Below are positions 1-64,000 of a DNA stretch of 64,000 bases, one piece after another. The translations under genes were made by a program, and so were the position numbers. The notes beneath the pieces were generated by a model. It saw only the letters and a program-made list of their open reading frames with translations, had not been told where the DNA came from and ran no database searches. The DNA lies in the NCBI GenBank assembly GCA_964654465.1, contig CAZZIO010000018.1, positions 8,348-72,347 of the forward strand, in the 5' to 3' direction. The stretch comes from an uncultured Dictyoglomota bacterium. GTDB lineage: Bacteria; Dictyoglomota; Dictyoglomia; Dictyoglomales; Dictyoglomaceae. Numbering within the stretch: the stretch's first letter is position 1; every line of letters begins with the position of its first letter.

Positions 1-97
1 TTTGCCCCACTCTTTGGAACACCTTATAAATTTCTCTTACCTTTTCTTTATCTTCCTCTCTCTTTAAATCTTGAATAATATCTTCTAAATTTCTCAT
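1..97 (-). CDS. 5' end of an unidentified CDS running off the left edge (MRNLEDIIQDLKREEDKEKVREIYKVFQRVGQ...)
   Basis: ATG at 95-97 (complement) opens a frame that stays open to position 1. It is absent from the ORF track because there is no stop in the window. Only 32 codons are visible, so no family call is made. Confidence 0.35.
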   Translation of the reverse strand, partial: MRNLEDIIQDLKREEDKEKVREIYKVFQRVGQ

Positions 98-187
98 AAT
101 AATTAATAATATCACGAGAATCTCTTTTAAAAAAAGCTTCTTAAGGGTAAAATCTATAAATATATAATACTTTTAAGAGGTGGAAAA

Positions 188-1123
188 ATGAAGATAGGAG
201 TTTTAATAGGTGTTAAATCTACAGAAAAAGAAATTGCCATGAAAACTGCCCAAAATATTATTTCTGCCTTGAAGATTAAGGGTTATGAATATTGTGAAAT
301 ACCTATTGATGAAAATATTGTTGAAAATATAAAAAGGGAAAAAATTGATGTGGCTATAATTTCTGCTCATGGTTTATATGGTGAAGACGGAACTATTCAG
401 GGACTCTTAGAGCTTCTTGGTATACCTTATGTAGGCTCTGGTGTCCTTGCCAGTGCATTAGCTTTAAATAAAGTTATGGCTAAAAAAATATTTCTATATC
501 ATAAAATACCTACTCCTAAATGGATTGAAATTTCAAAAAAAGATATGGAAACAAAAGATTTAGAAAAAATTCTTGAAAACATAAAGAAACTAAAGAAACC
601 CTGGATAGTTAAGCCCTCAAACCAAGGTTCCACAATAGGATTATCTATAGCAAATGATAAAGATGAATTAATAAAAGCCCTTGAATATGCCTTTAGATTT
701 GATCAATATATTCTAATAGAAGAGTTTATAAGAGGAAAAGAAATAACAGCAAGTATTTATGACATAGATAATACAATTTGCCTTCCTTTAATAGAAATTA
801 TTCCCAAAACAGGTTTTTACGATTATCAAACTAAATATACCCCAGGATTAAGTGAACATATAATTCCCGCAAGACTTTCTGAAGAAACTTACAAAAAAGC
901 CCAAGAGCTTGGTGTTTTAGCTCACCAAGCTCTTGGTTGTAGACATCTTTCAAGAGTTGACATGATTGTAGAAGAAGATACACAAAATATATACGTTTTA
1001 GAAGTAAATACTATTCCAGGTATGACAGAAACAAGCTTATATCCCGAATCTGCCAAAGCTTTTGGAATAGAATTTCCAGACCTTATTGACAGCTTCATAA
1101 AATCTGCCTTAAGAAGTATTTAA
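188..1123 (+). CDS. ddl: D-alanine--D-alanine ligase
   Basis: 311-aa ATP-grasp ORF with Ddl-type segments (HGLYGEDGTIQGLLELLGIPYVGSGV, LEVNTIPGMTETS). RBS AGAGGTGG lies just upstream. Confidence 0.9.
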   Translation: MKIGVLIGVKSTEKEIAMKTAQNIISALKIKGYEYCEIPIDENIVENIKREKIDVAIISAHGLYGEDGTIQGLLELLGIPYVGSGVLASALALNKVMAKKIFLYHKIPTPKWIEISKKDMETKDLEKILENIKKLKKPWIVKPSNQGSTIGLSIANDKDELIKALEYAFRFDQYILIEEFIRGKEITASIYDIDNTICLPLIEIIPKTGFYDYQTKYTPGLSEHIIPARLSEETYKKAQELGVLAHQALGCRHLSRVDMIVEEDTQNIYVLEVNTIPGMTETSLYPESAKAFGIEFPDLIDSFIKSALRSI

Positions 1124-1957
1124 TTACCTCTTATTCTTTTTTACTTTGGGTTCAGCTGAAATTTTTCTATATAATGGGCAACTTTGAGGTAAAAGTGGTA
1201 ATCCTGCCTTTCTCCTACTATAAGCATAAATACCAAAAGCAATAAGCAATAAAGATACTGTCTGGGATCCTGTTAAGTATAAAAAGTTTCTTGGATTGTC
1301 TCTAAATATTTCTACAATGAAGAAAGCTAATGAATAATATACAAAGAAATTAGTAGCTACCTCCCCATCAAAAGTCTTTCTATTCTTAACTCTTAGTAAA
1401 TATACAAAAACAATTAGGAAAGCAATTGTATAATAAAGTTCGGTAGCATGTCTATATCCATATATATTTGGGAATTTTACTCCCCAAAGTAATGGGGTTT
1501 CATATCCATAACAACAACCATTTAAAAAACAGCCAATTCTTCCAATTGCACTACCTATAGCAATACTTGGAGTAATAACATCTAAAAACTTCCAATAAGA
1601 GATTTTGTGTCTCCAAAGATAAATCAATACCACAATTGTTGCTGCAAAAAATCCACCAAAGAATATTAATCCACCATCCCAAAGTTGCAATATTGAAATG
1701 AGATTACCTTTATATGCATTCCAATATTTTATTACATAAACAATTCTCGCTCCTAAGATTCCTGAAATAATACTCCATACTGATACATTCAATACATGGT
1801 CTGGATCAATATCCTCTCTTTTTGCCCATCTCATTGCTAATAGAATTCCTATAAGGAAGCCTAAAGCTACTAAAGTGCCCCATGAATAAATTACAATAGG
1901 TCCAATTTTATACTTAAAAAATTGGAATTGGGGGATTGTAAACAATTTAGGGTACAT
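1124..1957 (-). CDS. lgt: prolipoprotein diacylglyceryl transferase
   Basis: 277-aa polytopic membrane ORF with the Lgt signature GRIGCFLNGCCYG. It abuts the ddl stop with zero spacer. Confidence 0.9.
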   Translation of the reverse strand: MYPKLFTIPQFQFFKYKIGPIVIYSWGTLVALGFLIGILLAMRWAKREDIDPDHVLNVSVWSIISGILGARIVYVIKYWNAYKGNLISILQLWDGGLIFFGGFFAATIVVLIYLWRHKISYWKFLDVITPSIAIGSAIGRIGCFLNGCCYGYETPLLWGVKFPNIYGYRHATELYYTIAFLIVFVYLLRVKNRKTFDGEVATNFFVYYSLAFFIVEIFRDNPRNFLYLTGSQTVSLLLIAFGIYAYSRRKAGLPLLPQSCPLYRKISAEPKVKKNKR

Positions 1958-1979
1958 TTTATCTCTCTACCTCCTTCTT

Positions 1980-2372
1980 TTATTTTATTAGTTTTAGAAA
2001 TAGAAAAAATCCTCCCAAAGTAATAAAAACATCAGCCAAATTGAAAACAAAAAAATTTTTCATATGAATAAAGTCTATCACATAACCATAAAAAACTCTA
2101 TCATACAAATTTCCTAAAAGTCCTCCTAATATAAATGCTATACCCAAAAAACTAAATTTCTTATATAGTATCAAGAGCACTATAAGGGCTAAAAAACTAA
2201 AAAATATAAGAAAGAATCTCGGAATATATATTCCTAAAGCAGCACCATAATTATGCACAAGATTAAAGCTAATTACAAAATCCAATTTTACTCCATCAAA
2301 AAAATGCCTATTGGCCATTTCTTTAGTTATTCTATCTATTAAAAAAAGAATAAGTATAATCCAGTATTTCAT
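1980..2372 (-). CDS. lspA: lipoprotein signal peptidase (signal peptidase II)
   Basis: 130-aa four-TM protein with the motifs NYGAALG, DRVFYGYVIDFI and FNLAD. Confidence 0.85.
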   Translation of the reverse strand: MKYWIILILFLIDRITKEMANRHFFDGVKLDFVISFNLVHNYGAALGIYIPRFFLIFFSFLALIVLLILYKKFSFLGIAFILGGLLGNLYDRVFYGYVIDFIHMKNFFVFNLADVFITLGGFFLFLKLIK

Positions 2373-2818
2373 AAATAATATATTAAGGCAAATTCACCAC
2401 AGTCTGGAAATTTCGGACATCTAACACAATCACTCCAAACCTTAAAGGGTAATGTTCTTTTATCAACCTCTACAAAACCCAACTTTTTAAAATACTCTGG
2501 AATATATGTAAGGGCAAGTACTCTCTTTAAACCAAGAAATTTTGCTTCATTTAGACAAGTAAATACAAGTTTTCTTCCATAACCCCTTCCTTCGTATTCT
2601 TTTTTAACAATAACTGACCTCACTTCTCCAAGGTCTTCCCAAATAATATGTAAAGCACAAGTACCTATAATTTTTTTTTCTATCTCTAATATGTAAAAAT
2701 CCCTAATATTTTCATAAAGATCACTTAAAGATCTCGGAAGAAGAAGACCTTTTTCAGCATATTCATTAATTAGTTTATGAATTTCAGGTACGTCTTGTAT
2801 TTTTGCTTTTCTTATCAT
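2369..2818 (-). CDS. GNAT family N-acetyltransferase (short ArgA-like type)
   Basis: 149 aa. Acetyl-CoA motif EGRGYGRKL and a C-terminal Cys-containing tail (WSDCVRCPKFPDC). 4-nt overlaps on both sides. Confidence 0.8.
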   Translation of the reverse strand: MIRKAKIQDVPEIHKLINEYAEKGLLLPRSLSDLYENIRDFYILEIEKKIIGTCALHIIWEDLGEVRSVIVKKEYEGRGYGRKLVFTCLNEAKFLGLKRVLALTYIPEYFKKLGFVEVDKRTLPFKVWSDCVRCPKFPDCGEFALIYYL

Positions 2819-3708
2819 ACTTCTACCCTCGGTAAGAAAGATTCTACAAATTCTTTAGGATCAAAGGGTTCAAAATCATCTTTATCCTCACCTATACTTA
2901 CAAACTTTACAGGTATTCTAAAGGTCTTTACAATATTAAAAATTACACCTCCTTTTGCAGTACCATCTAATTTAGTTAATATTACTCCGGTAAGATCAAC
3001 AGCATTTCTAAAAGTCTCTACCTGTTTTATAACATTTTGACCTAAGGTAGCGTCTACTACAATAAGATTTTCAGAAGGTTTATATCCTAAAGTTTTTTCA
3101 ACAACTCTTTCGATCTTCTTCAACTCTTCTAAGAGATTACTCTTTGTGTGCATTCTTCCAGCAGTATCTACCAATAAAACATTTTTATTTCTTGCTTTAG
3201 CAGCTTCTATAGCATTATAAACAACCGATGCTGGGTCAGCTCCTTCTTTTTGAGCTATAACATCTACTCCTACCCTCTCTCCCCAAAGCTTAATTTGATC
3301 AATAGCTGCTGCCCTAAAAGTATCTCCTGCAGCTATTATTGGAGAATAGCCCATATTTTTTAGGTAATAGGCCATCTTACCAACTGCACTTGTTTTTCCT
3401 GTACCATTTACACCTAAATATATAAAAACATTTATCTTTTCTGGAATAATATTAAGCTGAGAATTTATCCCACTAAAAATACTCAAAAAGAAATTAAACA
3501 TAAATTCTATAAGTTCAGAAGTGGATGTGATTTTTTGCTTTTTAATTTCATTAATTAACTGATTTGTTAATTCTAAACCTAAATCACTTTGAATAAGTTC
3601 CATTTCCAATTCATCCAAAAGATCATCATCAATCTTAGAAAAGCTAAAAATGTTCTGTAATTTCTCTGCAAATTTTTGTAATTTAGGTAGCCTATTCCAA
3701 AAGCTCAA
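2815..3708 (-). CDS. ftsY: signal recognition particle receptor FtsY
   Basis: NG-domain GTPase motifs GVNGTGKTS, DTAGR and TKLDG. The track ORF extends to 3735, but a TTG at 3706-3708 preceded by GGAGG gives a typical MSFWNRL N-terminus and overlaps the smc stop (TTGA). Confidence 0.88.
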   Translation of the reverse strand: MSFWNRLPKLQKFAEKLQNIFSFSKIDDDLLDELEMELIQSDLGLELTNQLINEIKKQKITSTSELIEFMFNFFLSIFSGINSQLNIIPEKINVFIYLGVNGTGKTSAVGKMAYYLKNMGYSPIIAAGDTFRAAAIDQIKLWGERVGVDVIAQKEGADPASVVYNAIEAAKARNKNVLLVDTAGRMHTKSNLLEELKKIERVVEKTLGYKPSENLIVVDATLGQNVIKQVETFRNAVDLTGVILTKLDGTAKGGVIFNIVKTFRIPVKFVSIGEDKDDFEPFDPKEFVESFLPRVEV

Positions 3709-6700
3709 TTTGCAACCTCCTCTTCTAATTTCCAAAAAAATACTTGCGAAGAACCCTTATCATTTAAAGTCACACCATATATTATATCAGCATATTGCAT
3801 CAAAACAGGATTATGAGATATAAGAATAAATTGATTCTCTTTACTTAATTCCTTTATTTTCCTACCTAAAATCATGGCATTTTGATTATCCAGAGCAGAA
3901 TCAATTTCATCCCAAAAGCAAAAATTAATATGAGCAAGTTCTACCGCAGAAAGCAAAATAGATATACCCACCAAACTTTTTTCTCCTCCAGAAAGCATAA
4001 TAATATTTCTCCAACTTTTCTTCTGAGATGAAATTCTAAGTTTTATATCAGAGGTCAATGGATCACTTTCATTATCTAAGAAAATTTCAAGATTTGAATT
4101 AGGAAAAAAAAGTTGCCAATTTTTATTTACTAAATCCTTAAATTGTAAGAAACAACCCACAAATCTTTTTTCGGCCTCTTCCCTCGTTTCCCTAATTATC
4201 TTTCTCAAAGAATTAATAGATCCATACACATCATCTATCTGTATAATAAGTTCTTTATATTTTTTCTCTCCTTCCTCCAATTTTGTTTTTGCCAAAAAGT
4301 TTACAGGGCCTAACTTTTCCAACTCTTTAACAAGATCTTTCTCCAAAATCCTTAGTTTTTCCTCGGGAAGATCTATTTTTAATTCCCAATCCTCCTGGTA
4401 ATTATTCTCTATGTCTACTTCTAACTCTCTTATACGATTTAATAAATCTTTCTTTTTTTCCAAAAGAACAATCTCTTCTTCTCTGTTTTCTTGCCATTTC
4501 TTCTCTAATTCTTTAATACGAGTCGTAAGAAGACTCTGTTTTTCAAAAAACTCATTATTTTCTTCAAGTAATCTTCTCTTTTCTTCTAATAGCTCCTTTA
4601 TTCTATTTTCTAAATATTTAATGTTTTTACTTAAATTGGATAAATCATCGTCAATTTTCATTATTTCTTGGTCTATGTTTTTCATCCTTTTTTCAAGATA
4701 ACTATATCTTTCCTGTAAAAGATTAAGCTCTTTTTCTAAAGCTATTTTTTGGATCTTACAATTTTCATACTTATCTCTCCATATTTTTATATCCCTTTGT
4801 AAACTATTGATTTCATCTATGATAGCTTTTAATCTATCCTCTAAAAAAAGTCCTTCTCTTTCGTATATTTCTAACTTTCTTCTTCTTTCCAATAGATTTT
4901 GTTTTTCTTCTCTTTTCTTCTTAATTAGATTTTCAAGTTTAATAATTATTGGCTCTAATTTTACTCTTATATCTTTCATTTTATCAATTTCATTTCTCAA
5001 TATCTCTAAATCCCTTTTTAAAAATTGGTTGCTTTCAATAAGATCTCTTATCTTTTCCTCATTTTCTACAATAGACTTTTCTGATAAAAGTGTAGCCTCA
5101 ATATTGAATCTTATTCCACCACTTATGGTTCCTGATGGTAAGAATACTTCCCCTTGAAGGGTAACAATTCTCCATCCATCATTAAGAATGTCTTTATTCT
5201 CAACAGCAGAATCAAAATTATTAAAAATAATAACATTACCTAAAATATTTTTAACTAAATTATCATATTGACAATCATATTTCACAATATCAATTGCTCT
5301 AACCGCCACATTTTTCAGCTTTTCAGGAAGATCTTTAATTTTTTCATATCTATTTAAGGTTAATGGTCTAAAAGTAGCCCATCCAACTCTTTTTTCTTTT
5401 AAAAAGTTAATTAATTCTTTTGCTGTTTTTTCATCATTCACAATTATGTCATATATAGTATTTCCTAAAAGATTATATAAAGCCTCTAAATACTCAAAGG
5501 GTATCTCTATAATGTTCTTAAAAATGTCATGTATTTTCTCTCTTTTGTAATGGATAATTTCTCTTACACCACGGGGATAATTTTCTACTAAACTTTCCTT
5601 TAATTCACCTATAAGATTTTTTAATTTGTTTATCTCCACAATATTTTTCTCAAAAGTTTCTTCTTTTTTTCTAAATATCTTATTTTTTTCAATATAATCT
5701 TTTTCCAAGCTCTCTCTATAATTTTTAAGATTAAATAATCTTTTTTCCCAATTTCTAATAACTATATCAATTTTCTCAATTTTATTATCTATAATCTCTA
5801 CATCTTCATGGGAAAAAGAAAATTCAGAAAATTCCTTAATTTTTTGTTCCAACCTACTTTTTTCTATAATTTTCTCTTGTAAAGCAATTTCTCTATCTTT
5901 CAAAATATCAAAAATTTCATCATAATTTTCACTATTAATACTTTCTAATTTTTTCTCAATATCATTCCTTTGTGTTCCTACAAGATAAAGCTCTTTTTCT
6001 AAATCAGTCCTTTCTTCCCTTATACTTTTCAACCTTTCAGTTAGAAGATTTCTCTTTTCTTCATTTCTACTTTTTTCGATACTCAATTTTTGAAGTTCAT
6101 TATCTAAACTCTCCAAATATGCTTTTTTATCTTTCAAAATCTTATCTATATTTTCTTTTTCTCTTTGAAGCTCTTCCTTATTCAATATGATAGAATCTAT
6201 AACATTCTCAAGCTCTTTTAACCTTAAATCTATATTCTCAAATTCCTTCTTATATTTTTCAAGATTTTTTAAGGCTTTTTGCCGTAAACAATATTTAAGA
6301 GACTCCCGAACGTCAGCAATTTTTTTATTTATCTCTTCATATTTTTGGGCCACCCTAGCTTCTTCTTTTAAAATATCTAAATTGGCTTCCATCTCTTTTC
6401 TTTTCTCTTCAAGTTTATTCCATTCATTTTCAACTACTTCCAACTTTAACAAAATATCCTTTACCTTCTCATGATAACCGGATATTCCAGCTATACTTTC
6501 AATGATTTCTCTTAACCTTTCATTTTCTTTTACTACTAAATTATCTATCTCCCCCTGATTCAAAAAAGCAAAGCTATATCTACCAAGACCAAGATTTAAA
6601 AAAAACATCTGAATATCTTTTAGTCTGACCAGTTTATTATTAATATAGTAATTGCTTTCTTCCTCCCTATATATTTTTCTTGAAATTTCTATTTCCTCAT

Positions 6701-6965
6701 CATCTAACTGCAAACACAAATCAACCTCTGCAAAATTTGAGGGAGGATGAAATTTATTTCCCCCAAAAATTACCTCGTCTACTTTTTCTGCCCTCAAGGT
6801 TTTAACTCTCTGCTCTCCTAAGACCCACCTTATAGCATCTAAAATATTACTCTTACCACTACCATTAGGGCCAGTAATAACAGTAAAATTTTGAGAAAAT
6901 GGTATTTTGGTTGATCCTATAAAAGATTTAAAATTGTGAAGTTCTAATCTTTTAAGATATATCAT
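3705..6965 (-). CDS. smc: chromosome segregation ATPase SMC
   Basis: 1086 aa. N-terminal Walker A GPNGSGKSN, long K/E-rich coiled coils with a central hinge, C-terminal LSGGEKSL signature and Walker B WDEIDSALD. Confidence 0.92.
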   Translation of the reverse strand: MIYLKRLELHNFKSFIGSTKIPFSQNFTVITGPNGSGKSNILDAIRWVLGEQRVKTLRAEKVDEVIFGGNKFHPPSNFAEVDLCLQLDDEEIEISRKIYREEESNYYINNKLVRLKDIQMFFLNLGLGRYSFAFLNQGEIDNLVVKENERLREIIESIAGISGYHEKVKDILLKLEVVENEWNKLEEKRKEMEANLDILKEEARVAQKYEEINKKIADVRESLKYCLRQKALKNLEKYKKEFENIDLRLKELENVIDSIILNKEELQREKENIDKILKDKKAYLESLDNELQKLSIEKSRNEEKRNLLTERLKSIREERTDLEKELYLVGTQRNDIEKKLESINSENYDEIFDILKDREIALQEKIIEKSRLEQKIKEFSEFSFSHEDVEIIDNKIEKIDIVIRNWEKRLFNLKNYRESLEKDYIEKNKIFRKKEETFEKNIVEINKLKNLIGELKESLVENYPRGVREIIHYKREKIHDIFKNIIEIPFEYLEALYNLLGNTIYDIIVNDEKTAKELINFLKEKRVGWATFRPLTLNRYEKIKDLPEKLKNVAVRAIDIVKYDCQYDNLVKNILGNVIIFNNFDSAVENKDILNDGWRIVTLQGEVFLPSGTISGGIRFNIEATLLSEKSIVENEEKIRDLIESNQFLKRDLEILRNEIDKMKDIRVKLEPIIIKLENLIKKKREEKQNLLERRRKLEIYEREGLFLEDRLKAIIDEINSLQRDIKIWRDKYENCKIQKIALEKELNLLQERYSYLEKRMKNIDQEIMKIDDDLSNLSKNIKYLENRIKELLEEKRRLLEENNEFFEKQSLLTTRIKELEKKWQENREEEIVLLEKKKDLLNRIRELEVDIENNYQEDWELKIDLPEEKLRILEKDLVKELEKLGPVNFLAKTKLEEGEKKYKELIIQIDDVYGSINSLRKIIRETREEAEKRFVGCFLQFKDLVNKNWQLFFPNSNLEIFLDNESDPLTSDIKLRISSQKKSWRNIIMLSGGEKSLVGISILLSAVELAHINFCFWDEIDSALDNQNAMILGRKIKELSKENQFILISHNPVLMQYADIIYGVTLNDKGSSQVFFWKLEEEVAN

Positions 6966-7659
6966 TTCTAATTTTCTTCAACCCCTCTTTTGCAGCCATA
7001 ATTTCTGCTTCCCTTTTACTCTTACCTATACCTTCAGACCACTTTTCTCTATCTACCCAAAGTTCTACATAAAAAGTTTTATTATGTTCTGGACCTTCCT
7101 CTTTTACTACTCTATATTGAGGCTCTTTTCCTTCTTTAAGAAGTATTGATCTTAATAGGTTTTTCCAATCTACTTCTAAATTTATATTTTTTATATCTTC
7201 CTCAAAAATTCTCCAAATAAAATCTTTTACAAAATCATATCCTTTATCCAAATATATTGCTCCAATGAAGGCCTCAAAAAGATCACACAATACTGATGGC
7301 TTATTTCTTCCTCCCTGTTTTTCTTCTCCTGTACCTAAAAATATTAATCTATCTAATTCTAAAGCTTTTGCTTTTTTATATAACATCTCTTCTTTTACAA
7401 GAAAGATTCTCATCTGAGTTAATACACCCTCTGTTGCATGCTTATAATAATCAAAAAGAAGATCAGTGATAACCATATTTAATACTGCATCACCCAAAAA
7501 TTCTAATCTTTGATTATCTATTTTAAATTCGGGATTTTCATGCTTAAAAGATGGATGAATAAGAGCTTCTATAAGTAGCTTTTTATTATCGAATGAAACT
7601 CCAATATTTTTACCTATCTCTTGACTGATTTTATCTATATCTATTTTAACTTTTTTCAT
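6952..7659 (-). CDS. rnc: ribonuclease III
   Basis: RNase III signature ERLEFLGDAVL plus a C-terminal dsRNA-binding domain. Confidence 0.92.
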   Translation of the reverse strand: MKKVKIDIDKISQEIGKNIGVSFDNKKLLIEALIHPSFKHENPEFKIDNQRLEFLGDAVLNMVITDLLFDYYKHATEGVLTQMRIFLVKEEMLYKKAKALELDRLIFLGTGEEKQGGRNKPSVLCDLFEAFIGAIYLDKGYDFVKDFIWRIFEEDIKNINLEVDWKNLLRSILLKEGKEPQYRVVKEEGPEHNKTFYVELWVDREKWSEGIGKSKREAEIMAAKEGLKKIRNDIS

Positions 7660-8897
7660 TCTTCAAATTTTTTAAAAATTAATGATGCATTTTGTCCGCC
7701 AAAACCGAAAGAATTCTTTAAGGCATATTTTACTTTCCATTTTCTACTTATGTTAGGTACATAATCCAAATCACATTCTGGATCTTTTTCCTCATAATTT
7801 ATAGTGGGATGTAATATACCGTTGTATATAGACAACACTGTAGCCACAGATTCTACAGCACCAGCAGCACCAAGTAAATGTCCAATCATAGATTTTGTAG
7901 AACTTACTGGAATATTGTAAGCATAATCCCCAAAGACTTTTTTAATCGCTAATGTTTCTATTTTATCATTCAATTTAGTTGAAGTACCATGAGCATTTAT
8001 ATAATTTATTTCCCTTGGATCTATTTGAGCATCTTTTATTGCACGTTTCATAGAAAGAACAGCCCCATATCCTTCTGGATCTGGTGCTGTTATATGATAC
8101 GCGTCATCGGATGCCCCAAAACCCACTATTTCTGCATAAATTCTTGCTCCTCTTTTTAAAGCATGCTCCATTTCTTCAAGTATTAATATTCCTGCACCTT
8201 CTCCCATCACAAAACCATCCCTTTTAGCGTCAAAAGGTCTACTTGCTTTCTCAGGAGGATCATTCTGAGTAGAAAGAGCTTGTAAAGCACAAAAACCAGC
8301 TATTCCCATAGGAGTTATCGAGGCTTCTGATCCCCCAACAATAGCAAAATCTGCCTCACCAAAGGATACTAAGCGGTATCCTATACCAATTGCATGGGCT
8401 GAAGATGCACAAGCTGAAACAGGAGAATAATTAGGACCTCTGAAACCAAAAAAAATAGAAACGTTACCTGAAGCTATATTTATAATTACCATAGGTATTA
8501 AAAAAGGACTTACCCTATTTACACCCTTTTCAAATAAAACTCTAAATTGATTTTCTAAAGTTTCAAAACCACCTATTCCAGATGTAACAATCACAGCAGT
8601 ATTTTCTTTTTCTTCTTCTGTAGGATTCCAATTAGCATCCTCTATAGCAAGTTTTGTAGCAGCAACAGCAAATTGAGAAAATCTATCTAATCTTCTAGCT
8701 TCCTTTCTATCTATAAAATCTTCTGGGTTAAAATCTTTAACTTCTCCTGCAATTTTTGTTGGAAAATCATCTACAGGAAATTTAGTTATGTAGGATATTC
8801 CAGATTTCCCATTTATAATTCCTTCCCAAAACTTATCTTTACCAACCCCAAGAGGTGAGATTACACCTATTCCAGTTACTACAACCCTTCGTCTCAT
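7656..8897 (-). CDS. fabF: 3-oxoacyl-ACP synthase II
   Basis: Active-site motifs SACASS, HGTST and GHLLGAAG. The start is moved to the ATG at 8897 (MRRRVVVTG), which has a GGGGG RBS. The track ORF adds 20 unlikely codons. Confidence 0.92.
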   Translation of the reverse strand: MRRRVVVTGIGVISPLGVGKDKFWEGIINGKSGISYITKFPVDDFPTKIAGEVKDFNPEDFIDRKEARRLDRFSQFAVAATKLAIEDANWNPTEEEKENTAVIVTSGIGGFETLENQFRVLFEKGVNRVSPFLIPMVIINIASGNVSIFFGFRGPNYSPVSACASSAHAIGIGYRLVSFGEADFAIVGGSEASITPMGIAGFCALQALSTQNDPPEKASRPFDAKRDGFVMGEGAGILILEEMEHALKRGARIYAEIVGFGASDDAYHITAPDPEGYGAVLSMKRAIKDAQIDPREINYINAHGTSTKLNDKIETLAIKKVFGDYAYNIPVSSTKSMIGHLLGAAGAVESVATVLSIYNGILHPTINYEEKDPECDLDYVPNISRKWKVKYALKNSFGFGGQNASLIFKKFEE

Positions 8898-8959
8898 CCA
8901 CAAAACCCCCTTAATAAAAATGAGGGTACTGGATTTTTCCAGTACCCTTTCTACCATAC

Positions 8960-9199
8960 TTATAATCTTTTCTCAATATACCTTACCACATCTCCTACAG
9001 TTTTAAATTTTTCTGCCTCCTCATCTTGAACATCAATACCAAACTCTTCTTCTAATGCCATGATTAGTTCTACAGCATCCAAAGAATCCGCACCTAAGTC
9101 CTCTTGAATATTTGAATCCATAGTAACAAGATTCTCATCTACTCTAAGTTGATCTACAATTATTTTTTTGACTTTTTCAAAGATGGTAGCCTCATCCAT
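8960..9199 (-). CDS. acpP: acyl carrier protein
   Basis: [11 protein letters not shown] phosphopantetheine attachment motif. The ATG at 9199 is preferred over the GTG at 9211, which abuts the RBS. Confidence 0.92.
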
Positions 9200-9244
9200 T
9201 TTACAGTTCACCTCCTTCCTCTTGAGAAATTATATATCATCTTT

Positions 9245-9985
9245 TTAGATTGCTAATCCTCCGTCTACATTAAGAACTATTCCTGTAATATAGGAAGCCT
9301 CGTCTGAAACCAAAAATTTTACAGCATTTGCCACATCTTCAGGATCTCCAAATCTGCCTAAGGGAATTTCATCTAAAACTTTCTTTTTCATTTCTTCAGA
9401 AAGAACATCTGTCATTTCAGTTTTTATAAAGCCAGGAGCAATTGCATTTACTGTAATACCCCTTGATGCTACCTCTCTTGCTACAGCCTTTGTAAAGCCT
9501 ATAATACCAGCCTTAGCTGAGGCATAATTAGCTTGTCCAATATTACCCTTCAGTCCTACCACTGATGAAATATTAATAATTCTACCACTTCTTTGTTTCA
9601 ACATAATCTTTAATGCAGATTTTGTACAAAGAAATACACCTCTTAAATTCGTATTTATTACTTGATCCCATTCTTCACTTTTCATTCTTATTAGAAGATT
9701 ATCTTTAGTAATTCCTGCATTATTGACTAATATATCCAATTTTCCCCATTTTTCAATAACAAAATTGAACATCTTTTCAACTTCTTCCTCTACACTTACG
9801 TCAGCCTGATAAATTTCTCCCTCCCCACCTAACTTTTTCAATTCCTCTAAGGTTTCCAATGCTGATTCTTTTTTACCTCTATAATTGATGAGGACTTTAA
9901 TTCCCTCTCTTCCAAGAGCAAGAACTATAGCTCTACCAATCCCTCTACCCCCACCAGTTACAACTGCAACTTTATCCTTTAACAT
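9245..9985 (-). CDS. fabG: 3-oxoacyl-ACP reductase
   Basis: SDR motifs TGGGRGIGRA, NNAG and YASAKAG. The start is set at the ATG at 9985 (MLKDKVAVVTGG) with a GGGGGG RBS. The track's 41-codon extension runs into fabD. Confidence 0.92.
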   Translation of the reverse strand: MLKDKVAVVTGGGRGIGRAIVLALGREGIKVLINYRGKKESALETLEELKKLGGEGEIYQADVSVEEEVEKMFNFVIEKWGKLDILVNNAGITKDNLLIRMKSEEWDQVINTNLRGVFLCTKSALKIMLKQRSGRIINISSVVGLKGNIGQANYASAKAGIIGFTKAVAREVASRGITVNAIAPGFIKTEMTDVLSEEMKKKVLDEIPLGRFGDPEDVANAVKFLVSDEASYITGIVLNVDGGLAI

Positions 9986-10902
9986 CCCAGTTCCCCCCTT
10001 AAAGTTTCTAAATCTTCTGATTTTTCTATTCCTATAACTTTGACCTCTGGAATTATTTTTTTTATCAATCCTTGAAGCACCTTTCCCGGACCAACCTCTA
10101 CAAAACAATCTATTCCTAAGTTATATATATTATTTATTGCTTCAACCCATCTTACTGACCCTGTAAATTGTTTTATAAGTATATCCTTAACATTATTTTC
10201 TACAAAATCACATGTAGTACTACTAAGCACATTATATTTGGGTTTTTTAAAATTAAAATTACTTAAATAATCCTTAAAAATCTCTTCAGCTTCTTTCATT
10301 AAAGGAGAATGAAAAGGACCACTAACAGATAAAGGTACGACCCTTTTTATCTTATCTTTCATCTTTTGATACCATAAATCAAAAGCTTCTTTTTCTCCAG
10401 AAAGAACAATTTGTCCAGGAGAATTATAGTTAGCAATAAAGATATTCAAACCCTCTTTTTGAGATTCTTTTACGCTATTTTCTATCTCCTCCAAATCTCC
10501 ACCAAGAATAGCCCACATTCCACCTTTAACCTTTTCTGCCACTTCACTCATTACTTCAGATCTCTTTTTAATTAGATTCAGACCATCCTCAAAATTATAA
10601 ACCTCTGCATAATAAAAAGCAGAATATTCTCCCAAGCTATGCCCTATTCCATATTCTGCCCAAAAACCTTCTTTTTTCAAAAAATCTGATAACATAGCAC
10701 TTACAGAAAAAATAGCTGGTTGAGATATTCTCGTATCCTTTAAAACCTCTTCTGGACCATTTTGAACCTTATCAATAAAATCCTTACCTAAAATCTCTTC
10801 CATAACTTGAAAGTAATACTCATATTCAGACTTCTCTAAAAATGGGCTAAACATACCCACATACTGAGATCCCTGTCCTGGAAAGACAAAACATATCTTC
10901 AT
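9979..10902 (-). CDS. fabD: malonyl-CoA:ACP transacylase
   Basis: Motifs GQGSQYVGM and GHSLGEYSA. Confidence 0.92.
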   Translation of the reverse strand: MKICFVFPGQGSQYVGMFSPFLEKSEYEYYFQVMEEILGKDFIDKVQNGPEEVLKDTRISQPAIFSVSAMLSDFLKKEGFWAEYGIGHSLGEYSAFYYAEVYNFEDGLNLIKKRSEVMSEVAEKVKGGMWAILGGDLEEIENSVKESQKEGLNIFIANYNSPGQIVLSGEKEAFDLWYQKMKDKIKRVVPLSVSGPFHSPLMKEAEEIFKDYLSNFNFKKPKYNVLSSTTCDFVENNVKDILIKQFTGSVRWVEAINNIYNLGIDCFVEVGPGKVLQGLIKKIIPEVKVIGIEKSEDLETLRGELGC

Positions 10903-10926
10903 AGGTTAAACCCCTCACACTTCATT

Positions 10927-11919
10927 TTAACTTTCAATATTCTTCCATCTTAATACAGCAGAGCCCCAAGAAAGTCCAGCTCCAAAACCAACTAAAGCCA
11001 AAATATCTCCGTCTTTTATCTTACCTTCTAAAACAAGCTCTTCAAGAGCAAGTGGTATGGAAGCTGTAGAAGTATTACCATATTTATGTATGTTAATAGC
11101 GACTTTGTCAATAGGAATACCCAATCTCTCTGCTCCTGTTTCAATAATCCTGATATTTGCTTGGTGTGGAATAAGCCAATCTAAATCAGCAGGGGTTAGT
11201 CCTGCCTTTTTTAGAGATTCTTCTGTTGTTTCACCTAAAACTTTTACTGAAAATTTAAAAACTTCTCTTCCATTCATTTTAATATAATGAAGCTTATTCT
11301 TTAATACCTCTTCAGAACATGGATTCTTTGCACATCCTCCAGGAATTGCTAACAAATCAGCTCCCGATCCATCTAATTTAAGATCCCAAGAGAGTAAACC
11401 ATAACCATCACCTACTTCTCTTAATACAACAGCTCCTGCACCATCTCCAAAAAGAACGCAAGTATTTCTATCTTCCCAATCAACAAATCTTGAAAGAACT
11501 TCTGTTCCTATAACTAAAACTGTTTTAACATCTCCTGATCTAATAAATTGGGCGCCTGTAATTAAAGAAGATACAAAACCAGTACAAGCACTAAGTAAAT
11601 CAAAACCACCTGCATTTTTTGCCCCAATTTTATTTTGTATAACTGCAGCCATAGACGGAAAAATCATTTCTAAAGAAGCAGATGTAACAATAATAAGATC
11701 TATTTCCTCAGGTTCTACTTTAGCCATTTTCAAGGCTTTTAGTGCAGCTTCTGCTCCAAGATCTGATGGATTTACATTACTATCAGCTATATGTCTCTCT
11801 TTTATTCCTGTACGTGTAGTAATCCATTCATCAGAAGTATCTACCATCTTCTCCAAATCATAATTCGTTAAAACTTTTGGGGGAACTACCGTCCCAATCC
11901 CTATTATCCCTACACCCAT
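10927..11919 (-). CDS. fabH: 3-oxoacyl-ACP synthase III
   Basis: Cys/His/Asn triad contexts SACTGF, HQANIRI and GNTSTASIP. Confidence 0.92.
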   Translation of the reverse strand: MGVGIIGIGTVVPPKVLTNYDLEKMVDTSDEWITTRTGIKERHIADSNVNPSDLGAEAALKALKMAKVEPEEIDLIIVTSASLEMIFPSMAAVIQNKIGAKNAGGFDLLSACTGFVSSLITGAQFIRSGDVKTVLVIGTEVLSRFVDWEDRNTCVLFGDGAGAVVLREVGDGYGLLSWDLKLDGSGADLLAIPGGCAKNPCSEEVLKNKLHYIKMNGREVFKFSVKVLGETTEESLKKAGLTPADLDWLIPHQANIRIIETGAERLGIPIDKVAINIHKYGNTSTASIPLALEELVLEGKIKDGDILALVGFGAGLSWGSAVLRWKNIES

Positions 11920-11935
11920 TTTAAATCTCCTTATA

Positions 11936-12127
11936 TTATTCTTCTTTCTCTTCCTTTACCTTTAATACTTCCCTACCCTCATAATAACCGCAAAATGGAC
12001 ATATTCTATGAGGTCTTATCATTTTATGACAGTGAGAACATTCTACTAACGCAACACCACTTAGTTTATACCTCACCCATCTACGATCTCTTCTTGTAGT
12101 AGATAGTTTTTTCTTAGGAAGACCCAT
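11936..12127 (-). CDS. rpmF: 50S ribosomal protein L32
   Basis: 63-aa basic protein with a CSHC...CPFC zinc ribbon, in the conserved position between yceD and the fab genes. Confidence 0.9.
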   Translation of the reverse strand: MGLPKKKLSTTRRDRRWVRYKLSGVALVECSHCHKMIRPHRICPFCGYYEGREVLKVKEEKEE

Positions 12128-12129
12128 TG

Positions 12130-12666
12130 CTATTTCCCTCCCTTTTTATCTAAAAACTTTTTAAGTGGCTCCCATCTTGGATCAAACTTACTTTCTTTTG
12201 AACATTCACACTCACCTAAATTAAGGTCCTTCCCACATACAGGACATAATCCTTTACAATCGGGACGGCAGAGTGGTTTTACAGGTATATTTAATCTTAT
12301 ACTATCCTCAAGAAGAGGATCTAGAAAGAGACTCTCTTTTTCAAGTACAAATTTAAAATCTTCATCTTTTAACTCAATAATATCTCCAGGGCTTATGTTT
12401 CTTTGTATAGGAATATCCCATAAATATATTTCCTGAATCTTAGCTTCCAAATTATAAGGAAAATCTTTCAAACATCTACTGCATACAAGACTTAATTTTG
12501 TCTTAATATTACCTTTTACTAATACTTCTTTACCTAAATTTATAAGCTTTAATCTTATATGAACAGGTTCTAAAAAAAGCAAATCTTCGTAATGAGGAAT
12601 AAAATCTTCCTCGTAAATAAACTCCTTTCCTACCTCAGAATGTAAATCAGCAAGATAAATTTCCAC
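12130..12666 (-). CDS. YceD/DUF177 family protein
   Basis: 178 aa. C-terminal CRPDCKGLCPVCGKDLN motif and conserved linkage to rpmF. Confidence 0.85.
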   Translation of the reverse strand: MEIYLADLHSEVGKEFIYEEDFIPHYEDLLFLEPVHIRLKLINLGKEVLVKGNIKTKLSLVCSRCLKDFPYNLEAKIQEIYLWDIPIQRNISPGDIIELKDEDFKFVLEKESLFLDPLLEDSIRLNIPVKPLCRPDCKGLCPVCGKDLNLGECECSKESKFDPRWEPLKKFLDKKGGK

Positions 12667-12681
12667 AATATCACCTTCTTT

Positions 12682-13881
12682 TTATTTATTCCCTACAATT
12701 TTAACTGTTTCTCCTGCAATCATTAACTCTTCATTAGTTGGTATTACCCATACCTCAACCTTTGAATCGGGAGTACTTATCTTTAATTCTTCACCTTTTA
12801 CTTTATTTTTCTCTGGATCAATCTTTACACCAAGATGTTCTAAACCCTCACATATTAAACTTCTCTCTAATGGTCCTCTTTCACCAACACCAGCAGTGAA
12901 TATCAAAACATCGAGTCCACCTAATATAGCGTAATAGGCACCAATATATTTTTTAATTCTATAAGCAAAAACCTTTAAAGCCAACAAGGCTCTTTCATTA
13001 CCTTTTTCAGCAGCTTCTCCTACATCTCTAAAATCACTACTTACTCCGGAAATACCTAAAATACCACTTTTCTTATTAAGAATGTTATCCATTTCTTTTG
13101 GAGATAAATTTTCCTTTTCCATCATAATAAGTGGGATCGCAGGATCAATATCACCACATCTTGTCCCCATAACCAGTCCTTCTAACGGTGTATATCCCAT
13201 ACTAGTATCTATTGATTTACCATTTTTAATGGCTGTAATACTTGCTCCATTTCCAAGATGGCAAGAAATAATTTTTAATTCTTCCAATGGTTTTCCAGTT
13301 AATTGAGCAACTCTTCTTGAGACATAATAATGGGAAGTACCATGAAAACCATATCTTCTAATCTTGTATTTCTCATACCATTCATAAGGAAGGGCATAAA
13401 TGTATGCTTCTTTTGGCATGGTTTGATGAAAGGCAGTATCAAATACTAAAACTTGTGGGGCTTCTGGTATTAAAGACATACAGGCTTCAACACCTTGTAT
13501 ATTATAGGGATTATGAAGAGGAGCCAAATTTTCACATTCCTTTAATTTCTTATAAGTTTCTGGGGTCACTAAGGTAGCCTCAAAAAAGCTTTCTCCACCA
13601 TGTACAACCCTATGTCCTACAGCATCAATATCATTAAGAGAACTCAATATTCCATCGTTTTTATCTACCAACAACTTAAATATCTCTTCTATTGCTTTCT
13701 TATGAGTGGGTAAAGGTACCTCATAAATTTTTTTAGATTCTAAGCCTCTTTGATATACAATCCTTGAACCATCAAGGCCTATCCTTTCAGCAAGCCCCTT
13801 TGCTAATACACTCTCATCCTTCATATCAAAAATCTGATACTTCACTGATGAACTTCCACAGTTTAAAACAAGTACTTTCAT
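12682..13881 (-). CDS. ackA: acetate kinase
   Basis: 399 aa with the typical MKVLVLNCGSSSVKYQ N-terminus and ASKHA-fold segments. Confidence 0.93.
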   Translation of the reverse strand: MKVLVLNCGSSSVKYQIFDMKDESVLAKGLAERIGLDGSRIVYQRGLESKKIYEVPLPTHKKAIEEIFKLLVDKNDGILSSLNDIDAVGHRVVHGGESFFEATLVTPETYKKLKECENLAPLHNPYNIQGVEACMSLIPEAPQVLVFDTAFHQTMPKEAYIYALPYEWYEKYKIRRYGFHGTSHYYVSRRVAQLTGKPLEELKIISCHLGNGASITAIKNGKSIDTSMGYTPLEGLVMGTRCGDIDPAIPLIMMEKENLSPKEMDNILNKKSGILGISGVSSDFRDVGEAAEKGNERALLALKVFAYRIKKYIGAYYAILGGLDVLIFTAGVGERGPLERSLICEGLEHLGVKIDPEKNKVKGEELKISTPDSKVEVWVIPTNEELMIAGETVKIVGNK

Positions 13882-13918
13882 AGCTACCTCCTTTTCTACC
13901 TTGAAATTTATCCACGTA

Positions 13919-13947
13919 ATTATACTATAGCAAGGAATGTTTCACAA
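13919..13947 (-). promoter_or_regulatory. sigma70-like promoter upstream of ackA
   Basis: On the minus strand: TTGTGA, a 17-nt spacer, then TATAAT, about 35 nt upstream of the ackA RBS AAGGAGG. Confidence 0.55.
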
Positions 13948-13974
13948 GATTTACAAAAGATGTTAATATTTTTT

Positions 13975-14616
13975 TTAAATTTTTCTTATATGTTCAACAG
14001 GAATATTATTCTTTCTAAATATCTCATTCACCAAAGCAAGATCTTCTGTCTCTAGTCTGAGCACTAAAAAACCATAATCCTCAGAATCACTTGGAAAGGT
14101 AGCCATACTCATAATATTTATTCCCTTTTCAGCAATAAGATTTACAATTTTTGCTATTTCTCCAGGAGTATTTTTTATTCTTAATGTATATCTCAAACCT
14201 TTTTTACCATCTCCAAGCATCTCTATAAAAGCCTTAAAAATATCACTTTCTGTTATTATTCCAATAACTTCTCCATTTTCTATAACAGGTAAAGCACTTA
14301 TCTTATTATCTCTCATGATTAAAGCAGCCTCCTCAATAGGAGCATCTGCATCTACTGTTATAGGATTGGAAGTCATTGCATCTTTTACTTTTAATTTTTC
14401 TAAAAGATAATTGATTTCAAAAATACTTAAAGATGTAGCTTGAGATGGTGATACAGACCTTAAATCTCTTTCCGTTACAATACCTACAAGCTTTCCTTTT
14501 TCCATAACAAGCAATCTTCTTACTTGGGATTCTTGCATTATCTTCCATGCTTCCAAAATAGACGTATCAGGAGATACACTTATAGGATTTTTGGTCATTC
14601 GCATTCTAACAAGCAT
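13975..14616 (-). CDS. CBS-pair plus ACT domain protein (AcuB-like)
   Basis: Two CBS repeats (MTKNPISV..., MTSNPITV...) followed by an ACT-like C-terminus. 213 aa. Confidence 0.75.
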   Translation of the reverse strand: MLVRMRMTKNPISVSPDTSILEAWKIMQESQVRRLLVMEKGKLVGIVTERDLRSVSPSQATSLSIFEINYLLEKLKVKDAMTSNPITVDADAPIEEAALIMRDNKISALPVIENGEVIGIITESDIFKAFIEMLGDGKKGLRYTLRIKNTPGEIAKIVNLIAEKGINIMSMATFPSDSEDYGFLVLRLETEDLALVNEIFRKNNIPVEHIRKI

Positions 14617-14622
14617 AATAAA

Positions 14623-15327
14623 TCAACCTCCTAAGTAGGCCTTCTTAACGGCCTCATTATTAGCAATCTCCTCTGTCGGACCTGAAAGGACAATTTTTCC
14701 TGTTTCCATAACATATACCCTATGGGCAATGGAAAAAGCCATATTGGCATTTTGTTCTACAAGAAGGAGAGTTATTTTTTCTTCATTTATCTTTTTTAAT
14801 ACAGAAAAAATCTCTTGAACAAGTAAGGGAGCAAGTCCCATAGAAGGCTCATCAAGTAAAAGAAGTCTCGCATTAGACATTAAAGCTCTACCTATGGCAA
14901 GCATTTGTTGCTCTCCACCACTTAATGTTCCAGCTAATTGTTTTTGTCTTTCTCTAAGACGAGGAAAAAGATTATACACAAATTCTAAATTTTTTTCTAC
15001 TACCTTTTTATCTTTAACAAGATAAGCACCCATTTCTAAATTCTCTTTTACAGTCATGTTAGGAAATACTCTTCTCCCCTCAGGAACATGTGCAATTCCA
15101 AGGGAAGCAATCTTATATGATGGTAATTTGGTAAGGTTTATTTCGTAAAAATAAATATCACCTTTTACTATTGGAGTTAATCTAAATATAGAACGAAGGG
15201 TAGTTGTTTTACCTGCACCATTGGCTCCAATAAGAGCAACTACTTCTCCTTCTTTAACATCAAGATTTATACCTTGTAAGGCTTTTATACCACCATAATA
15301 AACATGCAGATCTTTAATGGATAACAC
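14623..15327 (-). CDS. livF: branched-chain amino acid ABC transporter ATP-binding protein
   Basis: Walker A GANGAGKTT, signature LSGGEQQ and Walker B LLLDEPS. Confidence 0.9.
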   Translation of the reverse strand: MLSIKDLHVYYGGIKALQGINLDVKEGEVVALIGANGAGKTTTLRSIFRLTPIVKGDIYFYEINLTKLPSYKIASLGIAHVPEGRRVFPNMTVKENLEMGAYLVKDKKVVEKNLEFVYNLFPRLRERQKQLAGTLSGGEQQMLAIGRALMSNARLLLLDEPSMGLAPLLVQEIFSVLKKINEEKITLLLVEQNANMAFSIAHRVYVMETGKIVLSGPTEEIANNEAVKKAYLGG

Positions 15328-16093
15328 CTTTTACCTCCTTACCCAAATATGCCTCAATAACTCTTGGGTTATTTTTAACTTCTTCAGGTTTTCCTTCTGC
15401 AATTTTCATACCAAAATCCAATACAATTATTCTCTCACATATATTCATAACTACTTCCATATGATGTTCAATAAGTAAGATGGTAAGATTGAATCTCTCT
15501 CTTATAGTAGATATCAAATTTACAAGCTCAAGAGACTCATTTAGATTCATACCAGCTGCAGGTTCATCTAAAAGTAAAAGGGAAGGCTCGGTGGCCATTG
15601 CTCTTGCTATTTCAAGTTTCCTCTGCTCTCCATAAGGAAGATTTTCTGCAATTTCATCTTTTCTTTTGTAAAGTCCGAAGAAATCTAAGTATTCTTCAGC
15701 CTTGTCCCTCTGAATACTTTCTTGTTGAATATACTTACGATTAGAAATTAATGTATCAAACAAGGATGCATTATAAACTTTGTGCATAGCTATCATCACA
15801 TTTTCTAAAACTGTTAGTTTTTTAAATAACCTTGGATTTTGAAATGTTCTTGCTATTCCAAGCTTTGTTATTTGATAGGGTTTCATACCTAATAAATTTT
15901 TTCCATTAAATATAATACTTCCTTTAATAGGTAGATAAAAACCAGTCATTAGATTAAAAACAGTCGTTTTTCCAGCCCCATTAGGACCAATTATTCCTAA
16001 AATCTCATTTTTTTCTACTTCAAAAGAAAGATCTGAAACTGCCATCAGTCCCCCAAAGGCACAAGATAGATTTTTCACTTCTAAGATAGCCAT
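15314..16093 (-). CDS. livG: branched-chain amino acid ABC transporter ATP-binding protein
   Basis: Walker A GPNGAGKTT and a LivG-type C-terminal extension (NPRVIEAYLG). Confidence 0.9.
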   Translation of the reverse strand: MAILEVKNLSCAFGGLMAVSDLSFEVEKNEILGIIGPNGAGKTTVFNLMTGFYLPIKGSIIFNGKNLLGMKPYQITKLGIARTFQNPRLFKKLTVLENVMIAMHKVYNASLFDTLISNRKYIQQESIQRDKAEEYLDFFGLYKRKDEIAENLPYGEQRKLEIARAMATEPSLLLLDEPAAGMNLNESLELVNLISTIRERFNLTILLIEHHMEVVMNICERIIVLDFGMKIAEGKPEEVKNNPRVIEAYLGKEVKGVIH

Positions 16094-17073
16094 TAGCCTA
16101 TCCCTTTCCTTCTCAAGAATTTATATAATCTGTAAAAGGAAATCTCTCTATTACCCATAAGTCCTGAAGGTCTTACAAGCATCATTATTATCAGAGTTAA
16201 AGAATAAATAATTAATCTTAAGTGTGCAAAACCCCTTAATACCTCTGGAAGAACAGTTAAAACAAAGGCTCCAAAAATAGATCCCGTTATACTTCCAAGT
16301 CCTCCAAGTACAATCATGAGTAATATTTCCACAGATCTCATAAAAGTAAAACTACTAGGATGTAACATCATTAAGTAATGGGCAAAAAGTCCTCCTGCGA
16401 TTCCAGCAAAAAAGGCACCTATAGAAAAGGCAAGTACTTTATAATAAGTAGTATTTATTCCCATGCTTTCAGAAGCAGTTTCATCTTCTCTTATAGATAT
16501 TATTGCCCTACCATGAGAAGAATTTATGACCCTGTATATAACCACAACAGCTATAAAAGCCCAAAGAGCAACCCAAGTTATATCGGTTAGCTTTGGTATA
16601 CCAGGAAAACCTCTTGGTCCTCCTACCACATCTAAATTTAAAATTGCAACCCTGATGATTTCACCAAAACCTAAAGTGGCTATGGCAAGATAATCCCCTT
16701 TAAGTCTTAAAGTAGGAATACCTATCATTAGTCCTAACAGGGCAGCAAACAAACCTCCAATAATAAGAAAAGCTAAAAATATAACACCTTGAGCCAAATC
16801 TCTTGGAAGAAAACTTAACATATTTAATAGTTTCTCTCCCTGATAGATACTTAGGGCTGCACTAAAATATCCTCCTGCTGCCATAAACCCTGCATGCCCA
16901 ATTGAGAATTGTCCTGTAAAACCATTTATCAAATTTAAACTTACTGCAAGAATAGAATTTATCCCAAAAAATACTAAAATTTGATATATATAAGGATCCA
17001 AATTCTTACTTAATACAGAAAGAAATAATATTAATATTAAAGTTGATAAGGTCAAAAGATTTCTTCTCATCAC
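16093..17073 (-). CDS. livM: branched-chain amino acid ABC transporter permease
   Basis: 326-aa polytopic membrane protein in the LivM position. Confidence 0.88.
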   Translation of the reverse strand: MMRRNLLTLSTLILILFLSVLSKNLDPYIYQILVFFGINSILAVSLNLINGFTGQFSIGHAGFMAAGGYFSAALSIYQGEKLLNMLSFLPRDLAQGVIFLAFLIIGGLFAALLGLMIGIPTLRLKGDYLAIATLGFGEIIRVAILNLDVVGGPRGFPGIPKLTDITWVALWAFIAVVVIYRVINSSHGRAIISIREDETASESMGINTTYYKVLAFSIGAFFAGIAGGLFAHYLMMLHPSSFTFMRSVEILLMIVLGGLGSITGSIFGAFVLTVLPEVLRGFAHLRLIIYSLTLIIMMLVRPSGLMGNREISFYRLYKFLRRKGIG

Positions 17074-17948
17074 ACCTTTTCCCTCATATATTTTCCTAAA
17101 AGTCCTGAAGGTCTAACTAAAAGAATTATTATAAGAATTATAAAAGCAACAGCATCTCTAACAGTAGATGATATAAAGGCAGAAACTAAAACTTCCGCAA
17201 TACCTAAAATAAACCCACCAAGCATAGCTCCTGGTATTATTCCAATACCCCCTAAAACAGCTGCCACAAAAGCTTTTAAACCTGGCATAACTCCCATATA
17301 AGGTTCTATTTTATTAAAATATAGCCCTACAAGTACGCCACCTGCAGCTGCTAAAGCAGATCCAAGAGCAAAAGTAAATGATATAACACTATCAATATTA
17401 ATCCCAAGCATCAACGCCATCTCTTTATCTTGAGAAACAGCCCTCATTGCTTTCCCTATCTTTGTTCTCATAACAATAAATTGGAGGAGTATCATAAGAA
17501 GAATAGATATTAATAAAATTATAATTTGACGATTAGTCAAAATAAGACCACCTATATTGTATATATCTACAGGAATACTTTGGGGAAAAGATCGGGGTGA
17601 CGCACCTACTATAAGTACCATCAAATTCTCTAAAAGAAACGAAACACCTATAGCTGTTATCAATAATGAGATCCTTGGAGCTATTCTTAAGGGTCTATAA
17701 GCAAATCTTTCTATAAGCATACCTATGACACTTGCACCGATCATTGCTACAACAAGCCCTAAAGCAAAAGGTAAATTCCAAGAACCTAAAGCAAAATAAC
17801 CTATAAATGCTCCTACCATAAATATGTCTCCATGAGCAAAATTAATAAGTCTTAATATACCATATACCATGGTATAGCCTAAAGCAATTAAGGCGTATAT
17901 ACTACCTAAGGATATTCCATTTATTATTTGCTGTAATATATCAACCAT
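17070..17948 (-). CDS. livH: branched-chain amino acid ABC transporter permease
   Basis: 292-aa polytopic membrane protein with the LivH-type N-terminus (QQIINGISLGSIYALIALGYTMVYG). Confidence 0.88.
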   Translation of the reverse strand: MVDILQQIINGISLGSIYALIALGYTMVYGILRLINFAHGDIFMVGAFIGYFALGSWNLPFALGLVVAMIGASVIGMLIERFAYRPLRIAPRISLLITAIGVSFLLENLMVLIVGASPRSFPQSIPVDIYNIGGLILTNRQIIILLISILLMILLQFIVMRTKIGKAMRAVSQDKEMALMLGINIDSVISFTFALGSALAAAGGVLVGLYFNKIEPYMGVMPGLKAFVAAVLGGIGIIPGAMLGGFILGIAEVLVSAFISSTVRDAVAFIILIIILLVRPSGLLGKYMREKV

Positions 17949-17995
17949 CTATCCACGCTCCATTTTAAAGATAAAACCTTTATATTATACAAGAA

Positions 17996-18019
17996 GGGAG
18001 GTAGATAAATCTACCTCCC
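17996..18019 (-). terminator. intercistronic hairpin between livJ and livH
   Basis: GGGAGGTAGAT-loop-ATCTACCTCCC (11-bp stem) followed by TTCTTGT on the minus strand. This is typical of partial terminators after substrate-binding-protein genes. Confidence 0.55.
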
Positions 18020-18035
18020 TTATATTAAAAACTTG

Positions 18036-19166
18036 TTATGGCTTCACTGTAGTCCTATAAACTTGTTTTCCATCTTTAATCTCAATTATAACTGCACTTT
18101 TTACTGGATTTCTATTTGCATCAAAAGTTATTACTCCTGTCACTCCTCTGAATCCCTTTGTGGCTGCAAGAGCATCTCTTATCTTTGAAGAATCTGTACT
18201 ACCAGCTCTCTTAATAGCATCTACCAATAGTTTGGCTGCATCATAAGCAAGAGCAGCTAAAGCATCTGGTGTTGTTCCATACTTCTTTTGATAATTCTTT
18301 ACAAAGGTTTGAACTACAACTTCCTTTGAATCAGGACTATAGTGGTTGCTGAAGAAACATCCTTCAGCAGCTTTTCCTGCTGTTTGAAGAAGTACAGGAG
18401 AATCCCAACCATCTCCGCCACCAAATGGAACAGTTATTCCAAGCTCTCTTGCTTGAAGAAGGATAGGCCCTACATCGGCATAATATCCTGGTACATATAC
18501 AAAATCTGGTTTTGCTGATTTGATTTTAGTCAGTTGAGCTCTAAAATCAGAGTCTCCCTCAGAATATGACTCTTCAGCCACTATCTTACCACCAAGAGCG
18601 GTAAATTTCTGTTTAAAGAATTGGGCAAGTCCTTTACTATAGTCACTTGTCACAGCGGTAAGTATGGCTGCAGTCTTTAATTTTAAATTTTTATAAACAA
18701 AATTTGCCATTACTTCCCCTTGGAAATCATCTATAAAGCATGCTCTAAAGATATAATCTCCTACTTGTGTTACTTTTGGATTTGTTGCGGTTGGTGTCAG
18801 AAGTACTATTTTAGATTGTTGAGCAATAGGAGCTACTACTAAAGTAACAGAGCTTGTTACTTCTGCTATAAGAGCCACAACCTTATCTCTCTCAATAAGC
18901 TTTTTAGCAGCGTTTGCTGCCTCTTCTGGTTTGTACTGGTCATCTTCAATTAGAAGTTCAATCTTACTTCCTAATACTCCTCCTCTTAAATTAACCTCTT
19001 CAATGGCCATTTTTGCTCCATTTGCGCAGGATGTACCAAAAGTAGCCAATGGACCAGTAATTGGGAATATAGCTCCTATTCTTATTGTTCCTGCTGCTTG
19101 TAAGGGTATTACCAAAAGAAAAATTGAAACCATAGAGATTAGGAAAAGTTTTGTAAAACGCTTCAT
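18036..19166 (-). CDS. livJ: branched-chain amino acid ABC transporter substrate-binding protein
   Basis: Signal peptide (MKRFTKLFLISMVSIFLLVIPLQA) plus a type I periplasmic-binding fold of the Leu/Ile/Val-binding family. Confidence 0.88.
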   Translation of the reverse strand: MKRFTKLFLISMVSIFLLVIPLQAAGTIRIGAIFPITGPLATFGTSCANGAKMAIEEVNLRGGVLGSKIELLIEDDQYKPEEAANAAKKLIERDKVVALIAEVTSSVTLVVAPIAQQSKIVLLTPTATNPKVTQVGDYIFRACFIDDFQGEVMANFVYKNLKLKTAAILTAVTSDYSKGLAQFFKQKFTALGGKIVAEESYSEGDSDFRAQLTKIKSAKPDFVYVPGYYADVGPILLQARELGITVPFGGGDGWDSPVLLQTAGKAAEGCFFSNHYSPDSKEVVVQTFVKNYQKKYGTTPDALAALAYDAAKLLVDAIKRAGSTDSSKIRDALAATKGFRGVTGVITFDANRNPVKSAVIIEIKDGKQVYRTTVKP

Positions 19167-19193
19167 TTCTTCACCTCCCTAAAGTATATTTAT

Positions 19194-19228
19194 AAAAAAA
19201 CAGGGACATTCTCTAAAGAACATCCCTG
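19194..19228 (-). terminator. intrinsic terminator after asnS, lying inside the liv leader
   Basis: Minus strand CAGGGATGTTC-loop-GAATGTCCCTG followed by TTTTTTT. Confidence 0.7.
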
Positions 19229-19243
19229 TTCTAAGTATTGAAA

Positions 19244-19273
19244 AGTATAACTAAATTTTTAGCTTAATGTCAA
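19244..19273 (-). promoter_or_regulatory. candidate sigma70-like promoter for the liv operon
   Basis: Minus strand TTGACA, an 18-nt spacer, then TATACT, located between the asnS stop and the terminator hairpin. Confidence 0.45.
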
Positions 19274-19290
19274 CTCCGTATATTTTCAAA

Positions 19291-20592
19291 CTAAGGATAA
19301 ATTCTATATATCATCCTCGGGAATGGAATTGCTTCTCTTACATGTTTTAAACCGCATATCCATGCTACTGTTCTTTCTATACCAAGTCCAAAACCTGAAT
19401 GAGGCACACTTCCATATCTCCTCAAATCTATATACCATTCAAAAGCTCCCTTTGGTAAATTATATTCTTTAATTTTCTCTTCTAATAATTTTAGATCATG
19501 TATTCTCTGACTTCCACCAATAATTTCTCCGTATCCTTCAGGAGCTAAAAGGTCATTATTTAAAACTTCATCGGGATTATATGGATCTGGTTGCATATAA
19601 AATGGTTTTATCTTAGCAGGATAATGATGAATAAATACTGGTTTATCAAATTGATTTGAAATTATTGTCTCCTCATCACCACCAAAGTCATCTCCATATT
19701 CCACATTTAAACCATTATTTTTAAGAATTTCTATAGCCTCTCTATAAGTAATTCTTGGAAAAGGTGGTACTACATTTTCAAGAGGTTTTGTGTCTCTCTC
19801 TAATATTTCAAGCTCTCTTTTTCTTTTTTCCAAAACTCTCTGAACTATATAACTAACCAAGTCTTCTTGTAATTTCATATTATCTTGCCAATCCCAATAC
19901 GCCATCTCTGGTTCAACCATCCAGAATTCTGTAAGATGACGTCTTGTCTTTGATTTTTCTGCTCTAAATGCTGGACCAAAACAATAAACTTTACCAAGTG
20001 CCATGCATGCAGCTTCCATGTAAAGTTGTCCACTTTGTGAAAGATAGGCTTTTCCAAGATCAAAATAATCAAGAGAAAATAATGTGGTTGTTCCTTCACA
20101 AGCGGAGGGTGTCAATATAGGGGCATCAACTAAAACAAACCCCTTGCTATCAAGAAAATCTCTTATAGCTTTAACTACTTCACTTCTTATTCTTAAAATA
20201 GCATTTTGCCTCCTTGATCTAATCCACAAATGTCTTCTTTCAAGAAGAAAATCTATAGAATGATCTTTCTTCTGTATTGGATATTCTTCAGAATAGGAAA
20301 CCACATTTACTTTTTTCAACATCAACTCATAACCACCAGGAGCCCTTGGTTCTTTTTTCAAATCTCCAATCACAATTATGGATGACTCAATTGGAATTTT
20401 CTCAAAAAAATCAAGCTCTTCTTGATTAAAATTATCCAAAGTTGCTACACCTTGTATATAACCTGTACCATCTCTAATAATAAGAAAAACAACCTTACCA
20501 CTTGATCTTTTATTAAATAACCACCCTCTTATTTCAATTTCTCCCTCTTGTATCTTAGGAATATCTTCAATGTAAACCCAGGAAGCTGCCAT
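19291..20592 (-). CDS. asnS: asparaginyl-tRNA synthetase
   Basis: 433-aa class IIb aaRS with an N-terminal OB fold, motif 2 FRAEKS and motif 3 GFGLGIERTV. Length and tail are typical of AsnRS. Confidence 0.85.
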   Translation of the reverse strand: MAASWVYIEDIPKIQEGEIEIRGWLFNKRSSGKVVFLIIRDGTGYIQGVATLDNFNQEELDFFEKIPIESSIIVIGDLKKEPRAPGGYELMLKKVNVVSYSEEYPIQKKDHSIDFLLERRHLWIRSRRQNAILRIRSEVVKAIRDFLDSKGFVLVDAPILTPSACEGTTTLFSLDYFDLGKAYLSQSGQLYMEAACMALGKVYCFGPAFRAEKSKTRRHLTEFWMVEPEMAYWDWQDNMKLQEDLVSYIVQRVLEKRKRELEILERDTKPLENVVPPFPRITYREAIEILKNNGLNVEYGDDFGGDEETIISNQFDKPVFIHHYPAKIKPFYMQPDPYNPDEVLNNDLLAPEGYGEIIGGSQRIHDLKLLEEKIKEYNLPKGAFEWYIDLRRYGSVPHSGFGLGIERTVAWICGLKHVREAIPFPRMIYRIYP

Positions 20593-20604
20593 AGCTTCAT
20601 CCTC

Positions 20605-21885
20605 CTAATTTTTTTTAATTAAATCAAAAGCTCTTTTCTCAGCCTCATATATAATCTTCTCTTCATCAAGAGTTTTCAATTCTCTCTTCTCCATTAAAAT
20701 TCTACCATCAACAATAACAGTATCTACATCAAAAGCCCCAGCAGAATATACAAGATGAGATAAGAAATTATGACGAGGATAAAAATGTGGTTTGTTAATA
20801 TCTACAAGGATTAAATCTGCCTTATATCCTTCCTTTATTACCCCAGAATCATGCCAGCCTAAAATCTCCATACCACTTTTTGTAGCCATAGTTATTGCAT
20901 CCTTAGCTGGGATTGCTACTGGGTCTCTTTCATATCCTTTATGTAATATTGCAACAAGCCTTATTTCCTCCCACATATCCAGATTATTATTACTAGCGGG
21001 GCCATCAGTACCAAGACCTACCTTAACTTTTTTCTCCAACATTCTTTTCACAGGAGCAATTCCAGAAGCAAGTTTAAGATTACTCTGTGGGTTATGAGCA
21101 ACACCTACACCTTTTTGGGAAAGAATCTCTATCTCTTCATCATCTACAAAAACACAATGAGCAGCAAGAACTGGCACATTAAAAAGACCTATTCTATTCA
21201 TCAAACGGACAGGAGTTAAACCATATATATTTTTAATATTCTCTACTTCTAATACTGTCTCCGAAAGATGAGTATGAATACCAACATTTAACTCAACAGC
21301 TTTATTTATTACTTTTTCCAAAAAAGAAGGTGGACAGGTATAAGGAGCATGAGGTGCAAGCATTACTTTTATCCTTCCATTCTCTTTATTATGCCAATTT
21401 CTTGCAAATTCTACTCCTCTATTTAGAATCTCATCCTCATCCCCAGCAATACCTATCATTCCGACTGAAAGAGAGGCTTTTATTCCACTCTCAGAAACTG
21501 CTTTTGCAACTTCATCCATAAAAAAATACATATCTGCAAAAGCAATGGTACCAGACTTTATCATCTCACAAAGTCCTAACAAACTTCCCCAATATACATC
21601 ATCAGCTTGAAGTTTAGCCTCTTGTGGCCATATTTTTTCCTCTAACCACTCTTTCAATGGTAAATCATCTGCATAACCCCTAAAAAGAGTCATAGCAAGA
21701 TGAGTATGTGTATTTACAAGTCCTGGCATAGCAATTTTATTTTTCCCATCAATTTTATAATCAATATTTTCAAAATCTTTTTTATCAGAAATTTCCATAA
21801 TCTTATCTTCTTCTATTAATATATTCTGATTTGATATTACTCTATCTTCTTGAAGAATATCCACATTCTCTATAAGAATTCTCAT
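20605..21885 (-). CDS. mtaD: 5'-methylthioadenosine/S-adenosylhomocysteine deaminase
   Basis: Amidohydrolase with the metal motif VNTHTHLAM. Overall resemblance to TM0936-type MtaD. 426 aa. Confidence 0.85.
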   Translation of the reverse strand: MRILIENVDILQEDRVISNQNILIEEDKIMEISDKKDFENIDYKIDGKNKIAMPGLVNTHTHLAMTLFRGYADDLPLKEWLEEKIWPQEAKLQADDVYWGSLLGLCEMIKSGTIAFADMYFFMDEVAKAVSESGIKASLSVGMIGIAGDEDEILNRGVEFARNWHNKENGRIKVMLAPHAPYTCPPSFLEKVINKAVELNVGIHTHLSETVLEVENIKNIYGLTPVRLMNRIGLFNVPVLAAHCVFVDDEEIEILSQKGVGVAHNPQSNLKLASGIAPVKRMLEKKVKVGLGTDGPASNNNLDMWEEIRLVAILHKGYERDPVAIPAKDAITMATKSGMEILGWHDSGVIKEGYKADLILVDINKPHFYPRHNFLSHLVYSAGAFDVDTVIVDGRILMEKRELKTLDEEKIIYEAEKRAFDLIKKN

Positions 21886-22916
21886 TTGAATATTTCCTCC
21901 TTTATTTTTAAAATTTTCTCTTTAAAGGGAGGATAAATAACACCCTTATCAGTTATTATCCCTGTAATAAGTTCGGCAGGTGTTATATCAAAGGCAGGAT
22001 TTAGAGCCTTTATCTCATCCGAGGTAATTTTCTTACCCATACACGTAAGGACTTCTTCAGAATCTCTTTCTTCTATAGGAATATCAGATCCATTTTCAAT
22101 GCTAAGATCAAATGATGAAAAAGGTGCAGCTATATAAAAGGGAATATTATGATAATTGGCAAGAATAGCTATCATGTATGTACCAATTTTATTTGCTGTA
22201 TCTCCTCTTAAAGTAATTCTATCAGCCCCTACGATTACAATATTTACAAGACCCTTAGACATGACATAACCCACCGTATTATCAGTAATTAAAGTAGAAG
22301 GAATTTTCTCTTTATAAAGTTCCCATCCAGTAAGTCTTGCTCCCTGTAAAAGGGGACGAGTCTCAGTAAAATATACATGCTCTAACTTTCCCCATTTCCA
22401 AGCCTCTTTAATAACTCCAAGAGCAGTCCCAGGACCTATGGTAGCCAAGCTTCCAGTATTACAATGTGTCAGTATTCTTGCCTTTTCAGGTAATATTTCA
22501 GCACCATAATTAGATATAGCTTCGGATTTCTCTCTTTCCTCATTCTCTATTCTTTTAGCCTCTTCAAGAAGAAGGATCTTAATATCAGAAGGTGATAAAT
22601 TCTTATTATTATTTAAAACATTTGCCATTCTATTTATAGCAAAAAACAAATTTACAGCAGTTGGACGAGAGATGGCAAATTCACTCATTACCTCATTTAA
22701 ATAATCCACAATATTGGAACCTGTGTACTTGATTGCAGCAAGAGCAATTCCATAAGCAGTAGCAACCCCAATAGCAGGTGCTCCTCTTATTCTCATTTTC
22801 TTAATAGCATCAATCACTTGTTGATATTTAAAACACAAAATATAATCTTCTTTAAATGGGAGTTTAGATTGGTCAAGAATATATAGGACATTATTTTTCC
22901 ACTCTATAATATTCAT
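21882..22916 (-). CDS. mtnA: methylthioribose-1-phosphate isomerase
   Basis: eIF-2B-like fold, RGAPAIGV motif, 344 aa. Confidence 0.88.
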   Translation of the reverse strand: MNIIEWKNNVLYILDQSKLPFKEDYILCFKYQQVIDAIKKMRIRGAPAIGVATAYGIALAAIKYTGSNIVDYLNEVMSEFAISRPTAVNLFFAINRMANVLNNNKNLSPSDIKILLLEEAKRIENEEREKSEAISNYGAEILPEKARILTHCNTGSLATIGPGTALGVIKEAWKWGKLEHVYFTETRPLLQGARLTGWELYKEKIPSTLITDNTVGYVMSKGLVNIVIVGADRITLRGDTANKIGTYMIAILANYHNIPFYIAAPFSSFDLSIENGSDIPIEERDSEEVLTCMGKKITSDEIKALNPAFDITPAELITGIITDKGVIYPPFKEKILKIKEEIFK

Positions 22917-23704
22917 AATATCCCCTTCTCCTTATACTCCTTTAATGCATCTTTACATATACATTTTCTTTCCTTAGGAATCTTAGGTATCGCTCTTGCA
23001 AATAATTTTCTTACTTTCTCTATATTCTCAGACATAACATCCAAAACCTCCTGATGAGTCAAAGGAGAGGGAGATATACCTGCAGCATAATTAGTTACTA
23101 AGGAGACCGAAGCATAACACATCTCAAGCTCCCTCGCTAATATAACCTCAGGAACATTGGTCATCCCAACTACATCACCAAAATAAGAAAACATTTTTAT
23201 CTCCGCTGGGGTTTCAAAACGAGGTCCCTCTGTGCAAATATAGGTACCATAATAATGGATTCTCAATCCTAATTCTTTTGCTGTTTTAAATAAAATCTCT
23301 CTCAATTCTGGACAATATGGTTGTGTAAAATCTATATGAAAGACTTTCCCATCATCTCCATTAAAAAATGTATAATCTCTTTTCTTTGTAAAATCAATAA
23401 ATTGATCAAGTATTACAAGATCCCCTGGCATAAGATCCATCTTCAGACTCCCCACAGCAGTAGTTGAAAGAATCCTTTCTACCCCAAGACTTTTTAGAGC
23501 CCACATGTTAGCCTTGTAATTTATCCTATGAGGTGGAACTGAATGACCTGCTCCATGTCTTGCTAAAAAAGCTACTTCCTCTCCTTGATATATACCCTTT
23601 AATATCTTGGTATCCCCATAAGGGGTAGAAATTATAATCTCTTGAGGACTTTCCAAAAAGGCAGGATCATATACACCTGTACCCCCAATGATCGCTATTC
23701 TCAT
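22913..23704 (-). CDS. mtnP: methylthioadenosine (or methylthioinosine) phosphorylase
   Basis: MTAP/PNP family with N-terminus MRIAIIGGTG and the segment ARHGAGHSVPPHRINYKAN. Confidence 0.85.
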   Translation of the reverse strand: MRIAIIGGTGVYDPAFLESPQEIIISTPYGDTKILKGIYQGEEVAFLARHGAGHSVPPHRINYKANMWALKSLGVERILSTTAVGSLKMDLMPGDLVILDQFIDFTKKRDYTFFNGDDGKVFHIDFTQPYCPELREILFKTAKELGLRIHYYGTYICTEGPRFETPAEIKMFSYFGDVVGMTNVPEVILARELEMCYASVSLVTNYAAGISPSPLTHQEVLDVMSENIEKVRKLFARAIPKIPKERKCICKDALKEYKEKGIL

Positions 23705-24486
23705 TTAGTAACCTCCCTTTTTAATCTGAAAAAAATACCCTTTATATAATCTATAAGATCATTGACAAGATCTATAAATGAAGTTCCTCTTGTACCTCTC
23801 TCAAGAGCACTATAAAAATAGCTTGCTACATCAAAAGTTGCTTCATCTATTTGCCTTTGGGTAATTTTTGAAACATCCGAGAAACCTTTTCCTCTTAAAT
23901 AAGCTCTTTCAATATCACTATAATATTTAGACGCAATTTTTGCTCTTTCTATAATATAACTCATAGGGTAAGAGATATATTTTAAAGACTTTGGTCTTTT
24001 AGGTTCAATTACTTCTGCATCTTTCTCATATTTACTGTGAAAGAGATTCTCTGTTTTGCTTGTTGCTGTATGAAGAGGTTGATTCAAATCAGCAATATAA
24101 TGAGATAAAACTCCCAGTTGAAAAGCTATAAGTCGCCAAGGTTTTTTATCTTGAATTAATCTAATAATTTCTAAATATTTTTCTCTTACCTTTTCAGGAC
24201 CTTTTCCTTTACTTCCATATACATGATAAATGTGGCTATCAAAATCCCTATAAATTCTATCTGGGGCTGTACTTCCATCTATTATTTCATCAAAATATGG
24301 TGATAGTTTCTTTTGATACTCCTTTGGCAAAGCATAAAATGCTTCCTTTGCTATCTTTTGATGAGTTTTACCTCCCCACCCCAAAATGGGGGTACTAAGA
24401 AGTAATATGATAAGAAAATATACGAATAATTTCTTATAACAGAATCTTCTCATAACGGTAAATATTTTATCACAAAAATTAAGCAT
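23701..24486 (-). CDS. secreted zinc phospholipase C / S1-P1 nuclease superfamily protein
   Basis: Signal/TM segment followed by GWGGKTHQKIA, then SHYIADLNQPLHT, a His/Asp metal-ligand pattern. The alternative start at 24453 is equally plausible. Confidence 0.5.
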   Translation of the reverse strand: MLNFCDKIFTVMRRFCYKKLFVYFLIILLLSTPILGWGGKTHQKIAKEAFYALPKEYQKKLSPYFDEIIDGSTAPDRIYRDFDSHIYHVYGSKGKGPEKVREKYLEIIRLIQDKKPWRLIAFQLGVLSHYIADLNQPLHTATSKTENLFHSKYEKDAEVIEPKRPKSLKYISYPMSYIIERAKIASKYYSDIERAYLRGKGFSDVSKITQRQIDEATFDVASYFYSALERGTRGTSFIDLVNDLIDYIKGIFFRLKREVTK

Positions 24487-25585
24487 TATTTAATATCTCA
24501 TCCAAAAACTCTTTAAATTCTTTTAAAAATCTATCTTTTGAAAATCTATATGCATTTTTAACTATATTTTCAGTTTTGAAATTATCTCTTTCATTTATAA
24601 ACCTAAAAATAGCTTTCTTTAAAGACTCCACATTCTGCTCATAGAAAAAGATACCAGTTTCCCCCTCTATCACAGTCTCTAAAGCTCCTCCTTTTCCATA
24701 AGCAATTACAGGAGTTCCACTTGCTTGAGACTCGACAGGAACAATACCAAAATCTTCTTCTGCTGGGAAAATTAAGGCTTGAGCTTTGGATAAATAATCC
24801 CTAACAATATGATCTTCTTGCCAACCTAAAATTCTAATATTTTCTTTAGCAATTTTTTTTATTTTTGACATTTCCTCTCCATCCCCAATAACAACAAGAG
24901 GTAACTTTATCTCATTAAATACTTCCACCACTAAATCTACCTTCTTATAGGGAACTAAACGTGACAGAACCAAAAAATAATCATCCTTATCTTTAGAAGG
25001 AGTAAATTTATCAATATCTACGGGAGGATATATAACTTTGGACTCTCTTTTATATATTTTCCTTATTCTCTTTGCCACATTTTTTGAATTTGCAATATAA
25101 TAATCCACTCTATTTGAACTTAAAACATCCCACATCCTTAAATAATGGAAAATTACTTTAACAAACAAACCCTTTATACCAGTAGCTACCTTATGATCTC
25201 TCAAATATGGAAAATAAAGATCCCAGATATATCTCATAGGAGTATGGCAATAACAAACATGTGTCTGATGCGATTTAGTTATTACTCCTTTTGCCACACA
25301 ATGGCTACTGGAAATCACTAACTCATATTTGCCAAGATCCAATTGCTCTATAGCTAAAGGCATTAGTGGAAGATAAAAAGAGTACTTTTTCTCGCCAAAT
25401 GGCATATATTTTATAAAAGAAGCATAAACCTTATTTTTTATATTCAGTTTTTTCAAGGTTTCCTCAGAATACACTAAGGTAAAAATATCTGCATTAGGGA
25501 AAATCTCTAAGATGGCTTTTAATACTTTTTCAGCCCCTCCTATATTAACTATCCAATCATGAACTATTGCTACTTTCATTTTCAA
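24479..25585 (-). CDS. GT4 family glycosyltransferase
   Basis: GT-B fold with the E-x7-E region (EEDFGIVPVESQASGTPVIA). Confidence 0.85.
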   Translation of the reverse strand: MKMKVAIVHDWIVNIGGAEKVLKAILEIFPNADIFTLVYSEETLKKLNIKNKVYASFIKYMPFGEKKYSFYLPLMPLAIEQLDLGKYELVISSSHCVAKGVITKSHQTHVCYCHTPMRYIWDLYFPYLRDHKVATGIKGLFVKVIFHYLRMWDVLSSNRVDYYIANSKNVAKRIRKIYKRESKVIYPPVDIDKFTPSKDKDDYFLVLSRLVPYKKVDLVVEVFNEIKLPLVVIGDGEEMSKIKKIAKENIRILGWQEDHIVRDYLSKAQALIFPAEEDFGIVPVESQASGTPVIAYGKGGALETVIEGETGIFFYEQNVESLKKAIFRFINERDNFKTENIVKNAYRFSKDRFLKEFKEFLDEILNNA

Positions 25586-25590
25586 ACCTT

Positions 25591-26238
25591 TTATACTTCT
25601 ACAGGAAATAATACGGCTCTTACAGGTGATCCTTCTCCTCCTTCAATCTTTAAAGGAAGAGAAACAATAAAATATAGACCTTCCCTCACATTTAATAGGT
25701 TTAAACCTTCTATTATTCCTATTTCTTCCCTCAAAAGAGTCCTATGTACCTCTCTCCCTTCATCTCCTCTTGGTCCAATTGATAGATAATCGATTCCCAC
25801 CGTCTTTATTCTTTTGCTTGCTAAATATTTAGCTGATTCAATAGATAATCCTACATAATTATCATGAAATTTATTTTCTCTCAACAGATATGAATTCTTA
25901 GTTTTAAAAAGGATTATATCACCTTCTGCAATAGGCAAAGAAACGATGTCATCTAACATTATTTTCTCTTCATTTTTTATTAAAAAAACTTTAGCTAAAC
26001 CCAAAAATTTATATATATCAATCCTATCAAGAGTCTTCCCATCCTCAAGAAAATGATAAGGTGTATCAATATGAGTACCTGTATGAGAACCCATAACTAT
26101 CTTTGATAAATTTGCATTTCTTCCTTCCGATATTTTTGATACCCATTCCCTTTGAAATTTAGGATCATTAGGCCAAAAAACCATATTTTCATTTATAAGT
26201 AAACTAACATCTATTGGTTTATCCCAAATAATTTTCAT
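25591..26238 (-). CDS. cyclase family protein (kynurenine formamidase-like)
   Basis: HxGTHxDxPxH motif (GSHTGTHIDTPYHF). 215 aa. Confidence 0.8.
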   Translation of the reverse strand: MKIIWDKPIDVSLLINENMVFWPNDPKFQREWVSKISEGRNANLSKIVMGSHTGTHIDTPYHFLEDGKTLDRIDIYKFLGLAKVFLIKNEEKIMLDDIVSLPIAEGDIILFKTKNSYLLRENKFHDNYVGLSIESAKYLASKRIKTVGIDYLSIGPRGDEGREVHRTLLREEIGIIEGLNLLNVREGLYFIVSLPLKIEGGEGSPVRAVLFPVEV

Positions 26239-26339
26239 TATTAAACCCTCCTTTTTTAAGTATTATAACATCAATCTATAAGAAAAATATTCTCTGTCCG
26301 CATTGTAGAAAAACATATAAAGATTAAAGTAAAAGTAAA

Positions 26340-26876
26340 TTAAGGTAAGCAATTTCCACAAGGCGAATATCCATTCTCTACAGCTTCATTTCGAGTTTTT
26401 AAAAAAGTTTGATTTTGAGGAGAAGGAAGAGTCCAACACCAAGGATAATGAAATTTCTTTGTTCCTTTATTACCTACATAGAACTTGGGAGGATAGTAAA
26501 AGATTGTATATGCTTTTTCTTCATAAGCATAAAAAATTATGTGGGCATTTTTAAAATTATCATTCTTAAAAGCATTTCTGAAATAAGTTATATCTGATGT
26601 AAAGGTGTAATGCTTATCATTATAAGGACTAATAGGATATTCGAAAAATTTAGATAAAAGATCTTGTAATTCGTTGAGATTTGGATATCTTCCATATTTT
26701 ATAGCAAAAATCTCAATTTCTTTAGTTATCAATTGCATATTATTATGCTGGGTATCTCTCTTCGCTTCTTCTATGGTATTAAAATATAGAGGTAATGCTA
26801 AAGAAACTAAAATAAATAAGATACTTATAACAATCAAAATTTCTAAAGAAGAAAAACCCCTCCTCACTTTCGTCAT
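26340..26876 (-). CDS. prepilin-type N-terminal domain protein with C-terminal Ada-like zinc motif
   Basis: Leader MTKVRRG followed by FSSLEILIVISILFILVSLALP, a class III signal with Glu at +5. The C-terminus is FHYPWC...NQTF...NEAVENGYSPCGNCLP. Confidence 0.7.
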   Translation of the reverse strand: MTKVRRGFSSLEILIVISILFILVSLALPLYFNTIEEAKRDTQHNNMQLITKEIEIFAIKYGRYPNLNELQDLLSKFFEYPISPYNDKHYTFTSDITYFRNAFKNDNFKNAHIIFYAYEEKAYTIFYYPPKFYVGNKGTKKFHYPWCWTLPSPQNQTFLKTRNEAVENGYSPCGNCLP

Positions 26877-26923
26877 GCCATTAATATCTAAAAAAGTATT
26901 TAAAATTTATATATTTAAAATAA

Positions 26924-26952
26924 ATTATAACTCAAATTTAGTAAATTTTCAA
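26924..26952 (-). promoter_or_regulatory. sigma70-like promoter for the pilin-like gene
   Basis: Minus strand TTGAAA, a 17-nt spacer, then TATAAT, about 45 nt upstream of the ATG. Confidence 0.55.
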
Positions 26953-27080
26953 AAATTAAAAGCAATTGACCTTTAGAAGGAGAAAAAATCATATTTTTTT
27001 ATATTCTATTTGAGCACAACATCTTGCAGTATGTCTATACAACATTTGTACTTACCCTAAATAAACATATCTAAAATCAC

Positions 27081-27110
27081 TTGACCTAAATAAATTATGT
27101 GTAGTATCTT
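27081..27110 (+). promoter_or_regulatory. candidate promoter for pyrE
   Basis: TTGACC, then an 18-nt spacer and TATCTT (or a 15-nt spacer and TAGTAT). Confidence 0.35.
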
Positions 27111-27152
27111 TAACATAGTTAAAATAAATTAAAAGAGAAAGGAAATTCATAT

Positions 27153-27722
27153 ATGGATTGGCTTAATGTATTTAAAGCAAAAGGAGCTTTTTTAGAAGGC
27201 CATTTTTTATTATCCTCAGGTCTCCATAGTCCAAATTATCTCCAATGTGCCCTCATACTCCAATATCCTGATTTATCAGAAAAGATCGCAAAAGAAATAG
27301 CAGAAAAAATACCTGAGTACTTAAAGATTGATGTAGTAGTTGGTCCTGCTCTCGGTGGAATTATAATTGCCTATGAGCTTGCAAGGGCGTTAAACGTAAG
27401 AGGAATATTTGCAGAAAGAGAAGAAGGTAAAATGACACTAAGAAGAGGCTTCAGTATCAAACCAGGAGAAAAAGTCTTAATCTGTGAAGATGTAGTTACT
27501 ACAGGTGGTTCTGCGTTAGAGGTAGCAAATTTAATTAAAGAAAATGGAGGAGAGGTAGTTTCTTTTGCCTGTATTGTAGACAGAAGTGGAGGAAAGAATA
27601 TTTTTGACAAACCTCTTTATTCTTTAATTCAATTAAAACTTGATACCTATAAACCTGAAGAATGCCCCCTCTGTAAGGCAGGAATTCCCTTATTAAAACC
27701 AGGAAGCAGAGGACTAAAATAA
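27153..27722 (+). CDS. pyrE: orotate phosphoribosyltransferase
   Basis: PRPP-binding motif VLICEDVVTTGGS. 189 aa. Confidence 0.9.
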   Translation: MDWLNVFKAKGAFLEGHFLLSSGLHSPNYLQCALILQYPDLSEKIAKEIAEKIPEYLKIDVVVGPALGGIIIAYELARALNVRGIFAEREEGKMTLRRGFSIKPGEKVLICEDVVTTGGSALEVANLIKENGGEVVSFACIVDRSGGKNIFDKPLYSLIQLKLDTYKPEECPLCKAGIPLLKPGSRGLK

Positions 27723-27725
27723 AAA

Positions 27726-27751
27726 GGGGATAAGAGATTACTTCTATCCCC
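27726..27751 (+). terminator. intrinsic terminator of pyrE
   Basis: GGGGATA-loop-TATCCCC hairpin followed by TTATATTCT. Confidence 0.65.
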
Positions 27752-28024
27752 TTATATTCTCAATATCATTATATTCCTTATAATAGTGTTTCCTTGAACT
27801 ACTCCTGTAAAAATCACAATGTTGTAACTAATTCTCCAGCACCTCCCGTTACAAGATTCTTATATAATATCTTCATATCTTCCAGAAATATTTTTTGTTG
27901 CTTGGTGGAAAGTTTTATATTTTTCCCATTGAAACGCGCAAGTTTTATTCAATAGAAGTATTACTTGCCCATATAGTTTTTTACAAACTTTTACTTTTTA
28001 AAGGTAGGAGGTAAAATTACTTAG

Positions 28025-28276
28025 GGATTAGATATTGTTCTCAAACTTGTTGAATTTTTCAACTCAAGTATACTTTTAGTTTATATTGCACATAATCCAG
28101 ATTTTGTTGAAACAAAGGATGAATTAAAATGGAATTTTAAATGATGACTGTCAATACTATGAAAAACCTCAATGAAAAGTAGAAAGTTATATGGAGCAAG
28201 ATACATACTCGTTAAAGTAGCAAAAAATATAGTTAGACATGCCCACTACTCTGTAAATGAAGAAGATATAAGATAA
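28025..28276 (+). pseudogene. possible decayed reading frame inside the pyrE-lysK spacer
   Basis: A single frame reads GLDIVLKLVEFFNSSILLVYIAHNPDFVETKDELKWNFK**LSIL*KTSMKSRKLYGARYILVKVAKNIVRHAHYSVNEEDIR*. The composition is protein-like, but the frame is preceded by a stop, interrupted by three more in-frame stops (TGA TGA, TGA), and has no usable start. No family assignment. Confidence 0.25.
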
Positions 28277-28373
28277 TTATCTTTACCTATTAGTGATAAA
28301 AGACCTAATAATTAAAACATTCTGCCGTTTGAAAAAATTATAGTAATTTTTTTTAATGGACTTTTTTAAAAAT

Positions 28374-29945
28374 CTAACTTCCTGCTTCCAATAGTCTACT
28401 TACAACAAAATCTTTCGGCAAAGATATTAAGAAGTAACCAGCTCTTGGCCCTGATGTTTGATTGAGAAAAGAAAGATATATAAGCTGAAAAGCTCTTTTT
28501 CCTTCTATTCCATGTTCTTGCGCTAAGTTATATATAAAGTTTTGGAGTTCATTACCTTGCCAATCTTTTTCCTTTATTTTATTAGCCAAAATTCTTAAAA
28601 ATTCCTTTTCCTTAGGAAGAAAGGTTTTAACTATTTCAGGTGTCTTTTCCTGTAATTTAAATTTCACCTGAGATGGTGCAAATTTTTCAAGCCAATTTTT
28701 TACATATTCAATCCTTTTTAATATCTCATCAAACTTACTAAGCTCACTTTCATAACCGCTTCTTATAAGCATCTCTTTTAGAAGTTCATTATTTCCCAAG
28801 GATATTTGAGTTAATGTAATTATATGCCTGAGTGGTACTTGTGGCCCTATCTCTTTTGGAATCTCTCTTACCTGTGAAAGTTCATAAAGTCTCGCAATTT
28901 CAGCCCACTCTTCTTCCGTACCTTCTAATCGGTAATAAATTCTCTCCAATCTTTCATAATCCTCTGCTAAAAGAATATATCCATTTACTGGATCAAAATC
29001 TATATGCTTATCTGGTTTATATCTCAATATGAGATATCTTACCCATGAAGGGGGGAGGATTTCTAATATTTCATTAATAGAAATAGCTATCCCTTTTGAG
29101 CTTGACATAGCTCCTTTCCCTTTCAGATATATCCATTCATATACAAAGGGATAAGGAGGCTCATATCCAAATATCTCTTTCGTAATGACCTTTCCTGTAT
29201 CATAAGAACCACCTGTAGTAGCATGATCTTTCCCAAAAGGTTCTACTGTAACTCCAAAAATCTTCCATCTACCCGGCCAATCAAGTCGCCAAGGAAGTTT
29301 TGCTTCTCCTTTGCTATAATCTGATACTCCTTGATGACCGCATTTACATTGATATTCCACTTGATGTTTTTTAGTATCATAGGAAATTATTTTTGTAGTA
29401 GCTAACCTTCCACATTTTTCACATTTTGGAAGGAGAGGAACAAAATCTTTCTCTAAATTTCTCCCTGCTATTTCATTAAGAATCTCTTTTATTTTTTGAT
29501 TATTTTCCAAAGTTAAGTCAATAATCTCAGTATACAAGCCCTTTTTATAACTTTCGTGAGCCTTTATTACTTTTGGTTCAATACCTAATACTTTTATTGC
29601 TTCTAAAAATGGTTCTAAAAAGTGTTCTGCATAATTCTCATGACATCCTTCAGGATCAGGAATTTCAGATATGGGCTTTCCTACATGTTCAGCATAAGAT
29701 TCTGGTAAGAAAGGATATACTTTTCTTAAAGGGTCAAATGTATCAGCTATATAAATAAAATCTACTTCTGAACCTTGATCCCTTAAAGCTCTTGAAAGGG
29801 CATCACCAGTTAAAATCTCCCTCAGGTTCCCAAGATGGATGGGACCTGAGGGAGTAATACCAGTTGCTACCACATTTTTATTACCTTTTAACTTAATTAT
29901 TTCAGATGCTGCTATATCTGCCCAATGCGGGACTTTTTTTACCAT
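28374..29945 (-). CDS. lysK: class I (archaeal-type) lysyl-tRNA synthetase
   Basis: 523 aa. HIGH-type PSGPIHLGNLRE and KMSKS-type GAMSSSKG motifs, plus the CxxC...CxC insertion typical of class I LysRS. Confidence 0.9.
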   Translation of the reverse strand: MVKKVPHWADIAASEIIKLKGNKNVVATGITPSGPIHLGNLREILTGDALSRALRDQGSEVDFIYIADTFDPLRKVYPFLPESYAEHVGKPISEIPDPEGCHENYAEHFLEPFLEAIKVLGIEPKVIKAHESYKKGLYTEIIDLTLENNQKIKEILNEIAGRNLEKDFVPLLPKCEKCGRLATTKIISYDTKKHQVEYQCKCGHQGVSDYSKGEAKLPWRLDWPGRWKIFGVTVEPFGKDHATTGGSYDTGKVITKEIFGYEPPYPFVYEWIYLKGKGAMSSSKGIAISINEILEILPPSWVRYLILRYKPDKHIDFDPVNGYILLAEDYERLERIYYRLEGTEEEWAEIARLYELSQVREIPKEIGPQVPLRHIITLTQISLGNNELLKEMLIRSGYESELSKFDEILKRIEYVKNWLEKFAPSQVKFKLQEKTPEIVKTFLPKEKEFLRILANKIKEKDWQGNELQNFIYNLAQEHGIEGKRAFQLIYLSFLNQTSGPRAGYFLISLPKDFVVSRLLEAGS

Positions 29946-31153
29946 ACAGAATACTTCCCTTCTGCTAATTCATTGCAGAATTTTTCGATATTAGCAAGCT
30001 CATTATCAATAATGTTTTCTACTGATTTTGATATATCATAAATTGATACACCATTTTCTAAAATAAGTTGAGCAGTAGCAATTTTTGGTTGATCAATTGG
30101 CCTTCCAATTTGACTGCAAAGCCATACATATACCTCTTTTATACCAGGAACATTCTGATAAATTTCATTTGCTATTTTATGAGTCAAAATATTGTATATT
30201 TTTCCTACATGGCTTACAGGATTTTTACCTGCAGCTGCCTCCGTTCCCATAGGGCGATTTAGTGCAATAACACCATTTACTCTATTTCCTCTTCCCACTT
30301 GTCCCGAGTCAGCATCTTCAGCAGAAGTTCCAAGAACACTTATATACATTCCATCCATGCCTCTTTCAGGATCATCCAATGTGTTAATATCTATTGTTAT
30401 CTGATCAAAATTTTGAGCTCTCTCTTGTACAAACTTTTCAACTATTCCTCTAATTACTTCCTTTTTCTCAAAATAATCTTGCACACTATTAACATATCTA
30501 TCGATGAAAGGCATAGCTATAGTAATTTGCAAATTTCTTTTTTGACGAAACGCCATTATTTTTATGTCTTCTCCTACTTCGGGATGAATTTTCTTAAATT
30601 CTGGGGAGTTAAGATATCTTTCAAGTTCTAAAACTATTTTTTCAGTGGATGTTAAAGGTGCATATCCTACAGCAGCTGAAGTATCGTTAGCTGGAAGAAG
30701 ACCTTTTCTTCTTCTGAAAATATCAGTAAGCTCTGGAGAGCCAGGATAAAGCTCCACTTGATATATTACATGTTTATCAGGGTCAACAAATCTCAAGTTT
30801 TTTCTAAACCATTCTTTAGCAGTTTCTATTGCTATCTCTTCTACAGGAATTCTAATACCATCAACTTCAAAAGTCGCTCTGTCTCCTATTACTAAAAGCA
30901 TTGGTTTTTTCACTTCTCCACCAATGCCAAGCCTTCTTTCAACCTCTCCAGCTACTAATAAACTTTTATCAATATTATGGTGTAATACATTTCCCACCCT
31001 TCTTATATACTCCTGGGAAAGATTTACAGATATCTGGTCCATGATTGCATCACATATAGAGTCAGGATGTCCTACACCTTTTCTTTCAACTAGTTCTACT
31101 CCATGTTCTTCTACTGGTAATGAATTTAATTTTTCAACTACAATGTTTCTCAT
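29939..31153 (-). CDS. mat: archaeal-type S-adenosylmethionine synthetase
   Basis: ERKGVGHPDSICD motif and overall archaeal MAT architecture. The start is set at the ATG at 31153 (MRNIVVEKL) with a GGAGG RBS. The stop overlaps the lysK start by 7 nt. Confidence 0.88.
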   Translation of the reverse strand: MRNIVVEKLNSLPVEEHGVELVERKGVGHPDSICDAIMDQISVNLSQEYIRRVGNVLHHNIDKSLLVAGEVERRLGIGGEVKKPMLLVIGDRATFEVDGIRIPVEEIAIETAKEWFRKNLRFVDPDKHVIYQVELYPGSPELTDIFRRRKGLLPANDTSAAVGYAPLTSTEKIVLELERYLNSPEFKKIHPEVGEDIKIMAFRQKRNLQITIAMPFIDRYVNSVQDYFEKKEVIRGIVEKFVQERAQNFDQITIDINTLDDPERGMDGMYISVLGTSAEDADSGQVGRGNRVNGVIALNRPMGTEAAAGKNPVSHVGKIYNILTHKIANEIYQNVPGIKEVYVWLCSQIGRPIDQPKIATAQLILENGVSIYDISKSVENIIDNELANIEKFCNELAEGKYSVW

Positions 31154-31277
31154 CTTTCCTATCCTCCTTCTTACTTTTTTGTTGAAAATAAGCAAAAAAA
31201 TAATATCACAAGTTAATTAATATTACAACAAAAAGTTTATATTAAATAAAAGTAATACATTTTTCTTAAAATTGCAA

Positions 31278-31307
31278 TAAAAAGAGGGGAACATTTTAGT
31301 TCCCCTC
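31278..31307 (-). terminator. intrinsic terminator of xylB
   Basis: Minus strand GAGGGGA-loop-TCCCCTC followed by TTTTTATT. Confidence 0.65.
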
Positions 31308-31341
31308 AATATTATTTTATTATAAACGTATGTTTAAAAAA

Positions 31342-32889
31342 TTACTTCTTATTAGAGTAATATCTCTCTATAAAATTATGTAATTTTCTATAATATTCCT
31401 TCATTATAGGATACAATTCTCTGTAAAGACCATATAATTCTTCATATAGTTTTGCTCTTTCTTGATCTGGTTCTTCTCTACTTACTACTTTTACTACTTT
31501 ATCACAAGCATCCTCTACACTCTTGTAAACTCCAACACCAACTCCCGCAAGTAGAGCAGCGCCATAGGCGGCACCTTCTGTTACATTTATAGTAGTGATA
31601 GGAGTATTAAATACATCAGCTAAAATTTGTCTCCAAAGAGGACTTCTTGCACCTCCAGCTATAGCTCTTATTTCTCTCATATTTATTCCAAGAGCTTTCA
31701 TAAGTTCCAAAGAATCTCTTAAACCAAAAGCCACTCCTTCTAACACTGATCTTACAAAGTAAGGCTTATTATGCCTCAAACTAATTCCCACAAAAATCCC
31801 TTTTGCCATAGGATCGGCATGAGGAGTTCTCTCACCAGTAAGATATGGTAAAAAGATTAATCCCTCTGATCCAGCTGGAACATTACCAGCTTCCATGGTT
31901 AAAAACTCATAAGGATCTTTTCCTGTCCATTTAGAAAGCTCTGTTTCTATCTCCCCAAAAGAGTCTCTAAACCATCTAAAGGATCCACCAGCTGATAACA
32001 TAACTCCCATAGTATGCCACTTTCCGGGAACTGCATGACAAAAAGTATGAAGTCTTCCCTCAGGATCTCCTTCTGGAGTATCCAGATGAGCAAAAATTAC
32101 TCCTGAAGTTCCTAAACTTACAAATAAGACCCCACTTTTTACAATCCCACTACCTACTGCTTGCGCTGCATTGTCACCTCCACCACCTACAACAGGAATC
32201 CCTGCAGGTAGACCGATTTCTTCAGCAACTTTTGGAAGTAAGGTTCCTGTAATCTCAGGAGATTCATATACTTTTGGCATCCAATCCTCTGGAATATCAA
32301 GAAGATTTAACATCTCTTTAGACCAAGTTCTCTTTTTTACATCAAAAAGCAAAGTACCAGAAGCATCAGAAACTTCTGATGCATACTCCCCTGTTAATCT
32401 GAATCTTACATAATCCTTTGGTAATAATACTTTAGCAACCTTAGAATAATTCTCTTGCTCGTTCTCTCTAAGCCAAAGGATTTTGGGGGCTGTAAATCCT
32501 GTAAGAGCAAGATTTAAAGTAAGTTCAAGAAGTTTTTTAACCCCTCCTACCCTTTCTACAATCTCGTCGCATTGCTTAGCTGTCCTTTGGTCGTTCCAAA
32601 GAATAGCTCTTCTAATTACATTACCTTTTGAGTCAAGAAAAACAGAACCATGCATTTGCCCAGATAATCCTATACCTTTTATCTCTTTTGGTGATACGCC
32701 AGTTTTATTTATTAAACTAATAATTGCATCCTTTGTTGCCTTCCACCAATCCTCTGGATCTTGTTCAGACCAAGAAGGAAAAGGAGTATATAGAGGATAC
32801 TCAAAAGTTGAACTTCCTAATACTTTTCCTTCCTCATCAATAAGCAAAGCTTTAGTTCCAGAAGTACCCACATCAATACCTAAAAGCAC
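31342..32889 (-). CDS. xylB: xylulokinase (FGGY carbohydrate kinase)
   Basis: FGGY N-terminus LLGIDVGTSGTKA. About 515 aa. The GTG at 32889 with a GAGGTGG RBS is preferred; the track start at 32904 is also a GTG. Confidence 0.8.
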   Translation of the reverse strand: MLLGIDVGTSGTKALLIDEEGKVLGSSTFEYPLYTPFPSWSEQDPEDWWKATKDAIISLINKTGVSPKEIKGIGLSGQMHGSVFLDSKGNVIRRAILWNDQRTAKQCDEIVERVGGVKKLLELTLNLALTGFTAPKILWLRENEQENYSKVAKVLLPKDYVRFRLTGEYASEVSDASGTLLFDVKKRTWSKEMLNLLDIPEDWMPKVYESPEITGTLLPKVAEEIGLPAGIPVVGGGGDNAAQAVGSGIVKSGVLFVSLGTSGVIFAHLDTPEGDPEGRLHTFCHAVPGKWHTMGVMLSAGGSFRWFRDSFGEIETELSKWTGKDPYEFLTMEAGNVPAGSEGLIFLPYLTGERTPHADPMAKGIFVGISLRHNKPYFVRSVLEGVAFGLRDSLELMKALGINMREIRAIAGGARSPLWRQILADVFNTPITTINVTEGAAYGAALLAGVGVGVYKSVEDACDKVVKVVSREEPDQERAKLYEELYGLYRELYPIMKEYYRKLHNFIERYYSNKK

Positions 32890-32928
32890 TTTTTTCCACC
32901 TCACCTTTCCTATGGAGTTTTATCTTTG

Positions 32929-32957
32929 ATTATAAAAACGTTTTTCTTTTTAGTCAA
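32929..32957 (-). promoter_or_regulatory. near-consensus sigma70 promoter for xylB
   Basis: Minus strand TTGACT, a 17-nt spacer, then TATAAT. Confidence 0.6.
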
Positions 32958-32997
32958 TAAAAAAAATAAAGATACCATAAAAAATTTATAATATTTC

Positions 32998-33063
32998 CTT
33001 ATAAAACTCTTCTTTTAAGAGTTGTCCCTTTTCTCACTATAGGGAGGAGTAAAACTCCTCCCT
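32998..33063 (-). terminator. two hairpins ending the hyd-type operon
   Basis: AGGGAGGAG-loop-CTCCTCCCT begins 1 nt after the hydB-like stop. It is followed by AACTCTT-loop-AAGAGTT and then TTTTAT. Confidence 0.55.
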
Positions 33064-33064
33064 A

Positions 33065-34855
33065 TTATTCTTTTCTAATAGCTTTAAATGGACATACCTG
33101 GAAACATATTCCACACTTAGTACATTTACTCTGATCAATAACATATGTTCCATCTTCGTCTTTATAGATCGCCCCTACAGGACAATTTCTAAAACATATA
33201 GAACATTTCCTACACTCTTCCCTTATTACCTCATAATGAATCAAGGCAGTACAAACTTTTGCAGGACATTTTTTATCCCTAATATGGGCAAGGTATTCAT
33301 CCCTGAAGTATTTTAATGTTGTTAAAACAGGATTAGGAGCTCCTTTCCCAAGACCACAAAGTGATGTATTTCTCACAGTATAAGCCAATTGTTCAAGCTC
33401 TAATAAATCCTCTTCCGTCCCTTCACCTTTTGTTATTTTATCTAAAATTTCCAACATTCTCTTAGTACCTACTCTGCATGGTACACACTTTCCACAAGAT
33501 TCGTCTTGCGTAAAAGACAAGAAAAATTTAGCAACATCTACCATACAGTTATCTTCATCCATAACGATAAGTCCACCAGATCCCATGATGGCTCCAAGGG
33601 CAGTTATTGATTCATAATCTATAGGTGTATCTAAGTATTCCGCTGGTATACAACCCCCAGCTGGACCTCCTATCTGGACAGCTTTAAACTTCTTTCCATT
33701 AGGTATTCCACCACCAATATTGTAAACTACCTCTCTCAAAGTTATACCCATAGGTACTTCTATAAGTCCTGTCATATTTATTTTCCCAGCTAAAGCAAAA
33801 ACCTTAGTCCCTTTACTCTTCTCTGTTCCATAACTTGCAAACCAATCAGCACCATTAATAATTATTGGTGGAATATTAGCCCACGTTTCTACATTATTTA
33901 TCACAGTAGGTTTTCCCCATAATCCAGAATTTACTGGAAAAGGCGGACGGGGTCTTGGCATACCTCTTTTACCTTCTATAGATGCAATTAATGCTGTCTC
34001 CTCTCCACAAACAAAAGCTCCTGCTCCAATTCTAATCTCAATATCAAAGGAAAAATCAGTACCCAATATATTGTCTCCTAAAAGGCCATAATTTCTTGCT
34101 TGTTCTAAAGCTGCAGTAAGTCTTTTAATAGCTAAAGGATATTCAGCTCTTATATAGACAAATCCTTTCTTAGCTCCAATAGCATAACCTCCAATTAACA
34201 TACCTTCAATAACAGAGTGAGGATCACCTTCCATAATACTTCTATCCATAAAAGCTCCAGGATCCCCTTCATCTGCATTACAAACTACATACTTTTCCGA
34301 TCCAGAAGCTTTTCTACCAAGCTCCCATTTTAATCCAGTAGGAAAACCCGCTCCTCCCCTTCCACGAAGACCAGATTTTTTAACTTCAGAAATTACATCT
34401 TCTGGAGACATTTGAGTAAGAACTTTTGCAATAGCAGAATAACCATCTCTTGCAATATATTCCTCAATATTTAGAGGATCAATAAACCCTACATTTCTTA
34501 AAGCAATTCTTACTTGATTTTTAAAAAATGGAAGATCGTTAATGGTTGGTATAAATTGTTTTTGCTCCGGTTCTTTTACAAGAAGCCTCTCCACAATCCT
34601 ACCCTTAATAAGGTGTTCATATACAATCTCTTTTGCATCCTGTGGCTTTAATTTAACATAAAAAGTCCCCTCTGGATATATGGCCATAACTGGCCCTAAA
34701 TCACAAGTACCAAAACATCCAGTTTCAATAATTTTTACTTCATCGTAAATACCTGCTTCTTTTAATTCCCTTTCAAGGGCTGATTTGAAAGTTTCTTCAC
34801 CTGCAGAAATGCATGCTGCACCTGCACATAAAAGAATATGTGCTCTCTCTGGCAT
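33065..34855 (-). CDS. hydB: NuoF-like NADH-binding flavoprotein subunit (HydB-type)
   Basis: 596 aa. N-terminal thioredoxin-like 2Fe-2S module, GRGGAGFPTG (NADH/FMN site), SCGKCVPCR (4Fe-4S), and two C-terminal CxxCxxCxxxCP motifs. Confidence 0.9.
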   Translation of the reverse strand: MPERAHILLCAGAACISAGEETFKSALERELKEAGIYDEVKIIETGCFGTCDLGPVMAIYPEGTFYVKLKPQDAKEIVYEHLIKGRIVERLLVKEPEQKQFIPTINDLPFFKNQVRIALRNVGFIDPLNIEEYIARDGYSAIAKVLTQMSPEDVISEVKKSGLRGRGGAGFPTGLKWELGRKASGSEKYVVCNADEGDPGAFMDRSIMEGDPHSVIEGMLIGGYAIGAKKGFVYIRAEYPLAIKRLTAALEQARNYGLLGDNILGTDFSFDIEIRIGAGAFVCGEETALIASIEGKRGMPRPRPPFPVNSGLWGKPTVINNVETWANIPPIIINGADWFASYGTEKSKGTKVFALAGKINMTGLIEVPMGITLREVVYNIGGGIPNGKKFKAVQIGGPAGGCIPAEYLDTPIDYESITALGAIMGSGGLIVMDEDNCMVDVAKFFLSFTQDESCGKCVPCRVGTKRMLEILDKITKGEGTEEDLLELEQLAYTVRNTSLCGLGKGAPNPVLTTLKYFRDEYLAHIRDKKCPAKVCTALIHYEVIREECRKCSICFRNCPVGAIYKDEDGTYVIDQSKCTKCGICFQVCPFKAIRKE

Positions 34856-34884
34856 TTTTAAACCTCCTTATATTGTTTTATTCT

Positions 34885-35253
34885 TTATTCAGTAGAAAGA
34901 ACATCCTCAGATACAACCTGACCATTAACCACATGTTGAGCAATTATCTTTCTTGCCTTTTCAGGGGTTACATGTTTATAAAGAACCTTATGTCCTCCTA
35001 ACTTTTGAACAGATATTAATGGCTCATACTCACAAAGTCCAATACATCCTGCCTGAGTTACAACCACATTTTTTAAACCTCTTTTTTCTATCTCATCCAA
35101 AATAGCCAATAATGTCTCCCTTGCGCCAGCTGCTATTCCACACGTCCCCATATGTACTACTATCTTATCCTTACCTTCAGGACTCCTCATCTCAAGTTCT
35201 GCTTGAGTCTTTTCTTTAATCTTCTTAAGATCCTCTAAAGTTAATTTTTTCAT
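34885..35253 (-). CDS. thioredoxin-like [2Fe-2S] ferredoxin
   Basis: GTCGIAAGA and GCIGLCEYEP Cys motifs. The start is set at the ATG at 35253 with a GGGAGG RBS. Confidence 0.8.
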   Translation of the reverse strand: MKKLTLEDLKKIKEKTQAELEMRSPEGKDKIVVHMGTCGIAAGARETLLAILDEIEKRGLKNVVVTQAGCIGLCEYEPLISVQKLGGHKVLYKHVTPEKARKIIAQHVVNGQVVSEDVLSTE

Positions 35254-35254
35254 T

Positions 35255-35788
35255 TTACCAACCTCCCAAATTTTCATTTAAAAATTCTTTTAAAAAAGAA
35301 ATTACTTCTGGAGAATTAATAGGTATTCTAATAGACTCCTTTATTTCCTTTGTAGAAATATTGATCTCATCACCATTTTTAACTATCTTAATCTCAAAAT
35401 CTATATCTGGATTTGTAGCTATCAAGCCCCATATAGTCCCAGAAAGATTTCCCATAGGAGGTAAATCTACACATAAAAAAGGAACTTCTGCATAAATCTC
35501 TGTGCCTTTTCCTACCTCAGAGTTAATCTTTACCTCTCCCCCACAATTTTTAATCAACTCGTAAAATAGAGGAATACCAAGACCAACTTTCCTTGTAGTT
35601 CTACTTGTAAAAAATGGATTTTTAATCTCTTCTAATATTTCTTTTGGCATACCTTTTCCATCATCTTTTATAATTATATACAAAATTCCCCTTTGGAGAT
35701 CTTTTCTAATCTCCAAGTAAATATTTTTTGCATTAGCTTCTATAGAATTTTGTACAAGATCCAAAATATGAAGAGATAATTCTTTCAT
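35255..35788 (-). CDS. stand-alone GHKL (HATPase_c) ATP-binding protein
   Basis: N box HILDLVQNSIEA, G1 box DDGKGM, G2 box GLGIPL. No HisKA, TM or receiver domain. 177 aa. Confidence 0.75.
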   Translation of the reverse strand: MKELSLHILDLVQNSIEANAKNIYLEIRKDLQRGILYIIIKDDGKGMPKEILEEIKNPFFTSRTTRKVGLGIPLFYELIKNCGGEVKINSEVGKGTEIYAEVPFLCVDLPPMGNLSGTIWGLIATNPDIDFEIKIVKNGDEINISTKEIKESIRIPINSPEVISFLKEFLNENLGGW

Positions 35789-36273
35789 TGATGTTCTTTT
35801 CTAAAGTTTTCAATTAATTTTCTCAACTTATCAGGAGTAAGTTTTCCATAAACATCATCGTCTATCATGAGAGCTGGTGCCATACTACAAGCTCCAATAC
35901 ACCTTACAAGATCCAAAGAAAAGAACCCATCCTCTGTTACTTTACCTTCTTTAAGTCCCATCTGCTCAAGAGTTCTGAGTAAGTCCTCAGCTCCTTTAAC
36001 ATAACAAGCCGTTCCCATACAAAGTCTTATTACATGCTTGCCTTGAGGCTCAAGTCGGAAAAAGGAATAAAATGTTACTACACCGTAAATCTCACTTAAT
36101 GGTACTTTTAATCTTTCAGAAATCAGTTCTAAAGCTTCACGAGGTAGATATCCAAACTTTTCCTGAACTGCGTGAAGGATCATAATCAAAGATCCCCTTG
36201 AGTTTGCAAAACGGTCTAGAATCTTTTCTACCTCTTTCTGAGCATATTCGGAAAACTTTAATTCTACTGCCAT
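35785..36273 (-). CDS. hydC: NuoE-like [2Fe-2S] subunit (HydC-type)
   Basis: CMGTACYVKG and RCIGACSMAP motifs. 162 aa. Confidence 0.88.
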   Translation of the reverse strand: MAVELKFSEYAQKEVEKILDRFANSRGSLIMILHAVQEKFGYLPREALELISERLKVPLSEIYGVVTFYSFFRLEPQGKHVIRLCMGTACYVKGAEDLLRTLEQMGLKEGKVTEDGFFSLDLVRCIGACSMAPALMIDDDVYGKLTPDKLRKLIENFRKEHQ

Positions 36274-36275
36274 TT

Positions 36276-37019
36276 CTATACCTCCATTTCCTGTATTTTT
36301 ACATTTTTTTCTTTCAAGCTTTTAAAAACTGCTTTTTTAGAAAATTCTTCTAAATATATAAAAGTTTTTGGTTCTTTTATATCCTCTAAATAGTGAGCAT
36401 CAGAAGAAATTAAAAATTTCTTATCTTTCAGTTCTGGGTGCTCGCTAATAAATTTAGTATAGCTTATCTTGTTAGACAATTCTATAAAATCAAAAAATAA
36501 ATCCTTCGGAATAAAACCCAAATTTGATATTATACTAAAGGAAGGCCTATCCACATGGGCTAATATTATTATCCCGCCATATTCTTTTATTTTTTTAACT
36601 GTGTCTGTAACCCTAAGTGATATAGAGGTATTTAATAACCTTTCCTCTATTCTTTCTACCTCATCATTCTCATTAACCACTACTTGTACTCCAAAAATTT
36701 CTTCTCTATTTTTAGTATCTGGTAAATAGTTAAAAATATCTTTTTGAAATTTTAAAGCTGTATCATAATCTTCAAATAAAGCCAATATATGCACTTCTTC
36801 ACTGGTTTGAATTTCCATACCTGGTATTACTAAAACACCCATTCTATCTCCCCAGAAAGAGATAGCAGGATAATTTTCTACCATATGATGATCGGTTATC
36901 GCTATAACTCCTATATTCATTTTCTTTACTCTCTCTATAATGTTTTTAGGACTCATACTCCAATCTCCACAAGGAGAAAGAACCGAATGTATATGCAAAT
37001 CTATCCCTACCCATGCCAA
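36276..37019 (-). CDS. PHP domain phosphoesterase
   Basis: N-terminal IDLHIHSVLSPCGD, then ITDHH and AHVDRP His/Asp metal motifs. 247 aa. Confidence 0.8.
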   Translation of the reverse strand: MAWVGIDLHIHSVLSPCGDWSMSPKNIIERVKKMNIGVIAITDHHMVENYPAISFWGDRMGVLVIPGMEIQTSEEVHILALFEDYDTALKFQKDIFNYLPDTKNREEIFGVQVVVNENDEVERIEERLLNTSISLRVTDTVKKIKEYGGIIILAHVDRPSFSIISNLGFIPKDLFFDFIELSNKISYTKFISEHPELKDKKFLISSDAHYLEDIKEPKTFIYLEEFSKKAVFKSLKEKNVKIQEMEV

Positions 37020-37037
37020 ATAAAAAATTCCTCCTCA

Positions 37038-37406
37038 CTATGAATCATTAATAGAGGTAGGCACAATACCTTTATTATATAGAATTCCACTAACCTCAAA
37101 AACTATTTTATCAGTACTTATAAGAATAATTCCTTTTTCTTTAGAAAGTTCAACAACTTCCTTAGGAACTACTTTTCCTCTGCAGACAATTATCATTGGT
37201 ATATCAAGAATCTCAGCAGTGCGAACAATTTGTGAATTTGTGATCCCCGTAATAAGTACCACATCTTTTTCATTAGAAGTTACCATAGCTAACACATCAC
37301 TCATAAGATCTGCAGCAAAAGCCTTTTTAATATCTACCTCATCTAACAAATTTTCTCCTGCCAATACCTTCCCATTAATCAACTCTACAATCTCTCTTGC
37401 CTTCAT
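37038..37406 (-). CDS. DRTGG domain protein
   Basis: 122 aa with the pattern DLMSDVL...VLITGITNSQIVRTAEILD...CRGK. Paralogous to 39928-40287. Confidence 0.7.
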   Translation of the reverse strand: MKAREIVELINGKVLAGENLLDEVDIKKAFAADLMSDVLAMVTSNEKDVVLITGITNSQIVRTAEILDIPMIIVCRGKVVPKEVVELSKEKGIILISTDKIVFEVSGILYNKGIVPTSINDS

Positions 37407-37750
37407 TGAAGCCTATCTACTCCTTTTATTCCTAAACTATAAAGTTTACCTACCACATTAAAGGCATTATCTTTAGTAATTAATAAAGCAATTTTTTCTT
37501 CTTTTGCCTTTTTAATAGTCTCTTCATCAGGATTTTGACCTGAAACAAAAATTATACTTTTAATTCCAGTAAGTACTGCAACTGCTATAGTATTTACATG
37601 AGTCTGAATAGTAACCCATACCGAATCTTCGGGAGCATGAGCCATAACAAAAGAAAGCAAATCACTTACAATTCCACCCCTAATTTCATAATCCTCATCC
37701 ATATAAATAACATTTAACTCCAAATTTCTAACAATTTCACTCAGTTTCAT
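37403..37750 (-). CDS. DRTGG domain protein (divergent paralog)
   Basis: 115 aa. Same size and pattern (VSDLLSFVM...VTIQTHVNTIAVAVLTG...) but clearly more divergent. Confidence 0.6.
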   Translation of the reverse strand: MKLSEIVRNLELNVIYMDEDYEIRGGIVSDLLSFVMAHAPEDSVWVTIQTHVNTIAVAVLTGIKSIIFVSGQNPDEETIKKAKEEKIALLITKDNAFNVVGKLYSLGIKGVDRLQ

Positions 37751-39062
37751 CTTTTTCTTCCCTCCGTTTTAAGACAACCGAAGAGGATCTTCTGGATAAT
37801 TCTTCCATCTCTTTTGCCATTTTCCATAACTTTTCCTTAAGAAGAAATATACAATCATAGATTTGAGCATCTCCTCTCACTATATCTTCTGCTAAAGCAG
37901 CGCAAGTAGGAGATCCACATGAACCACAATCAAGTCCAGGAAGCATTTCCATTATTTTTCTCATATCCTCCATCTTTCTTAAAGCCCTATTTATATCTTC
38001 ATCTAATTTCCAAATAGGTCTTGGTAAAATAGGAGAAGTTCTTAATACTTCTGATAGATTTATATCCTCACAAAGAGATTTTTTTATAAAATCTTTATCA
38101 AGTTTTTTGTATAAGGCTAAAATTCTTTTCTTGGCAAGATAATAGTTCTCAGGATTTAATACCCCTCCAACACAACCTTCCTCACAAGCCCTAAGCTCCA
38201 AAAACTTCACATCCTGAAGTTTATTTCTTTCTAAATCTTCAAGAACTCTGGCTACCTTTTCTATACCTCCCACACTTATTACTTCTTCTTCGTTGAATAC
38301 CATTCCCTCTCCCCCAAGAGCTCCTGATAAAATTCCCTTTGCATAAAACCCACCATCTATTGCTTCTACCTCTCTATTGTCATCTTTAAGTTCCTTTTTT
38401 ATTTTTAAGTAAATATTATCAATGCCTATAACAAATTCAAAACCTTCTTCCTTATTTTGTTTTAAATATGTAGCAAAGGCAGGACAAGGAGTAATATAAG
38501 CAAGATGAAGTATTCCTCTTTCTTCCTTCTTCCATAACTTTTTTATTATACTCCCCGCTATCTCAACAGGTGTTTTAAAGGGTGATAAGTTAGAAATCAA
38601 AGTAGGAAAACGTACTTGTATTAACTCTACAACAGCAGGACAGTAAGTGGATATAAGTGGAAGATTGCGAGAACTATTAATATAGTCCATAAGAGCTTCT
38701 TGTAAAAGGAATAAACCACAGGTAGTATCCCAAACTTCTACCGCATTAGTTACCTTTTTAATTGCTCTTTGAATCTCAAAAGGAGAATAATTAGTTGTAA
38801 ATTGGGAATATATCTCGGGAGATATTACTACAACTAAATTATCTAAATAAGATATACTATCATAGGTGTGAGTAAATCCAAAAGGTGCATGATATGGGCA
38901 AACTCTAATGCATTCCCCACAATCGATACATCTATATGGAAGAATGAGGGATTTTCCATTACGAACCCTCATAGCTTCAGTAGGGCAATGCCTTATACAA
39001 TGAATACACCCCTTACACCTCTGCAAATTAATAGCCACTGAATGAATATATTTCTCACTCAT
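37737..39062 (-). CDS. HydA-like [FeFe]-hydrogenase-domain protein, probable sensor (2x[4Fe-4S] + H-domain-like + C-terminal Fe-S domain)
   Basis: CKGCIHCIRHCP and CIDCGECIRVCP. Altered H-cluster motifs STYCPAV, TPCPAF and ELRACEEGCVGG. C-terminal LDCGSCGSPTCAALAEDI. Confidence 0.8.
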   Translation of the reverse strand: MSEKYIHSVAINLQRCKGCIHCIRHCPTEAMRVRNGKSLILPYRCIDCGECIRVCPYHAPFGFTHTYDSISYLDNLVVVISPEIYSQFTTNYSPFEIQRAIKKVTNAVEVWDTTCGLFLLQEALMDYINSSRNLPLISTYCPAVVELIQVRFPTLISNLSPFKTPVEIAGSIIKKLWKKEERGILHLAYITPCPAFATYLKQNKEEGFEFVIGIDNIYLKIKKELKDDNREVEAIDGGFYAKGILSGALGGEGMVFNEEEVISVGGIEKVARVLEDLERNKLQDVKFLELRACEEGCVGGVLNPENYYLAKKRILALYKKLDKDFIKKSLCEDINLSEVLRTSPILPRPIWKLDEDINRALRKMEDMRKIMEMLPGLDCGSCGSPTCAALAEDIVRGDAQIYDCIFLLKEKLWKMAKEMEELSRRSSSVVLKRREEKDETE

Positions 39063-39931
39063 TGTCTTTCCCTCTTTAAATATATTTTCGAGTACACCTT
39101 TGTACCCTTTCCCACTTCGGACTCAATCTTTAATTCATCTGATGAATTCTTAATATTTGGAAGTCCCATACCTGCCCCAAATCCCATTTCCCTAATATTA
39201 TCTGGTGCTGTTGAATAACCTGGTTGCATAGCAAGCTCTATATCAGGAATTCCTGGACCTTCATCCTCAGCAATTATTTCAATATACTCTGGTGTAACTT
39301 TTACTCTTAAAACTCCCCTGTAGGCGTGAATAACTATGTTCATCTCAGCCTCATAAGTGACGACCGCAACCCTTCTAAGTATATCTACACTTATTCCAAG
39401 TTGTTGCAAAGCTTTTTTTATATTACTGGACGCCATACCAGCAAGAGCAAAATCTCCCCCTAACACAGGAAACTCCAAAGTTAATATATTTTCCTCTTTG
39501 GGCTCCTGAGTAATAGTTCCTTCTATATCTTCCACATCTACCAAATTCAAAACTACATCCTTAGTACTTAACATTCCTAAAACCTTTTTTTCATTATCTA
39601 TTACAGGAAATCTTCCATACCTAAATTGTCGGAATCTAATCAAAGCTTCATACAAAGTATTATCTGGAGACAAACATTTTGGATCTCTTACCATATACTT
39701 TCCACACGGTGAGTTTAAATCGCCATTAACAAGTGCCACAATTACATTCTCTACAGTGACTAAACCTACAAGCCTATCTATATCATCTACAATAGGAATT
39801 GCATCAATTCTTTTGATTCTCATAATTTCTTGAATTGAACGCATATCTTGGTAAGGTTTTAACCTTACTATATCTGTGTTCATTATATCTTTTACTTTTA
39901 TTTTTTCTAAATATTCCTTAGGTATCTTCAA
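39059..39931 (-). CDS. CBS-pair plus GHKL (SpoIIAB/RsbW-like) ATP-binding protein
   Basis: Two CBS repeats (DIMNTDIVRL..., YMVRDPKCL...) followed by EDEGPGIP and GFGAGMGLPN ATP-lid motifs. Confidence 0.75.
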   Translation of the reverse strand: MKIPKEYLEKIKVKDIMNTDIVRLKPYQDMRSIQEIMRIKRIDAIPIVDDIDRLVGLVTVENVIVALVNGDLNSPCGKYMVRDPKCLSPDNTLYEALIRFRQFRYGRFPVIDNEKKVLGMLSTKDVVLNLVDVEDIEGTITQEPKEENILTLEFPVLGGDFALAGMASSNIKKALQQLGISVDILRRVAVVTYEAEMNIVIHAYRGVLRVKVTPEYIEIIAEDEGPGIPDIELAMQPGYSTAPDNIREMGFGAGMGLPNIKNSSDELKIESEVGKGTKVYSKIYLKRERQ

Positions 39932-40287
39932 ATATCAAAATCAACCTTCTTTCCTTGAAACCCAGCTACATATAATTTTCCACATGCCTCATACATAGGG
40001 TATTTTGTTGTAAGAAGAGGAATACCAGATTTCTTTGCTACTTCTATTACATCTTGATAGGGTATTTTACCTCTAACAAACACGACTCCAGCCAAATCTA
40101 AAATCTCAGCAGTTCTTATAACCTGTAACGTAACAAGACCTGTAAGGAGAAGCGAATTTGCCTCTAAGAGACAAAGAGCATCACTCATTAAATCTGTTGC
40201 ACCTACATACAAAACCTCATTTTCAAGTTTCTCTTCTAAACATAGAACTTCAGCTTTTAATATTTCTTTTACCTTCTTAAGATTCAT
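39928..40287 (-). CDS. DRTGG domain protein
   Basis: 119 aa with the pattern DLMSDALCLL...LLLTGLVTLQVIRTAEILD...VRGK. First gene of the operon. Confidence 0.7.
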   Translation of the reverse strand: MNLKKVKEILKAEVLCLEEKLENEVLYVGATDLMSDALCLLEANSLLLTGLVTLQVIRTAEILDLAGVVFVRGKIPYQDVIEVAKKSGIPLLTTKYPMYEACGKLYVAGFQGKKVDFDI

Positions 40288-40318
40288 TTCTCTCTCCTCA
40301 AAATATTTTCAGGTTTAA

Positions 40319-40347
40319 TTTAAACACATTTTTAATATCATTGTCAA
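40319..40347 (-). promoter_or_regulatory. candidate promoter of the ten-gene hyd-type operon
   Basis: Minus strand TTGACA, a 17-nt spacer, then TTTAAA. The -35 element overlaps the -35 of the divergent plus-strand promoter. Confidence 0.4.
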
Positions 40348-40369
40348 CAAAGATAAAATATGATATAAT
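40341..40369 (+). promoter_or_regulatory. candidate promoter for the patatin gene
   Basis: TTGTCA, a 17-nt spacer, then TATAAT preceded by TG (extended -10). Confidence 0.5.
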
Positions 40370-40525
40370 CTTAAATTTTTTTTAATCATACCTATAGGGG
40401 TAAACTAATTTGTTAAAATTTTCTCAATTCATTTAGGTTTTTAAAGATAATAATTATTGATATACAGTAGTAAGGTATATAAAACTAGTGATATATATTC
40501 AGTTGCAATGTTATATAATATAAAC

Positions 40526-41452
40526 ATGAAAAAGAAGAAGATAGGACTTGCATTAGGTAGCGGAGGAGCAAAAGGTCTTTCCCACATTGGAGTATTAAAA
40601 GTACTGGAGAGGGAAGGAATAGAAGTCTCTTATATAAGTGGGAGTAGTGCAGGAGCTTTAATAGGTGGATTATATGCAAAAGGATATTCTGCAAAAGATT
40701 TAGAGAAACTAGCCTTAGAAATAGGAAAAAATAAAGAAGAATTTTATAAACTTTTTGATTTTTCAAAATCTCTCCAAGGAATTATAAAAGGTGAAAAAAT
40801 ATTAGAGTATTTAGATAATATATTAGAAGGCACATTATTTTCGAACCTAAAAATACCATTTATATCTTTAGCAGTAGATCTTATTACTGGAGAAAAAGTA
40901 ATTATAAATGAGGGAAAAGTATCAGAAGCTATTAGAGCAAGTATATCCATTCCTGTGATATTTCAACCTTATCCTTGGAAAGATAAACTCCTAATAGATG
41001 GGGGTGTACTTTCCCCTGTTCCAGTTAAAGAATTGAGAGAGATATATAAACCAGATATCATCATAGGAGTTAGTTTGCATAAGAGAACAAATTGGAAACC
41101 TAAAAAAGAAATTCAGATAGATATCCCCTATCAACCCAGCAATATAACAGAAAAAATCACATATAAAATGTCTCAGATAAAGCTCCTTAAGGAATTTCAA
41201 CAGAGGTTAAATCCATTATTAAACCCATCCTTATTTGAGGTCCTTATGCAGACCATAGATATTATGAATTATGAATTAGAAAATCAGAATCTCAAAAATG
41301 CAGATTTAGTTATCATCCCTGAGGTACAAAATTTTGGAACTTTTGATTTTGATAAAGCTTCCGATATTATAGTCTTAGGTGAAAAAGCCATGGAAGAAAA
41401 GCTTGATTCCTTAATAAAGCTTATAAAAAAGAAAAAATTTATATTCTTCTAA
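40526..41452 (+). CDS. patatin-like phospholipase
   Basis: GSGGAKG oxyanion motif, GSSAG nucleophile elbow and catalytic Asp in IDGGV. The start is set at MKKKKIGLALG; the track start at 40457 adds an unlikely 23 aa. Confidence 0.85.
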   Translation: MKKKKIGLALGSGGAKGLSHIGVLKVLEREGIEVSYISGSSAGALIGGLYAKGYSAKDLEKLALEIGKNKEEFYKLFDFSKSLQGIIKGEKILEYLDNILEGTLFSNLKIPFISLAVDLITGEKVIINEGKVSEAIRASISIPVIFQPYPWKDKLLIDGGVLSPVPVKELREIYKPDIIIGVSLHKRTNWKPKKEIQIDIPYQPSNITEKITYKMSQIKLLKEFQQRLNPLLNPSLFEVLMQTIDIMNYELENQNLKNADLVIIPEVQNFGTFDFDKASDIIVLGEKAMEEKLDSLIKLIKKKKFIFF

Positions 41453-41955
41453 TAAACCTGTATTATTTCATCTAACGGGAGTCTTGGTTTTTTTGGGGGA
41501 TCTTCAGCTGGATACCCTAAGGTCATAAGTTGTATTACCTCTGCTTCCTTAGGAAGATTTAATACTTCTTTAACTTTATCTTGATAAAAAGATCCTATCC
41601 AACAAGTTCCAAGTCCTTCTTCTACTGCTTGAAGATGTATATGAGTTAAAGCTATAGCAACATCTATATAATGAGCAGGTATTCCACACCTCATTACATA
41701 ATCCTTATCTAAAACATAAGCCACTATAATTATGGAAGCCTTTAACATAAAAGGCTGATGAGGAGAAGCTTCTTTAACCAATCTTTCCTTCAAATTTTTA
41801 TCTCTCACAATAATAAATCTCCATTCCTGCCTATTTCTTGCTGAAGGAGCATGTCTTGCCGCCTCCATTATTCTTAGAAGTTTTTCCTCCTCTATATCCT
41901 TATCTAAATAATCTCTTATACTTCTTCTCTTATTTATAGCCTCAAAAACATCCAT
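41449..41955 (-). CDS. nitroreductase family protein
   Basis: 168 aa. Typical N-terminus AINKRRSIRDY and the ARHAPSARNRQEW segment. Confidence 0.85.
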   Translation of the reverse strand: MDVFEAINKRRSIRDYLDKDIEEEKLLRIMEAARHAPSARNRQEWRFIIVRDKNLKERLVKEASPHQPFMLKASIIIVAYVLDKDYVMRCGIPAHYIDVAIALTHIHLQAVEEGLGTCWIGSFYQDKVKEVLNLPKEAEVIQLMTLGYPAEDPPKKPRLPLDEIIQVY

Positions 41956-42882
41956 TTATTTCACCCCCATAAGTTTCCATCTTTCTCCCATCATCCTCAA
42001 TCTTTTTATTCTTTCTTCTATAGGCGGATGAGTACTAAAAAGATTATTTATATTATATTTTTTGAGGGGATCAGCAATATATAAAGGAGCAGTGATATTA
42101 TTCGCTCTCCTTACAGGATTTGGATCCTTAGCTATCTTTTCCAGTGCAGAGGCAAGACCTTCAGGATATCTTGTAAGCATAGCTGCAGTAGCATCTGCCA
42201 TATACTCTCTCTGTCTTGACAAGGCAAATCTTAAAATTGTTGCTACTAAGGGAGCCACTAAGGCAACAATCAAAGATATAATACCTAAAAAGTCTTGGTC
42301 TTTAGTTTTTCTTTTTCCTGAAAAGAAAGATCCATAATAAAATGATCTTTTTAAACTATCTCCAAGAATTACAATTAAACCTACCAATACAACCGCTATA
42401 GTTTGAAGTCTTACATCATAATTTTTTATATGTGATATCTCATGAGCAACTACTCCCTCAAGCTCCAATCTATTCATCTTCTCTAAAAGGCCAGTAGTTA
42501 CAGCAATTGCACTATTTTTTGGGTCTTTTCCTGCAGCGAAAGCATTGGGTGATGGATCATTTATTACATAAATTTTAGGTGTAGGAATACCTGCAGCTAT
42601 GCTCAAACCTTCCACAATATTTATAAGATAAGGATATTCATCCTTTTTTGGCTCATATGCATCACTTATAGATAGAATTAATTTATCACTATTTTTATAC
42701 GCATAGTAGTTTACTGTTAAAGTAATTAACAAAGCTATGAATATAGCTATTTCTCCTAAATTGAAAAAATAGATTATAGAATAACATACAAAGAAAAGAA
42801 GAATAGATATAAGAAATAATATTAACCATGTTTTTCTCTTATTTTGTTCTATAGCTTCATAAAAAGTATAAGTATTCTTCAT
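41956..42882 (-). CDS. htpX: M48 family zinc metalloprotease HtpX
   Basis: Two N-terminal TM helices, HEISHIKN (HExxH) motif, and a distal Glu region. Confidence 0.85.
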   Translation of the reverse strand: MKNTYTFYEAIEQNKRKTWLILFLISILLFFVCYSIIYFFNLGEIAIFIALLITLTVNYYAYKNSDKLILSISDAYEPKKDEYPYLINIVEGLSIAAGIPTPKIYVINDPSPNAFAAGKDPKNSAIAVTTGLLEKMNRLELEGVVAHEISHIKNYDVRLQTIAVVLVGLIVILGDSLKRSFYYGSFFSGKRKTKDQDFLGIISLIVALVAPLVATILRFALSRQREYMADATAAMLTRYPEGLASALEKIAKDPNPVRRANNITAPLYIADPLKKYNINNLFSTHPPIEERIKRLRMMGERWKLMGVK

Positions 42883-42885
42883 AAA

Positions 42886-43437
42886 TTAAAAGCTAACTTT
42901 AACAGCTTTTCTTTCCTCTGGATTTTCCACTTCAAAATATTCTTTAGGCTTAAATCCAAAAATATTTGCGATTACAGAATTTGGAAAAACCTGCAAAGAT
43001 TGATTATAAATCATAACAATGTCATTATAAAATTGTCTTGCATAAGCAATTTTTTCTTCAATTCCACTCAATTCTTCCTGCAACATAAGAAAATTTTGAT
43101 TTGCCTTTAAATCTGGATAATTCTCAACTATGGCAAAAAGGGTTTTTAAAGTAGAAGTAAGTCCTTGATCTGCTTGAGCTATTTCTCCTGGGGTCTTCGC
43201 ACTCATCATTTGCGCTCTATAAAGAGCAATTTTATCAAATATTTCTTTTTCATGAGATGCATAACCTTTAACCACTTCTACTAAGTTTGGAATTAGGTCA
43301 TATCTTCTCTTTAGTTGTACATCAATTTGAGCCCATGCATTCTCCACCCTATTTCTCAAAACTACTAATCGGTTATATATGACTATAACAAACAGAGCCA
43401 AAAATATTAATATACCTAAGATGATTAAACCTAACAT
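42886..43437 (-). CDS. lemA: LemA family protein
   Basis: Single N-terminal TM helix plus the conserved LemA helical domain (RYDLIPNLVEVVKGYASHE). The start is set at the ATG at 43437 with a GGGGAGG RBS. Confidence 0.85.
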   Translation of the reverse strand: MLGLIILGILIFLALFVIVIYNRLVVLRNRVENAWAQIDVQLKRRYDLIPNLVEVVKGYASHEKEIFDKIALYRAQMMSAKTPGEIAQADQGLTSTLKTLFAIVENYPDLKANQNFLMLQEELSGIEEKIAYARQFYNDIVMIYNQSLQVFPNSVIANIFGFKPKEYFEVENPEERKAVKVSF

Positions 43438-43475
43438 TTTAAAAACCTCCCCTAAAAAAAATTTAAAAATCAAAA

Positions 43476-44717
43476 CTAATTCCAACTTTGAAGATAGCGA
43501 ATCTGCTCTTCTGTAAGAGTATCAATTTCTATATTTAGGCTTTTGAGCTTTAATTCTGCAACTTCTTCCTCTATTTCTCGAGGAACTTGAAGCACTCTCT
43601 TAGGTAAATTTCTTCCATGCTCAAGCAACCATTTCATCACCAAAAACTGAACTCCAAAAGAAAGATCCATTATTTCGACAGGGTGACCATCACCCCCTGC
43701 TAAATTCAAAAGCCTTCCTTCTGCTATAACATAAAGCCTCTTATTATTAGGAAGGACATATTCATGTATATTTTCTCTTACCTCTTTTTTATTAATTGCT
43801 AATTCTTCTAAAGATTTCATATCTATCTCCACATTAAAATGTCCTGCATTAGCCAATATGGCTCCATCTTTCATATTCAAAAAGTGCTCCTTAGTTATCA
43901 CCTTACAATTCCCCGTTGCTGTTATAAACACATCTCCTAACTTTACAGCCTTTGAAATTGGCATAACTTCAAAACCTTCCATATATGCTTCTAATGCCTT
44001 AATAGGATCAACTTCAGTTATAATAACTCTTCCTTTTAATCCTTGGATTTTATGAGCTATACCCTTTCCAACCCATCCATATCCTGATATTACGAAAATT
44101 TTTCCTGCAACTAACAAATTGGTGTTTCTCATAAAGGAAGACAAAGCAGATTCACCAGTACCAAACCTATTATCAAATAAAAATTTTGTCCTTGCATCAT
44201 TTACTGCTACTATTGGAAAAAATAATCCCTTTTCTTTTTCAAGGGCCTTTGCTCTTATAACACCTGTCGTAGTTTCTTCTCCCACACCTAATATTTTACT
44301 TTTTAAACGTGAAAATTCCTTATACAAAAGGGTTGTAAGATCAAAGCCATCATCAATTAAAAGATCAGGTTCTTTATTTAACACTTCCCTCAGATTATTT
44401 ATATAATCTTCTTCTGTTTCTCCTCTCCAAGCAAAAACTTCTACTCCTTCTTTTACCAGATAAGCTACCACATCATCTTGAGTAGATAAAGGATTACTTC
44501 CAGCACATACTACCTTTGCTCCACAATTTTTAAAAGAAAGAGCAAGTCGTGCAGTTTTTGCCTCTAAATGAATACACATCCCGATAGTAGTATTTTTAAA
44601 AATTTGAGTAGAAGAATAGTTTTTTTCAAGAAGATTTACTACAGGCATAAACTGTTTTGCCCAATAAACCTTTCTTTCTCCATTTTTCCATTGATTAATA
44701 TCCCTAATTTTGCTCAT
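43476..44717 (-). CDS. ahcY: adenosylhomocysteinase
   Basis: 413 aa. NAD-binding GYGWVGKG and the typical AhcY N-terminus and C-terminus. Confidence 0.92.
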   Translation of the reverse strand: MSKIRDINQWKNGERKVYWAKQFMPVVNLLEKNYSSTQIFKNTTIGMCIHLEAKTARLALSFKNCGAKVVCAGSNPLSTQDDVVAYLVKEGVEVFAWRGETEEDYINNLREVLNKEPDLLIDDGFDLTTLLYKEFSRLKSKILGVGEETTTGVIRAKALEKEKGLFFPIVAVNDARTKFLFDNRFGTGESALSSFMRNTNLLVAGKIFVISGYGWVGKGIAHKIQGLKGRVIITEVDPIKALEAYMEGFEVMPISKAVKLGDVFITATGNCKVITKEHFLNMKDGAILANAGHFNVEIDMKSLEELAINKKEVRENIHEYVLPNNKRLYVIAEGRLLNLAGGDGHPVEIMDLSFGVQFLVMKWLLEHGRNLPKRVLQVPREIEEEVAELKLKSLNIEIDTLTEEQIRYLQSWN

Positions 44718-44720
44718 AAT

Positions 44721-45320
44721 TTATCTCTTTTTCGTGTTTTGCATAGCCATAAATTCTACCTCACCTTTCAATATTTGCAAAAAGAGATTGTTTCCCACAT
44801 TTTTATTCTCTTTCATATACTTTTCTATTCTTTCTCTCTCAAATGATATCACCTTCAAAAAATCATCAACGGTAAATATGGGAAGACCAAATTCATTTTC
44901 TCTCTTCTCTAATTTCGCTAATTCCTCTTGTAAAATACTCTTTAGCTTTGTCCCGCGGGAAGATTTAGGGTAAAGATTAGGAAGATATAAATTTTTTTTA
45001 CGGGTTTGATATTCCTTCTCAAGTAAACTCAAAACCTCTAAAAACTCTTCATCAGTAAAAGAAGGAAATTCTAATAAAAATTTATACACCAACTCTTCTA
45101 AGAATAAAAATAAATCCCATTGGAGTCTTGTAAAATTAGCAGGTTTTTCTTCAACCCTCTCTATAGTGTGTATTTGAGCTTCCTTTAAATAGATACAATC
45201 TTGAGTACAATTTATCTCCTTTATACGCTTTGTGCCACAGCACTCAGTACATATAAAGGCGCTAAGAGCTGGACATTTTCTTTTACCTTTTCTTTTCCCA
45301 CATATAACACATACACTCAT
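44721..45320 (-). CDS. hypothetical protein with N-terminal 8-Cys cluster
   Basis: The first 43 aa contain CVIC...CPALSAFICTECC...CTQDC. The rest is helical and K/E-rich. No family recognised. Confidence 0.5.
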   Translation of the reverse strand: MSVCVICGKRKGKRKCPALSAFICTECCGTKRIKEINCTQDCIYLKEAQIHTIERVEEKPANFTRLQWDLFLFLEELVYKFLLEFPSFTDEEFLEVLSLLEKEYQTRKKNLYLPNLYPKSSRGTKLKSILQEELAKLEKRENEFGLPIFTVDDFLKVISFERERIEKYMKENKNVGNNLFLQILKGEVEFMAMQNTKKR

Positions 45321-45358
45321 GAGATAAATTATAGCATGAAGATTTTAAAATAACATTA

Positions 45359-45388
45359 ATTGAATCCCATCAACTATGAATATATAAT
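45359..45388 (+). promoter_or_regulatory. candidate promoter for phoU
   Basis: TTGAAT, an 18-nt spacer, then TATAAT. Confidence 0.5.
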
Positions 45389-45433
45389 TACTCTATCAAA
45401 AACCAATAAATTTTTTAAAAGAGGAAATTCAAT

Positions 45434-46090
45434 TTGGAAAAGACTACCATAACAAAAGAAATAGAAATCTTAAGAGAAAAACTTATACGTATGGGGAGCA
45501 TTGTAGAGAAAATGCTCCATCAAACTATTGATTCAATAAGAAGAAGAGATCTAAAATTAGCCCAAGAAGTAATTGAAAAAGATAAATTGGTAGATGACTA
45601 TAACTGGGACATAGAAAATCAATGTATTAGTATACTATCTAATTACCAACCTGTGTCAAAAGATTTAAGAATTATAACCTCTACAATGAAAATTGTAAAA
45701 GATTTAGAAAGAATTGGTGATTACTCTGTTGATATTGCTAAATATGTTTCAAGTCTCCTTGAATATTCCTTTGAATTACCTATTTCCGATATTATATCCT
45801 TAGCCTCTTTCGTTGAGCAGATGACAAGAGAGACAATAAGAACATATTCTAAGCCAGATTTAAACAAACTAGAAAGATTATCAACATACTACAACCTTGT
45901 AAATCAAAAGTATCAGGAAACATCAGATGAATTGTTAGGTGAAATTTATAAAAATCCTATACTTACCCAACAAATTATCCAATTAATAATGATCTCTCGT
46001 TATTTAGAACGTATTGCTGATCATGTAACAAATATAATAGAGCTTATATTCTATATAGAGACTGGAGAAAGAAAAGAATTACATGGATGA
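45434..46090 (+). CDS. phoU: phosphate signalling regulator PhoU
   Basis: Two PhoU repeats (ERIGDYSVDIAK and ERIADHVTNI). TTG start. No pst genes nearby. Confidence 0.88.
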   Translation: MEKTTITKEIEILREKLIRMGSIVEKMLHQTIDSIRRRDLKLAQEVIEKDKLVDDYNWDIENQCISILSNYQPVSKDLRIITSTMKIVKDLERIGDYSVDIAKYVSSLLEYSFELPISDIISLASFVEQMTRETIRTYSKPDLNKLERLSTYYNLVNQKYQETSDELLGEIYKNPILTQQIIQLIMISRYLERIADHVTNIIELIFYIETGERKELHG

Positions 46091-46096
46091 AAAATA

Positions 46097-47248
46097 ATGG
46101 AATACGTATTAGATGAAAACTCCTTATCTATAGAGGACCTTGTAGATATTGTTAAGAAGAGATATATAATAACTCTTTCTGAAACTCTTTCTCAAAAAGT
46201 TAATCAATCTAATAATCTTCTAAATATATATATTAGACATTTTGACTCAATATTTAAAGATGAGAAATTTAATAAAATCTTCTCTAGTTCTTATTTAAAT
46301 AAGGAGGAAAAAAGATCTATTATTATCACATTAATATACACTGCATCCAATGGAAATTCAGGCATAAGCTATAAAACCATAAAAGAGATTATAACTAAAA
46401 TTGGTAGATTAGAAGATATAGACATTCCAGAAACTTCTTTAAGTCCAATAAATATGCCTCCATATGGCTATATTTTATCCCACTTAGATACCTCAGATGT
46501 GGAAAGAAGAATAATTCTAAAAAGTAAGGGTTATTATATAGCTATCTTAGCTCTTTTATATTATAGATTAGAGATTATTAGAAAAATTCTATCGGTAATC
46601 TTTGTCCTATATTATAGAACAGTGAAATTTCAAAACCCTTATATTGATCCCTATATTTTAGCTTCAAATCCTCATTTATCCTTGATTAAATTAGGAGAGA
46701 ATATAAATATCCTAACAAAAAAGGAAAATGATAGATCTTTATTGGATTTAAATTCTATTGAAATTTCTTTTCACAAACTCTGTCATCTTTATGATTTGTC
46801 CTACAAACTAAAAGAGATATTAAATATCGAATTAAACTCTTCCCAATTCCCTATAATTTTTAATATAGACAAAGAAAATTATGTTTTAAATCCTTTAAAC
46901 ACAACGGAAAAATATTTATTAACTATTTACTTGGAAAATATTACTAAAAATATTGTTGAGATTTTGTCTACCCTTTTTCCATCCTCCAAATATAAATTAT
47001 TCACAATAAAAAACTCTAAAAATTATGAGAGCAGTATACTATATTTTAAAGAAACCATTCGTATAACAGAAGAGATTTTAAGTAAAATACTATTAGAACT
47101 TTTAAAAATAAATAATTTACAAACTGAACTAAAAAATCTTTTAATAAATTTCCTGAAAGAATTTAAAATAAAAACTCAAGAAGAACTAACATTATCCCTT
47201 GAAAATCTAATCTCCTTTTTAGAGAATCAAATAGAAGAACTATACTAA
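46097..47248 (+). CDS. hypothetical protein, weak N-terminal resemblance to HAL/PAL ammonia-lyases
   Basis: 383 aa, I/L/N/K-rich and visibly more AT-rich than its neighbours. Starts 6 nt after the phoU stop. See findings. Confidence 0.45.
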   Translation: MEYVLDENSLSIEDLVDIVKKRYIITLSETLSQKVNQSNNLLNIYIRHFDSIFKDEKFNKIFSSSYLNKEEKRSIIITLIYTASNGNSGISYKTIKEIITKIGRLEDIDIPETSLSPINMPPYGYILSHLDTSDVERRIILKSKGYYIAILALLYYRLEIIRKILSVIFVLYYRTVKFQNPYIDPYILASNPHLSLIKLGENINILTKKENDRSLLDLNSIEISFHKLCHLYDLSYKLKEILNIELNSSQFPIIFNIDKENYVLNPLNTTEKYLLTIYLENITKNIVEILSTLFPSSKYKLFTIKNSKNYESSILYFKETIRITEEILSKILLELLKINNLQTELKNLLINFLKEFKIKTQEELTLSLENLISFLENQIEELY

Positions 47249-47884
47249 TTTAATTGTTTCTTTTATAACTCTAACAATCTTATCAATTTCCCACATACCC
47301 ATATTGATTACCATATGATATAATTCTGGGTCATTCCAATCTACATTATAAAACCTATATAGATATTCTTGAGCAGCCCTATCCTTTTCAGAGATGTATT
47401 TTAAGGCTTCCTCCTTTGAAAAACCCTTTTTCTTCATTATATTCTCAATTCTAAATTCTAAAGGAGCTATTACTCTTAGATGTAAAGTATGGGGAATATT
47501 CCTAAGAAGAATTTGTCCACCTCTTCCCACAATTACCACATTATCCCAATCCACCAACTTTTTAATTACTGCTTGTGTAAAGGCCAAAGAATTTTCTTCA
47601 TCAAAAGTTTTTGTGGTAATAACGGTTCTACCTGTTTCATCTTTTTCTTTAACGGTTATCTTACCTAAGGGGGTCTTTCTGTTAAAAAGCTGTTCAAAAA
47701 AGCTTTTTATTTTATAATTATCTTCATTGTAATCTATAACTTCAGCCTCGCTTAATCCAGAAGCAACAGCTATCTCTGTCATTAGGAGCTTATCAAAATA
47801 CCTATATCTAAGTTCCTGTGATAACTTTTCTGCTAACTCATCTCCCATACTTCCTATCTGTCTTGATATGGTAATAATAGCCAC
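47240..47884 (-). CDS. cytidylate kinase-like family protein
   Basis: N-terminus ITISRQIGSMGDELAEKL (degenerate P-loop) is typical of the cytidylate-kinase-2 family. 214 aa. Confidence 0.7.
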   Translation of the reverse strand: MAIITISRQIGSMGDELAEKLSQELRYRYFDKLLMTEIAVASGLSEAEVIDYNEDNYKIKSFFEQLFNRKTPLGKITVKEKDETGRTVITTKTFDEENSLAFTQAVIKKLVDWDNVVIVGRGGQILLRNIPHTLHLRVIAPLEFRIENIMKKKGFSKEEALKYISEKDRAAQEYLYRFYNVDWNDPELYHMVINMGMWEIDKIVRVIKETIKLV

Positions 47885-47907
47885 AAAAACACCTCCCCCT
47901 AAAATGC

Positions 47908-48390
47908 TTAAAGTTTATATCCTATTTTTCTAAGAAATTCCTTTCTATGTTTCATATCTTCCTCTCCTTCAATTCCCTTTGGTTTCACACCATCAATTAC
48001 TCCTAAAACCCCTCTACCTATTCCGTCATCTGCAACTATTACTCTAAGAGAGTTAGCTGTAGCAGCAAAAATATTTACAACTTCTGGCACATGTTTTATA
48101 GCATTTAAAACATTTATAGGATAAAAATTCTTTATAAATATTATAAAAGTATGGCCAGCAGCTATTTTTTGCATATTCTTTATGGCTAATTCCTCCATTT
48201 CTTGATCAGTACCTATATGCCTTATAAGGGCAGGACCCGAAGCCTCACAAAAAGCAATACCAAACTTTGCAAAAGGTACACTATTTACAATTGCCTCATA
48301 TAAATCCTCTACAGTCTTTATAAAATGCGTCTGACCAAGTATCAAGTTAACATCTTCAGGTTTCTCAATCTCCACAATTTGAATCTCCAT
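47908..48390 (-). CDS. adenosine-specific kinase family protein (PF04008-like)
   Basis: 160 aa. The pattern [34 protein letters not shown]...FCEASGP matches my memory of this mostly archaeal family. Confidence 0.65.
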
Positions 48391-48417
48391 ATTTTCAACC
48401 CCTCCTATTCTAATTCT

Positions 48418-48448
48418 TTAAAAAAAAAGGGGAGGAATTTTCCTCCCC
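48418..48448 (-). terminator. intrinsic terminator after clpC
   Basis: Minus strand GGGGAGGA-loop-TCCTCCCC followed by a run of 10 T. Confidence 0.75.
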
Positions 48449-48459
48449 TTTTATTAACT

Positions 48460-51144
48460 TCATTTTGCTTTAACTTCTTCGGTTATCTTTTCAAACTCTA
48501 CTTGATTCTTTTCTTGATCATACTTAACCCTTATCTTATCTCCTTCTTGGATTGTACCATCTAACATGGCTTTAGCAAGCTTAGTTTCAATTTCATTCCT
48601 TATCTTTCTCTTAAGTTCTCTTGCTCCAAATTCTGGACTATATCCTATTTCAGCTAAAAATTCTATTACTGAATCGTCAAACATAAGATCTACATTCTGA
48701 GCTTTTGCTGTTCTTCTTACTCTTTCCAGTTGTAATTTCACAATATCCTTTATCTGCTCTTTAGTAAGAGCATGGAATACAATTATCTCGTCAATTCTAT
48801 TGAGAAATTCAGGCCTAAAGTATTTCTTTAATATTTCCATAAGCTTTTCTTTCAATTGTTCATATGAAAGCTTATCCTTTCCGGTAGCACTTAAATTAGC
48901 CTGAATAATATCAGAACCAATATTACTTGTCATAATTACTATGGTATTTGTGAAATCTACAACCCTACCTTTTCCATCTGTAAGTCTACCAGCATCGAAT
49001 ACTTGTAAGAGAATGTTATGCACGTCTGGATGAGCCTTTTCTATTTCATCCAAAAGTATCACGCTATAAGGTCTACGACGAACTCTTTCTGTTAATTGGC
49101 CACCCTCTTCATATCCTACATATCCTGGTGGTGCACCAATTAGTCTTGATACAGTATGTCTCTCCATATACTCACTCATGTCAATCCTTATAATAGCATC
49201 TTCATCACCAAACACCGCCCATGCTAATGCTTTTGCTAATTCAGTCTTTCCTACTCCTGTAGGACCAAGGAACAAGAATGAAGCTATAGGCCTATTCTTT
49301 TCTCTTAATCCTGCCCTTGCCAATCTTATAGCATCACTTACAGCTTTTATAGCTTCGTCTTGACCAACTACTCTTTCATGTAATTTTTCTTCAAGTCTTA
49401 ATAATCTTTCTTTTTCGTCTACAGTAAGTTCTGTTACTGGAATACCAGTTAATGAGGAGACTATCTCTGCTACATGTTTGGCTCTAACTTCTGGTACCTC
49501 AGAAGCTCTTTCTTTCTGCCAAGCTTCAGTTTTTTCTTGAAGCTCTTTTTCAAGTTTTTGAATTTGTTCCTCTAATTCTTTAGCTCTATCATATTGTTTT
49601 CTTGATGTAGCATATTCCTGCTCTCTCTTTAGAGATTGTATCTTAGACTCTAATTCCTGAATTTCAGCCGGTCTTGAAGTAAGCATAATTCTTACTCTTG
49701 CAGCTGCTTGATCTATAAGATCAATAGCTTTATCTGGTAAGTACCTGTTAGTTATATATTTATCCGATAGCTCAGCTGCTGCAATTATTGCTTCATCTGT
49801 TATCTTTACCTTATGATGGGCCTCAAATCTATCTCTAAGCCCTCTTAAAATCATAATTGTTTGTTCTACAGTTGGCTCAGCTATAAAGATAGGCTGGAAT
49901 CTTCTTTCCAAAGCAGCATCCTTCTCTATATATTTTTGATATTCATTTAAAGTGGTTGCGCCAATTAAATGCAATTCACCTCTTGCAAGAGCAGGTTTAA
50001 AGGCATTAGCTATATCTAAGTTACCTTCTCCAGCAGCTCCTGCACCAACTATAGTATGAATTTCATCTATAAAGATAATTAAGTTGTCTTGATTAGCAAT
50101 TATTTCATCAAGAATCTGCTTTACTCTTTCCTCTAATTCTCCTCTATACTTAGTACCAGCAACTATTGAGTTGATATTTAATTCTACTAATCTCTTATCT
50201 CTTAATACTTCTGGTACTTCGCCCTTAACAATTCTTTGTGCCAATCCTTCCACTATTGCTGTCTTTCCAACTCCAGGCTCTCCTATTAAAACAGGATTGT
50301 TTTTCTTTCTTCTTGCAAGTACTTCAATAACTGTCTCTATTTCTTTAGCTCTACCAATTACTGGATCAAGTTTTCCTTGTCTTGCTAGCTCTGTAAGATC
50401 ACGAGAATATTTATCTAAGGTAGGAGTATTAGTTCTTCTTCTTGTTTTTGCCTCCTCTTTACCTCTACCAACAACTTTAATTGTAGCTTGTCTTAAAGCC
50501 TGAGGAGATAATCCATATTTTCTTAAAACAGTAGAGGCAAATCCCTCCTCTTCTTCGGCAAGTCCAATTAATAGATGCTCAGGACCTATATAATTATGTT
50601 CTAAATCCCTTGCAGCCATAAACGCTCTCTCTAAGGCACTCTTAAGCCTTGGAGAGATATCTACTTCTACTTCTTCTCCTTCAGGCTTGAAGCTACCCTT
50701 AGGAGCATTATTTTCTATATATATCTTTATGTCCTGAGGAGAAAGTTTAAATTGTTTTAGTATTTCACCTACCACATCGTTATCAAGAAGAACATATAGC
50801 AAATGTTCTGTTCCTACTTGATTTTTCCCAAAATCTACAGCCTTTTTAGCTGCCTCCTGTAGCAAATTCTTTGAAACCTCACTCAAATAGTCTCCTATAT
50901 CAATAGCCTCTCTTTCTCTTTCAGGGTATCTTCCAAAAGGAGAGCCAAATTCATCTCCAAAAAAGTCTCTAAAAAGATCTCCAAAGAATAACGATTCTAA
51001 AGGAGAATAACTTCTTTCTTGTCTCCTTATTTTGCTATAACACTCTTCACAAATATCTAAGACACGCCTTTGACCATTTTTGATAGTATACACCCTTACA
51101 GTAGCAGGGTTTTGACTACAAATATCACATAATTTTCTACCCAT
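48460..51144 (-). CDS. clpC: Clp/Hsp100 ATPase ClpC with extra N-terminal zinc ribbon
   Basis: Two Clp_N repeats (GTEHLLYVLL, GPEHLLIGLA), Walker A GEPGVGKTA and GPTGVGKTE, and a short UVR-like middle domain. The start is set at the ATG at 51144 with a GGAGG RBS. Confidence 0.9.
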   Translation of the reverse strand: MGRKLCDICSQNPATVRVYTIKNGQRRVLDICEECYSKIRRQERSYSPLESLFFGDLFRDFFGDEFGSPFGRYPEREREAIDIGDYLSEVSKNLLQEAAKKAVDFGKNQVGTEHLLYVLLDNDVVGEILKQFKLSPQDIKIYIENNAPKGSFKPEGEEVEVDISPRLKSALERAFMAARDLEHNYIGPEHLLIGLAEEEEGFASTVLRKYGLSPQALRQATIKVVGRGKEEAKTRRRTNTPTLDKYSRDLTELARQGKLDPVIGRAKEIETVIEVLARRKKNNPVLIGEPGVGKTAIVEGLAQRIVKGEVPEVLRDKRLVELNINSIVAGTKYRGELEERVKQILDEIIANQDNLIIFIDEIHTIVGAGAAGEGNLDIANAFKPALARGELHLIGATTLNEYQKYIEKDAALERRFQPIFIAEPTVEQTIMILRGLRDRFEAHHKVKITDEAIIAAAELSDKYITNRYLPDKAIDLIDQAAARVRIMLTSRPAEIQELESKIQSLKREQEYATSRKQYDRAKELEEQIQKLEKELQEKTEAWQKERASEVPEVRAKHVAEIVSSLTGIPVTELTVDEKERLLRLEEKLHERVVGQDEAIKAVSDAIRLARAGLREKNRPIASFLFLGPTGVGKTELAKALAWAVFGDEDAIIRIDMSEYMERHTVSRLIGAPPGYVGYEEGGQLTERVRRRPYSVILLDEIEKAHPDVHNILLQVFDAGRLTDGKGRVVDFTNTIVIMTSNIGSDIIQANLSATGKDKLSYEQLKEKLMEILKKYFRPEFLNRIDEIIVFHALTKEQIKDIVKLQLERVRRTAKAQNVDLMFDDSVIEFLAEIGYSPEFGARELKRKIRNEIETKLAKAMLDGTIQEGDKIRVKYDQEKNQVEFEKITEEVKAK

Positions 51145-51245
51145 ACATTTCACCTCCTTTTTATTATATCAAATTTCACAAATTAATGTTCTATATATTA
51201 AAACTGTATATATATTACATCTACATATTGTTTTTGTCAACATAT

Positions 51246-51274
51246 TTGAAAGAATAATTTAAAAATTTTATAAT
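51246..51274 (+). promoter_or_regulatory. sigma70-like promoter for suhB
   Basis: TTGAAA, a 17-nt spacer, then TATAAT. Confidence 0.55.
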
Positions 51275-51309
51275 CAAAAGAAATGCTAACATCTGGAGGG
51301 AAAAGTATA

Positions 51310-52098
51310 ATGTTAAGATTTTTGGAATCTGCAATAAATATAGCCAAAAAGTCTGGAGATTTCATAGTTTCTCATTTAGAAGATGAGAAAATTATAGAAT
51401 TAAAAGGAATTTCTAATCTGGTTACTTCCATAGATAAAGAATCTGAGAAATTAATTATAAAATGTTTAGAAGAAAATTTTCCAGATCATTCCATATTAAG
51501 TGAAGAAAGGGGATTTTTGCAAAAAAAATCTGATTATACATGGATCATAGATCCATTGGATGGCACCACAAATTATGCCCATAGATTTCCTTTCTTTGGA
51601 GTAAGCATTGCTCTTAAATATAATGAAGAAATAATATTGGGAGTTATATATGATCCCATAAGAAAAGAATTATTTTTCGCCTTAAAAAATGAAGGGGCTT
51701 ATTTGAATGATAAAAAAGTAGCAGTATCAAAAACTAAGAATATTGCAGATGCACTAATAAGTACAGGCATGCCATATGAACTAACCCTAGATGAAAAAAA
51801 TTTCTTACCTTTTATTAATTTATCTTCAAGAACACATGGAATAAGAAGAGCAGGATCTGCAGCATTAGAGATTGCTTATGTGGCCTGCGGAAGATTAGAT
51901 GGCTTTTGGGCAAGAAAACTAAAACCATGGGACATTGCAGCAGGAATAATTTTAGTAAAGGAGGCAGGAGGAAAAGTGACTGATTTTAACGGTAATGATA
52001 TACAATTAGATGATGATACTTTTTTAGCATCTAATGGACTTATTCATGATAATATGCTAGAGATCATAAAATTGGAAAGGATAGTGATTAAGAAATGA
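51310..52098 (+). CDS. suhB: inositol monophosphatase family protein
   Basis: WIIDPLDGTTNY motif. The start is set at the ATG at 51310, 9 nt after GGAGGG. Confidence 0.88.
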   Translation: MLRFLESAINIAKKSGDFIVSHLEDEKIIELKGISNLVTSIDKESEKLIIKCLEENFPDHSILSEERGFLQKKSDYTWIIDPLDGTTNYAHRFPFFGVSIALKYNEEIILGVIYDPIRKELFFALKNEGAYLNDKKVAVSKTKNIADALISTGMPYELTLDEKNFLPFINLSSRTHGIRRAGSAALEIAYVACGRLDGFWARKLKPWDIAAGIILVKEAGGKVTDFNGNDIQLDDDTFLASNGLIHDNMLEIIKLERIVIKK

Positions 52099-52571
52099 AG
52101 ATTTTTCCATTTATACATTTTATTAATTCTCTTCTTCATATTTTTTCTCTTTCTTATCTTATTGGATCACCTACTTTTTTAGTTATTTTAGCATTAAAAG
52201 AAAAGTTCAATAGAGAGGAATTTTTAAAAGTTATTAACAAATATATTTATTTTTCTTCCTTTTTCTATCTTCTTTTCTTTATTACTAATCTAAACTTCTT
52301 ACTTATTGATAATACCTTTTCTTACTTTTTCAAGAAAAATCCATATGTTAAAATTCTAATAGAAGTCTATGTACCATTTGTAATTGGAACTATACTTATG
52401 AGTTTGCATCTTTATAGTAAGACATCTAAACTTTTAAAAGTCAAACTTCCAATACTTATACAAAAAGAATGGAGAAAGATTCAAATAGATCTTGTTGTTA
52501 TAGTAGAGTTTTTCTTGGTTATAATAATTATTGAGGCATTAATTTTCTACTTAATTTATATAATACCTTAA
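52095..52571 (+). CDS. hypothetical membrane protein
   Basis: 158 aa with about 4 hydrophobic helices. ATGA overlap with the suhB stop. No family recognised. Confidence 0.5.
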   Translation: MKIFPFIHFINSLLHIFSLSYLIGSPTFLVILALKEKFNREEFLKVINKYIYFSSFFYLLFFITNLNFLLIDNTFSYFFKKNPYVKILIEVYVPFVIGTILMSLHLYSKTSKLLKVKLPILIQKEWRKIQIDLVVIVEFFLVIIIIEALIFYLIYIIP

Positions 52572-52576
52572 AAGGT

Positions 52577-52653
52577 GCGCCCGTAGCTCAAAGGGATAGA
52601 GCATCGGTCTCCGAAGCCGGTGGTTGGAGGTTCAAATCCTCTCGGGCGCACCA
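52577..52653 (+). tRNA. tRNA-Arg (anticodon CCG)
   Basis: Hand-folded cloverleaf: acceptor GCGCCCG/CGGGCGC, D stem GCTC/GAGC, anticodon loop CTCCGAA, T loop TTCAAAT, and an encoded CCA. Confidence 0.9.
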
Positions 52654-52660
52654 ATAATTA

Positions 52661-54721
52661 TCAATAAACAATAAATTTCACACGAGTTTCCCAACTTTGA
52701 TTTGGTCCTAAATTTATATGATAAAAATGTACAAAATCACTTCCTTGATATACTCTTTCAAACCCCTCTTCTGATAAAGATACAGTCTCAATAGGATATC
52801 TATAAACTTTTGTTTCCATATCAAGATAACAGTCTAAATTTATTCCAATACCAGAACTTATACCCCATCTATTTATACTCTCAACTCCCATAGAATTAAG
52901 AGGAGCCTTCTCATTTTTTGTAGAAAAATAATAAAAATCAGGATGATTAGGTGCCAAGAAATTTAAATTTATCTCCCATGAGAAATTCAAACTAATATTT
53001 TCATCTTTCAAATTTATAATTCGATAATATACTTCAATTTCATTCCTATCCTTAGGAATTAGAAAAATCTTGTATAATTCAAAATCTGAAAATCCCTTTT
53101 TAAAGGAACAAAGGAATCTATTATTTTCTTCCTTTATATCATAGTCAAATTTCTCATAGAAAGTATCGATTATTAAATTTTCGTTATCTTTTAGTAATAA
53201 ATCTATAGCTGGTTCTTTCTCATAAAATTTTTCAATAAAAGATACCCTTCTGTGTCTATCATAAAATAATACTTGATCTAATCCTTTCTCTTTAGCTGTC
53301 CATCTTTCATGAATACTTTTTCCTAATACATATTCTTCTATTTTATGAAGCTTCTCATGATAAGCTTCTCTTCTACGGGTAAGAACATTAGTAAGATTAA
53401 AAGACTTATTTTTAAAATCCCATTCTATTAATGATCCTCCATAAGAGGGTGAAAAATAAAGATTAAAAACAGAAGATTCAATGATAATCTCATCTTTACC
53501 GTCACAATCAAAGTCAAAAATATTATACTTGAAATCCCCATCAACAAAATTTTCTGCTTTAATTAAATGTTCATAAATAGCAGATCTTAAATGTGGAAGA
53601 TAAAGTCCACCAAAAATTCCATGCCAATACGCATCATTCGCTTGCCCTTGCCAAAGTTCCTCTAAGGCTTTATTTTTTAACTCATCATTATTCGATAAAT
53701 CAATTTTTTTCCTCACATACAACATCTTCTTTTGCATATGATTTGATTCGTCATATTTGCTGAGAAAATTTCTCCAAAAACCCCCTTTAATAAATGGTGC
53801 ATATATTTCCCATGTACCTTCATTCTTAAGTTTTTCTGCTAATCTCTCTAAATTTAATTGTGCATCTGGAAACAGAACCCATTCCATCATTTCTCTGTAG
53901 GAGGCTGTAGGTAAGTAAATTCTCCCTTTAGGGGGATATTTTTTCATGTACTCATATAAATTAACAGGTGTTATTAATAAAAAATTTTCCTCCAATTTCT
54001 CGAAAAACCTTTCAAGCCATTTTTCTTCATATACTAAATTATATGTATCAGGCCAAAGCCCAAATTTTTCTCCATCATCAAAAAGAAGAGCTATTCTATC
54101 TCCCTCTACTGTTGCATACTTATCCAAATATTCTACTGTCTCTTGAGGATCTGCAAAAGGAATTAGATATCTCAATTTCATACTAATTGGAAAAACAGCT
54201 AATTTATACCCTTCTTCTTCCATTAAGTAATAACCAAAAAGGTCATCTTCATTTAATCCAACTGATAGAAAATGAGCATCATCTACAATCACATACTCAA
54301 TACCAGCCTCTGCTATAAATTTAACAAGATGAGGTTCCCAAACTCTTTCTGCAAGCCACATTCCTTTTGGCCTTTGCCCAAATTTATTATAGATATAATC
54401 ATTTAGTTTTTTTATCTGCAAAATTTTATCTTTATCAGGTATTATGGGTAATATAGGTTCATAAAAACCACCGCTTAATATCTCAACTTGTTCCCTTTCT
54501 GATAAAGCCTTAAGAATCTGAAAATACTCTGGATGATTATTCTCCAACCAAAGCAATAAATATCCTGAAAAGTGGACATTGAAAGGAAATTTTGGATAGT
54601 TATAAAAAAATTCAATAAGAGGCTTATAACACATTTGATATGCTCTTTCAATTACAAAGTCAAAGTTTCCTACAGGTTGATGATTATGCAGTCCTAAAGA
54701 AAAATATATCTTTTTTTGCAT
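52661..54721 (-). CDS. GH57 4-alpha-glucanotransferase / alpha-amylase (AmyA-like)
   Basis: 686 aa. N-terminus YFSLGLHNHQPVGNF and WLAERVWEP are typical of GH57 Thermococcus/Dictyoglomus enzymes. Confidence 0.85.
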   Translation of the reverse strand: MQKKIYFSLGLHNHQPVGNFDFVIERAYQMCYKPLIEFFYNYPKFPFNVHFSGYLLLWLENNHPEYFQILKALSEREQVEILSGGFYEPILPIIPDKDKILQIKKLNDYIYNKFGQRPKGMWLAERVWEPHLVKFIAEAGIEYVIVDDAHFLSVGLNEDDLFGYYLMEEEGYKLAVFPISMKLRYLIPFADPQETVEYLDKYATVEGDRIALLFDDGEKFGLWPDTYNLVYEEKWLERFFEKLEENFLLITPVNLYEYMKKYPPKGRIYLPTASYREMMEWVLFPDAQLNLERLAEKLKNEGTWEIYAPFIKGGFWRNFLSKYDESNHMQKKMLYVRKKIDLSNNDELKNKALEELWQGQANDAYWHGIFGGLYLPHLRSAIYEHLIKAENFVDGDFKYNIFDFDCDGKDEIIIESSVFNLYFSPSYGGSLIEWDFKNKSFNLTNVLTRRREAYHEKLHKIEEYVLGKSIHERWTAKEKGLDQVLFYDRHRRVSFIEKFYEKEPAIDLLLKDNENLIIDTFYEKFDYDIKEENNRFLCSFKKGFSDFELYKIFLIPKDRNEIEVYYRIINLKDENISLNFSWEINLNFLAPNHPDFYYFSTKNEKAPLNSMGVESINRWGISSGIGINLDCYLDMETKVYRYPIETVSLSEEGFERVYQGSDFVHFYHINLGPNQSWETRVKFIVY

Positions 54722-54724
54722 CCT

Positions 54725-56296
54725 CTACCTCCTTTCAAAGATTCTATAATTTAAGGACAAGAATAAAGAGTCTTTATCTTCTAATTTTTTCAATGTCCTA
54801 TAATCTTCAATAGATAATTTATCCTCATTTAAAAAATTAGATAGATCCTTAAAATTGTTATAGTGTTCATAAAATCTATTAAAACCATATTCTTTGGCTT
54901 GTCCTGTGGTAATTAAAAATGGCCAATCACTACTTTCAAGGAGTAATTTCTCTCTTCCCATTTGATTTAGTACCTTTTCCTTCCATAATGGAACTTTCTG
55001 TTCTTTTACACTTGAAACAATCTCTTCCATAAATTCCTCTATTTCATAAATTTTTTCCCATAATTTATAAGTTTCCTCATTAAGCCACACTTCATGTTTT
55101 CCACCTCTTCCCCATGATGATTCAGGAAGATCAATTCTTTCTTCTGGCTCAAATTTTTCTAATGCTAAGCTTGCGTTTATACTTTTAACCCTTTTACTTT
55201 CATTTAGAAGCTCAAACACTCTCTCAATAAACATGAGTCCCTCAAACCACCAATGTCCAAATAGTTCAGTATCATACATTGCAGTCACAATTCCCTCTTC
55301 TTTTATCTCATTTTCTAAAATACTTACGAAATGTTCAGCATGTTCATAAACTCTACCTTTGGCTAACAATGGATCATAAACATCTTTTTCCCCTAATCCC
55401 TTGGTTTTATCTGTTATTCTCCAGTACTGAATACCTGAAGTATCTGCTTTTTTGTGAAATTCTCTATAAACTCCATCTCCAGGATATCCCCATTCTGCAG
55501 ACCAAACTTGCATACTCGTCTTACTATCTCTTCCAAAAACAACCACATTACTATCGGATACTAAATATGGTTTATAAATACTTCTTTCAGTATTTTTAAT
55601 CTCTACTTCTTTCTTTTTAAAATAAGGATAATCCGAAGGTTCTCCACCAAGGATTGTATGGGTATCAACAAAGAAATACTTAATATCAAAATTCTCTAAA
55701 AATTTTTCAATCCCAGGCTTATAGGCACATTCAGGAAGCCAAATACCCTTAGGAGGTCTGTTAAACTTTCTCAAATATGTCTCTTTACCAATATAAAGCT
55801 GAGCGTATATAGATGAATTCTTTTTTAAAAGAGGCAAATATGCATGAGTTGCAGATGAGGTTATTATATCAAGATATCCTTCCCTCTGAAGATTACCCCA
55901 ATATCCAAGAATATTATATGATATTTTATTCTTAAAAAAATCTAAAATCTCTTCAAAATACTCAATATAAAATTTTGCAACTTCTGATTCTTCCTTATTC
56001 TCCCTCTCAAATAAAACATAATCTTTTTGGGCCATTTCTAACTTATTGTTTATATATTTCTCAGTTTCATAAATCATATAAGAATCCATCATCATCTCAG
56101 ATAGAACTGGAGTAACACCTATGGTTAAATGCCATTCAATACCCTTATCAATTAATCTATCAAAACATATGGAAAGGGGTATATAGGTTTCCAACATAGC
56201 CTCAAAGAACCATTCCTCTCCAAAAGGCCATCTTCCAGCCTTTTTAACATAGGGAAGATGGGAATGAAGCACCAAATTAAAATATCTCTCTACCAT
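54725..56296 (-). CDS. GH57 1,4-alpha-glucan branching enzyme
   Basis: N-terminus FNLVLHSHLPYVKKAGRWPFGEEW plus a helical C-terminal domain (DUF1957-like). The start is set at the ATG at 56296 with a GGAGG RBS. Confidence 0.82.
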   Translation of the reverse strand: MVERYFNLVLHSHLPYVKKAGRWPFGEEWFFEAMLETYIPLSICFDRLIDKGIEWHLTIGVTPVLSEMMMDSYMIYETEKYINNKLEMAQKDYVLFERENKEESEVAKFYIEYFEEILDFFKNKISYNILGYWGNLQREGYLDIITSSATHAYLPLLKKNSSIYAQLYIGKETYLRKFNRPPKGIWLPECAYKPGIEKFLENFDIKYFFVDTHTILGGEPSDYPYFKKKEVEIKNTERSIYKPYLVSDSNVVVFGRDSKTSMQVWSAEWGYPGDGVYREFHKKADTSGIQYWRITDKTKGLGEKDVYDPLLAKGRVYEHAEHFVSILENEIKEEGIVTAMYDTELFGHWWFEGLMFIERVFELLNESKRVKSINASLALEKFEPEERIDLPESSWGRGGKHEVWLNEETYKLWEKIYEIEEFMEEIVSSVKEQKVPLWKEKVLNQMGREKLLLESSDWPFLITTGQAKEYGFNRFYEHYNNFKDLSNFLNEDKLSIEDYRTLKKLEDKDSLFLSLNYRIFERR

Positions 56297-56346
56297 ATTA
56301 ATCCTCCTTATTAACACATGTTAATAATTATATATAAAGGAAGGGG

Positions 56347-56377
56347 GAATTTGGTTCCCCCTTCCTTAACATCCCTA
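56347..56377 (-). terminator. hairpin after the malK-type gene
   Basis: Minus strand AAGGAAGGGGGAA-loop-TTCCCCCTTCCTT. The downstream tract is TATATAT rather than a clean T run. Confidence 0.55.
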
Positions 56378-56399
56378 ATACCCCTTTCCTTAATAATCC

Positions 56400-57512
56400 T
56401 TAAATTATAGCCATCTGAGTAACAGGATCAAAAAGATGCATCTTTCTTAGATCAAACATCACTTTTACATTTTCACCCATCCTTGCCCTTGTTTCTGCAC
56501 TAACTCTTGCTACCACACTTACAGGTCCATTTAATAAATATAAATATACTTCAGTTCCCATAGGTTCTAAAACTTCTACTTTTAGATCTGCTACAGCTTC
56601 TGGTATTAGATCTTCTGTTTTCATAAGAGCCACCTCATATATATGCTCTGGCCTTACTCCCAAAATAACCTTTTTGCCCAGATAGTTTTTGGCATGTTCT
56701 GCCACAAAAGATTGCATATCAGAAGGAATTCCTAATTTGAAACTTCCAAGATTAAGAACTTTAGCATCTTCAGAAAGAGTTGCATCAATGAAATTCATTG
56801 GGGGACTACCTATGAAACCAGCTACAAATACATTATTGGGTTTTTCGTAGACTGTTAAAGGATCATCTACTTGTTGAACCACTCCATCTTTCATAACTAC
56901 AATTCTATCGCCCATTGTCATTGCCTCTGTTTGATCATGAGTCACATATATTGTAGTGACCCCAAGAGTTCTTTGAAGTTTCTTAAGCTCAGCCCTCATT
57001 TGTACTCTTAACTTTGCATCTAAGTTAGATAAAGGCTCGTCCATAAGGAAAACCTTAGGTTCACGAACAATTGCACGACCTAAAGCAACACGCTGTCTTT
57101 GACCACCGGAAAGTTCTTTGGGTTTTCTCTTTAGCAGATTCTCAATACCTAACATCTCAGCAGCTGCTTTAACTCTTCTGTCAATTTCACTCTTTGGATA
57201 TTTTCTAAGTTTTAGACCAAAAGCCATATTATCATAAACAGTCATGTGAGGATAAAGAGCATAGTTCTGAAATACCATTGCTATATCTCTATCTTTGGGG
57301 GGTACATCATTAACTATTCTTCCATCAATATAGATGTTTCCAGATGTTATCTCCTCTAATCCAGCAATCATTCTTAATGTAGTTGTTTTACCACAACCAG
57401 ATGGTCCAACAAGAACAATAAACTCTTTATCCTTGATATCAAGAGACACATTATTAACAGCTATAACATCACCAAATTTTTTTGTTACATTTTCCAATTT
57501 TACCTCTGCCAT
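56400..57512 (-). CDS. sugar ABC transporter ATP-binding protein (MalK/MsmX type)
   Basis: Walker [10 protein letters not shown], signature [14 protein letters not shown], Walker [12 protein letters not shown], and a C-terminal regulatory (TOBE-like) domain. 370 aa. Confidence 0.9.
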
Positions 57513-57644
57513 CGCTTCTACCTCCTTAGAGTTCTTAATGATTCATGTTTTAAAGAGCACAAAGAATACTGTGTTTTAATTATATGTACCACCTCCAAGT
57601 ATTATATATTGAAGCGTAGGGTAGGTAACGCGGGTATTCAAAAG

Positions 57645-57721
57645 TGGTGCGCCCGAAGGGATTCGAACCCCCGACACGCGGTTTAGGAAACCGCTGCTCT
57701 GTCCTACTGAGCTACGGGCGC
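57645..57721 (-). tRNA. tRNA-Arg (anticodon CCT)
   Basis: Hand-folded cloverleaf: acceptor GCGCCCG/CGGGCGC, anticodon stem GCGGT/ACCGC, loop TTCCTAA, T loop TTCGAAT, and an encoded CCA. Confidence 0.9.
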
Positions 57722-57813
57722 TTAGGAGTTCGAAAGGTAAAAAAGAATTAAAAAATCTATAAAAAAGATAAAAACCCTTTCTTATCAAATTCCTCTTTAT
57801 TCTCCCCATTATA

Positions 57814-57889
57814 TGGTGCGGACGGAGGGAATCGAACCCCCGACGCAGGGATTTTCAGTCCCTCGCTCTACCGACTGAGCTACGTCCGC
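57814..57889 (-). tRNA. tRNA-Phe (anticodon GAA)
   Basis: Hand-folded cloverleaf: acceptor GCGGACG/CGTCCGC, anticodon stem AGGGA/TCCCT, loop CTGAAAA, T loop TTCGATT, and an encoded CCA. Confidence 0.9.
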
Positions 57890-57901
57890 ACTCTTGGATA
57901 A

Positions 57902-57930
57902 ATTATATCAAATAAACTTATTAAAGACAA
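57902..57930 (-). promoter_or_regulatory. sigma70-like promoter for the tRNA-Phe/tRNA-Arg pair
   Basis: Minus strand TTGTCT, a 17-nt spacer, then TATAAT, ending 12 nt before the tRNA-Phe 5' end. Confidence 0.6.
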
Positions 57931-57940
57931 GGGTTTATAT

Positions 57941-58372
57941 CTATTTGTTATTTATTGGAATAATTAATTTTTGTCCTACCACTAAATAATTAGGATCTTT
58001 TAATTTATTTATTTTGGCCAACTCTTGCCAACTTATTCCATATTTTTGAGCAATTCCAATAATAGTATCTCCTACCTTAACTTCATATATAATCTGGGAT
58101 GGATTTTGTATTTCTGGTTGTGAAGATTCTTTTTCTTTAGTGCTTGATTGAGAGGATGTAGAAGTTACGGTCTTCTGAGCTGTCATTGTATAGGTTTGAG
58201 TATTTGTTACATTTGTTAACGTGTATGTTGGAGTATATACAGAACTTACTGTATTACTCTTTATAGATGTATAAATTGGTCTTTTTTCAAGAGAAAATAG
58301 TTGACTCGTTAAAAAGAGAATTAATAAAAAACTTATACTATAAATTAACAGCTCTCTTAAAAATTTTTTCAT
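57941..58372 (-). CDS. LysM domain protein
   Basis: N-terminal TM/signal segment, a T/S-rich linker, and a C-terminal LysM (YEVKVGDTIIGIAQKYGISWQELAKINKL). Confidence 0.8.
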   Translation of the reverse strand: MKKFLRELLIYSISFLLILFLTSQLFSLEKRPIYTSIKSNTVSSVYTPTYTLTNVTNTQTYTMTAQKTVTSTSSQSSTKEKESSQPEIQNPSQIIYEVKVGDTIIGIAQKYGISWQELAKINKLKDPNYLVVGQKLIIPINNK

Positions 58373-60944
58373 ATATTTTTTCTCCTATTAATTTATAAAT
58401 TGGTAACAAGCTCAATAAAATAACAAAAACAAGATCTTTTAGATCTAAAATCTCTATATTAAAAAATCTTATTCCCCAAGGTGTATATAGTACTAAAAGC
58501 TGGATAATAATTGAAAATGTTATAGCTAAACTTAAATATTTATTTGAGAATAACTCTCCAAAAATCTTTTCTCTTCTCCTTAATGAAAGGCTCAAGGCTT
58601 GGAAAATCTGTGAAAAAACAAGACCAGAAAAAGCCATAGTCCTTGCAAAATTTAAGCTTTTAGCTAACCCAATATTAAATAATATTAATGAAGAGATCCC
58701 TATAAAAATTCCATCAATAACTATCTTTCTCCATAATTCTTTATTAATAATACCTTCTTCTATTCTTCTTGGCTTTCTCATCATAATATCTTTTTCATAG
58801 GGTTCTATTCCTAAAGCTAAGGCTGGAAATCCATCAGTTATCAGATTAATCCAAAGAAGCTCTAAAGGTGTCAAGGGTAAAGGTAAACCTAAAAATATAC
58901 TCATACTTACCACAAAAATCTCACTTAGATTACACGAAAGTAAATAATATGTCACTTTTTTTATGTTATCAAATATTCTTCTTCCTTCTTTAACAGCCTT
59001 TACAATTGTAGCAAAACTATCATCAAGAAGGACAAGGTCTGATGCTCCTCTAGCCACATCGGTTCCTCTCAACCCCATACTCACCCCAATATCTGCCATT
59101 TTTAATGCAGGGGCATCGTTTACACCATCTCCTGTCATTGCAACTATTTCTCCTCTTTCCTTTAACTCCTTTACGATATCCATCTTATGTTCTGGTAAGA
59201 CTCTTGAAAAAATAACTACATTGTCCCAAGATATATTATTTAAACCAAGTCTATTTATATCTTCCCCTGTATAATATAAACTATTTTCCACATCCATTCC
59301 AAGATCTTCTGCTATCTTTTTGGCTGTTAAAAGATAATCGCCTGTTACAATTATAGGACGAATGCCTGCCTTTTTACATTCTTCAATAGCCTCCTTTACC
59401 CCCTCTCGAAGAGGATCCATAAATCCCAAAAGACCTAAAAAAACAAGATCCTTTTCCCAATTATCTTTGTCTATTAAATCTTTAAAGGTTCTCTTTGCTA
59501 CAGCTAAAACCCTTAAACCTTGTTTGGCCAACTCATCCTGAGCCTCTAAAAATTCCTTTTTCTTTTCTTCTGTTAATTCTATTTCTTCACCATTTAGATA
59601 ATAAAACTTACTTTTTCTTAAAATTTCCTCACCAGCTCCTTTTACCGCAAGAAAATATAAATCATCTAATTTATAAAGAACACTTACTCTTTTCCTTTGA
59701 GAATTAAATGGAATTTCATCTACTTTTTCGCAATAATTTAATGGATAAAGCTTCGAATAATGATTATATATTGCCACATCTAATGGGTCACCTATAAGAC
59801 TACCATCATCTTTTTTCTTTACATCGCTTGCTAAAACAGCAGTAAAAAGCAACTCCTTTATATAATCTTTTTCCTTTACAAAATCTTCTTTTTTAATTAT
59901 TTTTCCATCTGGTAAAATTACAGAGACAAGATCCATCTTGTTTTCTGTTAAAGTACCTGTCTTATCAGTACAAATAATAGATGTGGCTCCTAAAGCTTCA
60001 ACAGCAGAAAGTCTCCTCACAATAGCTTTGTTTCTTGCCATCTCTTGTACACCTAATGCAAGAAGAATAGTAATAACTGTAGGAAGACCTTCAGGAATAG
60101 CTGCAACTGCTAAACTTACAGACGTAAAAAACATTTCAAAGGCATTTCTTCTTTGAATAACTCCTATAATAAAAACTAAAAATATGATGGCAAGAATTAC
60201 ATAAGTTAACTGTTTTCCAAGTTTCTCTAATTCTTTCTGAAGAGGAGTTTTTTCTTCTTCTATCTCAGATAGCATACGAGCAATATTTCCAAGTGCTGTA
60301 TTTAAACCTGTTCCTATTACAACACCCTTTCCTTTACCAGAAACTACAGTGGTTCCCTTAAAGCCCATATTAAGTTGATCCCCTAAAGCCATGTCATTAT
60401 CCGCTATAAAATCTGCATTCTTTGTCACTGCCACCGATTCACCGGTTAAAATAGACTCATCAACTTGAAGATTTGAAGTTTCAATCCATCTAACATCTGC
60501 AGGTATTTTCTCTCCTTCTTCTACAAGAACTATATCACCTGTTACTAAGTCCTCTATGTTAATTTCTTTAATCTTACCATCCCTTATAACTTTTACTTTA
60601 GGAGTTATATAAGATTTTAAAGAAGCAAGAGTCTGTTCAGCTTTAAACTCTTGAAAAGCACCTAAAAAAGCATTTATAAGCACAATAATCAAAATAGCTA
60701 TCGCATCCTTTGTCTCTCCTAAAACAAAAGAAATAAAGGTAGCAATAAGAAGTACAATAGTAAGAAATTCCTTAAACTGTCTTAATAAGATACTTATAAA
60801 ACTCTCAGGTGGTTTTTCAGGAATAGTATTTTTACCATACTTCTCTAACCTTTTTCTTGCTTCTTCCTCAGACAGTCCCGCATTAAGATTCACCTCTAAT
60901 TTCTTTAATACTTCCTCCTTAGACATTTTATACCACATGAGCAT
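58338..60944 (-). CDS. P-type ATPase, Ca2+-transporting (P2A-like)
   Basis: Motifs TGES, AIPEGLP, CTDKTGTLT and MTGDGVNDAPALK. The start could instead be the ATG at 60938 (7 nt after GGAGGA). Confidence 0.9.
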   Translation of the reverse strand: MLMWYKMSKEEVLKKLEVNLNAGLSEEEARKRLEKYGKNTIPEKPPESFISILLRQFKEFLTIVLLIATFISFVLGETKDAIAILIIVLINAFLGAFQEFKAEQTLASLKSYITPKVKVIRDGKIKEINIEDLVTGDIVLVEEGEKIPADVRWIETSNLQVDESILTGESVAVTKNADFIADNDMALGDQLNMGFKGTTVVSGKGKGVVIGTGLNTALGNIARMLSEIEEEKTPLQKELEKLGKQLTYVILAIIFLVFIIGVIQRRNAFEMFFTSVSLAVAAIPEGLPTVITILLALGVQEMARNKAIVRRLSAVEALGATSIICTDKTGTLTENKMDLVSVILPDGKIIKKEDFVKEKDYIKELLFTAVLASDVKKKDDGSLIGDPLDVAIYNHYSKLYPLNYCEKVDEIPFNSQRKRVSVLYKLDDLYFLAVKGAGEEILRKSKFYYLNGEEIELTEEKKKEFLEAQDELAKQGLRVLAVAKRTFKDLIDKDNWEKDLVFLGLLGFMDPLREGVKEAIEECKKAGIRPIIVTGDYLLTAKKIAEDLGMDVENSLYYTGEDINRLGLNNISWDNVVIFSRVLPEHKMDIVKELKERGEIVAMTGDGVNDAPALKMADIGVSMGLRGTDVARGASDLVLLDDSFATIVKAVKEGRRIFDNIKKVTYYLLSCNLSEIFVVSMSIFLGLPLPLTPLELLWINLITDGFPALALGIEPYEKDIMMRKPRRIEEGIINKELWRKIVIDGIFIGISSLILFNIGLAKSLNFARTMAFSGLVFSQIFQALSLSLRRREKIFGELFSNKYLSLAITFSIIIQLLVLYTPWGIRFFNIEILDLKDLVFVILLSLLPIYKLIGEKIYEKIFKRAVNL

Positions 60945-60966
60945 TCCTCCATATATAATTCAAATG

Positions 60967-61494
60967 TTAAATATCTACATTAAAAAAATATTTTTTCCAT
61001 CCTTCGTTTTTTTCTTCCTCTAAATATTTAGCTAATCTAAAATAATAAACATGTTTAGGAGCTTTAGGCTCCTTCAAAAGTCTCATATTAGCCTCTTCAA
61101 GAGTCCTATCTCCCTTCTTATGATTACATTCCTTACATGCAGTTACCAAATTTTCCCAAACAGATTTTCCACCAAGCCTTTTAGGTACTACATGATCTAT
61201 TGTTAACTCTCCTCCTTTTTTACCACAATATTGACATGTATAATTATCTCTCAAAAATATCCCTTTTCTTGAAAGCTTGAGTTCTAATCTTGGTCTTTTT
61301 ACATAGTAAAGTAGCCTAATCACAGATGGTATCTCAAGTTCTAAAGTTGCACTTCTTACGACGCCACCATTTGTTTCAAGAGTCTCTGCCTTCTCTTGTA
61401 AAATAAGACTAATTGCCCTCTTAACTCTACATACGTCCAAGGGTTCATAATTACTATTTAATACCAATACCATTTCATTCAAAAGTTCTTCCAT
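60967..61494 (-). CDS. HNH endonuclease family protein
   Basis: CQYCGKKGGELTIDHVVPKRLGG...WENLVTACKECNHKKG (HNH with two CxxC pairs). 175 aa. Confidence 0.85.
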   Translation of the reverse strand: MEELLNEMVLVLNSNYEPLDVCRVKRAISLILQEKAETLETNGGVVRSATLELEIPSVIRLLYYVKRPRLELKLSRKGIFLRDNYTCQYCGKKGGELTIDHVVPKRLGGKSVWENLVTACKECNHKKGDRTLEEANMRLLKEPKAPKHVYYFRLAKYLEEEKNEGWKKYFFNVDI

Positions 61495-61528
61495 GAAAAG
61501 TCACCATTTAGATTATATCATAACTTGT

Positions 61529-62899
61529 TTAGTAAGCACCCTTTCCCAAAAAAACAGCAGGAATAGTTTTAAGAATTATCTTTATATCTAAAAGAAGACT
61601 CCAATTTTGTATGTAATAAAGATCCAATGCTATTCTTCTTGCATAACCCAAATTGCTTCTACCACTAACCTGCCAAAGACCTGTTAAACCAGGCTTTACT
61701 CTAAGGACTTCATCTTTATATTCACCATACTTTTCCAGCTCCTTAAAGGTTACAGGCCTTGGGCCCACAATACTCATTTCTCCTTTCAAAATATTAAAAA
61801 TCTGTGGAATCTCATCTAAACTAAACTTTCTCAAAAATTTACCTATACGTGTTATCCTTGGATCTTTTTTAAGCTTAAATTCTTTTTCAAATTCCTTCTT
61901 TAGCTCTGGATATTTATCTAAAATCTTATCTGCCTCCTTATACATTGTCCTAAATTTCCACAAATAGAATGGCTTACCATATCTACCTACTCTCAGATGC
62001 TTATAAAAGATAGGACCCTCTGAATCCAACTTTATAAGAATAGCAATTATTATAAAAAGTGGAGAAAATACAATTAGCCCTATAGTTCCTAATACTATAT
62101 CTATAATCTCTTTTATATAACCTTGAAATCCTTCTAAATTAGAAATTTCAAGCTCCATAATTGGGATACCACTAATTTCATCAAAAGATATCCTCTTGCT
62201 AAAAAAGAGATAACTTTCCGGCACCATTTTTATATAAACTCCTTTTTTTCTTTTCAAAGATACAAGTCTCAAGATCTCCCCATTATTTAGCCTTTTAGCC
62301 ACTAATATCTCATTAATACCTTTTTGAGAAACTAATTCCTCAATATTACCTATATCCTCAATCACATCTATAACATTATAATTTAAATAAGGATTTTGCT
62401 CCCAAAAAGATTTAATTACTTCTGATATTTCATTTCTCCCTACTATAATTACTTTATTAGAAATTTTGCCTATAGTAGACATCTTTAAAAGAAAAAGAAT
62501 TATCCTTGTAAAAAAGGTTAATATTATTGCCACTCCCCAAGTTAATATAAAAACTAACCTCGAATAAAAAAAATCACGATAAAAGAAAGACAAAGAAGAA
62601 ACCAAAAAGGTACCTATAGTAATAGCACTAAATACTTGTTGAAAAGATAAAAAATTCTTAGATCTATAGACCTTATATATAATTAAAAGTAAAACCCAAG
62701 CAACAAATAAAATTAAGTTAAGGGTAAAATAATATGGAAAAAATTGAGGAATTTCGTTTCTTTCTACATAAAAATATGGAATCTTACTTAACAGGTTAAA
62801 ACGAACAAAATAAGCCAAAGGTAAAGAAAAACTTAATGTTATTAAATCTAATATTACAAGTATAAGTAAAAATAAAGCTTCTCTTCTTTCTTTCTCCAT
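61529..62899 (-). CDS. exopolysaccharide priming polyprenyl glycosylphosphotransferase
   Basis: Multi-TM N-terminus plus a C-terminal bacterial sugar transferase domain (SIVGPRPV, KPGLTGLWQVSGRS). Confidence 0.88.
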   Translation of the reverse strand: MEKERREALFLLILVILDLITLSFSLPLAYFVRFNLLSKIPYFYVERNEIPQFFPYYFTLNLILFVAWVLLLIIYKVYRSKNFLSFQQVFSAITIGTFLVSSLSFFYRDFFYSRLVFILTWGVAIILTFFTRIILFLLKMSTIGKISNKVIIVGRNEISEVIKSFWEQNPYLNYNVIDVIEDIGNIEELVSQKGINEILVAKRLNNGEILRLVSLKRKKGVYIKMVPESYLFFSKRISFDEISGIPIMELEISNLEGFQGYIKEIIDIVLGTIGLIVFSPLFIIIAILIKLDSEGPIFYKHLRVGRYGKPFYLWKFRTMYKEADKILDKYPELKKEFEKEFKLKKDPRITRIGKFLRKFSLDEIPQIFNILKGEMSIVGPRPVTFKELEKYGEYKDEVLRVKPGLTGLWQVSGRSNLGYARRIALDLYYIQNWSLLLDIKIILKTIPAVFLGKGAY

Positions 62900-62901
62900 A
62901 C

Positions 62902-62930
62902 TTGATAAATCTCCCTTTTTGGATTATAAA
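62902..62930 (+). promoter_or_regulatory. candidate promoter for the partial downstream gene
   Basis: TTGATA, a 17-nt spacer, then TATAAA. Confidence 0.4.
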
Positions 62931-62964
62931 AAGATTTATAGAAAATGTCAAAAGGGAGGGAATT

Positions 62965-64000
62965 ATGAGAAAGATTATAATAATATCTCTATCCTTTATC
63001 ATCTTGTTTTCCTTAACTTATGCGTATGAATGGGGTAAAATGGAAATTTCAACAGAGGTAAATTCTTCATATGGCCAAGACTTTAATATCTCTTTTGAAA
63101 GATGGTGGAGTGACAATTTGGGTTTAGGGTCCTCTATTTTATACAACACTCTAAATAAGGAAATAAACTATCATCTTTTTATCCAATCCCCACATTTAAA
63201 GATAGTATCAGGTCTTTTTTATCCATCTTTGAACCTTTTTACAAATAATTTAAGATTGAATGGCTATCAATTAAGTTTATATTTAGGAAATAATGAGATT
63301 TTTTATCTATCTGGAAAAGGAAGTAAAACATTTGAGGATCTACCTTCATTAACCCATTTAGAACCAAATATACCCTTAAAAATTTTAGGATGGAGTACCA
63401 CGTTTTCCAATAATAATTATCTTACCCTTTTTATTTTATCTCTAAATAAAAATAATACCGAAAATTATATGGCAGACATCTTATTTGTAAGAAAAATTCA
63501 TCTTCCTCTTGGATTTCTATTACTAGCTCAGGAGACAAATTTATACCTTAAAGATTCAAATTTAAATTTTAGTGTTTTATTTAATGGAGAAATAAATATT
63601 GGAAGTTTAGGAATAAGAGGATTCATAGGATATTTAAATGGAAACACTCTTTCTTTGTCTTCCTTAGATGAAGGGGATTTAGGTTTTAAACTTTCATTAG
63701 CTTTACCATTAAGCAGTAAAATATTTCCAGAATATAGCATAGGCTATTTTTACAATACAAAAGACAATGAACACAAAATAGATCTGGGAATAAAAGCCCA
63801 ATGGAATGTTACTAATAATTTAAATGTTGAAGGCTTAGTAAGATATCTTATCAATTTATCAGGAAAGAATTATATCTTTACTAAATTAGCCCTCAATTTT
63901 CCTGCCTTGGAAGGAGCTATGTGGAATAGCCTCTATATAAAACATGAATTGAAAGAAGATTCTGAAAATACAAGTCTTGGAATGAAAATTTCCTATCAGT
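62965..64000 (+). CDS. partial secreted, beta-strand-rich protein (possible outer-envelope protein), runs off the right edge
   Basis: ATG at 62965 is preceded by AGGGAGGG. I translated the frame by hand and it stays open to 64000. It has a signal peptide (MRKIIIISLSFIILFSLTYA) and alternating aromatic/polar segments rich in Y, N, G and L. It is not in the ORF track because there is no stop in the window. Confidence 0.55.
   Translation, partial: MRKIIIISLSFIILFSLTYAYEWGKMEISTEVNSSYGQDFNISFERWWSDNLGLGSSILYNTLNKEINYHLFIQSPHLKIVSGLFYPSLNLFTNNLRLNGYQLSLYLGNNEIFYLSGKGSKTFEDLPSLTHLEPNIPLKILGWSTTFSNNNYLTLFILSLNKNNTENYMADILFVRKIHLPLGFLLLAQETNLYLKDSNLNFSVLFNGEINIGSLGIRGFIGYLNGNTLSLSSLDEGDLGFKLSLALPLSSKIFPEYSIGYFYNTKDNEHKIDLGIKAQWNVTNNLNVEGLVRYLINLSGKNYIFTKLALNFPALEGAMWNSLYIKHELKEDSENTSLGMKISYQ

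Follow-up and report, generated by a model that had tools for sequence, protein, structure and literature searches.

Since at least 2012 it has been noted that an A1 TR(M3) bifurcating hydrogenase can be preceded by a D M2e sensory hydrogenase, often with a histidine/serine kinase between the two (PMC3561251). The group D protein TamHydS binds the H-cluster and reacts with H2 (PMC8163306; PMC13104023). The NiFe-HydABCSL operon of A. mobile has HydD and HisK genes, as does the locus described here, and the authors of the A. mobile structure named HydD, HydP and HisK as 'maturation and/or regulation' genes (PMC8880783). Also recognised in the literature are Bfu enzymes of 'Type 4', which lack BfuA and carry unrelated third subunits (PMC9304861). 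The searchable papers yielded no experimentally defined role for the accessory genes (DRTGG, PHP and GHKL), as the preliminary description of this DNA had supposed.

The ten-gene operon analysed here, within a window that comprises the whole 64-kb stretch of DNA, is the hot-spring Dictyoglomaceae version of the widespread cluster of a hydrogen sensor and an NADH/ferredoxin hydrogenase. The preliminary description had found it unusual that hairpins stand where hydA is expected and had proposed a comparison of gene neighbourhoods. In that comparison the order DRTGG, SpoIIAB-like kinase, HydS, DRTGG, PHP, HydC, GHKL, 2Fe-2S HydD, HydB recurs in 80 loci of other phyla (Bacillota, Armatimonadota, one Atrimonadaceae chromosome, Spirochaetes and 'Deltaproteobacteria'), and at least 590 relatives were confirmed in a GTDB species scan; the accessory set is thus among the commonest hydrogenase neighbourhoods in anaerobes, and the system type is already known. 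The accessory module is mostly linked to the Bfu cassette, the HydS module standing alone with no HydB nearby in 10 loci, and within 10 kb no further family (sigma factor, STAS, HTH) recurs as a neighbour in the 80 loci. Where the region beyond HydB is visible, in 45 loci, HydA follows HydB in 42 (30 colinear, 12 divergent), in agreement with the order given beforehand; its presence in L025, L029 and L064, missed by the automatic count, was taken from the gene map. HydB is followed by an FDH alpha subunit in L048 and by unrelated genes in L066 and L085. The linked HydA (754 bits to A. woodii HydA1) is an orthologue of the A. woodii bifurcating hydrogenase.

Architecture of the ten-gene operon

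Domains were called with Pfam and NCBIfam profiles, and the results match the gene order and domain calls made from the sequence earlier:

40318..40347, minus strand: candidate operon promoter, read from the sequence, with a perfect -35 TTGACA (40347-40342), an 18-nt spacer with TGT at its end and a -10-like TTAAAT (40323-40318)
39928..40287, minus strand: gene 1, DRTGG-domain protein of the type located upstream of the kinase, 119 aa (Pfam DRTGG, 27.4 bits)
39059..39931, minus strand: gene 2, fusion of a CBS pair and a SpoIIAB/RsbW-like GHKL serine-kinase domain, 290 aa (Pfam CBS twice and HATPase_c / HATPase_c_2)
37737..39062, minus strand: gene 3, group D (M2e) HydS-like [FeFe]-hydrogenase homologue, 441 aa (two Fer4, Fe_hyd_lg_C and PF04060)
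37403..37750, minus strand: gene 4, divergent DRTGG-like protein of the type located downstream of HydS, 115 aa (Pfam DRTGG, 22.5 bits, below the cut-off of 25.2; Hpr_kinase_N, 21 bits)
37038..37406, minus strand: gene 5, extra DRTGG protein, paralogue of gene 1, 122 aa (Pfam DRTGG, 27.8 bits)
36276..37019, minus strand: gene 6, PHP-family metal-dependent phosphoesterase, 247 aa (Pfam PHP)
35785..36273, minus strand: gene 7, HydC / BfuC, NuoE-like [2Fe-2S] subunit, 162 aa (Pfam 2Fe-2S_thioredx, 172 bits)
35255..35788, minus strand: gene 8, stand-alone GHKL ATPase, the 'HisK' of the HydC-HisK-HydD-HydB cassette, 177 aa (Pfam HATPase_c, 64 bits)
34885..35253, minus strand: gene 9, HydD-type small thioredoxin-like [2Fe-2S] ferredoxin, 122 aa, or 130 aa with a start at 35277 (Pfam 2Fe-2S_thioredx, 25.3 bits)
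33065..34855, minus strand: gene 10, HydB / BfuB, NuoF-like FMN/NADH subunit, 596 aa (Pfam N-terminal 2Fe-2S, Complex1_51K, SLBB, NADH_4Fe-4S and two C-terminal Fer4)
33005..33065, minus strand: two operon-end hairpins, a 12-bp stem (33039-33065) from the hydB stop codon and a 7-bp stem (33005-33023) followed by UUUUAU

An ORF check of the window confirmed the ten tightly packed minus-strand ORFs from 40287 to 33065, with overlaps of 4 nt (39928/39931, 39059/39062, 37403/37406 and 35785/35788) or 14 nt (37737/37750), the remaining junctions having gaps of 18, 2, 1 and 29 nt. The one correction to the ORFs as first given concerns the start of gene 9, which is most likely at 35253, 1 nt past the GHKL stop, where the metagenome copies call it, rather than at the mechanical ORF call of 35277. 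Spacing of this kind suggests that the ten genes would be co-transcribed. A GAGGAG ribosome-binding site, read from the sequence, precedes the ATG at 40287. The consensus promoter scan accepts only -10 hexamers whose second base is A and so does not list the operon promoter (TTAAAT); the promoter-like sites that it finds inside the operon are not above chance (22 versus 31.6 expected). There is one candidate promoter upstream, as previously proposed. The hairpins after the last stop and the independent xylB promoter were also borne out: the hairpins have a folding energy of -26.9 kcal/mol (z = -4.2), a stability that none of 200 shuffles reached, and the scan places the xylB promoter, TTGACT-17-TATAAT, beyond them at 32957-32929.

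The operon joins two conserved units, the first of which is enlarged here by one more DRTGG paralogue and by the CBS pair fused to its kinase. The second (genes 7-10, the HydC-HisK-HydD-HydB cassette) codes for BfuBC, the flavin/Fe-S core found in non-canonical electron-bifurcating enzymes, and includes two small genes specific to the cassette.

The BfuBC core and the missing hydA

Gene 7 (dN/dS 0.009) matches NfnC (9n5u_C), HydC (8a6t_C) and NiFe-HydC (7t2r_C) in the PDB with E-values of 1e-45 to 1e-49. HydB has the full Bfu-type cluster set, including two C-terminal 4Fe-4S clusters; its residues 4-595 align without gaps to A. mobile NiFe-HydB (7t2r_B, 958 bits, 67.7% identity, all Cys matched), it scores 891 bits against A. 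woodii HydB, and it is 88-98% identical across Dictyoglomaceae (dN/dS 0.03). Gene 9 is similar to the 2Fe-2S domain at the N-terminus of BfuB (9n5u_B, E = 9e-18; its own HydB, E = 8e-10), and its identity among the three Dictyoglomaceae loci compared is 89-97% (dN/dS 0.04). Beside the operon, the AdoHcyase gene is 72-94% identical over three loci compared. Other phyla complete the Bfu cassette with HydA or, seldom, with a formate dehydrogenase, and A. mobile does so with a [NiFe] module; no such partner gene adjoins hydB in the Dictyoglomaceae.

The canonical HydA motif does not occur in the six-frame translation of the whole window, nor is there a HydA or HydEFG domain architecture among its annotated genes. 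The ten-gene set is found in independent assemblies at 100, 92, 71-75 and 61-63% HydS identity, and hydA is absent after hydB in every Dictyoglomaceae lineage sampled (61-100% HydS identity), its place being taken by xylB, cupin, MFS or IDH genes. Thus the absence is not the assembly artefact that the preliminary description had raised as a possible cause, and hydA was evidently lost from the locus in the common ancestor of Dictyoglomaceae. The absence of hydA, and the variability of two otherwise invariant HydS pocket columns, would also fit a decaying remnant of a hydrogenase locus, but all ten ORFs are intact in every Dictyoglomaceae lineage and under purifying selection (dN/dS 0.009-0.185 at dS about 0.3), so the operon is in use and decay is refuted. 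Misassembly is refuted by the hydB-to-neighbour junction, which is repeated in many independent assemblies and shared by the contigs with the exact D. thermophilum HydS-like protein; relic or artefact together retain a negligible probability.

Published tables for D. turgidum list a HydA (ACK41850.1) as bifurcating, approximately 343 protein accessions from the HydS-like ACK42193.1, and a second hydrogenase cluster with its own NADH-oxidoreductase genes (Dtur_0556-0561) as well as a [NiFe] locus are annotated there. The earlier statement that there is no catalytic HydA therefore holds for the operon and the window, but HydA is probably not missing from the genome. We read the operon, at a probability of roughly 0.55, as encoding a flavin/Fe-S core, BfuBC (HydBC), that is regulated and whose third partner would lie elsewhere. 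HydB and HydC, possibly with HydD, would still form an NADH- and ferredoxin-reactive core, and judging from the tables of two papers this core would swap electrons with a third module encoded elsewhere, for which D. turgidum offers two candidates, its separate locus with HydA and its [NiFe] locus. The idea that the second hydrogenase cluster of D. turgidum depends on this operon's core is weakened by the HydB/HydC that the cluster itself appears to have (Dtur_0558/0559).

The HydS-like protein as sensor or subunit

Described at first as merely HydA-like, the 441-aa product of gene 3 (dN/dS 0.115) has the features of group D as defined in PMC8163306 and on these is classed as a putative sensory [FeFe]-hydrogenase of group D (M2e), TamHydS type, a named and biochemically studied group. 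It retains all 16 cluster cysteines, with motifs CKGCIHCIRHCP at 16, CIDCGECIRVCP at 45 and Cx2Cx4Cx16C at 379-404, and its AF2 model (pLDDT 66) aligns with [FeFe]-hydrogenases at TM 0.52-0.62. In the pocket (CpI numbering) C300, C355, C499 and C503 are kept, and the altered H-cluster motifs reported before are present as C299->Y, M353->T, K358->F, S232->E and M497->R. The lysine at position 358 is shared by 187/187 other group D proteins and by 51/51 linked HydA, but all 12 of the Dictyoglomaceae sequences have F, L, Q or E there, and position 417, W in 187/187 other group D proteins, is variable in Dictyoglomaceae. The Dictyoglomaceae proteins have lost K358 and S232, the lysine and serine that keep the cyanide ligands of the 2Fe subcluster in place, but retain every Fe-S cysteine. 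H2 sensing through a canonical H-cluster is doubtful here. E232, Y299 and R497 are each invariant in 12/12 Dictyoglomaceae, which suggests a constrained, still-used cavity rather than simple decay, and one that could conceivably provide an unusual H-cluster environment.

Such a cavity is also what would be expected if the HydS-like protein replaced HydA, forming with HydB and HydC (and HydD) a self-contained complex like the BfuA-less enzymes (PMC9304861), which would couple NADH and ferredoxin to H2 in that unusual environment (Y299/E232/R497) or to another redox reaction. Gene 3 encodes the only other multi-cluster redox protein of the operon, it keeps its cluster cysteines and is under purifying selection, no partner gene adjoins hydB in any Dictyoglomaceae lineage, and its group D relative TamHydS catalyses slow H+/H2 interconversion (PMC8163306). 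This arrangement is nevertheless unlikely: the four different replacements of K358 and the variable W417 column look like relaxed constraint at the 2Fe site, the protein is without the NuoG-like N-terminal domain by which BfuA contacts BfuB, its dN/dS is about four times that of HydB, and the 10 module-only loci fit a regulator better than a subunit.

Accessory genes and proposed control of the core

Gene 1 (dN/dS 0.06) has an orthologue at the equivalent position in 66/72 comparison loci and retains the near-invariant family residues D32, S35, T49, G50, F70, G103 and G109; gene 4 (dN/dS 0.158) has one after HydS in 64/73 loci and retains the invariant D30, S33, W45, T47 and N53. Gene 5 (36% identical to gene 1, E = 1.6e-22; dN/dS 0.185) is present in all Dictyoglomaceae loci and, in the sample, only there, none of 73 other loci having two DRTGG genes after HydS. 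Gene 6 (dN/dS 0.09), with an orthologue after HydS in 65/73 loci, has a metal site (H9, H11, D43, H44, E69, E74, H77, H155, D207, H209) invariant in 79/79 sequences.

Gene 2 (dN/dS 0.065) is a CBS-kinase fusion in all Dictyoglomaceae versus only 2/70 other loci; one further kinase outside Dictyoglomaceae is of intermediate length (205 aa). Its N-box (N198/H202), G1 box (D223-G225-G227) and G2 box (G250-G256) do not vary among the family members (81/81). Residues 171-287 match SpoIIAB (PDB 1l0o/1th8, E about 1e-14), and the top NCBIfam match is an anti-sigma F factor. With such relatives the kinase could itself be an anti-sigma factor, the DRTGG proteins replacing STAS antagonists and PHP a PP2C phosphatase, so that the module would alter the expression of fermentation or hydrogenase genes at other loci instead of controlling HydBC directly. 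The 10 loci where the regulatory module lies far from HydB imply that it can act in trans, and deletion of hfsB, a related PAS-domain sensory hydrogenase, alters adhE expression in Thermoanaerobacterium (PMC5707799). We rate this partner-switching as more improbable still, since a sigma factor, STAS or DNA-binding gene is absent from the operon and never recurrent within 10 kb in the 80 loci, and the close association with the Bfu cassette, conserved in 42 loci and in Dictyoglomaceae, suggests a local target. Poudel and co-workers are also said to have found, in 2016, that purified multimeric hydrogenases are phosphorylated.

Gene 8 (dN/dS 0.07) contains no HisKA domain and is flanked by HydC and the small ferredoxin in almost every cassette; N14, D42-G44-G46 and G69-L-G71 are invariant in 48/48 family members. 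This constant position inside the structural cassette, the inclusion of chaperones among GHKL ATPases and the wording of the A. mobile authors (PMC8880783) would accommodate a role of the GHKL ATPases, PHP and DRTGG proteins in FMN or Fe-S insertion into HydBC, or in complex assembly, which the preliminary description had raised as an alternative, rather than in regulation. Such a role is quite improbable, however, given that a sensor-type HydS, a CBS pair and SpoIIAB-like kinase motifs are hallmarks of signalling, that module-only loci occur without HydBC, and that recombinant and native HydABC are active without accessory proteins (A. woodii, T. kivui and T. maritima structures).

Under the preferred reading of a regulated BfuBC core, genes 1-6 and gene 8 would control that core post-translationally: the HydS-like Fe-S protein would report redox state, the CBS pair and DRTGG proteins would report adenine-nucleotide status, and a state of phosphorylation or partner binding would be set by the SpoIIAB-like kinase and the PHP phosphoesterase. 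The usual targets of SpoIIAB-like kinases are STAS proteins and sigma factors, and the lack of both in the operon counts against the kinase step; it also counts against the mechanism that the closest solved relatives of the PHP protein (3e0f/3o0f, phosphoesterase; 7ug9, 5'-3' exoribonuclease; both weak matches) are nucleotide or RNA phosphoesterases and not protein phosphatases. Because the accessory genes persist without HydA and are also found with an FDH-type cassette, HydA is a less likely target for them than the BfuBC core or something beyond the locus; the putative protein-level control of the flavin/Fe-S module proposed in the preliminary description is compatible with these findings and somewhat strengthened by them. 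The Dictyoglomaceae differ from the comparison loci in the loss of hydA, the remodelled HydS pocket, the third DRTGG gene and the CBS pair on the kinase.

A ten-gene operon with a complete HydB/HydC core

Ten minus-strand genes occupy window positions 40287-33065, consecutive genes either overlapping (by 4, 4, 14, 4 and 4 nt) or being separated by short gaps (18, 2, 1 and 29 nt). The preliminary description of this region, as a ten-gene operon combining hydrogenase diaphorase subunits and signalling genes with no catalytic HydA, is accurate, and the observation is real: its ORF coordinates stand, except for the start of the small ferredoxin, which is probably at 35253 (122 aa) according to gene calls in independent metagenome copies, and its domain list is borne out by Pfam and NCBIfam.

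Genes of the operon (window 40287-33065, minus strand), in 5' to 3' order, with domains from Pfam and NCBIfam
Gene 1: DRTGG protein
Gene 2: kinase, CBS pair plus SpoIIAB-like HATPase_c domain
Gene 3 (37737-39062, minus strand): HydS-like protein, 441 aa, two Fer4 domains, Fe_hyd_lg_C and PF04060
Gene 4: DRTGG protein (sub-threshold match)
Gene 5: extra DRTGG protein
Gene 6: PHP protein
Gene 7: HydC, NuoE-like
Gene 8: GHKL protein (HisK), stand-alone HATPase_c
Gene 9: HydD, small thioredoxin-like 2Fe-2S protein
Gene 10: HydB, 596 aa, NuoF-like, with an N-terminal 2Fe-2S domain and two C-terminal 4Fe-4S clusters

A candidate promoter, as proposed earlier (perfect TTGACA, 18-nt spacer with a TGT end, TTAAAT), and a strong ribosome-binding site precede the operon, and two hairpins (z = -4.2) follow the hydB stop codon, ahead of a near-consensus xylB promoter. 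Shuffled sequence gives promoter-like matches at least as often as the interior of the operon does. Overlapping the operon's candidate promoter region on the opposite strand, a near-consensus extended -10 promoter (40341-40369, plus strand; TTGTCA, 17 nt, TG, TATAAT; 11 of 12 matches) faces a divergent patatin-like gene (40457-41452). No canonical HydA motif occurs in any of the six frames of the 64-kb window, again in line with the earlier account, and none of the window's other genes has hydrogenase or maturase architecture. Elsewhere in the window, a gene for a CBS plus ACT domain protein (13975-14616, minus strand) is immediately upstream of acetate kinase (12682-13881) and has a branched-chain amino-acid ABC transporter on its own upstream side. 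The protein is another sensor of small ligands placed at a fermentation node. An HNH endonuclease ORF standing by itself (60967-61494, minus strand, 175 aa) has a P-type cation ATPase gene on one side and a sugar transferase gene on the other.

HydB (BfuB) has the architecture of the Bfu core in Pfam, namely an N-terminal [2Fe-2S] cluster, an FMN/NADH site, an N3-type [4Fe-4S] cluster and two C-terminal [4Fe-4S] clusters. Its alignment with the BfuB of A. mobile NiFe-HydABCSL (7t2r_B; 958 bits, 67.7% identity) is gap-free, with all Cys and the AHI His matched, and therefore indicates a complete Bfu-type core subunit; the match to A. woodii HydB scores 891 bits. HydC (BfuC) is a NuoE-type [2Fe-2S] subunit (matching 8a6t_C, 7t2r_C and 9n5u_C). 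The NuoE-like, stand-alone GHKL, small 2Fe-2S ferredoxin and NuoF-like genes are in the canonical order of the cassette, of which the fifth gene, for the catalytic subunit, is absent. A [NiFe]-specific HydB was considered, the A. mobile protein being the best PDB match, but was rejected because 67.7% is barely closer than the 60-66% identity to [FeFe]-linked cassette HydBs; being about equally near to both, HydB does not reveal its partner by similarity.

An operon without its catalytic gene might be in decay, but this is refuted by dN/dS, which at dS ~0.3 against a relative is 0.009 for HydC, 0.03 for HydB, 0.04 for HydD, 0.115 for the HydS-like protein and 0.06-0.19 for the other six genes. 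HydB identity across the Dictyoglomaceae, the family to which the organism belongs, is 88-98%, compared with 72-94% for the flanking AdoHcyase gene (three loci compared). To judge from these substitution patterns, the operon is in use.

Gene neighbourhoods and the loss of hydA

A scan of GTDB, one genome per species, with a HydS alignment yielded at least 590 confirmed relatives, and the ten proteins were mapped onto 80 kept loci. The kinase gene is 5' of HydS in 70 of the 72 loci with enough sequence, preceded by a DRTGG gene in 66 of the 72; exactly one DRTGG gene is 3' of HydS in 64 of 73 loci, and PHP is 3' in 65 of 73. This HydS module is followed colinearly by HydC-GHKL-2Fe2S-HydB-HydA in 30 loci (including L025, L029 and L064, where HydA was missed by the automatic count and is present in the gene map) and has the cassette divergent in 12 more; in 10 loci the module is a stand-alone five-gene unit. 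Conservation extends to the catalytic residues of the accessory proteins: the operon's two GHKL proteins keep their ATP boxes and its PHP protein keeps the His/Asp/Glu metal site, all without variation in the family. Around the 80 loci no other gene family is recurrent, be it a sigma factor, STAS or a DNA-binding partner.

The gene order noted at the outset stands, but its setting is already known and very common (80 loci; PMC3561251): a 'D M2e' sensor is encoded five genes upstream of an 'A1 TR(M3)' bifurcating hydrogenase in Caldicellulosiruptor, C. thermocellum (Cthe_0335 and Cthe_0340-0342), C. phytofermentans and Thermoanaerobacter (PMC3561251). A literature search for DRTGG or PHP together with hydrogenase returned nothing relevant. 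These multisubunit NADH/ferredoxin-dependent bifurcating [FeFe]-hydrogenase loci of the A. woodii HydABCD type mostly share the operon's gene order between the first DRTGG gene and HydB (the majority of 80 cases), and their HydC-GHKL-2Fe2S-HydB layout is identical to that of the operon, but they are closed by a catalytic HydA, whereas the operon lacks HydA and encodes no third HydBC partner nearby. The norm that hydA follows hydB, cited in the preliminary description, holds in 42 of 45 informative comparison loci, and the linked HydA (~580 aa) is an orthologue of the bifurcating HydA1 of A. woodii (754 bits). In 49 of the 51 full-length HydA-type sequences of the 80 loci (L009-L088, e.g. L086:15695-17440), the L1 motif is TSCSPGW, not TSCCPxW, which puts Ser at the CpI C300 column; this motif recurs in the characterised A. 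woodii HydA1 (7q4v_A), and neither exception is the HydS-linked copy.

Outside the Dictyoglomaceae, absence of HydA is rare, and the 3 of 45 loci concerned have a formate dehydrogenase (FDH) alpha subunit in its place (L048) or unrelated genes (L066 and L085). In L048 (8699-15902 of Bacillota MAG JAAZKX010000071.1), the HydS module and HydC-GHKL-Fdx-HydB precede an FDH alpha with Fer2_4, NADH-G and molybdopterin domains, divided between two ORFs that a selenocysteine codon may separate; this gene order links a hydrogenase-like sensor to an FDH-type Bfu enzyme. L066 (Bacillota MAG) and L085 (metagenome chromosome OW818639.1) end at HydB, followed by CAP/SipL and gyrB/gyrA genes, respectively. 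NiFe-HydABCSL of A. mobile (7T2R; PMC8880783), whose HydB is the closest solved relative of the operon's HydB, is likewise encoded with HydD and HisK, which makes HydC-HisK-HydD-HydB a portable unit able to serve a non-[FeFe] catalytic module. There, the genes next to HydB encode a BfuA-like HydA and both NiFe subunits, small and large, whereas nothing comparable is found beside the operon's hydB, and no HydS module is reported (PMC8880783). The cassette serves [FeFe], [NiFe] and, in L048, FDH modules. In a further Bacillota-type locus (L094:3281-11743, NCBI GCA_041328585.1), the HydS module is divergent from the cassette, hydB and hydA are each divided into several ORFs, probably by frameshift errors of long-read assembly, and 6 kb further on there is a group C HydS that contains PAS, accompanied by a SpoIIE phosphatase.

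All Dictyoglomaceae loci fetched (by exact-protein look-ups and a metagenome scan, from independent hot-spring assemblies, with HydS identities of 100, 92, 71-75 and 61-63%) have the same ten genes and no hydA; some of the contigs encode a HydS-like protein identical to that of D. thermophilum. The gene after hydB is xylB in some loci and a cupin, MFS or isocitrate-dehydrogenase gene in others. The recurrence of these ten genes, and of a hydB-to-neighbour junction without hydA, in independent assemblies indicates an old loss and disposes of the concern, raised in the preliminary description, that the missing hydA was an assembly artefact. The metagenome scan, made with a Dictyoglomaceae-only alignment, gave seven loci, of which six are from Dictyoglomaceae and repeat the ten-gene set; intermediate forms were absent from it; the genome scan with the HydS alignment had no Dictyoglomus genome among the matches listed. 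No BfuA-type or other third-substrate module is encoded in the operon, in the 64-kb window, or after hydB in any Dictyoglomaceae locus, a candidate partner in the deep lineage L098 being an MFS transporter. The extra DRTGG gene is a paralogue of gene 1 (36% identity) found in no other comparison locus, and fusion of a CBS pair to the kinase is otherwise limited to 2 of 70 loci, with one more kinase, at 205 aa, intermediate in length. What is new is this lineage-wide variant (hydA gone, a sensor without K358, an extra DRTGG gene and a CBS-fused kinase) of a kind that is itself known and widespread.

According to published gene tables, the D. turgidum genome is likely to contain a catalytic HydA. 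One entry, ACK41850.1, given as a bifurcating HydA, is ~343 protein accessions from the HydS-like ACK42193.1, and the D. thermophilum HydA entry ACI20052 is distinct from the HydS-like ACI18849.1 (Poudel et al. 2018). The D. turgidum hydrogenase genes Dtur_0556-0561 are annotated with NADH-oxidoreductase genes (Dtur_0558/0559), Dtur_0916/0919 are listed separately, and there is a further hydrogenase/hyp region at Dtur_0074-0090 (Brumm et al. 2016). Dtur_0916/0919 fit as counterparts of the operon's HydC and HydB. The catalytic HydA of D. turgidum appears to have its own HydBC, which leaves the operon's core without an obvious partner. A protein search with residues 182-400 of T. maritima HydA gave no full-length HydA among the matches listed, all of them under 385 aa. 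A match on a 1.85-Mb contig (P0274), considered as a Dictyoglomus HydA, was rejected as part of a frameshifted, non-Dictyoglomus (Bacillota-type) locus.

Schut et al. (2022, PMC9304861) point out that Type 4 (BfuA-less) Bfu enzymes often have no clear third substrate and that their BfuA may come from another locus; like them, the operon encodes all of the BfuBC core with no BfuA homologue beside it. Type 4 enzymes form a separate BfuB clade (clade 57), some with a downstream rubrerythrin (PMC9304861), whereas the operon's HydB groups with the HydS-linked cassette HydBs (60-68% identity), which suggests secondary loss within the hydrogenase cassette clade.

The HydS-like protein and its pocket

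The HydS-like protein has thousands of full-length relatives with the same architecture and is 73-75% identical to the D. thermophilum and D. turgidum proteins (ACI18849.1 and ACK42193.1). Judged by its sequence, it falls within the group D (M2e) putative sensory [FeFe]-hydrogenases, as defined by features including the C-terminal cluster motif and the lack of PAS (PMC8163306). The N-terminal F-domain has two [4Fe-4S] motifs (CKGCIHCIRHCP at residue 16 and CIDCGECIRVCP at residue 45; Pfam Fer4 family matches), the H-domain matches Fe_hyd_lg_C (87 bits), and the C-terminal Cx2Cx4Cx16C is CGSCGSPTCx16C at 379-404 (PF04060, 50.8 bits); Pfam gives no match to a PAS domain. The residues that bind [4Fe-4S]H and bridge it to [2Fe]H (C300, C355, C499 and C503, CpI numbering) are all Cys, as in 12 of 12 Dictyoglomaceae sequences. 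Position 299 is Tyr, not the proton-relay Cys (A or S in 186 of 187 other group D proteins), and position 353 is Thr, replacement of Met353 by Ser or Thr being a group D trait. The AF2 model, of moderate confidence (pLDDT 66), resembles [FeFe]-hydrogenase structures, which are the top Foldseek matches. Another group D trait, a position 5' of a multimeric bifurcating group A hydrogenase, is lacking: HydC and HydB follow, HydA does not.

TamHydS of Thermoanaerobacter mathranii, the type member of group D, binds an H-cluster, turns over H2 slowly, tolerates CO and is a proposed H2 sensor, its gene being 5' of a bifurcating hydrogenase and beside a histidine-kinase-like ATPase (PMC8163306; PMC13104023). 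It shares with the HydS-like protein the two N-terminal [4Fe-4S] clusters, the four-Cys H-domain, the C-terminal Cx2Cx4Cx16C, the absence of PAS, the absence of Cys at 299, Thr in place of M353, and the positions highlighted in TamHydS (D378/C379, E392/D393 and D403/C404). Identity is only ~40%, however; the HydS-like protein lacks K358 and S232 and has a fixed Y299, E232 and R497, and the operon lacks the downstream HydA and has a CBS-fused kinase and three DRTGG genes. A 2Fe subcluster in the HydS-like protein is putative. Group C systems (TmHydS; R. albus HydS; Thermoanaerobacterium HfsABCD, with genetic evidence for a regulatory role of hfsB) likewise have a hydrogenase-like sensor that lacks the proton-relay Cys and has this four-Cys cluster at its C-terminus; kinase/phosphatase genes accompany the sensor gene, and bifurcating hydrogenases are encoded close by. 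These systems have a PAS domain, however, and PP2C-type (SpoIIE) phosphatases and Ser/Thr kinases, where the operon has no PAS, a PHP phosphoesterase and DRTGG proteins.

In an alignment of the pocket (199 group D sequences, comprising 187 others and 12 from Dictyoglomaceae, with 51 linked HydA and CpI), position 358 is Lys in 187 of 187 other group D proteins and 51 of 51 linked HydA, Phe in the HydS-like protein, and F, L, Q or E in 12 of 12 Dictyoglomaceae. Position 232, next to P231, is S, T or A elsewhere and Glu in all 12; positions 299 (Tyr) and 497 (Arg) are also fixed in all 12, and a Trp at the F417 column, invariant otherwise, is variable in Dictyoglomaceae. The HydS-like protein thus lacks both group D second-sphere residues, K358 and S/T/A232. 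From CpI structures and mutants, we take K358 and S232 to hydrogen-bond the two cyanide ligands of the 2Fe subcluster, and their loss makes a canonical H-cluster in the Dictyoglomaceae proteins doubtful. Three newly fixed polar residues (Y299, E232 and R497) indicate that the cavity is still constrained, and all cluster cysteines are kept despite the pocket changes, features that could suit a rival in which the HydS-like protein and HydBCD form a self-contained enzyme; the doubtful H-cluster weighs on the other side. Remodelling of the pocket does not always accompany loss of hydA, since the HydA-less Bacillota loci L066 and L085 keep K358. A literature search on K358 returned nothing useful.

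Proposed control of the BfuBC core

Beyond the parts, their conservation and the loss events, which are observed, HydB and HydC (with HydD) would constitute an NADH- and ferredoxin-reactive core serving a third module encoded elsewhere, and genes 1-6 and gene 8 would control this core post-translationally. As inputs, the Fe-S clusters of the HydS-like protein may sense redox state, H2 sensing being doubtful, and the CBS and DRTGG domains may sense adenine nucleotides by analogy with family II CBS-pyrophosphatases, where they occur together in an adenine-nucleotide-sensing CBS-DRTGG-CBS insert; in the operon they are on separate polypeptides. The CBS part matches PDB 3l31/3l2b; the DRTGG part matches them weakly, its similarity to solved structures being marginal (E ~0.09).

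As output, the SpoIIAB-like kinase would be opposed by the PHP phosphoesterase. Poudel and co-workers reportedly dealt with the phosphorylation of multimeric hydrogenases in BBA in 2016. A transcriptional output by partner switching, as in SpoIIAB/RsbW systems, would agree with the SpoIIAB-like kinase domain (TIGR01925, 68 bits, below its cut-off; PDB SpoIIAB, E ~1e-14; ATP boxes invariant); no STAS antagonist, PP2C phosphatase or target sigma factor is found among the ten genes or recurs in the 80 loci, and the window neighbours are unrelated. An assembly role of the accessory genes is a further, unlikely alternative. The main new argument concerns the target of post-translational control: the accessory genes persist without HydA and accompany an FDH-type cassette, which argues that they act on the BfuBC core rather than on HydA.

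With roughly one chance in six, the Dictyoglomaceae HydS-like protein, its pocket rebuilt (Y299, E232, R497, no K358), is either the third subunit of a BfuA-less bifurcating HydBCD complex or an H-cluster-free Fe-S redox sensor. The former would be a type of Bfu enzyme not seen before, in which either the H-cluster environment is unprecedented or the reaction does not involve H2; either alternative would show the DRTGG/kinase/PHP module acting on the BfuBC core, not on HydA. Cofactor binding by the remodelled pocket, if retained, would extend what is known of the chemistry of the [FeFe]-hydrogenase fold.

Group D sensors with DRTGG, kinase, PHP and GHKL genes beside bifurcating hydrogenases are very common in anaerobes, biofuel strains included. 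The variant reveals no new class of system; its value is that of a natural experiment on a regulatory module that is still unsolved. In the Dictyoglomaceae, evolution has itself taken this module apart, in a thermostable, HydA-free system: HydA is off the locus, the residues expected to anchor a sensor 2Fe site are gone, and the accessory genes and HydBC(D) core are still under strong selection. The system raises the question of what an orphan BfuBC core does, and it points to the BfuBC core as the probable object of regulation.

Follow-up and report, generated by a model that had tools for sequence, protein, structure and literature searches.

TamHydS, a group D (M2e) [FeFe]-hydrogenase from Thermoanaerobacter mathranii, has A137, a serine in place of M353, a leucine in place of M497, a C-terminal Cx2Cx4Cx16C motif and no PAS domain (PMC8163306, PMC10407848). 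This motif marks an extra [4Fe-4S] site that sensory hydrogenases of groups C and D have in common (PMC8163306), and in TamHydS it binds a [4Fe-4S] cluster (PMC13104023). The protein that we describe here, from a Dictyoglomaceae genome, belongs to a similar length class and has the same layout of two N-terminal [4Fe-4S] sites, H-domain and Cx2Cx4Cx16C tail, again without PAS. In both proteins the proton-transfer cysteine is absent, M353 is replaced by a hydroxyl residue, and E252 and E289 are present (PMC8163306, PMC10407848). The gene contexts are also alike, with a histidine-kinase-like ATPase gene adjoining and NuoE and NuoF genes downstream. The two differ in that the protein described here has Tyr for Ala at the C299 position, Arg for Leu at the M497 position, Glu295 for Gly, Gly for Asp265 and Leu for Ser249, and has lost the Lys358 equivalent, whose position is unconstrained; its neighborhood has a CBS-fused kinase, an additional DRTGG gene and an operon without HydA. 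Both [2Fe] binding and H2 turnover are established for TamHydS.

TmHydS, the group C (M2f) hydrogenase of Thermotoga maritima, resembles our protein in its N-terminal clusters, in an H-domain that lacks the proton-transfer cysteine, and in the Cx2Cx4Cx16C motif (PMC8163306); however, in group C a PAS domain follows this tail, and M353 and M497 have become Gly and Ser, unlike the Thr191 and Arg291 found here. Group A HydA (CpI, and the HydABC enzymes of T. maritima and T. kivui) has the H-domain fold and the four cluster cysteines in common with our protein, but identity is only 17-20% and all three signature motifs are altered. The eukaryotic Nar1/CIAO3/IOP1 proteins provide a precedent for a cofactor-less hydrogenase homologue in a new role: they retain the hydrogenase fold, the [4Fe-4S]H cysteines and an accessory cluster while lacking [2Fe]H (PMC12621388). 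They are inactive as hydrogenases in vivo, and the vacant cavity can hold another cluster (PMC12621388). Nar1 differs in acting in cytosolic Fe-S protein assembly and in lacking both the Cx2Cx4Cx16C tail and the kinase/DRTGG/PHP cassette described below; in addition, its loss of [2Fe] goes together with absent maturases, whereas Dictyoglomus has another HydA.

The gene under study lies in a 64-kb window, the whole stretch of DNA that was analysed (Table 1). Pfam assigns its product a Fer4 dicluster (aa 9-59), Fe_hyd_lg_C (PF02906; aa 75-300, E 1.7e-24) and the PF04060 "FeS" module (aa 374-406, E 1.4e-13), and in the AF2 model a 36-residue helix after C404 ends the protein. The initial annotation, made by eye, had placed three altered H-cluster motifs in the central region and allowed that they might be shifted and canonical motifs be present. 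The open reading frame and the motif positions proved real: in HMMER alignments to solved hydrogenases, LISTYCPAV pairs with MFTSCCPAW, ITPCPAFATY with FMPCTAKKFE, and ELRACEEGCVGG with EVMTCPEGCISG. Since the motifs are in register, Y140 corresponds to CpI C299, T191 to M353, F196 to K358, Y199 to E361 and R291 to M497. The four H-cluster cysteines (C141, C193, C293 and the bridging C297) align to the ligand cysteines, as the annotation held, and occur without exception in a set of 118 diverse sequences. In the N-terminal region C45, C48, C51 and C55 likewise show no variation in these 118 sequences, and C16, C19, C22 and C26 are kept in at least 90%. The group A signatures TSCCPxW, MPCxxKxxE and ExMxCxxGCxxGG are absent, and matches to the NCBIfam hydrogenase models fall well short of the cutoffs (TIGR02512, 66 bits against 406); in Pfam the protein matches neither Fe_hyd_SSU nor the NuoG-like N-terminal families of neighboring group A HydAs. 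The C-terminus had been described as an RnfB-type Fe-S tail standing in for a PAS domain. The PF04060 tail is present and Pfam finds no PAS domain, but the idea of a replacement falls away because group C proteins carry tail and PAS together (PMC8163306). Nor is the protein an RnfB: the shared part is the 33-residue PF04060 module, and the match to TIGR01944, at 48 bits, stays under that model's cutoff of 68.7.

Table 1. Positions (in the window) of the hydrogenase-like gene, its motifs and the neighboring genes
Feature	Position	Strand	Basis and remarks
DRTGG-domain protein 1, 119 aa	39928..40287	minus	Pfam PF07085; first cassette gene
CBS-pair + HATPase_c_2 protein, 290 aa	39059..39931	minus	Pfam CBS x2, HATPase_c / HATPase_c_2
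Group-D-like [FeFe]-hydrogenase homologue, 441 aa	37737..39062	minus	ATG start; gene under study
Two CxxCxxCxxxCP motifs, CKGCIHCIRHCP (aa 16-27) and CIDCGECIRVCP (aa 45-56)	38895..39017	minus	Fer4 families; N-terminal 2x[4Fe-4S]
L1, STYCPAV (aa 138-144)	38631..38651	minus	Y140 in place of proton-transfer Cys; C141, cluster ligand
L2, TPCPAFATY (aa 191-199)	38466..38492	minus	C193, ligand; position 196 (CpI K358) is Phe
L3, ELRACEEGCVGG (aa 289-300)	38163..38198	minus	E289 kept; R291 for M497/Leu; E295 for Gly; C293 and C297, ligands
C-terminal Cx2Cx4Cx16C, LDCGSCGSPTCAALAEDIVRGDAQIYDC (aa 377-404; C379, C382, C387, C404)	37851..37934	minus	PF04060; predicted fourth [4Fe-4S] site
DRTGG-like protein 2, 115 aa	37403..37750	minus	Pfam DRTGG, 22.5 bits, slightly under cutoff; start overlaps end of hydrogenase-like gene
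DRTGG protein 3, 122 aa	37038..37406	minus	Pfam; additional copy, Dictyoglomaceae loci only
PHP-domain phosphoesterase, 247 aa	36276..37019	minus	Pfam PF02811; last cassette gene
NuoE/HydC-like [2Fe-2S] thioredoxin-like protein, 162 aa	35785..36273	minus	Pfam PF01257, E 6.5e-51
Second HATPase_c protein, stand-alone, 177 aa	35255..35788	minus	Pfam; between NuoE and ferredoxin genes
Small [2Fe-2S] ferredoxin-like protein	34885..35277	minus	Pfam
NuoF/HydB-like flavoprotein, 596 aa	33065..34855	minus	Pfam; N-terminal [2Fe-2S] domain, C-terminal 2x[4Fe-4S]; last operon gene
Palindromic hairpin, 12-bp stem	33039..33065		abuts NuoF stop codon

Homology, architecture and gene context place the protein in the lineage of the group D (M2e) "putative sensory" [FeFe]-hydrogenases (PMC8163306), probably as a derived offshoot, and bear out the earlier view that it is no prototypical catalyst. 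Its full-length identity is 39-42% to proteins with the motifs ISSACP, I(T/S)PCxAKxTS and E(A/G)L(A/S)CxGGC and a like tail, and in a simple neighbor-joining tree, built without a curated A-G reference set, its distance is 1.1 to group D and 2.35 to group A. In such simple trees the position as sister to, or nested within, these proteins received 46 of 100 bootstraps, and grouping with the F/Y140-R291 subtype 60 of 100. The family is known and has thousands of members, so that we are dealing with a divergent relative and not with a new type of protein. The AF2 model (pLDDT 89.3, pTM 0.86) finds its best Foldseek matches among [FeFe]-hydrogenases (TM 0.6-0.67, probability 1.0); as modeled, the hydrogenase fold is retained.

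The rewriting of the H-cluster motifs was the central point of the annotation. The substitutions are real; however, loss of C299, the change of M353 to Thr or Ser, and loss of M497 are the published norm of group D, as are the Fe-S tail and the missing PAS domain. The Tyr140/Arg291 set had also been proposed as the mark of a subgroup of its own, and as a unique feature it must be rejected: Phe or Tyr140 and Arg291 are common among 150 diverse representatives, and in other lineages Tyr/Phe140, Arg291 and Glu295 occur together in proteins that keep the lysine and adjoin HydA. These residues alone are thus no evidence of cofactor loss. A distinct subgroup nevertheless exists. The hydrogenase-like protein belongs to a monophyletic clade restricted to the Dictyoglomaceae (94-100 of 100 neighbor-joining bootstraps), which at 50% identity collapses to one representative among the 1.84 billion entries of the library searched; the score drops from 871 bits to 382 at the next match. 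What is special to this clade is the unconstrained loss of the lysine, D265G, the CBS-fused kinase and the operon without HydA.

The lysine position (196) is Leu in four, Phe in three, Glu in three and Gln in two of the 12 clade members, whereas all 109 canonical sequences have Lys; it ranks third in variability among the 92 canonically conserved H-domain sites. In CpI the corresponding K358, together with P324 and Q325, touches the distal CN of [2Fe]H, and A230, P231, S232 and P354 form part of the cavity lining (PMC10147833). Several of these cyanide-contact and cavity neighbors have loosened in the clade (A81 to S/P, P165 to P/S/H, M166 to V/Y/I/F and P192 to P/S/T). The extra change and variability at [2Fe]-contact sites is suggestive but not significant (Fisher p 0.13-0.15, Mann-Whitney p 0.055-0.063). 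Other pocket residues do not drift: Y140, R291, E295 and G265 are fixed in 12 of 12 members, E83 is fixed as well, and position 140, Tyr throughout the clade, is Ala or Ser in 109 of 109 canonical sequences. Three of these fixed residues, the bulky or charged Tyr140, Arg291 and Glu295, surround the site that a di-iron bridgehead would take. The proposed group D proton path comprises E252, E289, D265 and S/T249, with D265 as the exit residue (PMC10407848). E252 and E289 are invariant in the clade, and all 12 members have Gly for D265 and Leu at position 249, in a TamHydS numbering that was mapped via the motifs and not via the TamHydS sequence itself. Beyond the clade, the lysine is absent in about 31% of the diverse family representatives, often with Arg, Gln or His instead, which suggests that it may be less essential here than in group A.

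The hydrogenase-like gene is the middle member of a five-gene cassette (DRTGG, SpoIIAB-like kinase, hydrogenase-like, DRTGG, PHP) that is present in most of the 80 loci compared, among the matches listed. Among these matches, and counting genome loci with room for the gene, an upstream DRTGG gene is present in 70 of 75, the second DRTGG-like gene keeps its position in 66 of 73, and the PHP gene follows downstream in 64 of 73. The stop codon of the 290-aa CBS-HATPase gene overlaps the start of the hydrogenase-like gene. Its product matches HATPase_c_2 and, at 68 bits and below the cutoff, the NCBIfam spIIAB model, and is predicted to be a serine-kinase/anti-sigma-type ATPase like SpoIIAB/RsbW. 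Unlike the SpoIIAB/RsbW partner-switch modules, the cassette lacks both a STAS antagonist and a PP2C phosphatase and has DRTGG and PHP proteins in their places. Consecutive stretches of CBS-DRTGG-DHH pyrophosphatase models match, with scores below the cutoffs, the CBS part of the kinase and two DRTGG proteins, which recalls the regulatory CBS-DRTGG insert of CBS-pyrophosphatases. We found no literature that joins DRTGG, hydrogenase and PHP, and nothing relevant for DRTGG with hydrogenase.

The Dictyoglomaceae loci were obtained from exact-protein look-ups; the genome scan with alignment A2 gave no Dictyoglomus locus among the matches listed. HydA follows NuoF in 30 of 31 canonical loci (among the matches listed) but in none of the seven Dictyoglomaceae loci with room for it, and in the window phmmer searches with the H-domain and two group A HydAs returned no further H-domain protein. 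The kinase is fused to CBS domains in all eight Dictyoglomaceae loci, as against none of 84 others (among the matches listed); the fusion also occurs in the sister locus L094, where the CBS-kinase is 45% identical over its full length. The hydrogenase-like protein of that locus (P0181) is the nearest relative of the clade. It lacks the lysine, has F for E252 and an aromatic-filled pocket, and its gene stands upstream of rnfCDGEAB; the scanned ORFs of our window yielded no rnf genes. Another member without the lysine (P0188) is encoded with NuoE, Fdx and NuoF beside a [NiFe] hydrogenase. Elsewhere the cassette has unrelated downstream genes or is transcribed divergently from hydABC operons, an arrangement as expected for a regulator. 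The stand-alone HATPase_c gene is conserved in canonical hydrogenase operons as well. D. thermophilum has a separate HydA homologue, ACI20052 (PMC6085437), so that the HydEFG maturases are presumably available. ACI20052 was considered as the same protein and rejected, the orthologue being ACI18849.1.

We consider it slightly favored, at a probability of roughly 0.55, that the protein is a [2Fe]-less sensor with four Fe-S clusters, derived from a group D H2 sensor, which reports redox or energy state through the DRTGG/kinase/PHP cassette. The lysine and its neighbors suggest that the hydrogen-reacting di-iron cofactor has probably been lost; the retention of Cys297, E252 and E289 counts against this loss. 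The protein would then have no reaction with H2, and its Fe-S chain would equilibrate with the ferredoxin/NADH pool, possibly via the flavoprotein module encoded alongside. The kinase would respond to the redox state of the chain and to adenine nucleotides bound by the CBS pair, and kinase and PHP phosphoesterase may act on the DRTGG proteins in the manner of a partner switch, a mechanism proposed by domain analogy alone. This step would in turn control the NAD(H)/ferredoxin oxidoreductase module whose genes follow the cassette. More tentatively, the clade may represent a [2Fe]-free branch of group D in H2-making bacteria that was re-purposed to sense ferredoxin/NADH redox state and, through the CBS-fused kinase, energy charge.

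The protein could instead still be a genuine H2 sensor with a complete H-cluster in a non-canonical pocket, in which Arg291 or Glu83, for example, takes over the cyanide or bridgehead contacts, and H2 comes from a HydABC or [NiFe] hydrogenase encoded elsewhere. Dictyoglomus makes H2 and has its separate HydA (PMC5167688, PMC6085437), the TamHydS pocket tolerates large changes yet forms the H-cluster (PMC8163306), and among relatives F/Y140, R291 and E295 go together with a retained lysine and an adjoining HydA. The invariance of all four H-cluster cysteines, of E252 and of E289 would also be explained, and the H-domain has an omega of about 0.1. That domain is, however, constrained to the same extent as the others: across all pairs and domains dN/dS lies at 0.06-0.18, with 0.09-0.11 for the H-domain, and such strong purifying selection fits either a still-functional active site or a structural role. 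We regard an intact H2 sensor as rather unlikely, given a lysine position that ranges from hydrophobic to acidic, the loosened equivalents of P324, Q325, A230 and P354, the Gly at D265 in 12 of 12 members, the loss of HydA from the operon, and a sister lineage whose protein, with its aromatic-filled pocket and without E252, is encoded ahead of rnf rather than of a hydrogenase.

It is improbable, though less easily dismissed than simple decay, that the protein is a structural electron-transfer subunit which replaces HydA in a hydrogenase-less NADH:ferredoxin oxidoreductase with NuoE, Fdx and NuoF. The predicted co-transcription with these genes, the bifurcation-type extra domains of the HydB-type NuoF and the absence of HydA would agree with such a role, and four predicted [4Fe-4S] clusters could form a wire. 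Yet the NuoG-like N-terminal domains of canonical-locus HydAs (Fer2_4 and NADH-G_4Fe-4S_3) are not matched, and three regulatory-type genes separate the hydrogenase-like gene from NuoE. The protein and its cassette also occur ahead of rnf, beside [NiFe] hydrogenase, divergent from hydABC and with unrelated neighbors, and this variety of enzyme contexts argues that the protein is a member of the cassette and not of the enzyme. That it is a functionless, decaying relic of a hydrogenase operon, as the missing HydA and lysine might suggest, is hardly credible and was rejected on the dN/dS values, the reading frame being intact in eight of eight loci from the Dictyoglomaceae and throughout 12 protein clusters with identities of 61-92%, with 16 invariant Cys ligands and the new Y140, R291, E295 and E83 fixed.

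Should the protein prove to carry no [2Fe], eukaryotic Nar1 would have a counterpart in bacteria. Group D hydrogenases are being studied actively as possible H2 sensors. Identifying the signaling partners of group D hydrogenases has been called critical (PMC13104023), and the near-universal cassette offers candidates in the SpoIIAB-like kinase, the DRTGG proteins and the PHP phosphoesterase; were the proposed mechanism true, these long-sought interaction partners would be named. The cassette would then be portable and control a range of NAD(H)/ferredoxin oxidoreductases: in the Dictyoglomaceae a HydBC-like flavoprotein, in the sister lineage Rnf, and in other lineages bifurcating hydrogenases of the [NiFe] or [FeFe] type. 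In the clade the cassette is uncoupled from the [FeFe] catalytic subunit and joined to other redox modules, which gives a handle on sensing and control. The natural "mutants" of the pocket, with the lysine lost in about one third of the diverse representatives and Tyr, Arg and Glu fixed in this clade, could reveal which residues hold the di-iron cofactor.

As for expression of the operon, the only Rfam matches in the window are three tRNAs, with no riboswitch or other RNA upstream. The operon sequence occurred in no RNA runs; the runs that contained it were hot-spring and sediment metagenomes, plus a handful of small runs labelled by organism, and every one of them is typed as DNA. The true start of the ferredoxin-like protein is probably an internal Met at 35253, because its orthologues are called at 122-123 aa. 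The hairpin behind the NuoF gene likely marks the end of the transcription unit, as judged from its sequence. A promoter-like site for the next gene, matching at 11 of 12 positions, is found at 32957-32929 on the minus strand.

The hydrogenase-like protein is probably a derived, [2Fe]-free member of the group D (M2e) hydrogenase lineage, which is the reading with the best support. The AlphaFold2 model is confident (pLDDT 89.3, pTM 0.86), and its top structural matches are [FeFe]-hydrogenases throughout (probability 1.0, TM 0.6-0.67). HMMER alignments to solved hydrogenases place all three H-cluster motifs of the ORF exactly where the initial annotation had set them by eye, and thus fix the equivalences to CpI: Y140 corresponds to C299, T191 to M353, F196 to K358, Y199 to E361 and R291 to M497. 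The four cluster ligands that had been described as kept are C141, C193, C293 and C297, and the Pfam scan agrees that the protein carries an Fe-S tail and no PAS domain.

Coordinates of the genes of the operon (nucleotides of the window) and of the motifs and domains of the hydrogenase-like protein (residues)
Feature	Position	Strand	Basis
Gene 1, DRTGG		-	
Gene 2, CBS pair fused to SpoIIAB-like HATPase	39059-39931	-	
Gene 3, hydrogenase-like protein, 441 aa	37737-39062	-	
Genes 4 and 5, DRTGG and DRTGG	37038-37750	-	
Gene 6, PHP phosphoesterase		-	
Gene 7, NuoE-like		-	
Gene 8, second HATPase	35255-35788	-	
Gene 9, small [2Fe-2S] ferredoxin		-	
Gene 10, HydB-type NuoF		-	
CxxCxxCxxxCP motif 1, N-terminal	from aa 16		sequence
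CxxCxxCxxxCP motif 2, N-terminal	from aa 45		sequence
STYCPAV	from aa 138		sequence
TPCPAFATY	from aa 191		sequence
ELRACEEGCVGG	from aa 289		sequence
LDCGSC...YDC tail	from aa 377		sequence
Dicluster ferredoxin domain			Pfam
Fe_hyd_lg_C	aa 75-300		Pfam, E 1.7e-24
PF04060 'FeS'	aa 374-406		Pfam, E 1.4e-13

The alterations that led the initial annotation to see a rewritten hydrogenase are real, but most of them are the known group D pattern, because the protein matches the published traits of this group. Group D is defined by two N-terminal [4Fe-4S] motifs, an H-domain, a C-terminal Cx2Cx4Cx16C motif and no PAS domain, together with the loss of Cys299 (Ala137 in TamHydS, the enzyme of Thermoanaerobacter mathranii) and a change of M353 to Ser/Thr; the M497 position is Leu in TamHydS, and group D genes often share an operon with a group A hydrogenase (PMC8163306, PMC10407848). 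The spacing of the tail is identical, exactly Cx2Cx4Cx16C. This tail does not stand in place of a PAS domain, as had been proposed, since group C has both, the tail preceding the PAS domain. Relatives of about 440 aa number more than 8000, and the 120 listed have the same domain architecture as the protein; among these the nearest named relatives are from Dictyoglomus and other Dictyoglomaceae (61-92% identity), followed by many Clostridia (about 40%) that bear ISSACP, I(T/S)PCxAKxTS and E(A/G)L(A/S)CxGGC.

The protein forms a monophyletic clade (bootstrap 94-100/100) with eleven protein clusters, each of which comes from Dictyoglomaceae or hot-spring metagenomes. A 50%-identity library (1.84 billion proteins) contains one representative for the whole clade, which scores 871 bits, against 382 bits for the match that follows. 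A distinct subgroup therefore exists, but the Tyr and Arg substitutions suggested as its mark recur elsewhere. Tyr140, Arg291, Glu295, Gly265 and Glu83 are fixed in the clade, where canonical relatives (Ala/Ser140 with Lys196) have Ala/Ser, Leu/Gln, Gly, Asp and Ser/Thr. In a set of 150 diverse representative proteins with this architecture, whose residue frequencies are biased because the set was ranked by similarity to the clade profile, position 140 is Ala in 44, Ser in 26, Phe in 24, Thr in 14 and Tyr in 6, and Arg is the most frequent residue at position 291 (37). A subtype with Phe/Tyr140, Arg291 and Glu295 retains the lysine and, at one locus (L011), sits in a normal operon with HydA, so that Tyr, Arg and Glu alone are no sign of cofactor loss.

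The relevant signal is instead the unconstrained loss of the lysine and neighbouring positions. In CpI, K358, P324 and Q325 contact the distal cyanide, A230, P231, S232 and P354 line the cavity, and M497 lies 3.7 Å from the bridgehead amine (PMC10147833). The K358 equivalent is Lys in 109/109 canonical sequences and Leu, Phe, Glu or Gln in the clade, and A81 (CpI A230), P165 (P324), M166 (Q325) and P192 (P354) are invariant in canonical sequences and variable in the clade, even though the clade is less diverse overall (mean entropy 0.71 versus 1.32 in the canonical sample). Since clade and canonical sequences differ at about half of the conserved H-domain sites anyway, the enrichment of pocket sites is not significant and suggestive at most (Fisher p 0.13-0.15; Mann-Whitney p 0.055-0.063). 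Lys196 is present in 103/150 of the representatives and absent from about 31% (47/150), with Arg in 16, Gln in 11, His, Asn and Leu in 4 each, and others, roughly a dozen replacements being hydrophobic; group D may be functionally heterogeneous. The four H-cluster cysteines are near-universal among diverse M2e-like representatives.

The ten genes of the operon are tightly packed, some overlapping, and a strong hairpin lies directly at the stop codon of NuoF; the gene that follows, preceded by an 11/12 promoter-like site, encodes an FGGY sugar kinase and is only about 160 nt away. Gene 8 encodes a stand-alone HATPase_c of 177 aa without HisKA, between NuoE and the small ferredoxin, the position that it also has in canonical hydABC operons. 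The CBS part of the kinase and two DRTGG proteins align, with scores well below cutoffs, to consecutive segments of the CBS-DRTGG-DHH pyrophosphatase models NF011440 and NF011443, as if the nucleotide-sensing insert of the pyrophosphatase were split among separate polypeptides.

A five-gene cassette (DRTGG, kinase, hydrogenase-like protein, DRTGG, PHP phosphoesterase; window 36276-40287) accompanies the family in most loci (L012-L091, L004, L005 and L011), where it precedes a hydABC operon, is transcribed divergently from one or lies separately. Among 80 species-representative loci listed, all of which keep Lys196 (80/80), the kinase is upstream in 73 and a DRTGG gene in 70 of the 75 with room, and DRTGG and PHP genes follow downstream in 66/73 and 64/73. 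The cassette is succeeded by NuoE-HATPase-Fdx-NuoF in 31/60 loci with enough sequence, and a group A-type HydA comes next in 30 of these 31; at other loci the cassette faces away from a hydABC operon or has unrelated neighbours. The exception (L068:9089-15943) is the sole canonical locus with this module and no HydA after it, which means that loss of HydA from the operon is not strictly confined to Lys-less lineages. All Dictyoglomaceae loci with room (the window, L001-L003, L006, L007 and L010) end at NuoF without HydA and have a second downstream DRTGG gene and a CBS-fused kinase; the fusion occurs in 8/8 full-length Dictyoglomaceae kinase ORFs versus 0/84 elsewhere, counts that reflect one evolutionary event and are not independent. 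In two Bacillota MAGs (L024:12650-15790 and L037:7951-11034) the cassette is directly followed by an ORF of about 1030-1050 residues; the L024 copy encodes a 7TM-GGDEF-EAL protein, a possible c-di-GMP output, and the L037 ORF resembles it in length and position. In Desulfofarcimen acetoxidans (L004:4997-8805), HydF-type and radical-SAM (HydE/HydG-type) domain genes lie immediately upstream of the cassette-hydABC locus.

Genomic context was readable for two of the three Lys-less relatives examined, P0181 and P0188, the contig of the third (P0165) stopping too early. With pocket columns masked, neighbour-joining places P0181 beside the clade, and both join the Phe/Tyr-Arg subtype (60/100 for the larger grouping). 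P0181 has Gln for the lysine, Phe for E252, Val140, Trp291 and Tyr295, and has His21 and the LEL-x-ACE-x-GC-x-GG-x-LN pattern in common with the window protein; the kinase encoded upstream of it has a CBS pair and matches the window kinase at 45% identity over the full length. Its cassette (L094:8796-17200; contig GC 37.5%) lies directly upstream of a complete rnfCDGEAB, with no hydrogenase. P0188 (L093:1562-14957), a second independent Lys-less member (Gln), occurs with NuoE/Fdx/NuoF beside a divergently transcribed [NiFe] hydrogenase (HoxH-type large subunit, small subunit and NuoG-like subunit), an arrangement that resembles a bifurcating-type [NiFe] enzyme accompanied by a group-D-like cassette. 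In both lineages the cassette thus stands beside NAD(H)/ferredoxin redox modules, not an [FeFe] hydrogenase.

Selection shows that the gene is functional: seven orthologues compared in pairs give dN/dS of 0.06-0.18, with 0.10-0.11 for the H-domain in the two closest pairs and similar values for other domains, and 16/16 Cys ligands are invariant. The main rival, that the protein still senses H2 through an unusual pocket, is unlikely but keeps an appreciable chance, because the protein still has the bridging Cys, E252 and E289 (both glutamates are kept in the clade, and mutagenesis showed their importance in TamHydS; PMC10407848), the H-domain is strongly constrained, and the genome has a HydA at another locus, which makes it likely that the maturases are there too. 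A separate HydA homologue, ACI20052, is known from D. thermophilum (PMC6085437); it is not the orthologue of our protein, which is ACI18849.1 ('Ferredoxin 2' in UniProt). In D. turgidum three hydrogenase gene clusters and H2 production were reported (PMC5167688). A purely structural role with NuoE and NuoF is improbable, as the portability of the cassette speaks against it, and a decaying relic is excluded by the dN/dS values. As a [2Fe]-free group D derivative, the protein would have four Fe-S clusters and would have stayed in the signalling cassette while losing its response to H2, for which eukaryotic Nar1, a cofactor-less hydrogenase homologue with a new role, offers a precedent (PMC12621388). 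Its cluster chain may report the ferredoxin/NADH redox state, the CBS pair may contribute adenine-nucleotide sensing, and the kinase, DRTGG proteins and PHP phosphoesterase could form a partner-switch-like circuit governing the downstream redox module.

Earlier papers already describe the family and its architecture and put forward the sensory hypothesis. In the literature searched we found no description of the near-universal DRTGG/kinase/PHP cassette, of the Dictyoglomaceae/P0181 sub-lineage with its unconstrained Lys position and CBS-kinase, of its uncoupling from HydA, or of how often the lysine is lost across the family. The main value of these observations lies in testable candidates for the signalling partners of group D hydrogenases.

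Elsewhere in the window, a class I (archaeal-type) lysyl-tRNA synthetase (PF01921) adjoins an archaeal-type S-adenosylmethionine synthetase (28374-31195), their ends overlapping; the pair is kept in other Dictyoglomaceae loci (L001, L010), whose Pfam-annotated syntenic counterparts provide the PF01941 call for ORF 29939-31195. Two conserved ORFs without recognised domains (46097-47248 and 44721-45320) have counterparts in L001, L008 and L010: a 383-aa protein beside a PhoU-like gene, for which the scan returned no Pfam family, and a 199-aa protein with a Cys-rich N-terminus beside AdoHcy hydrolase, whose L001 counterpart has no Pfam match on record. Of the 54 ORFs that reach 150 aa or more, 48 lie on the minus strand, and the GC skew stays negative across the whole window (1-64000; cumulative -7.85), which would fit one replichore with a strong strand bias.
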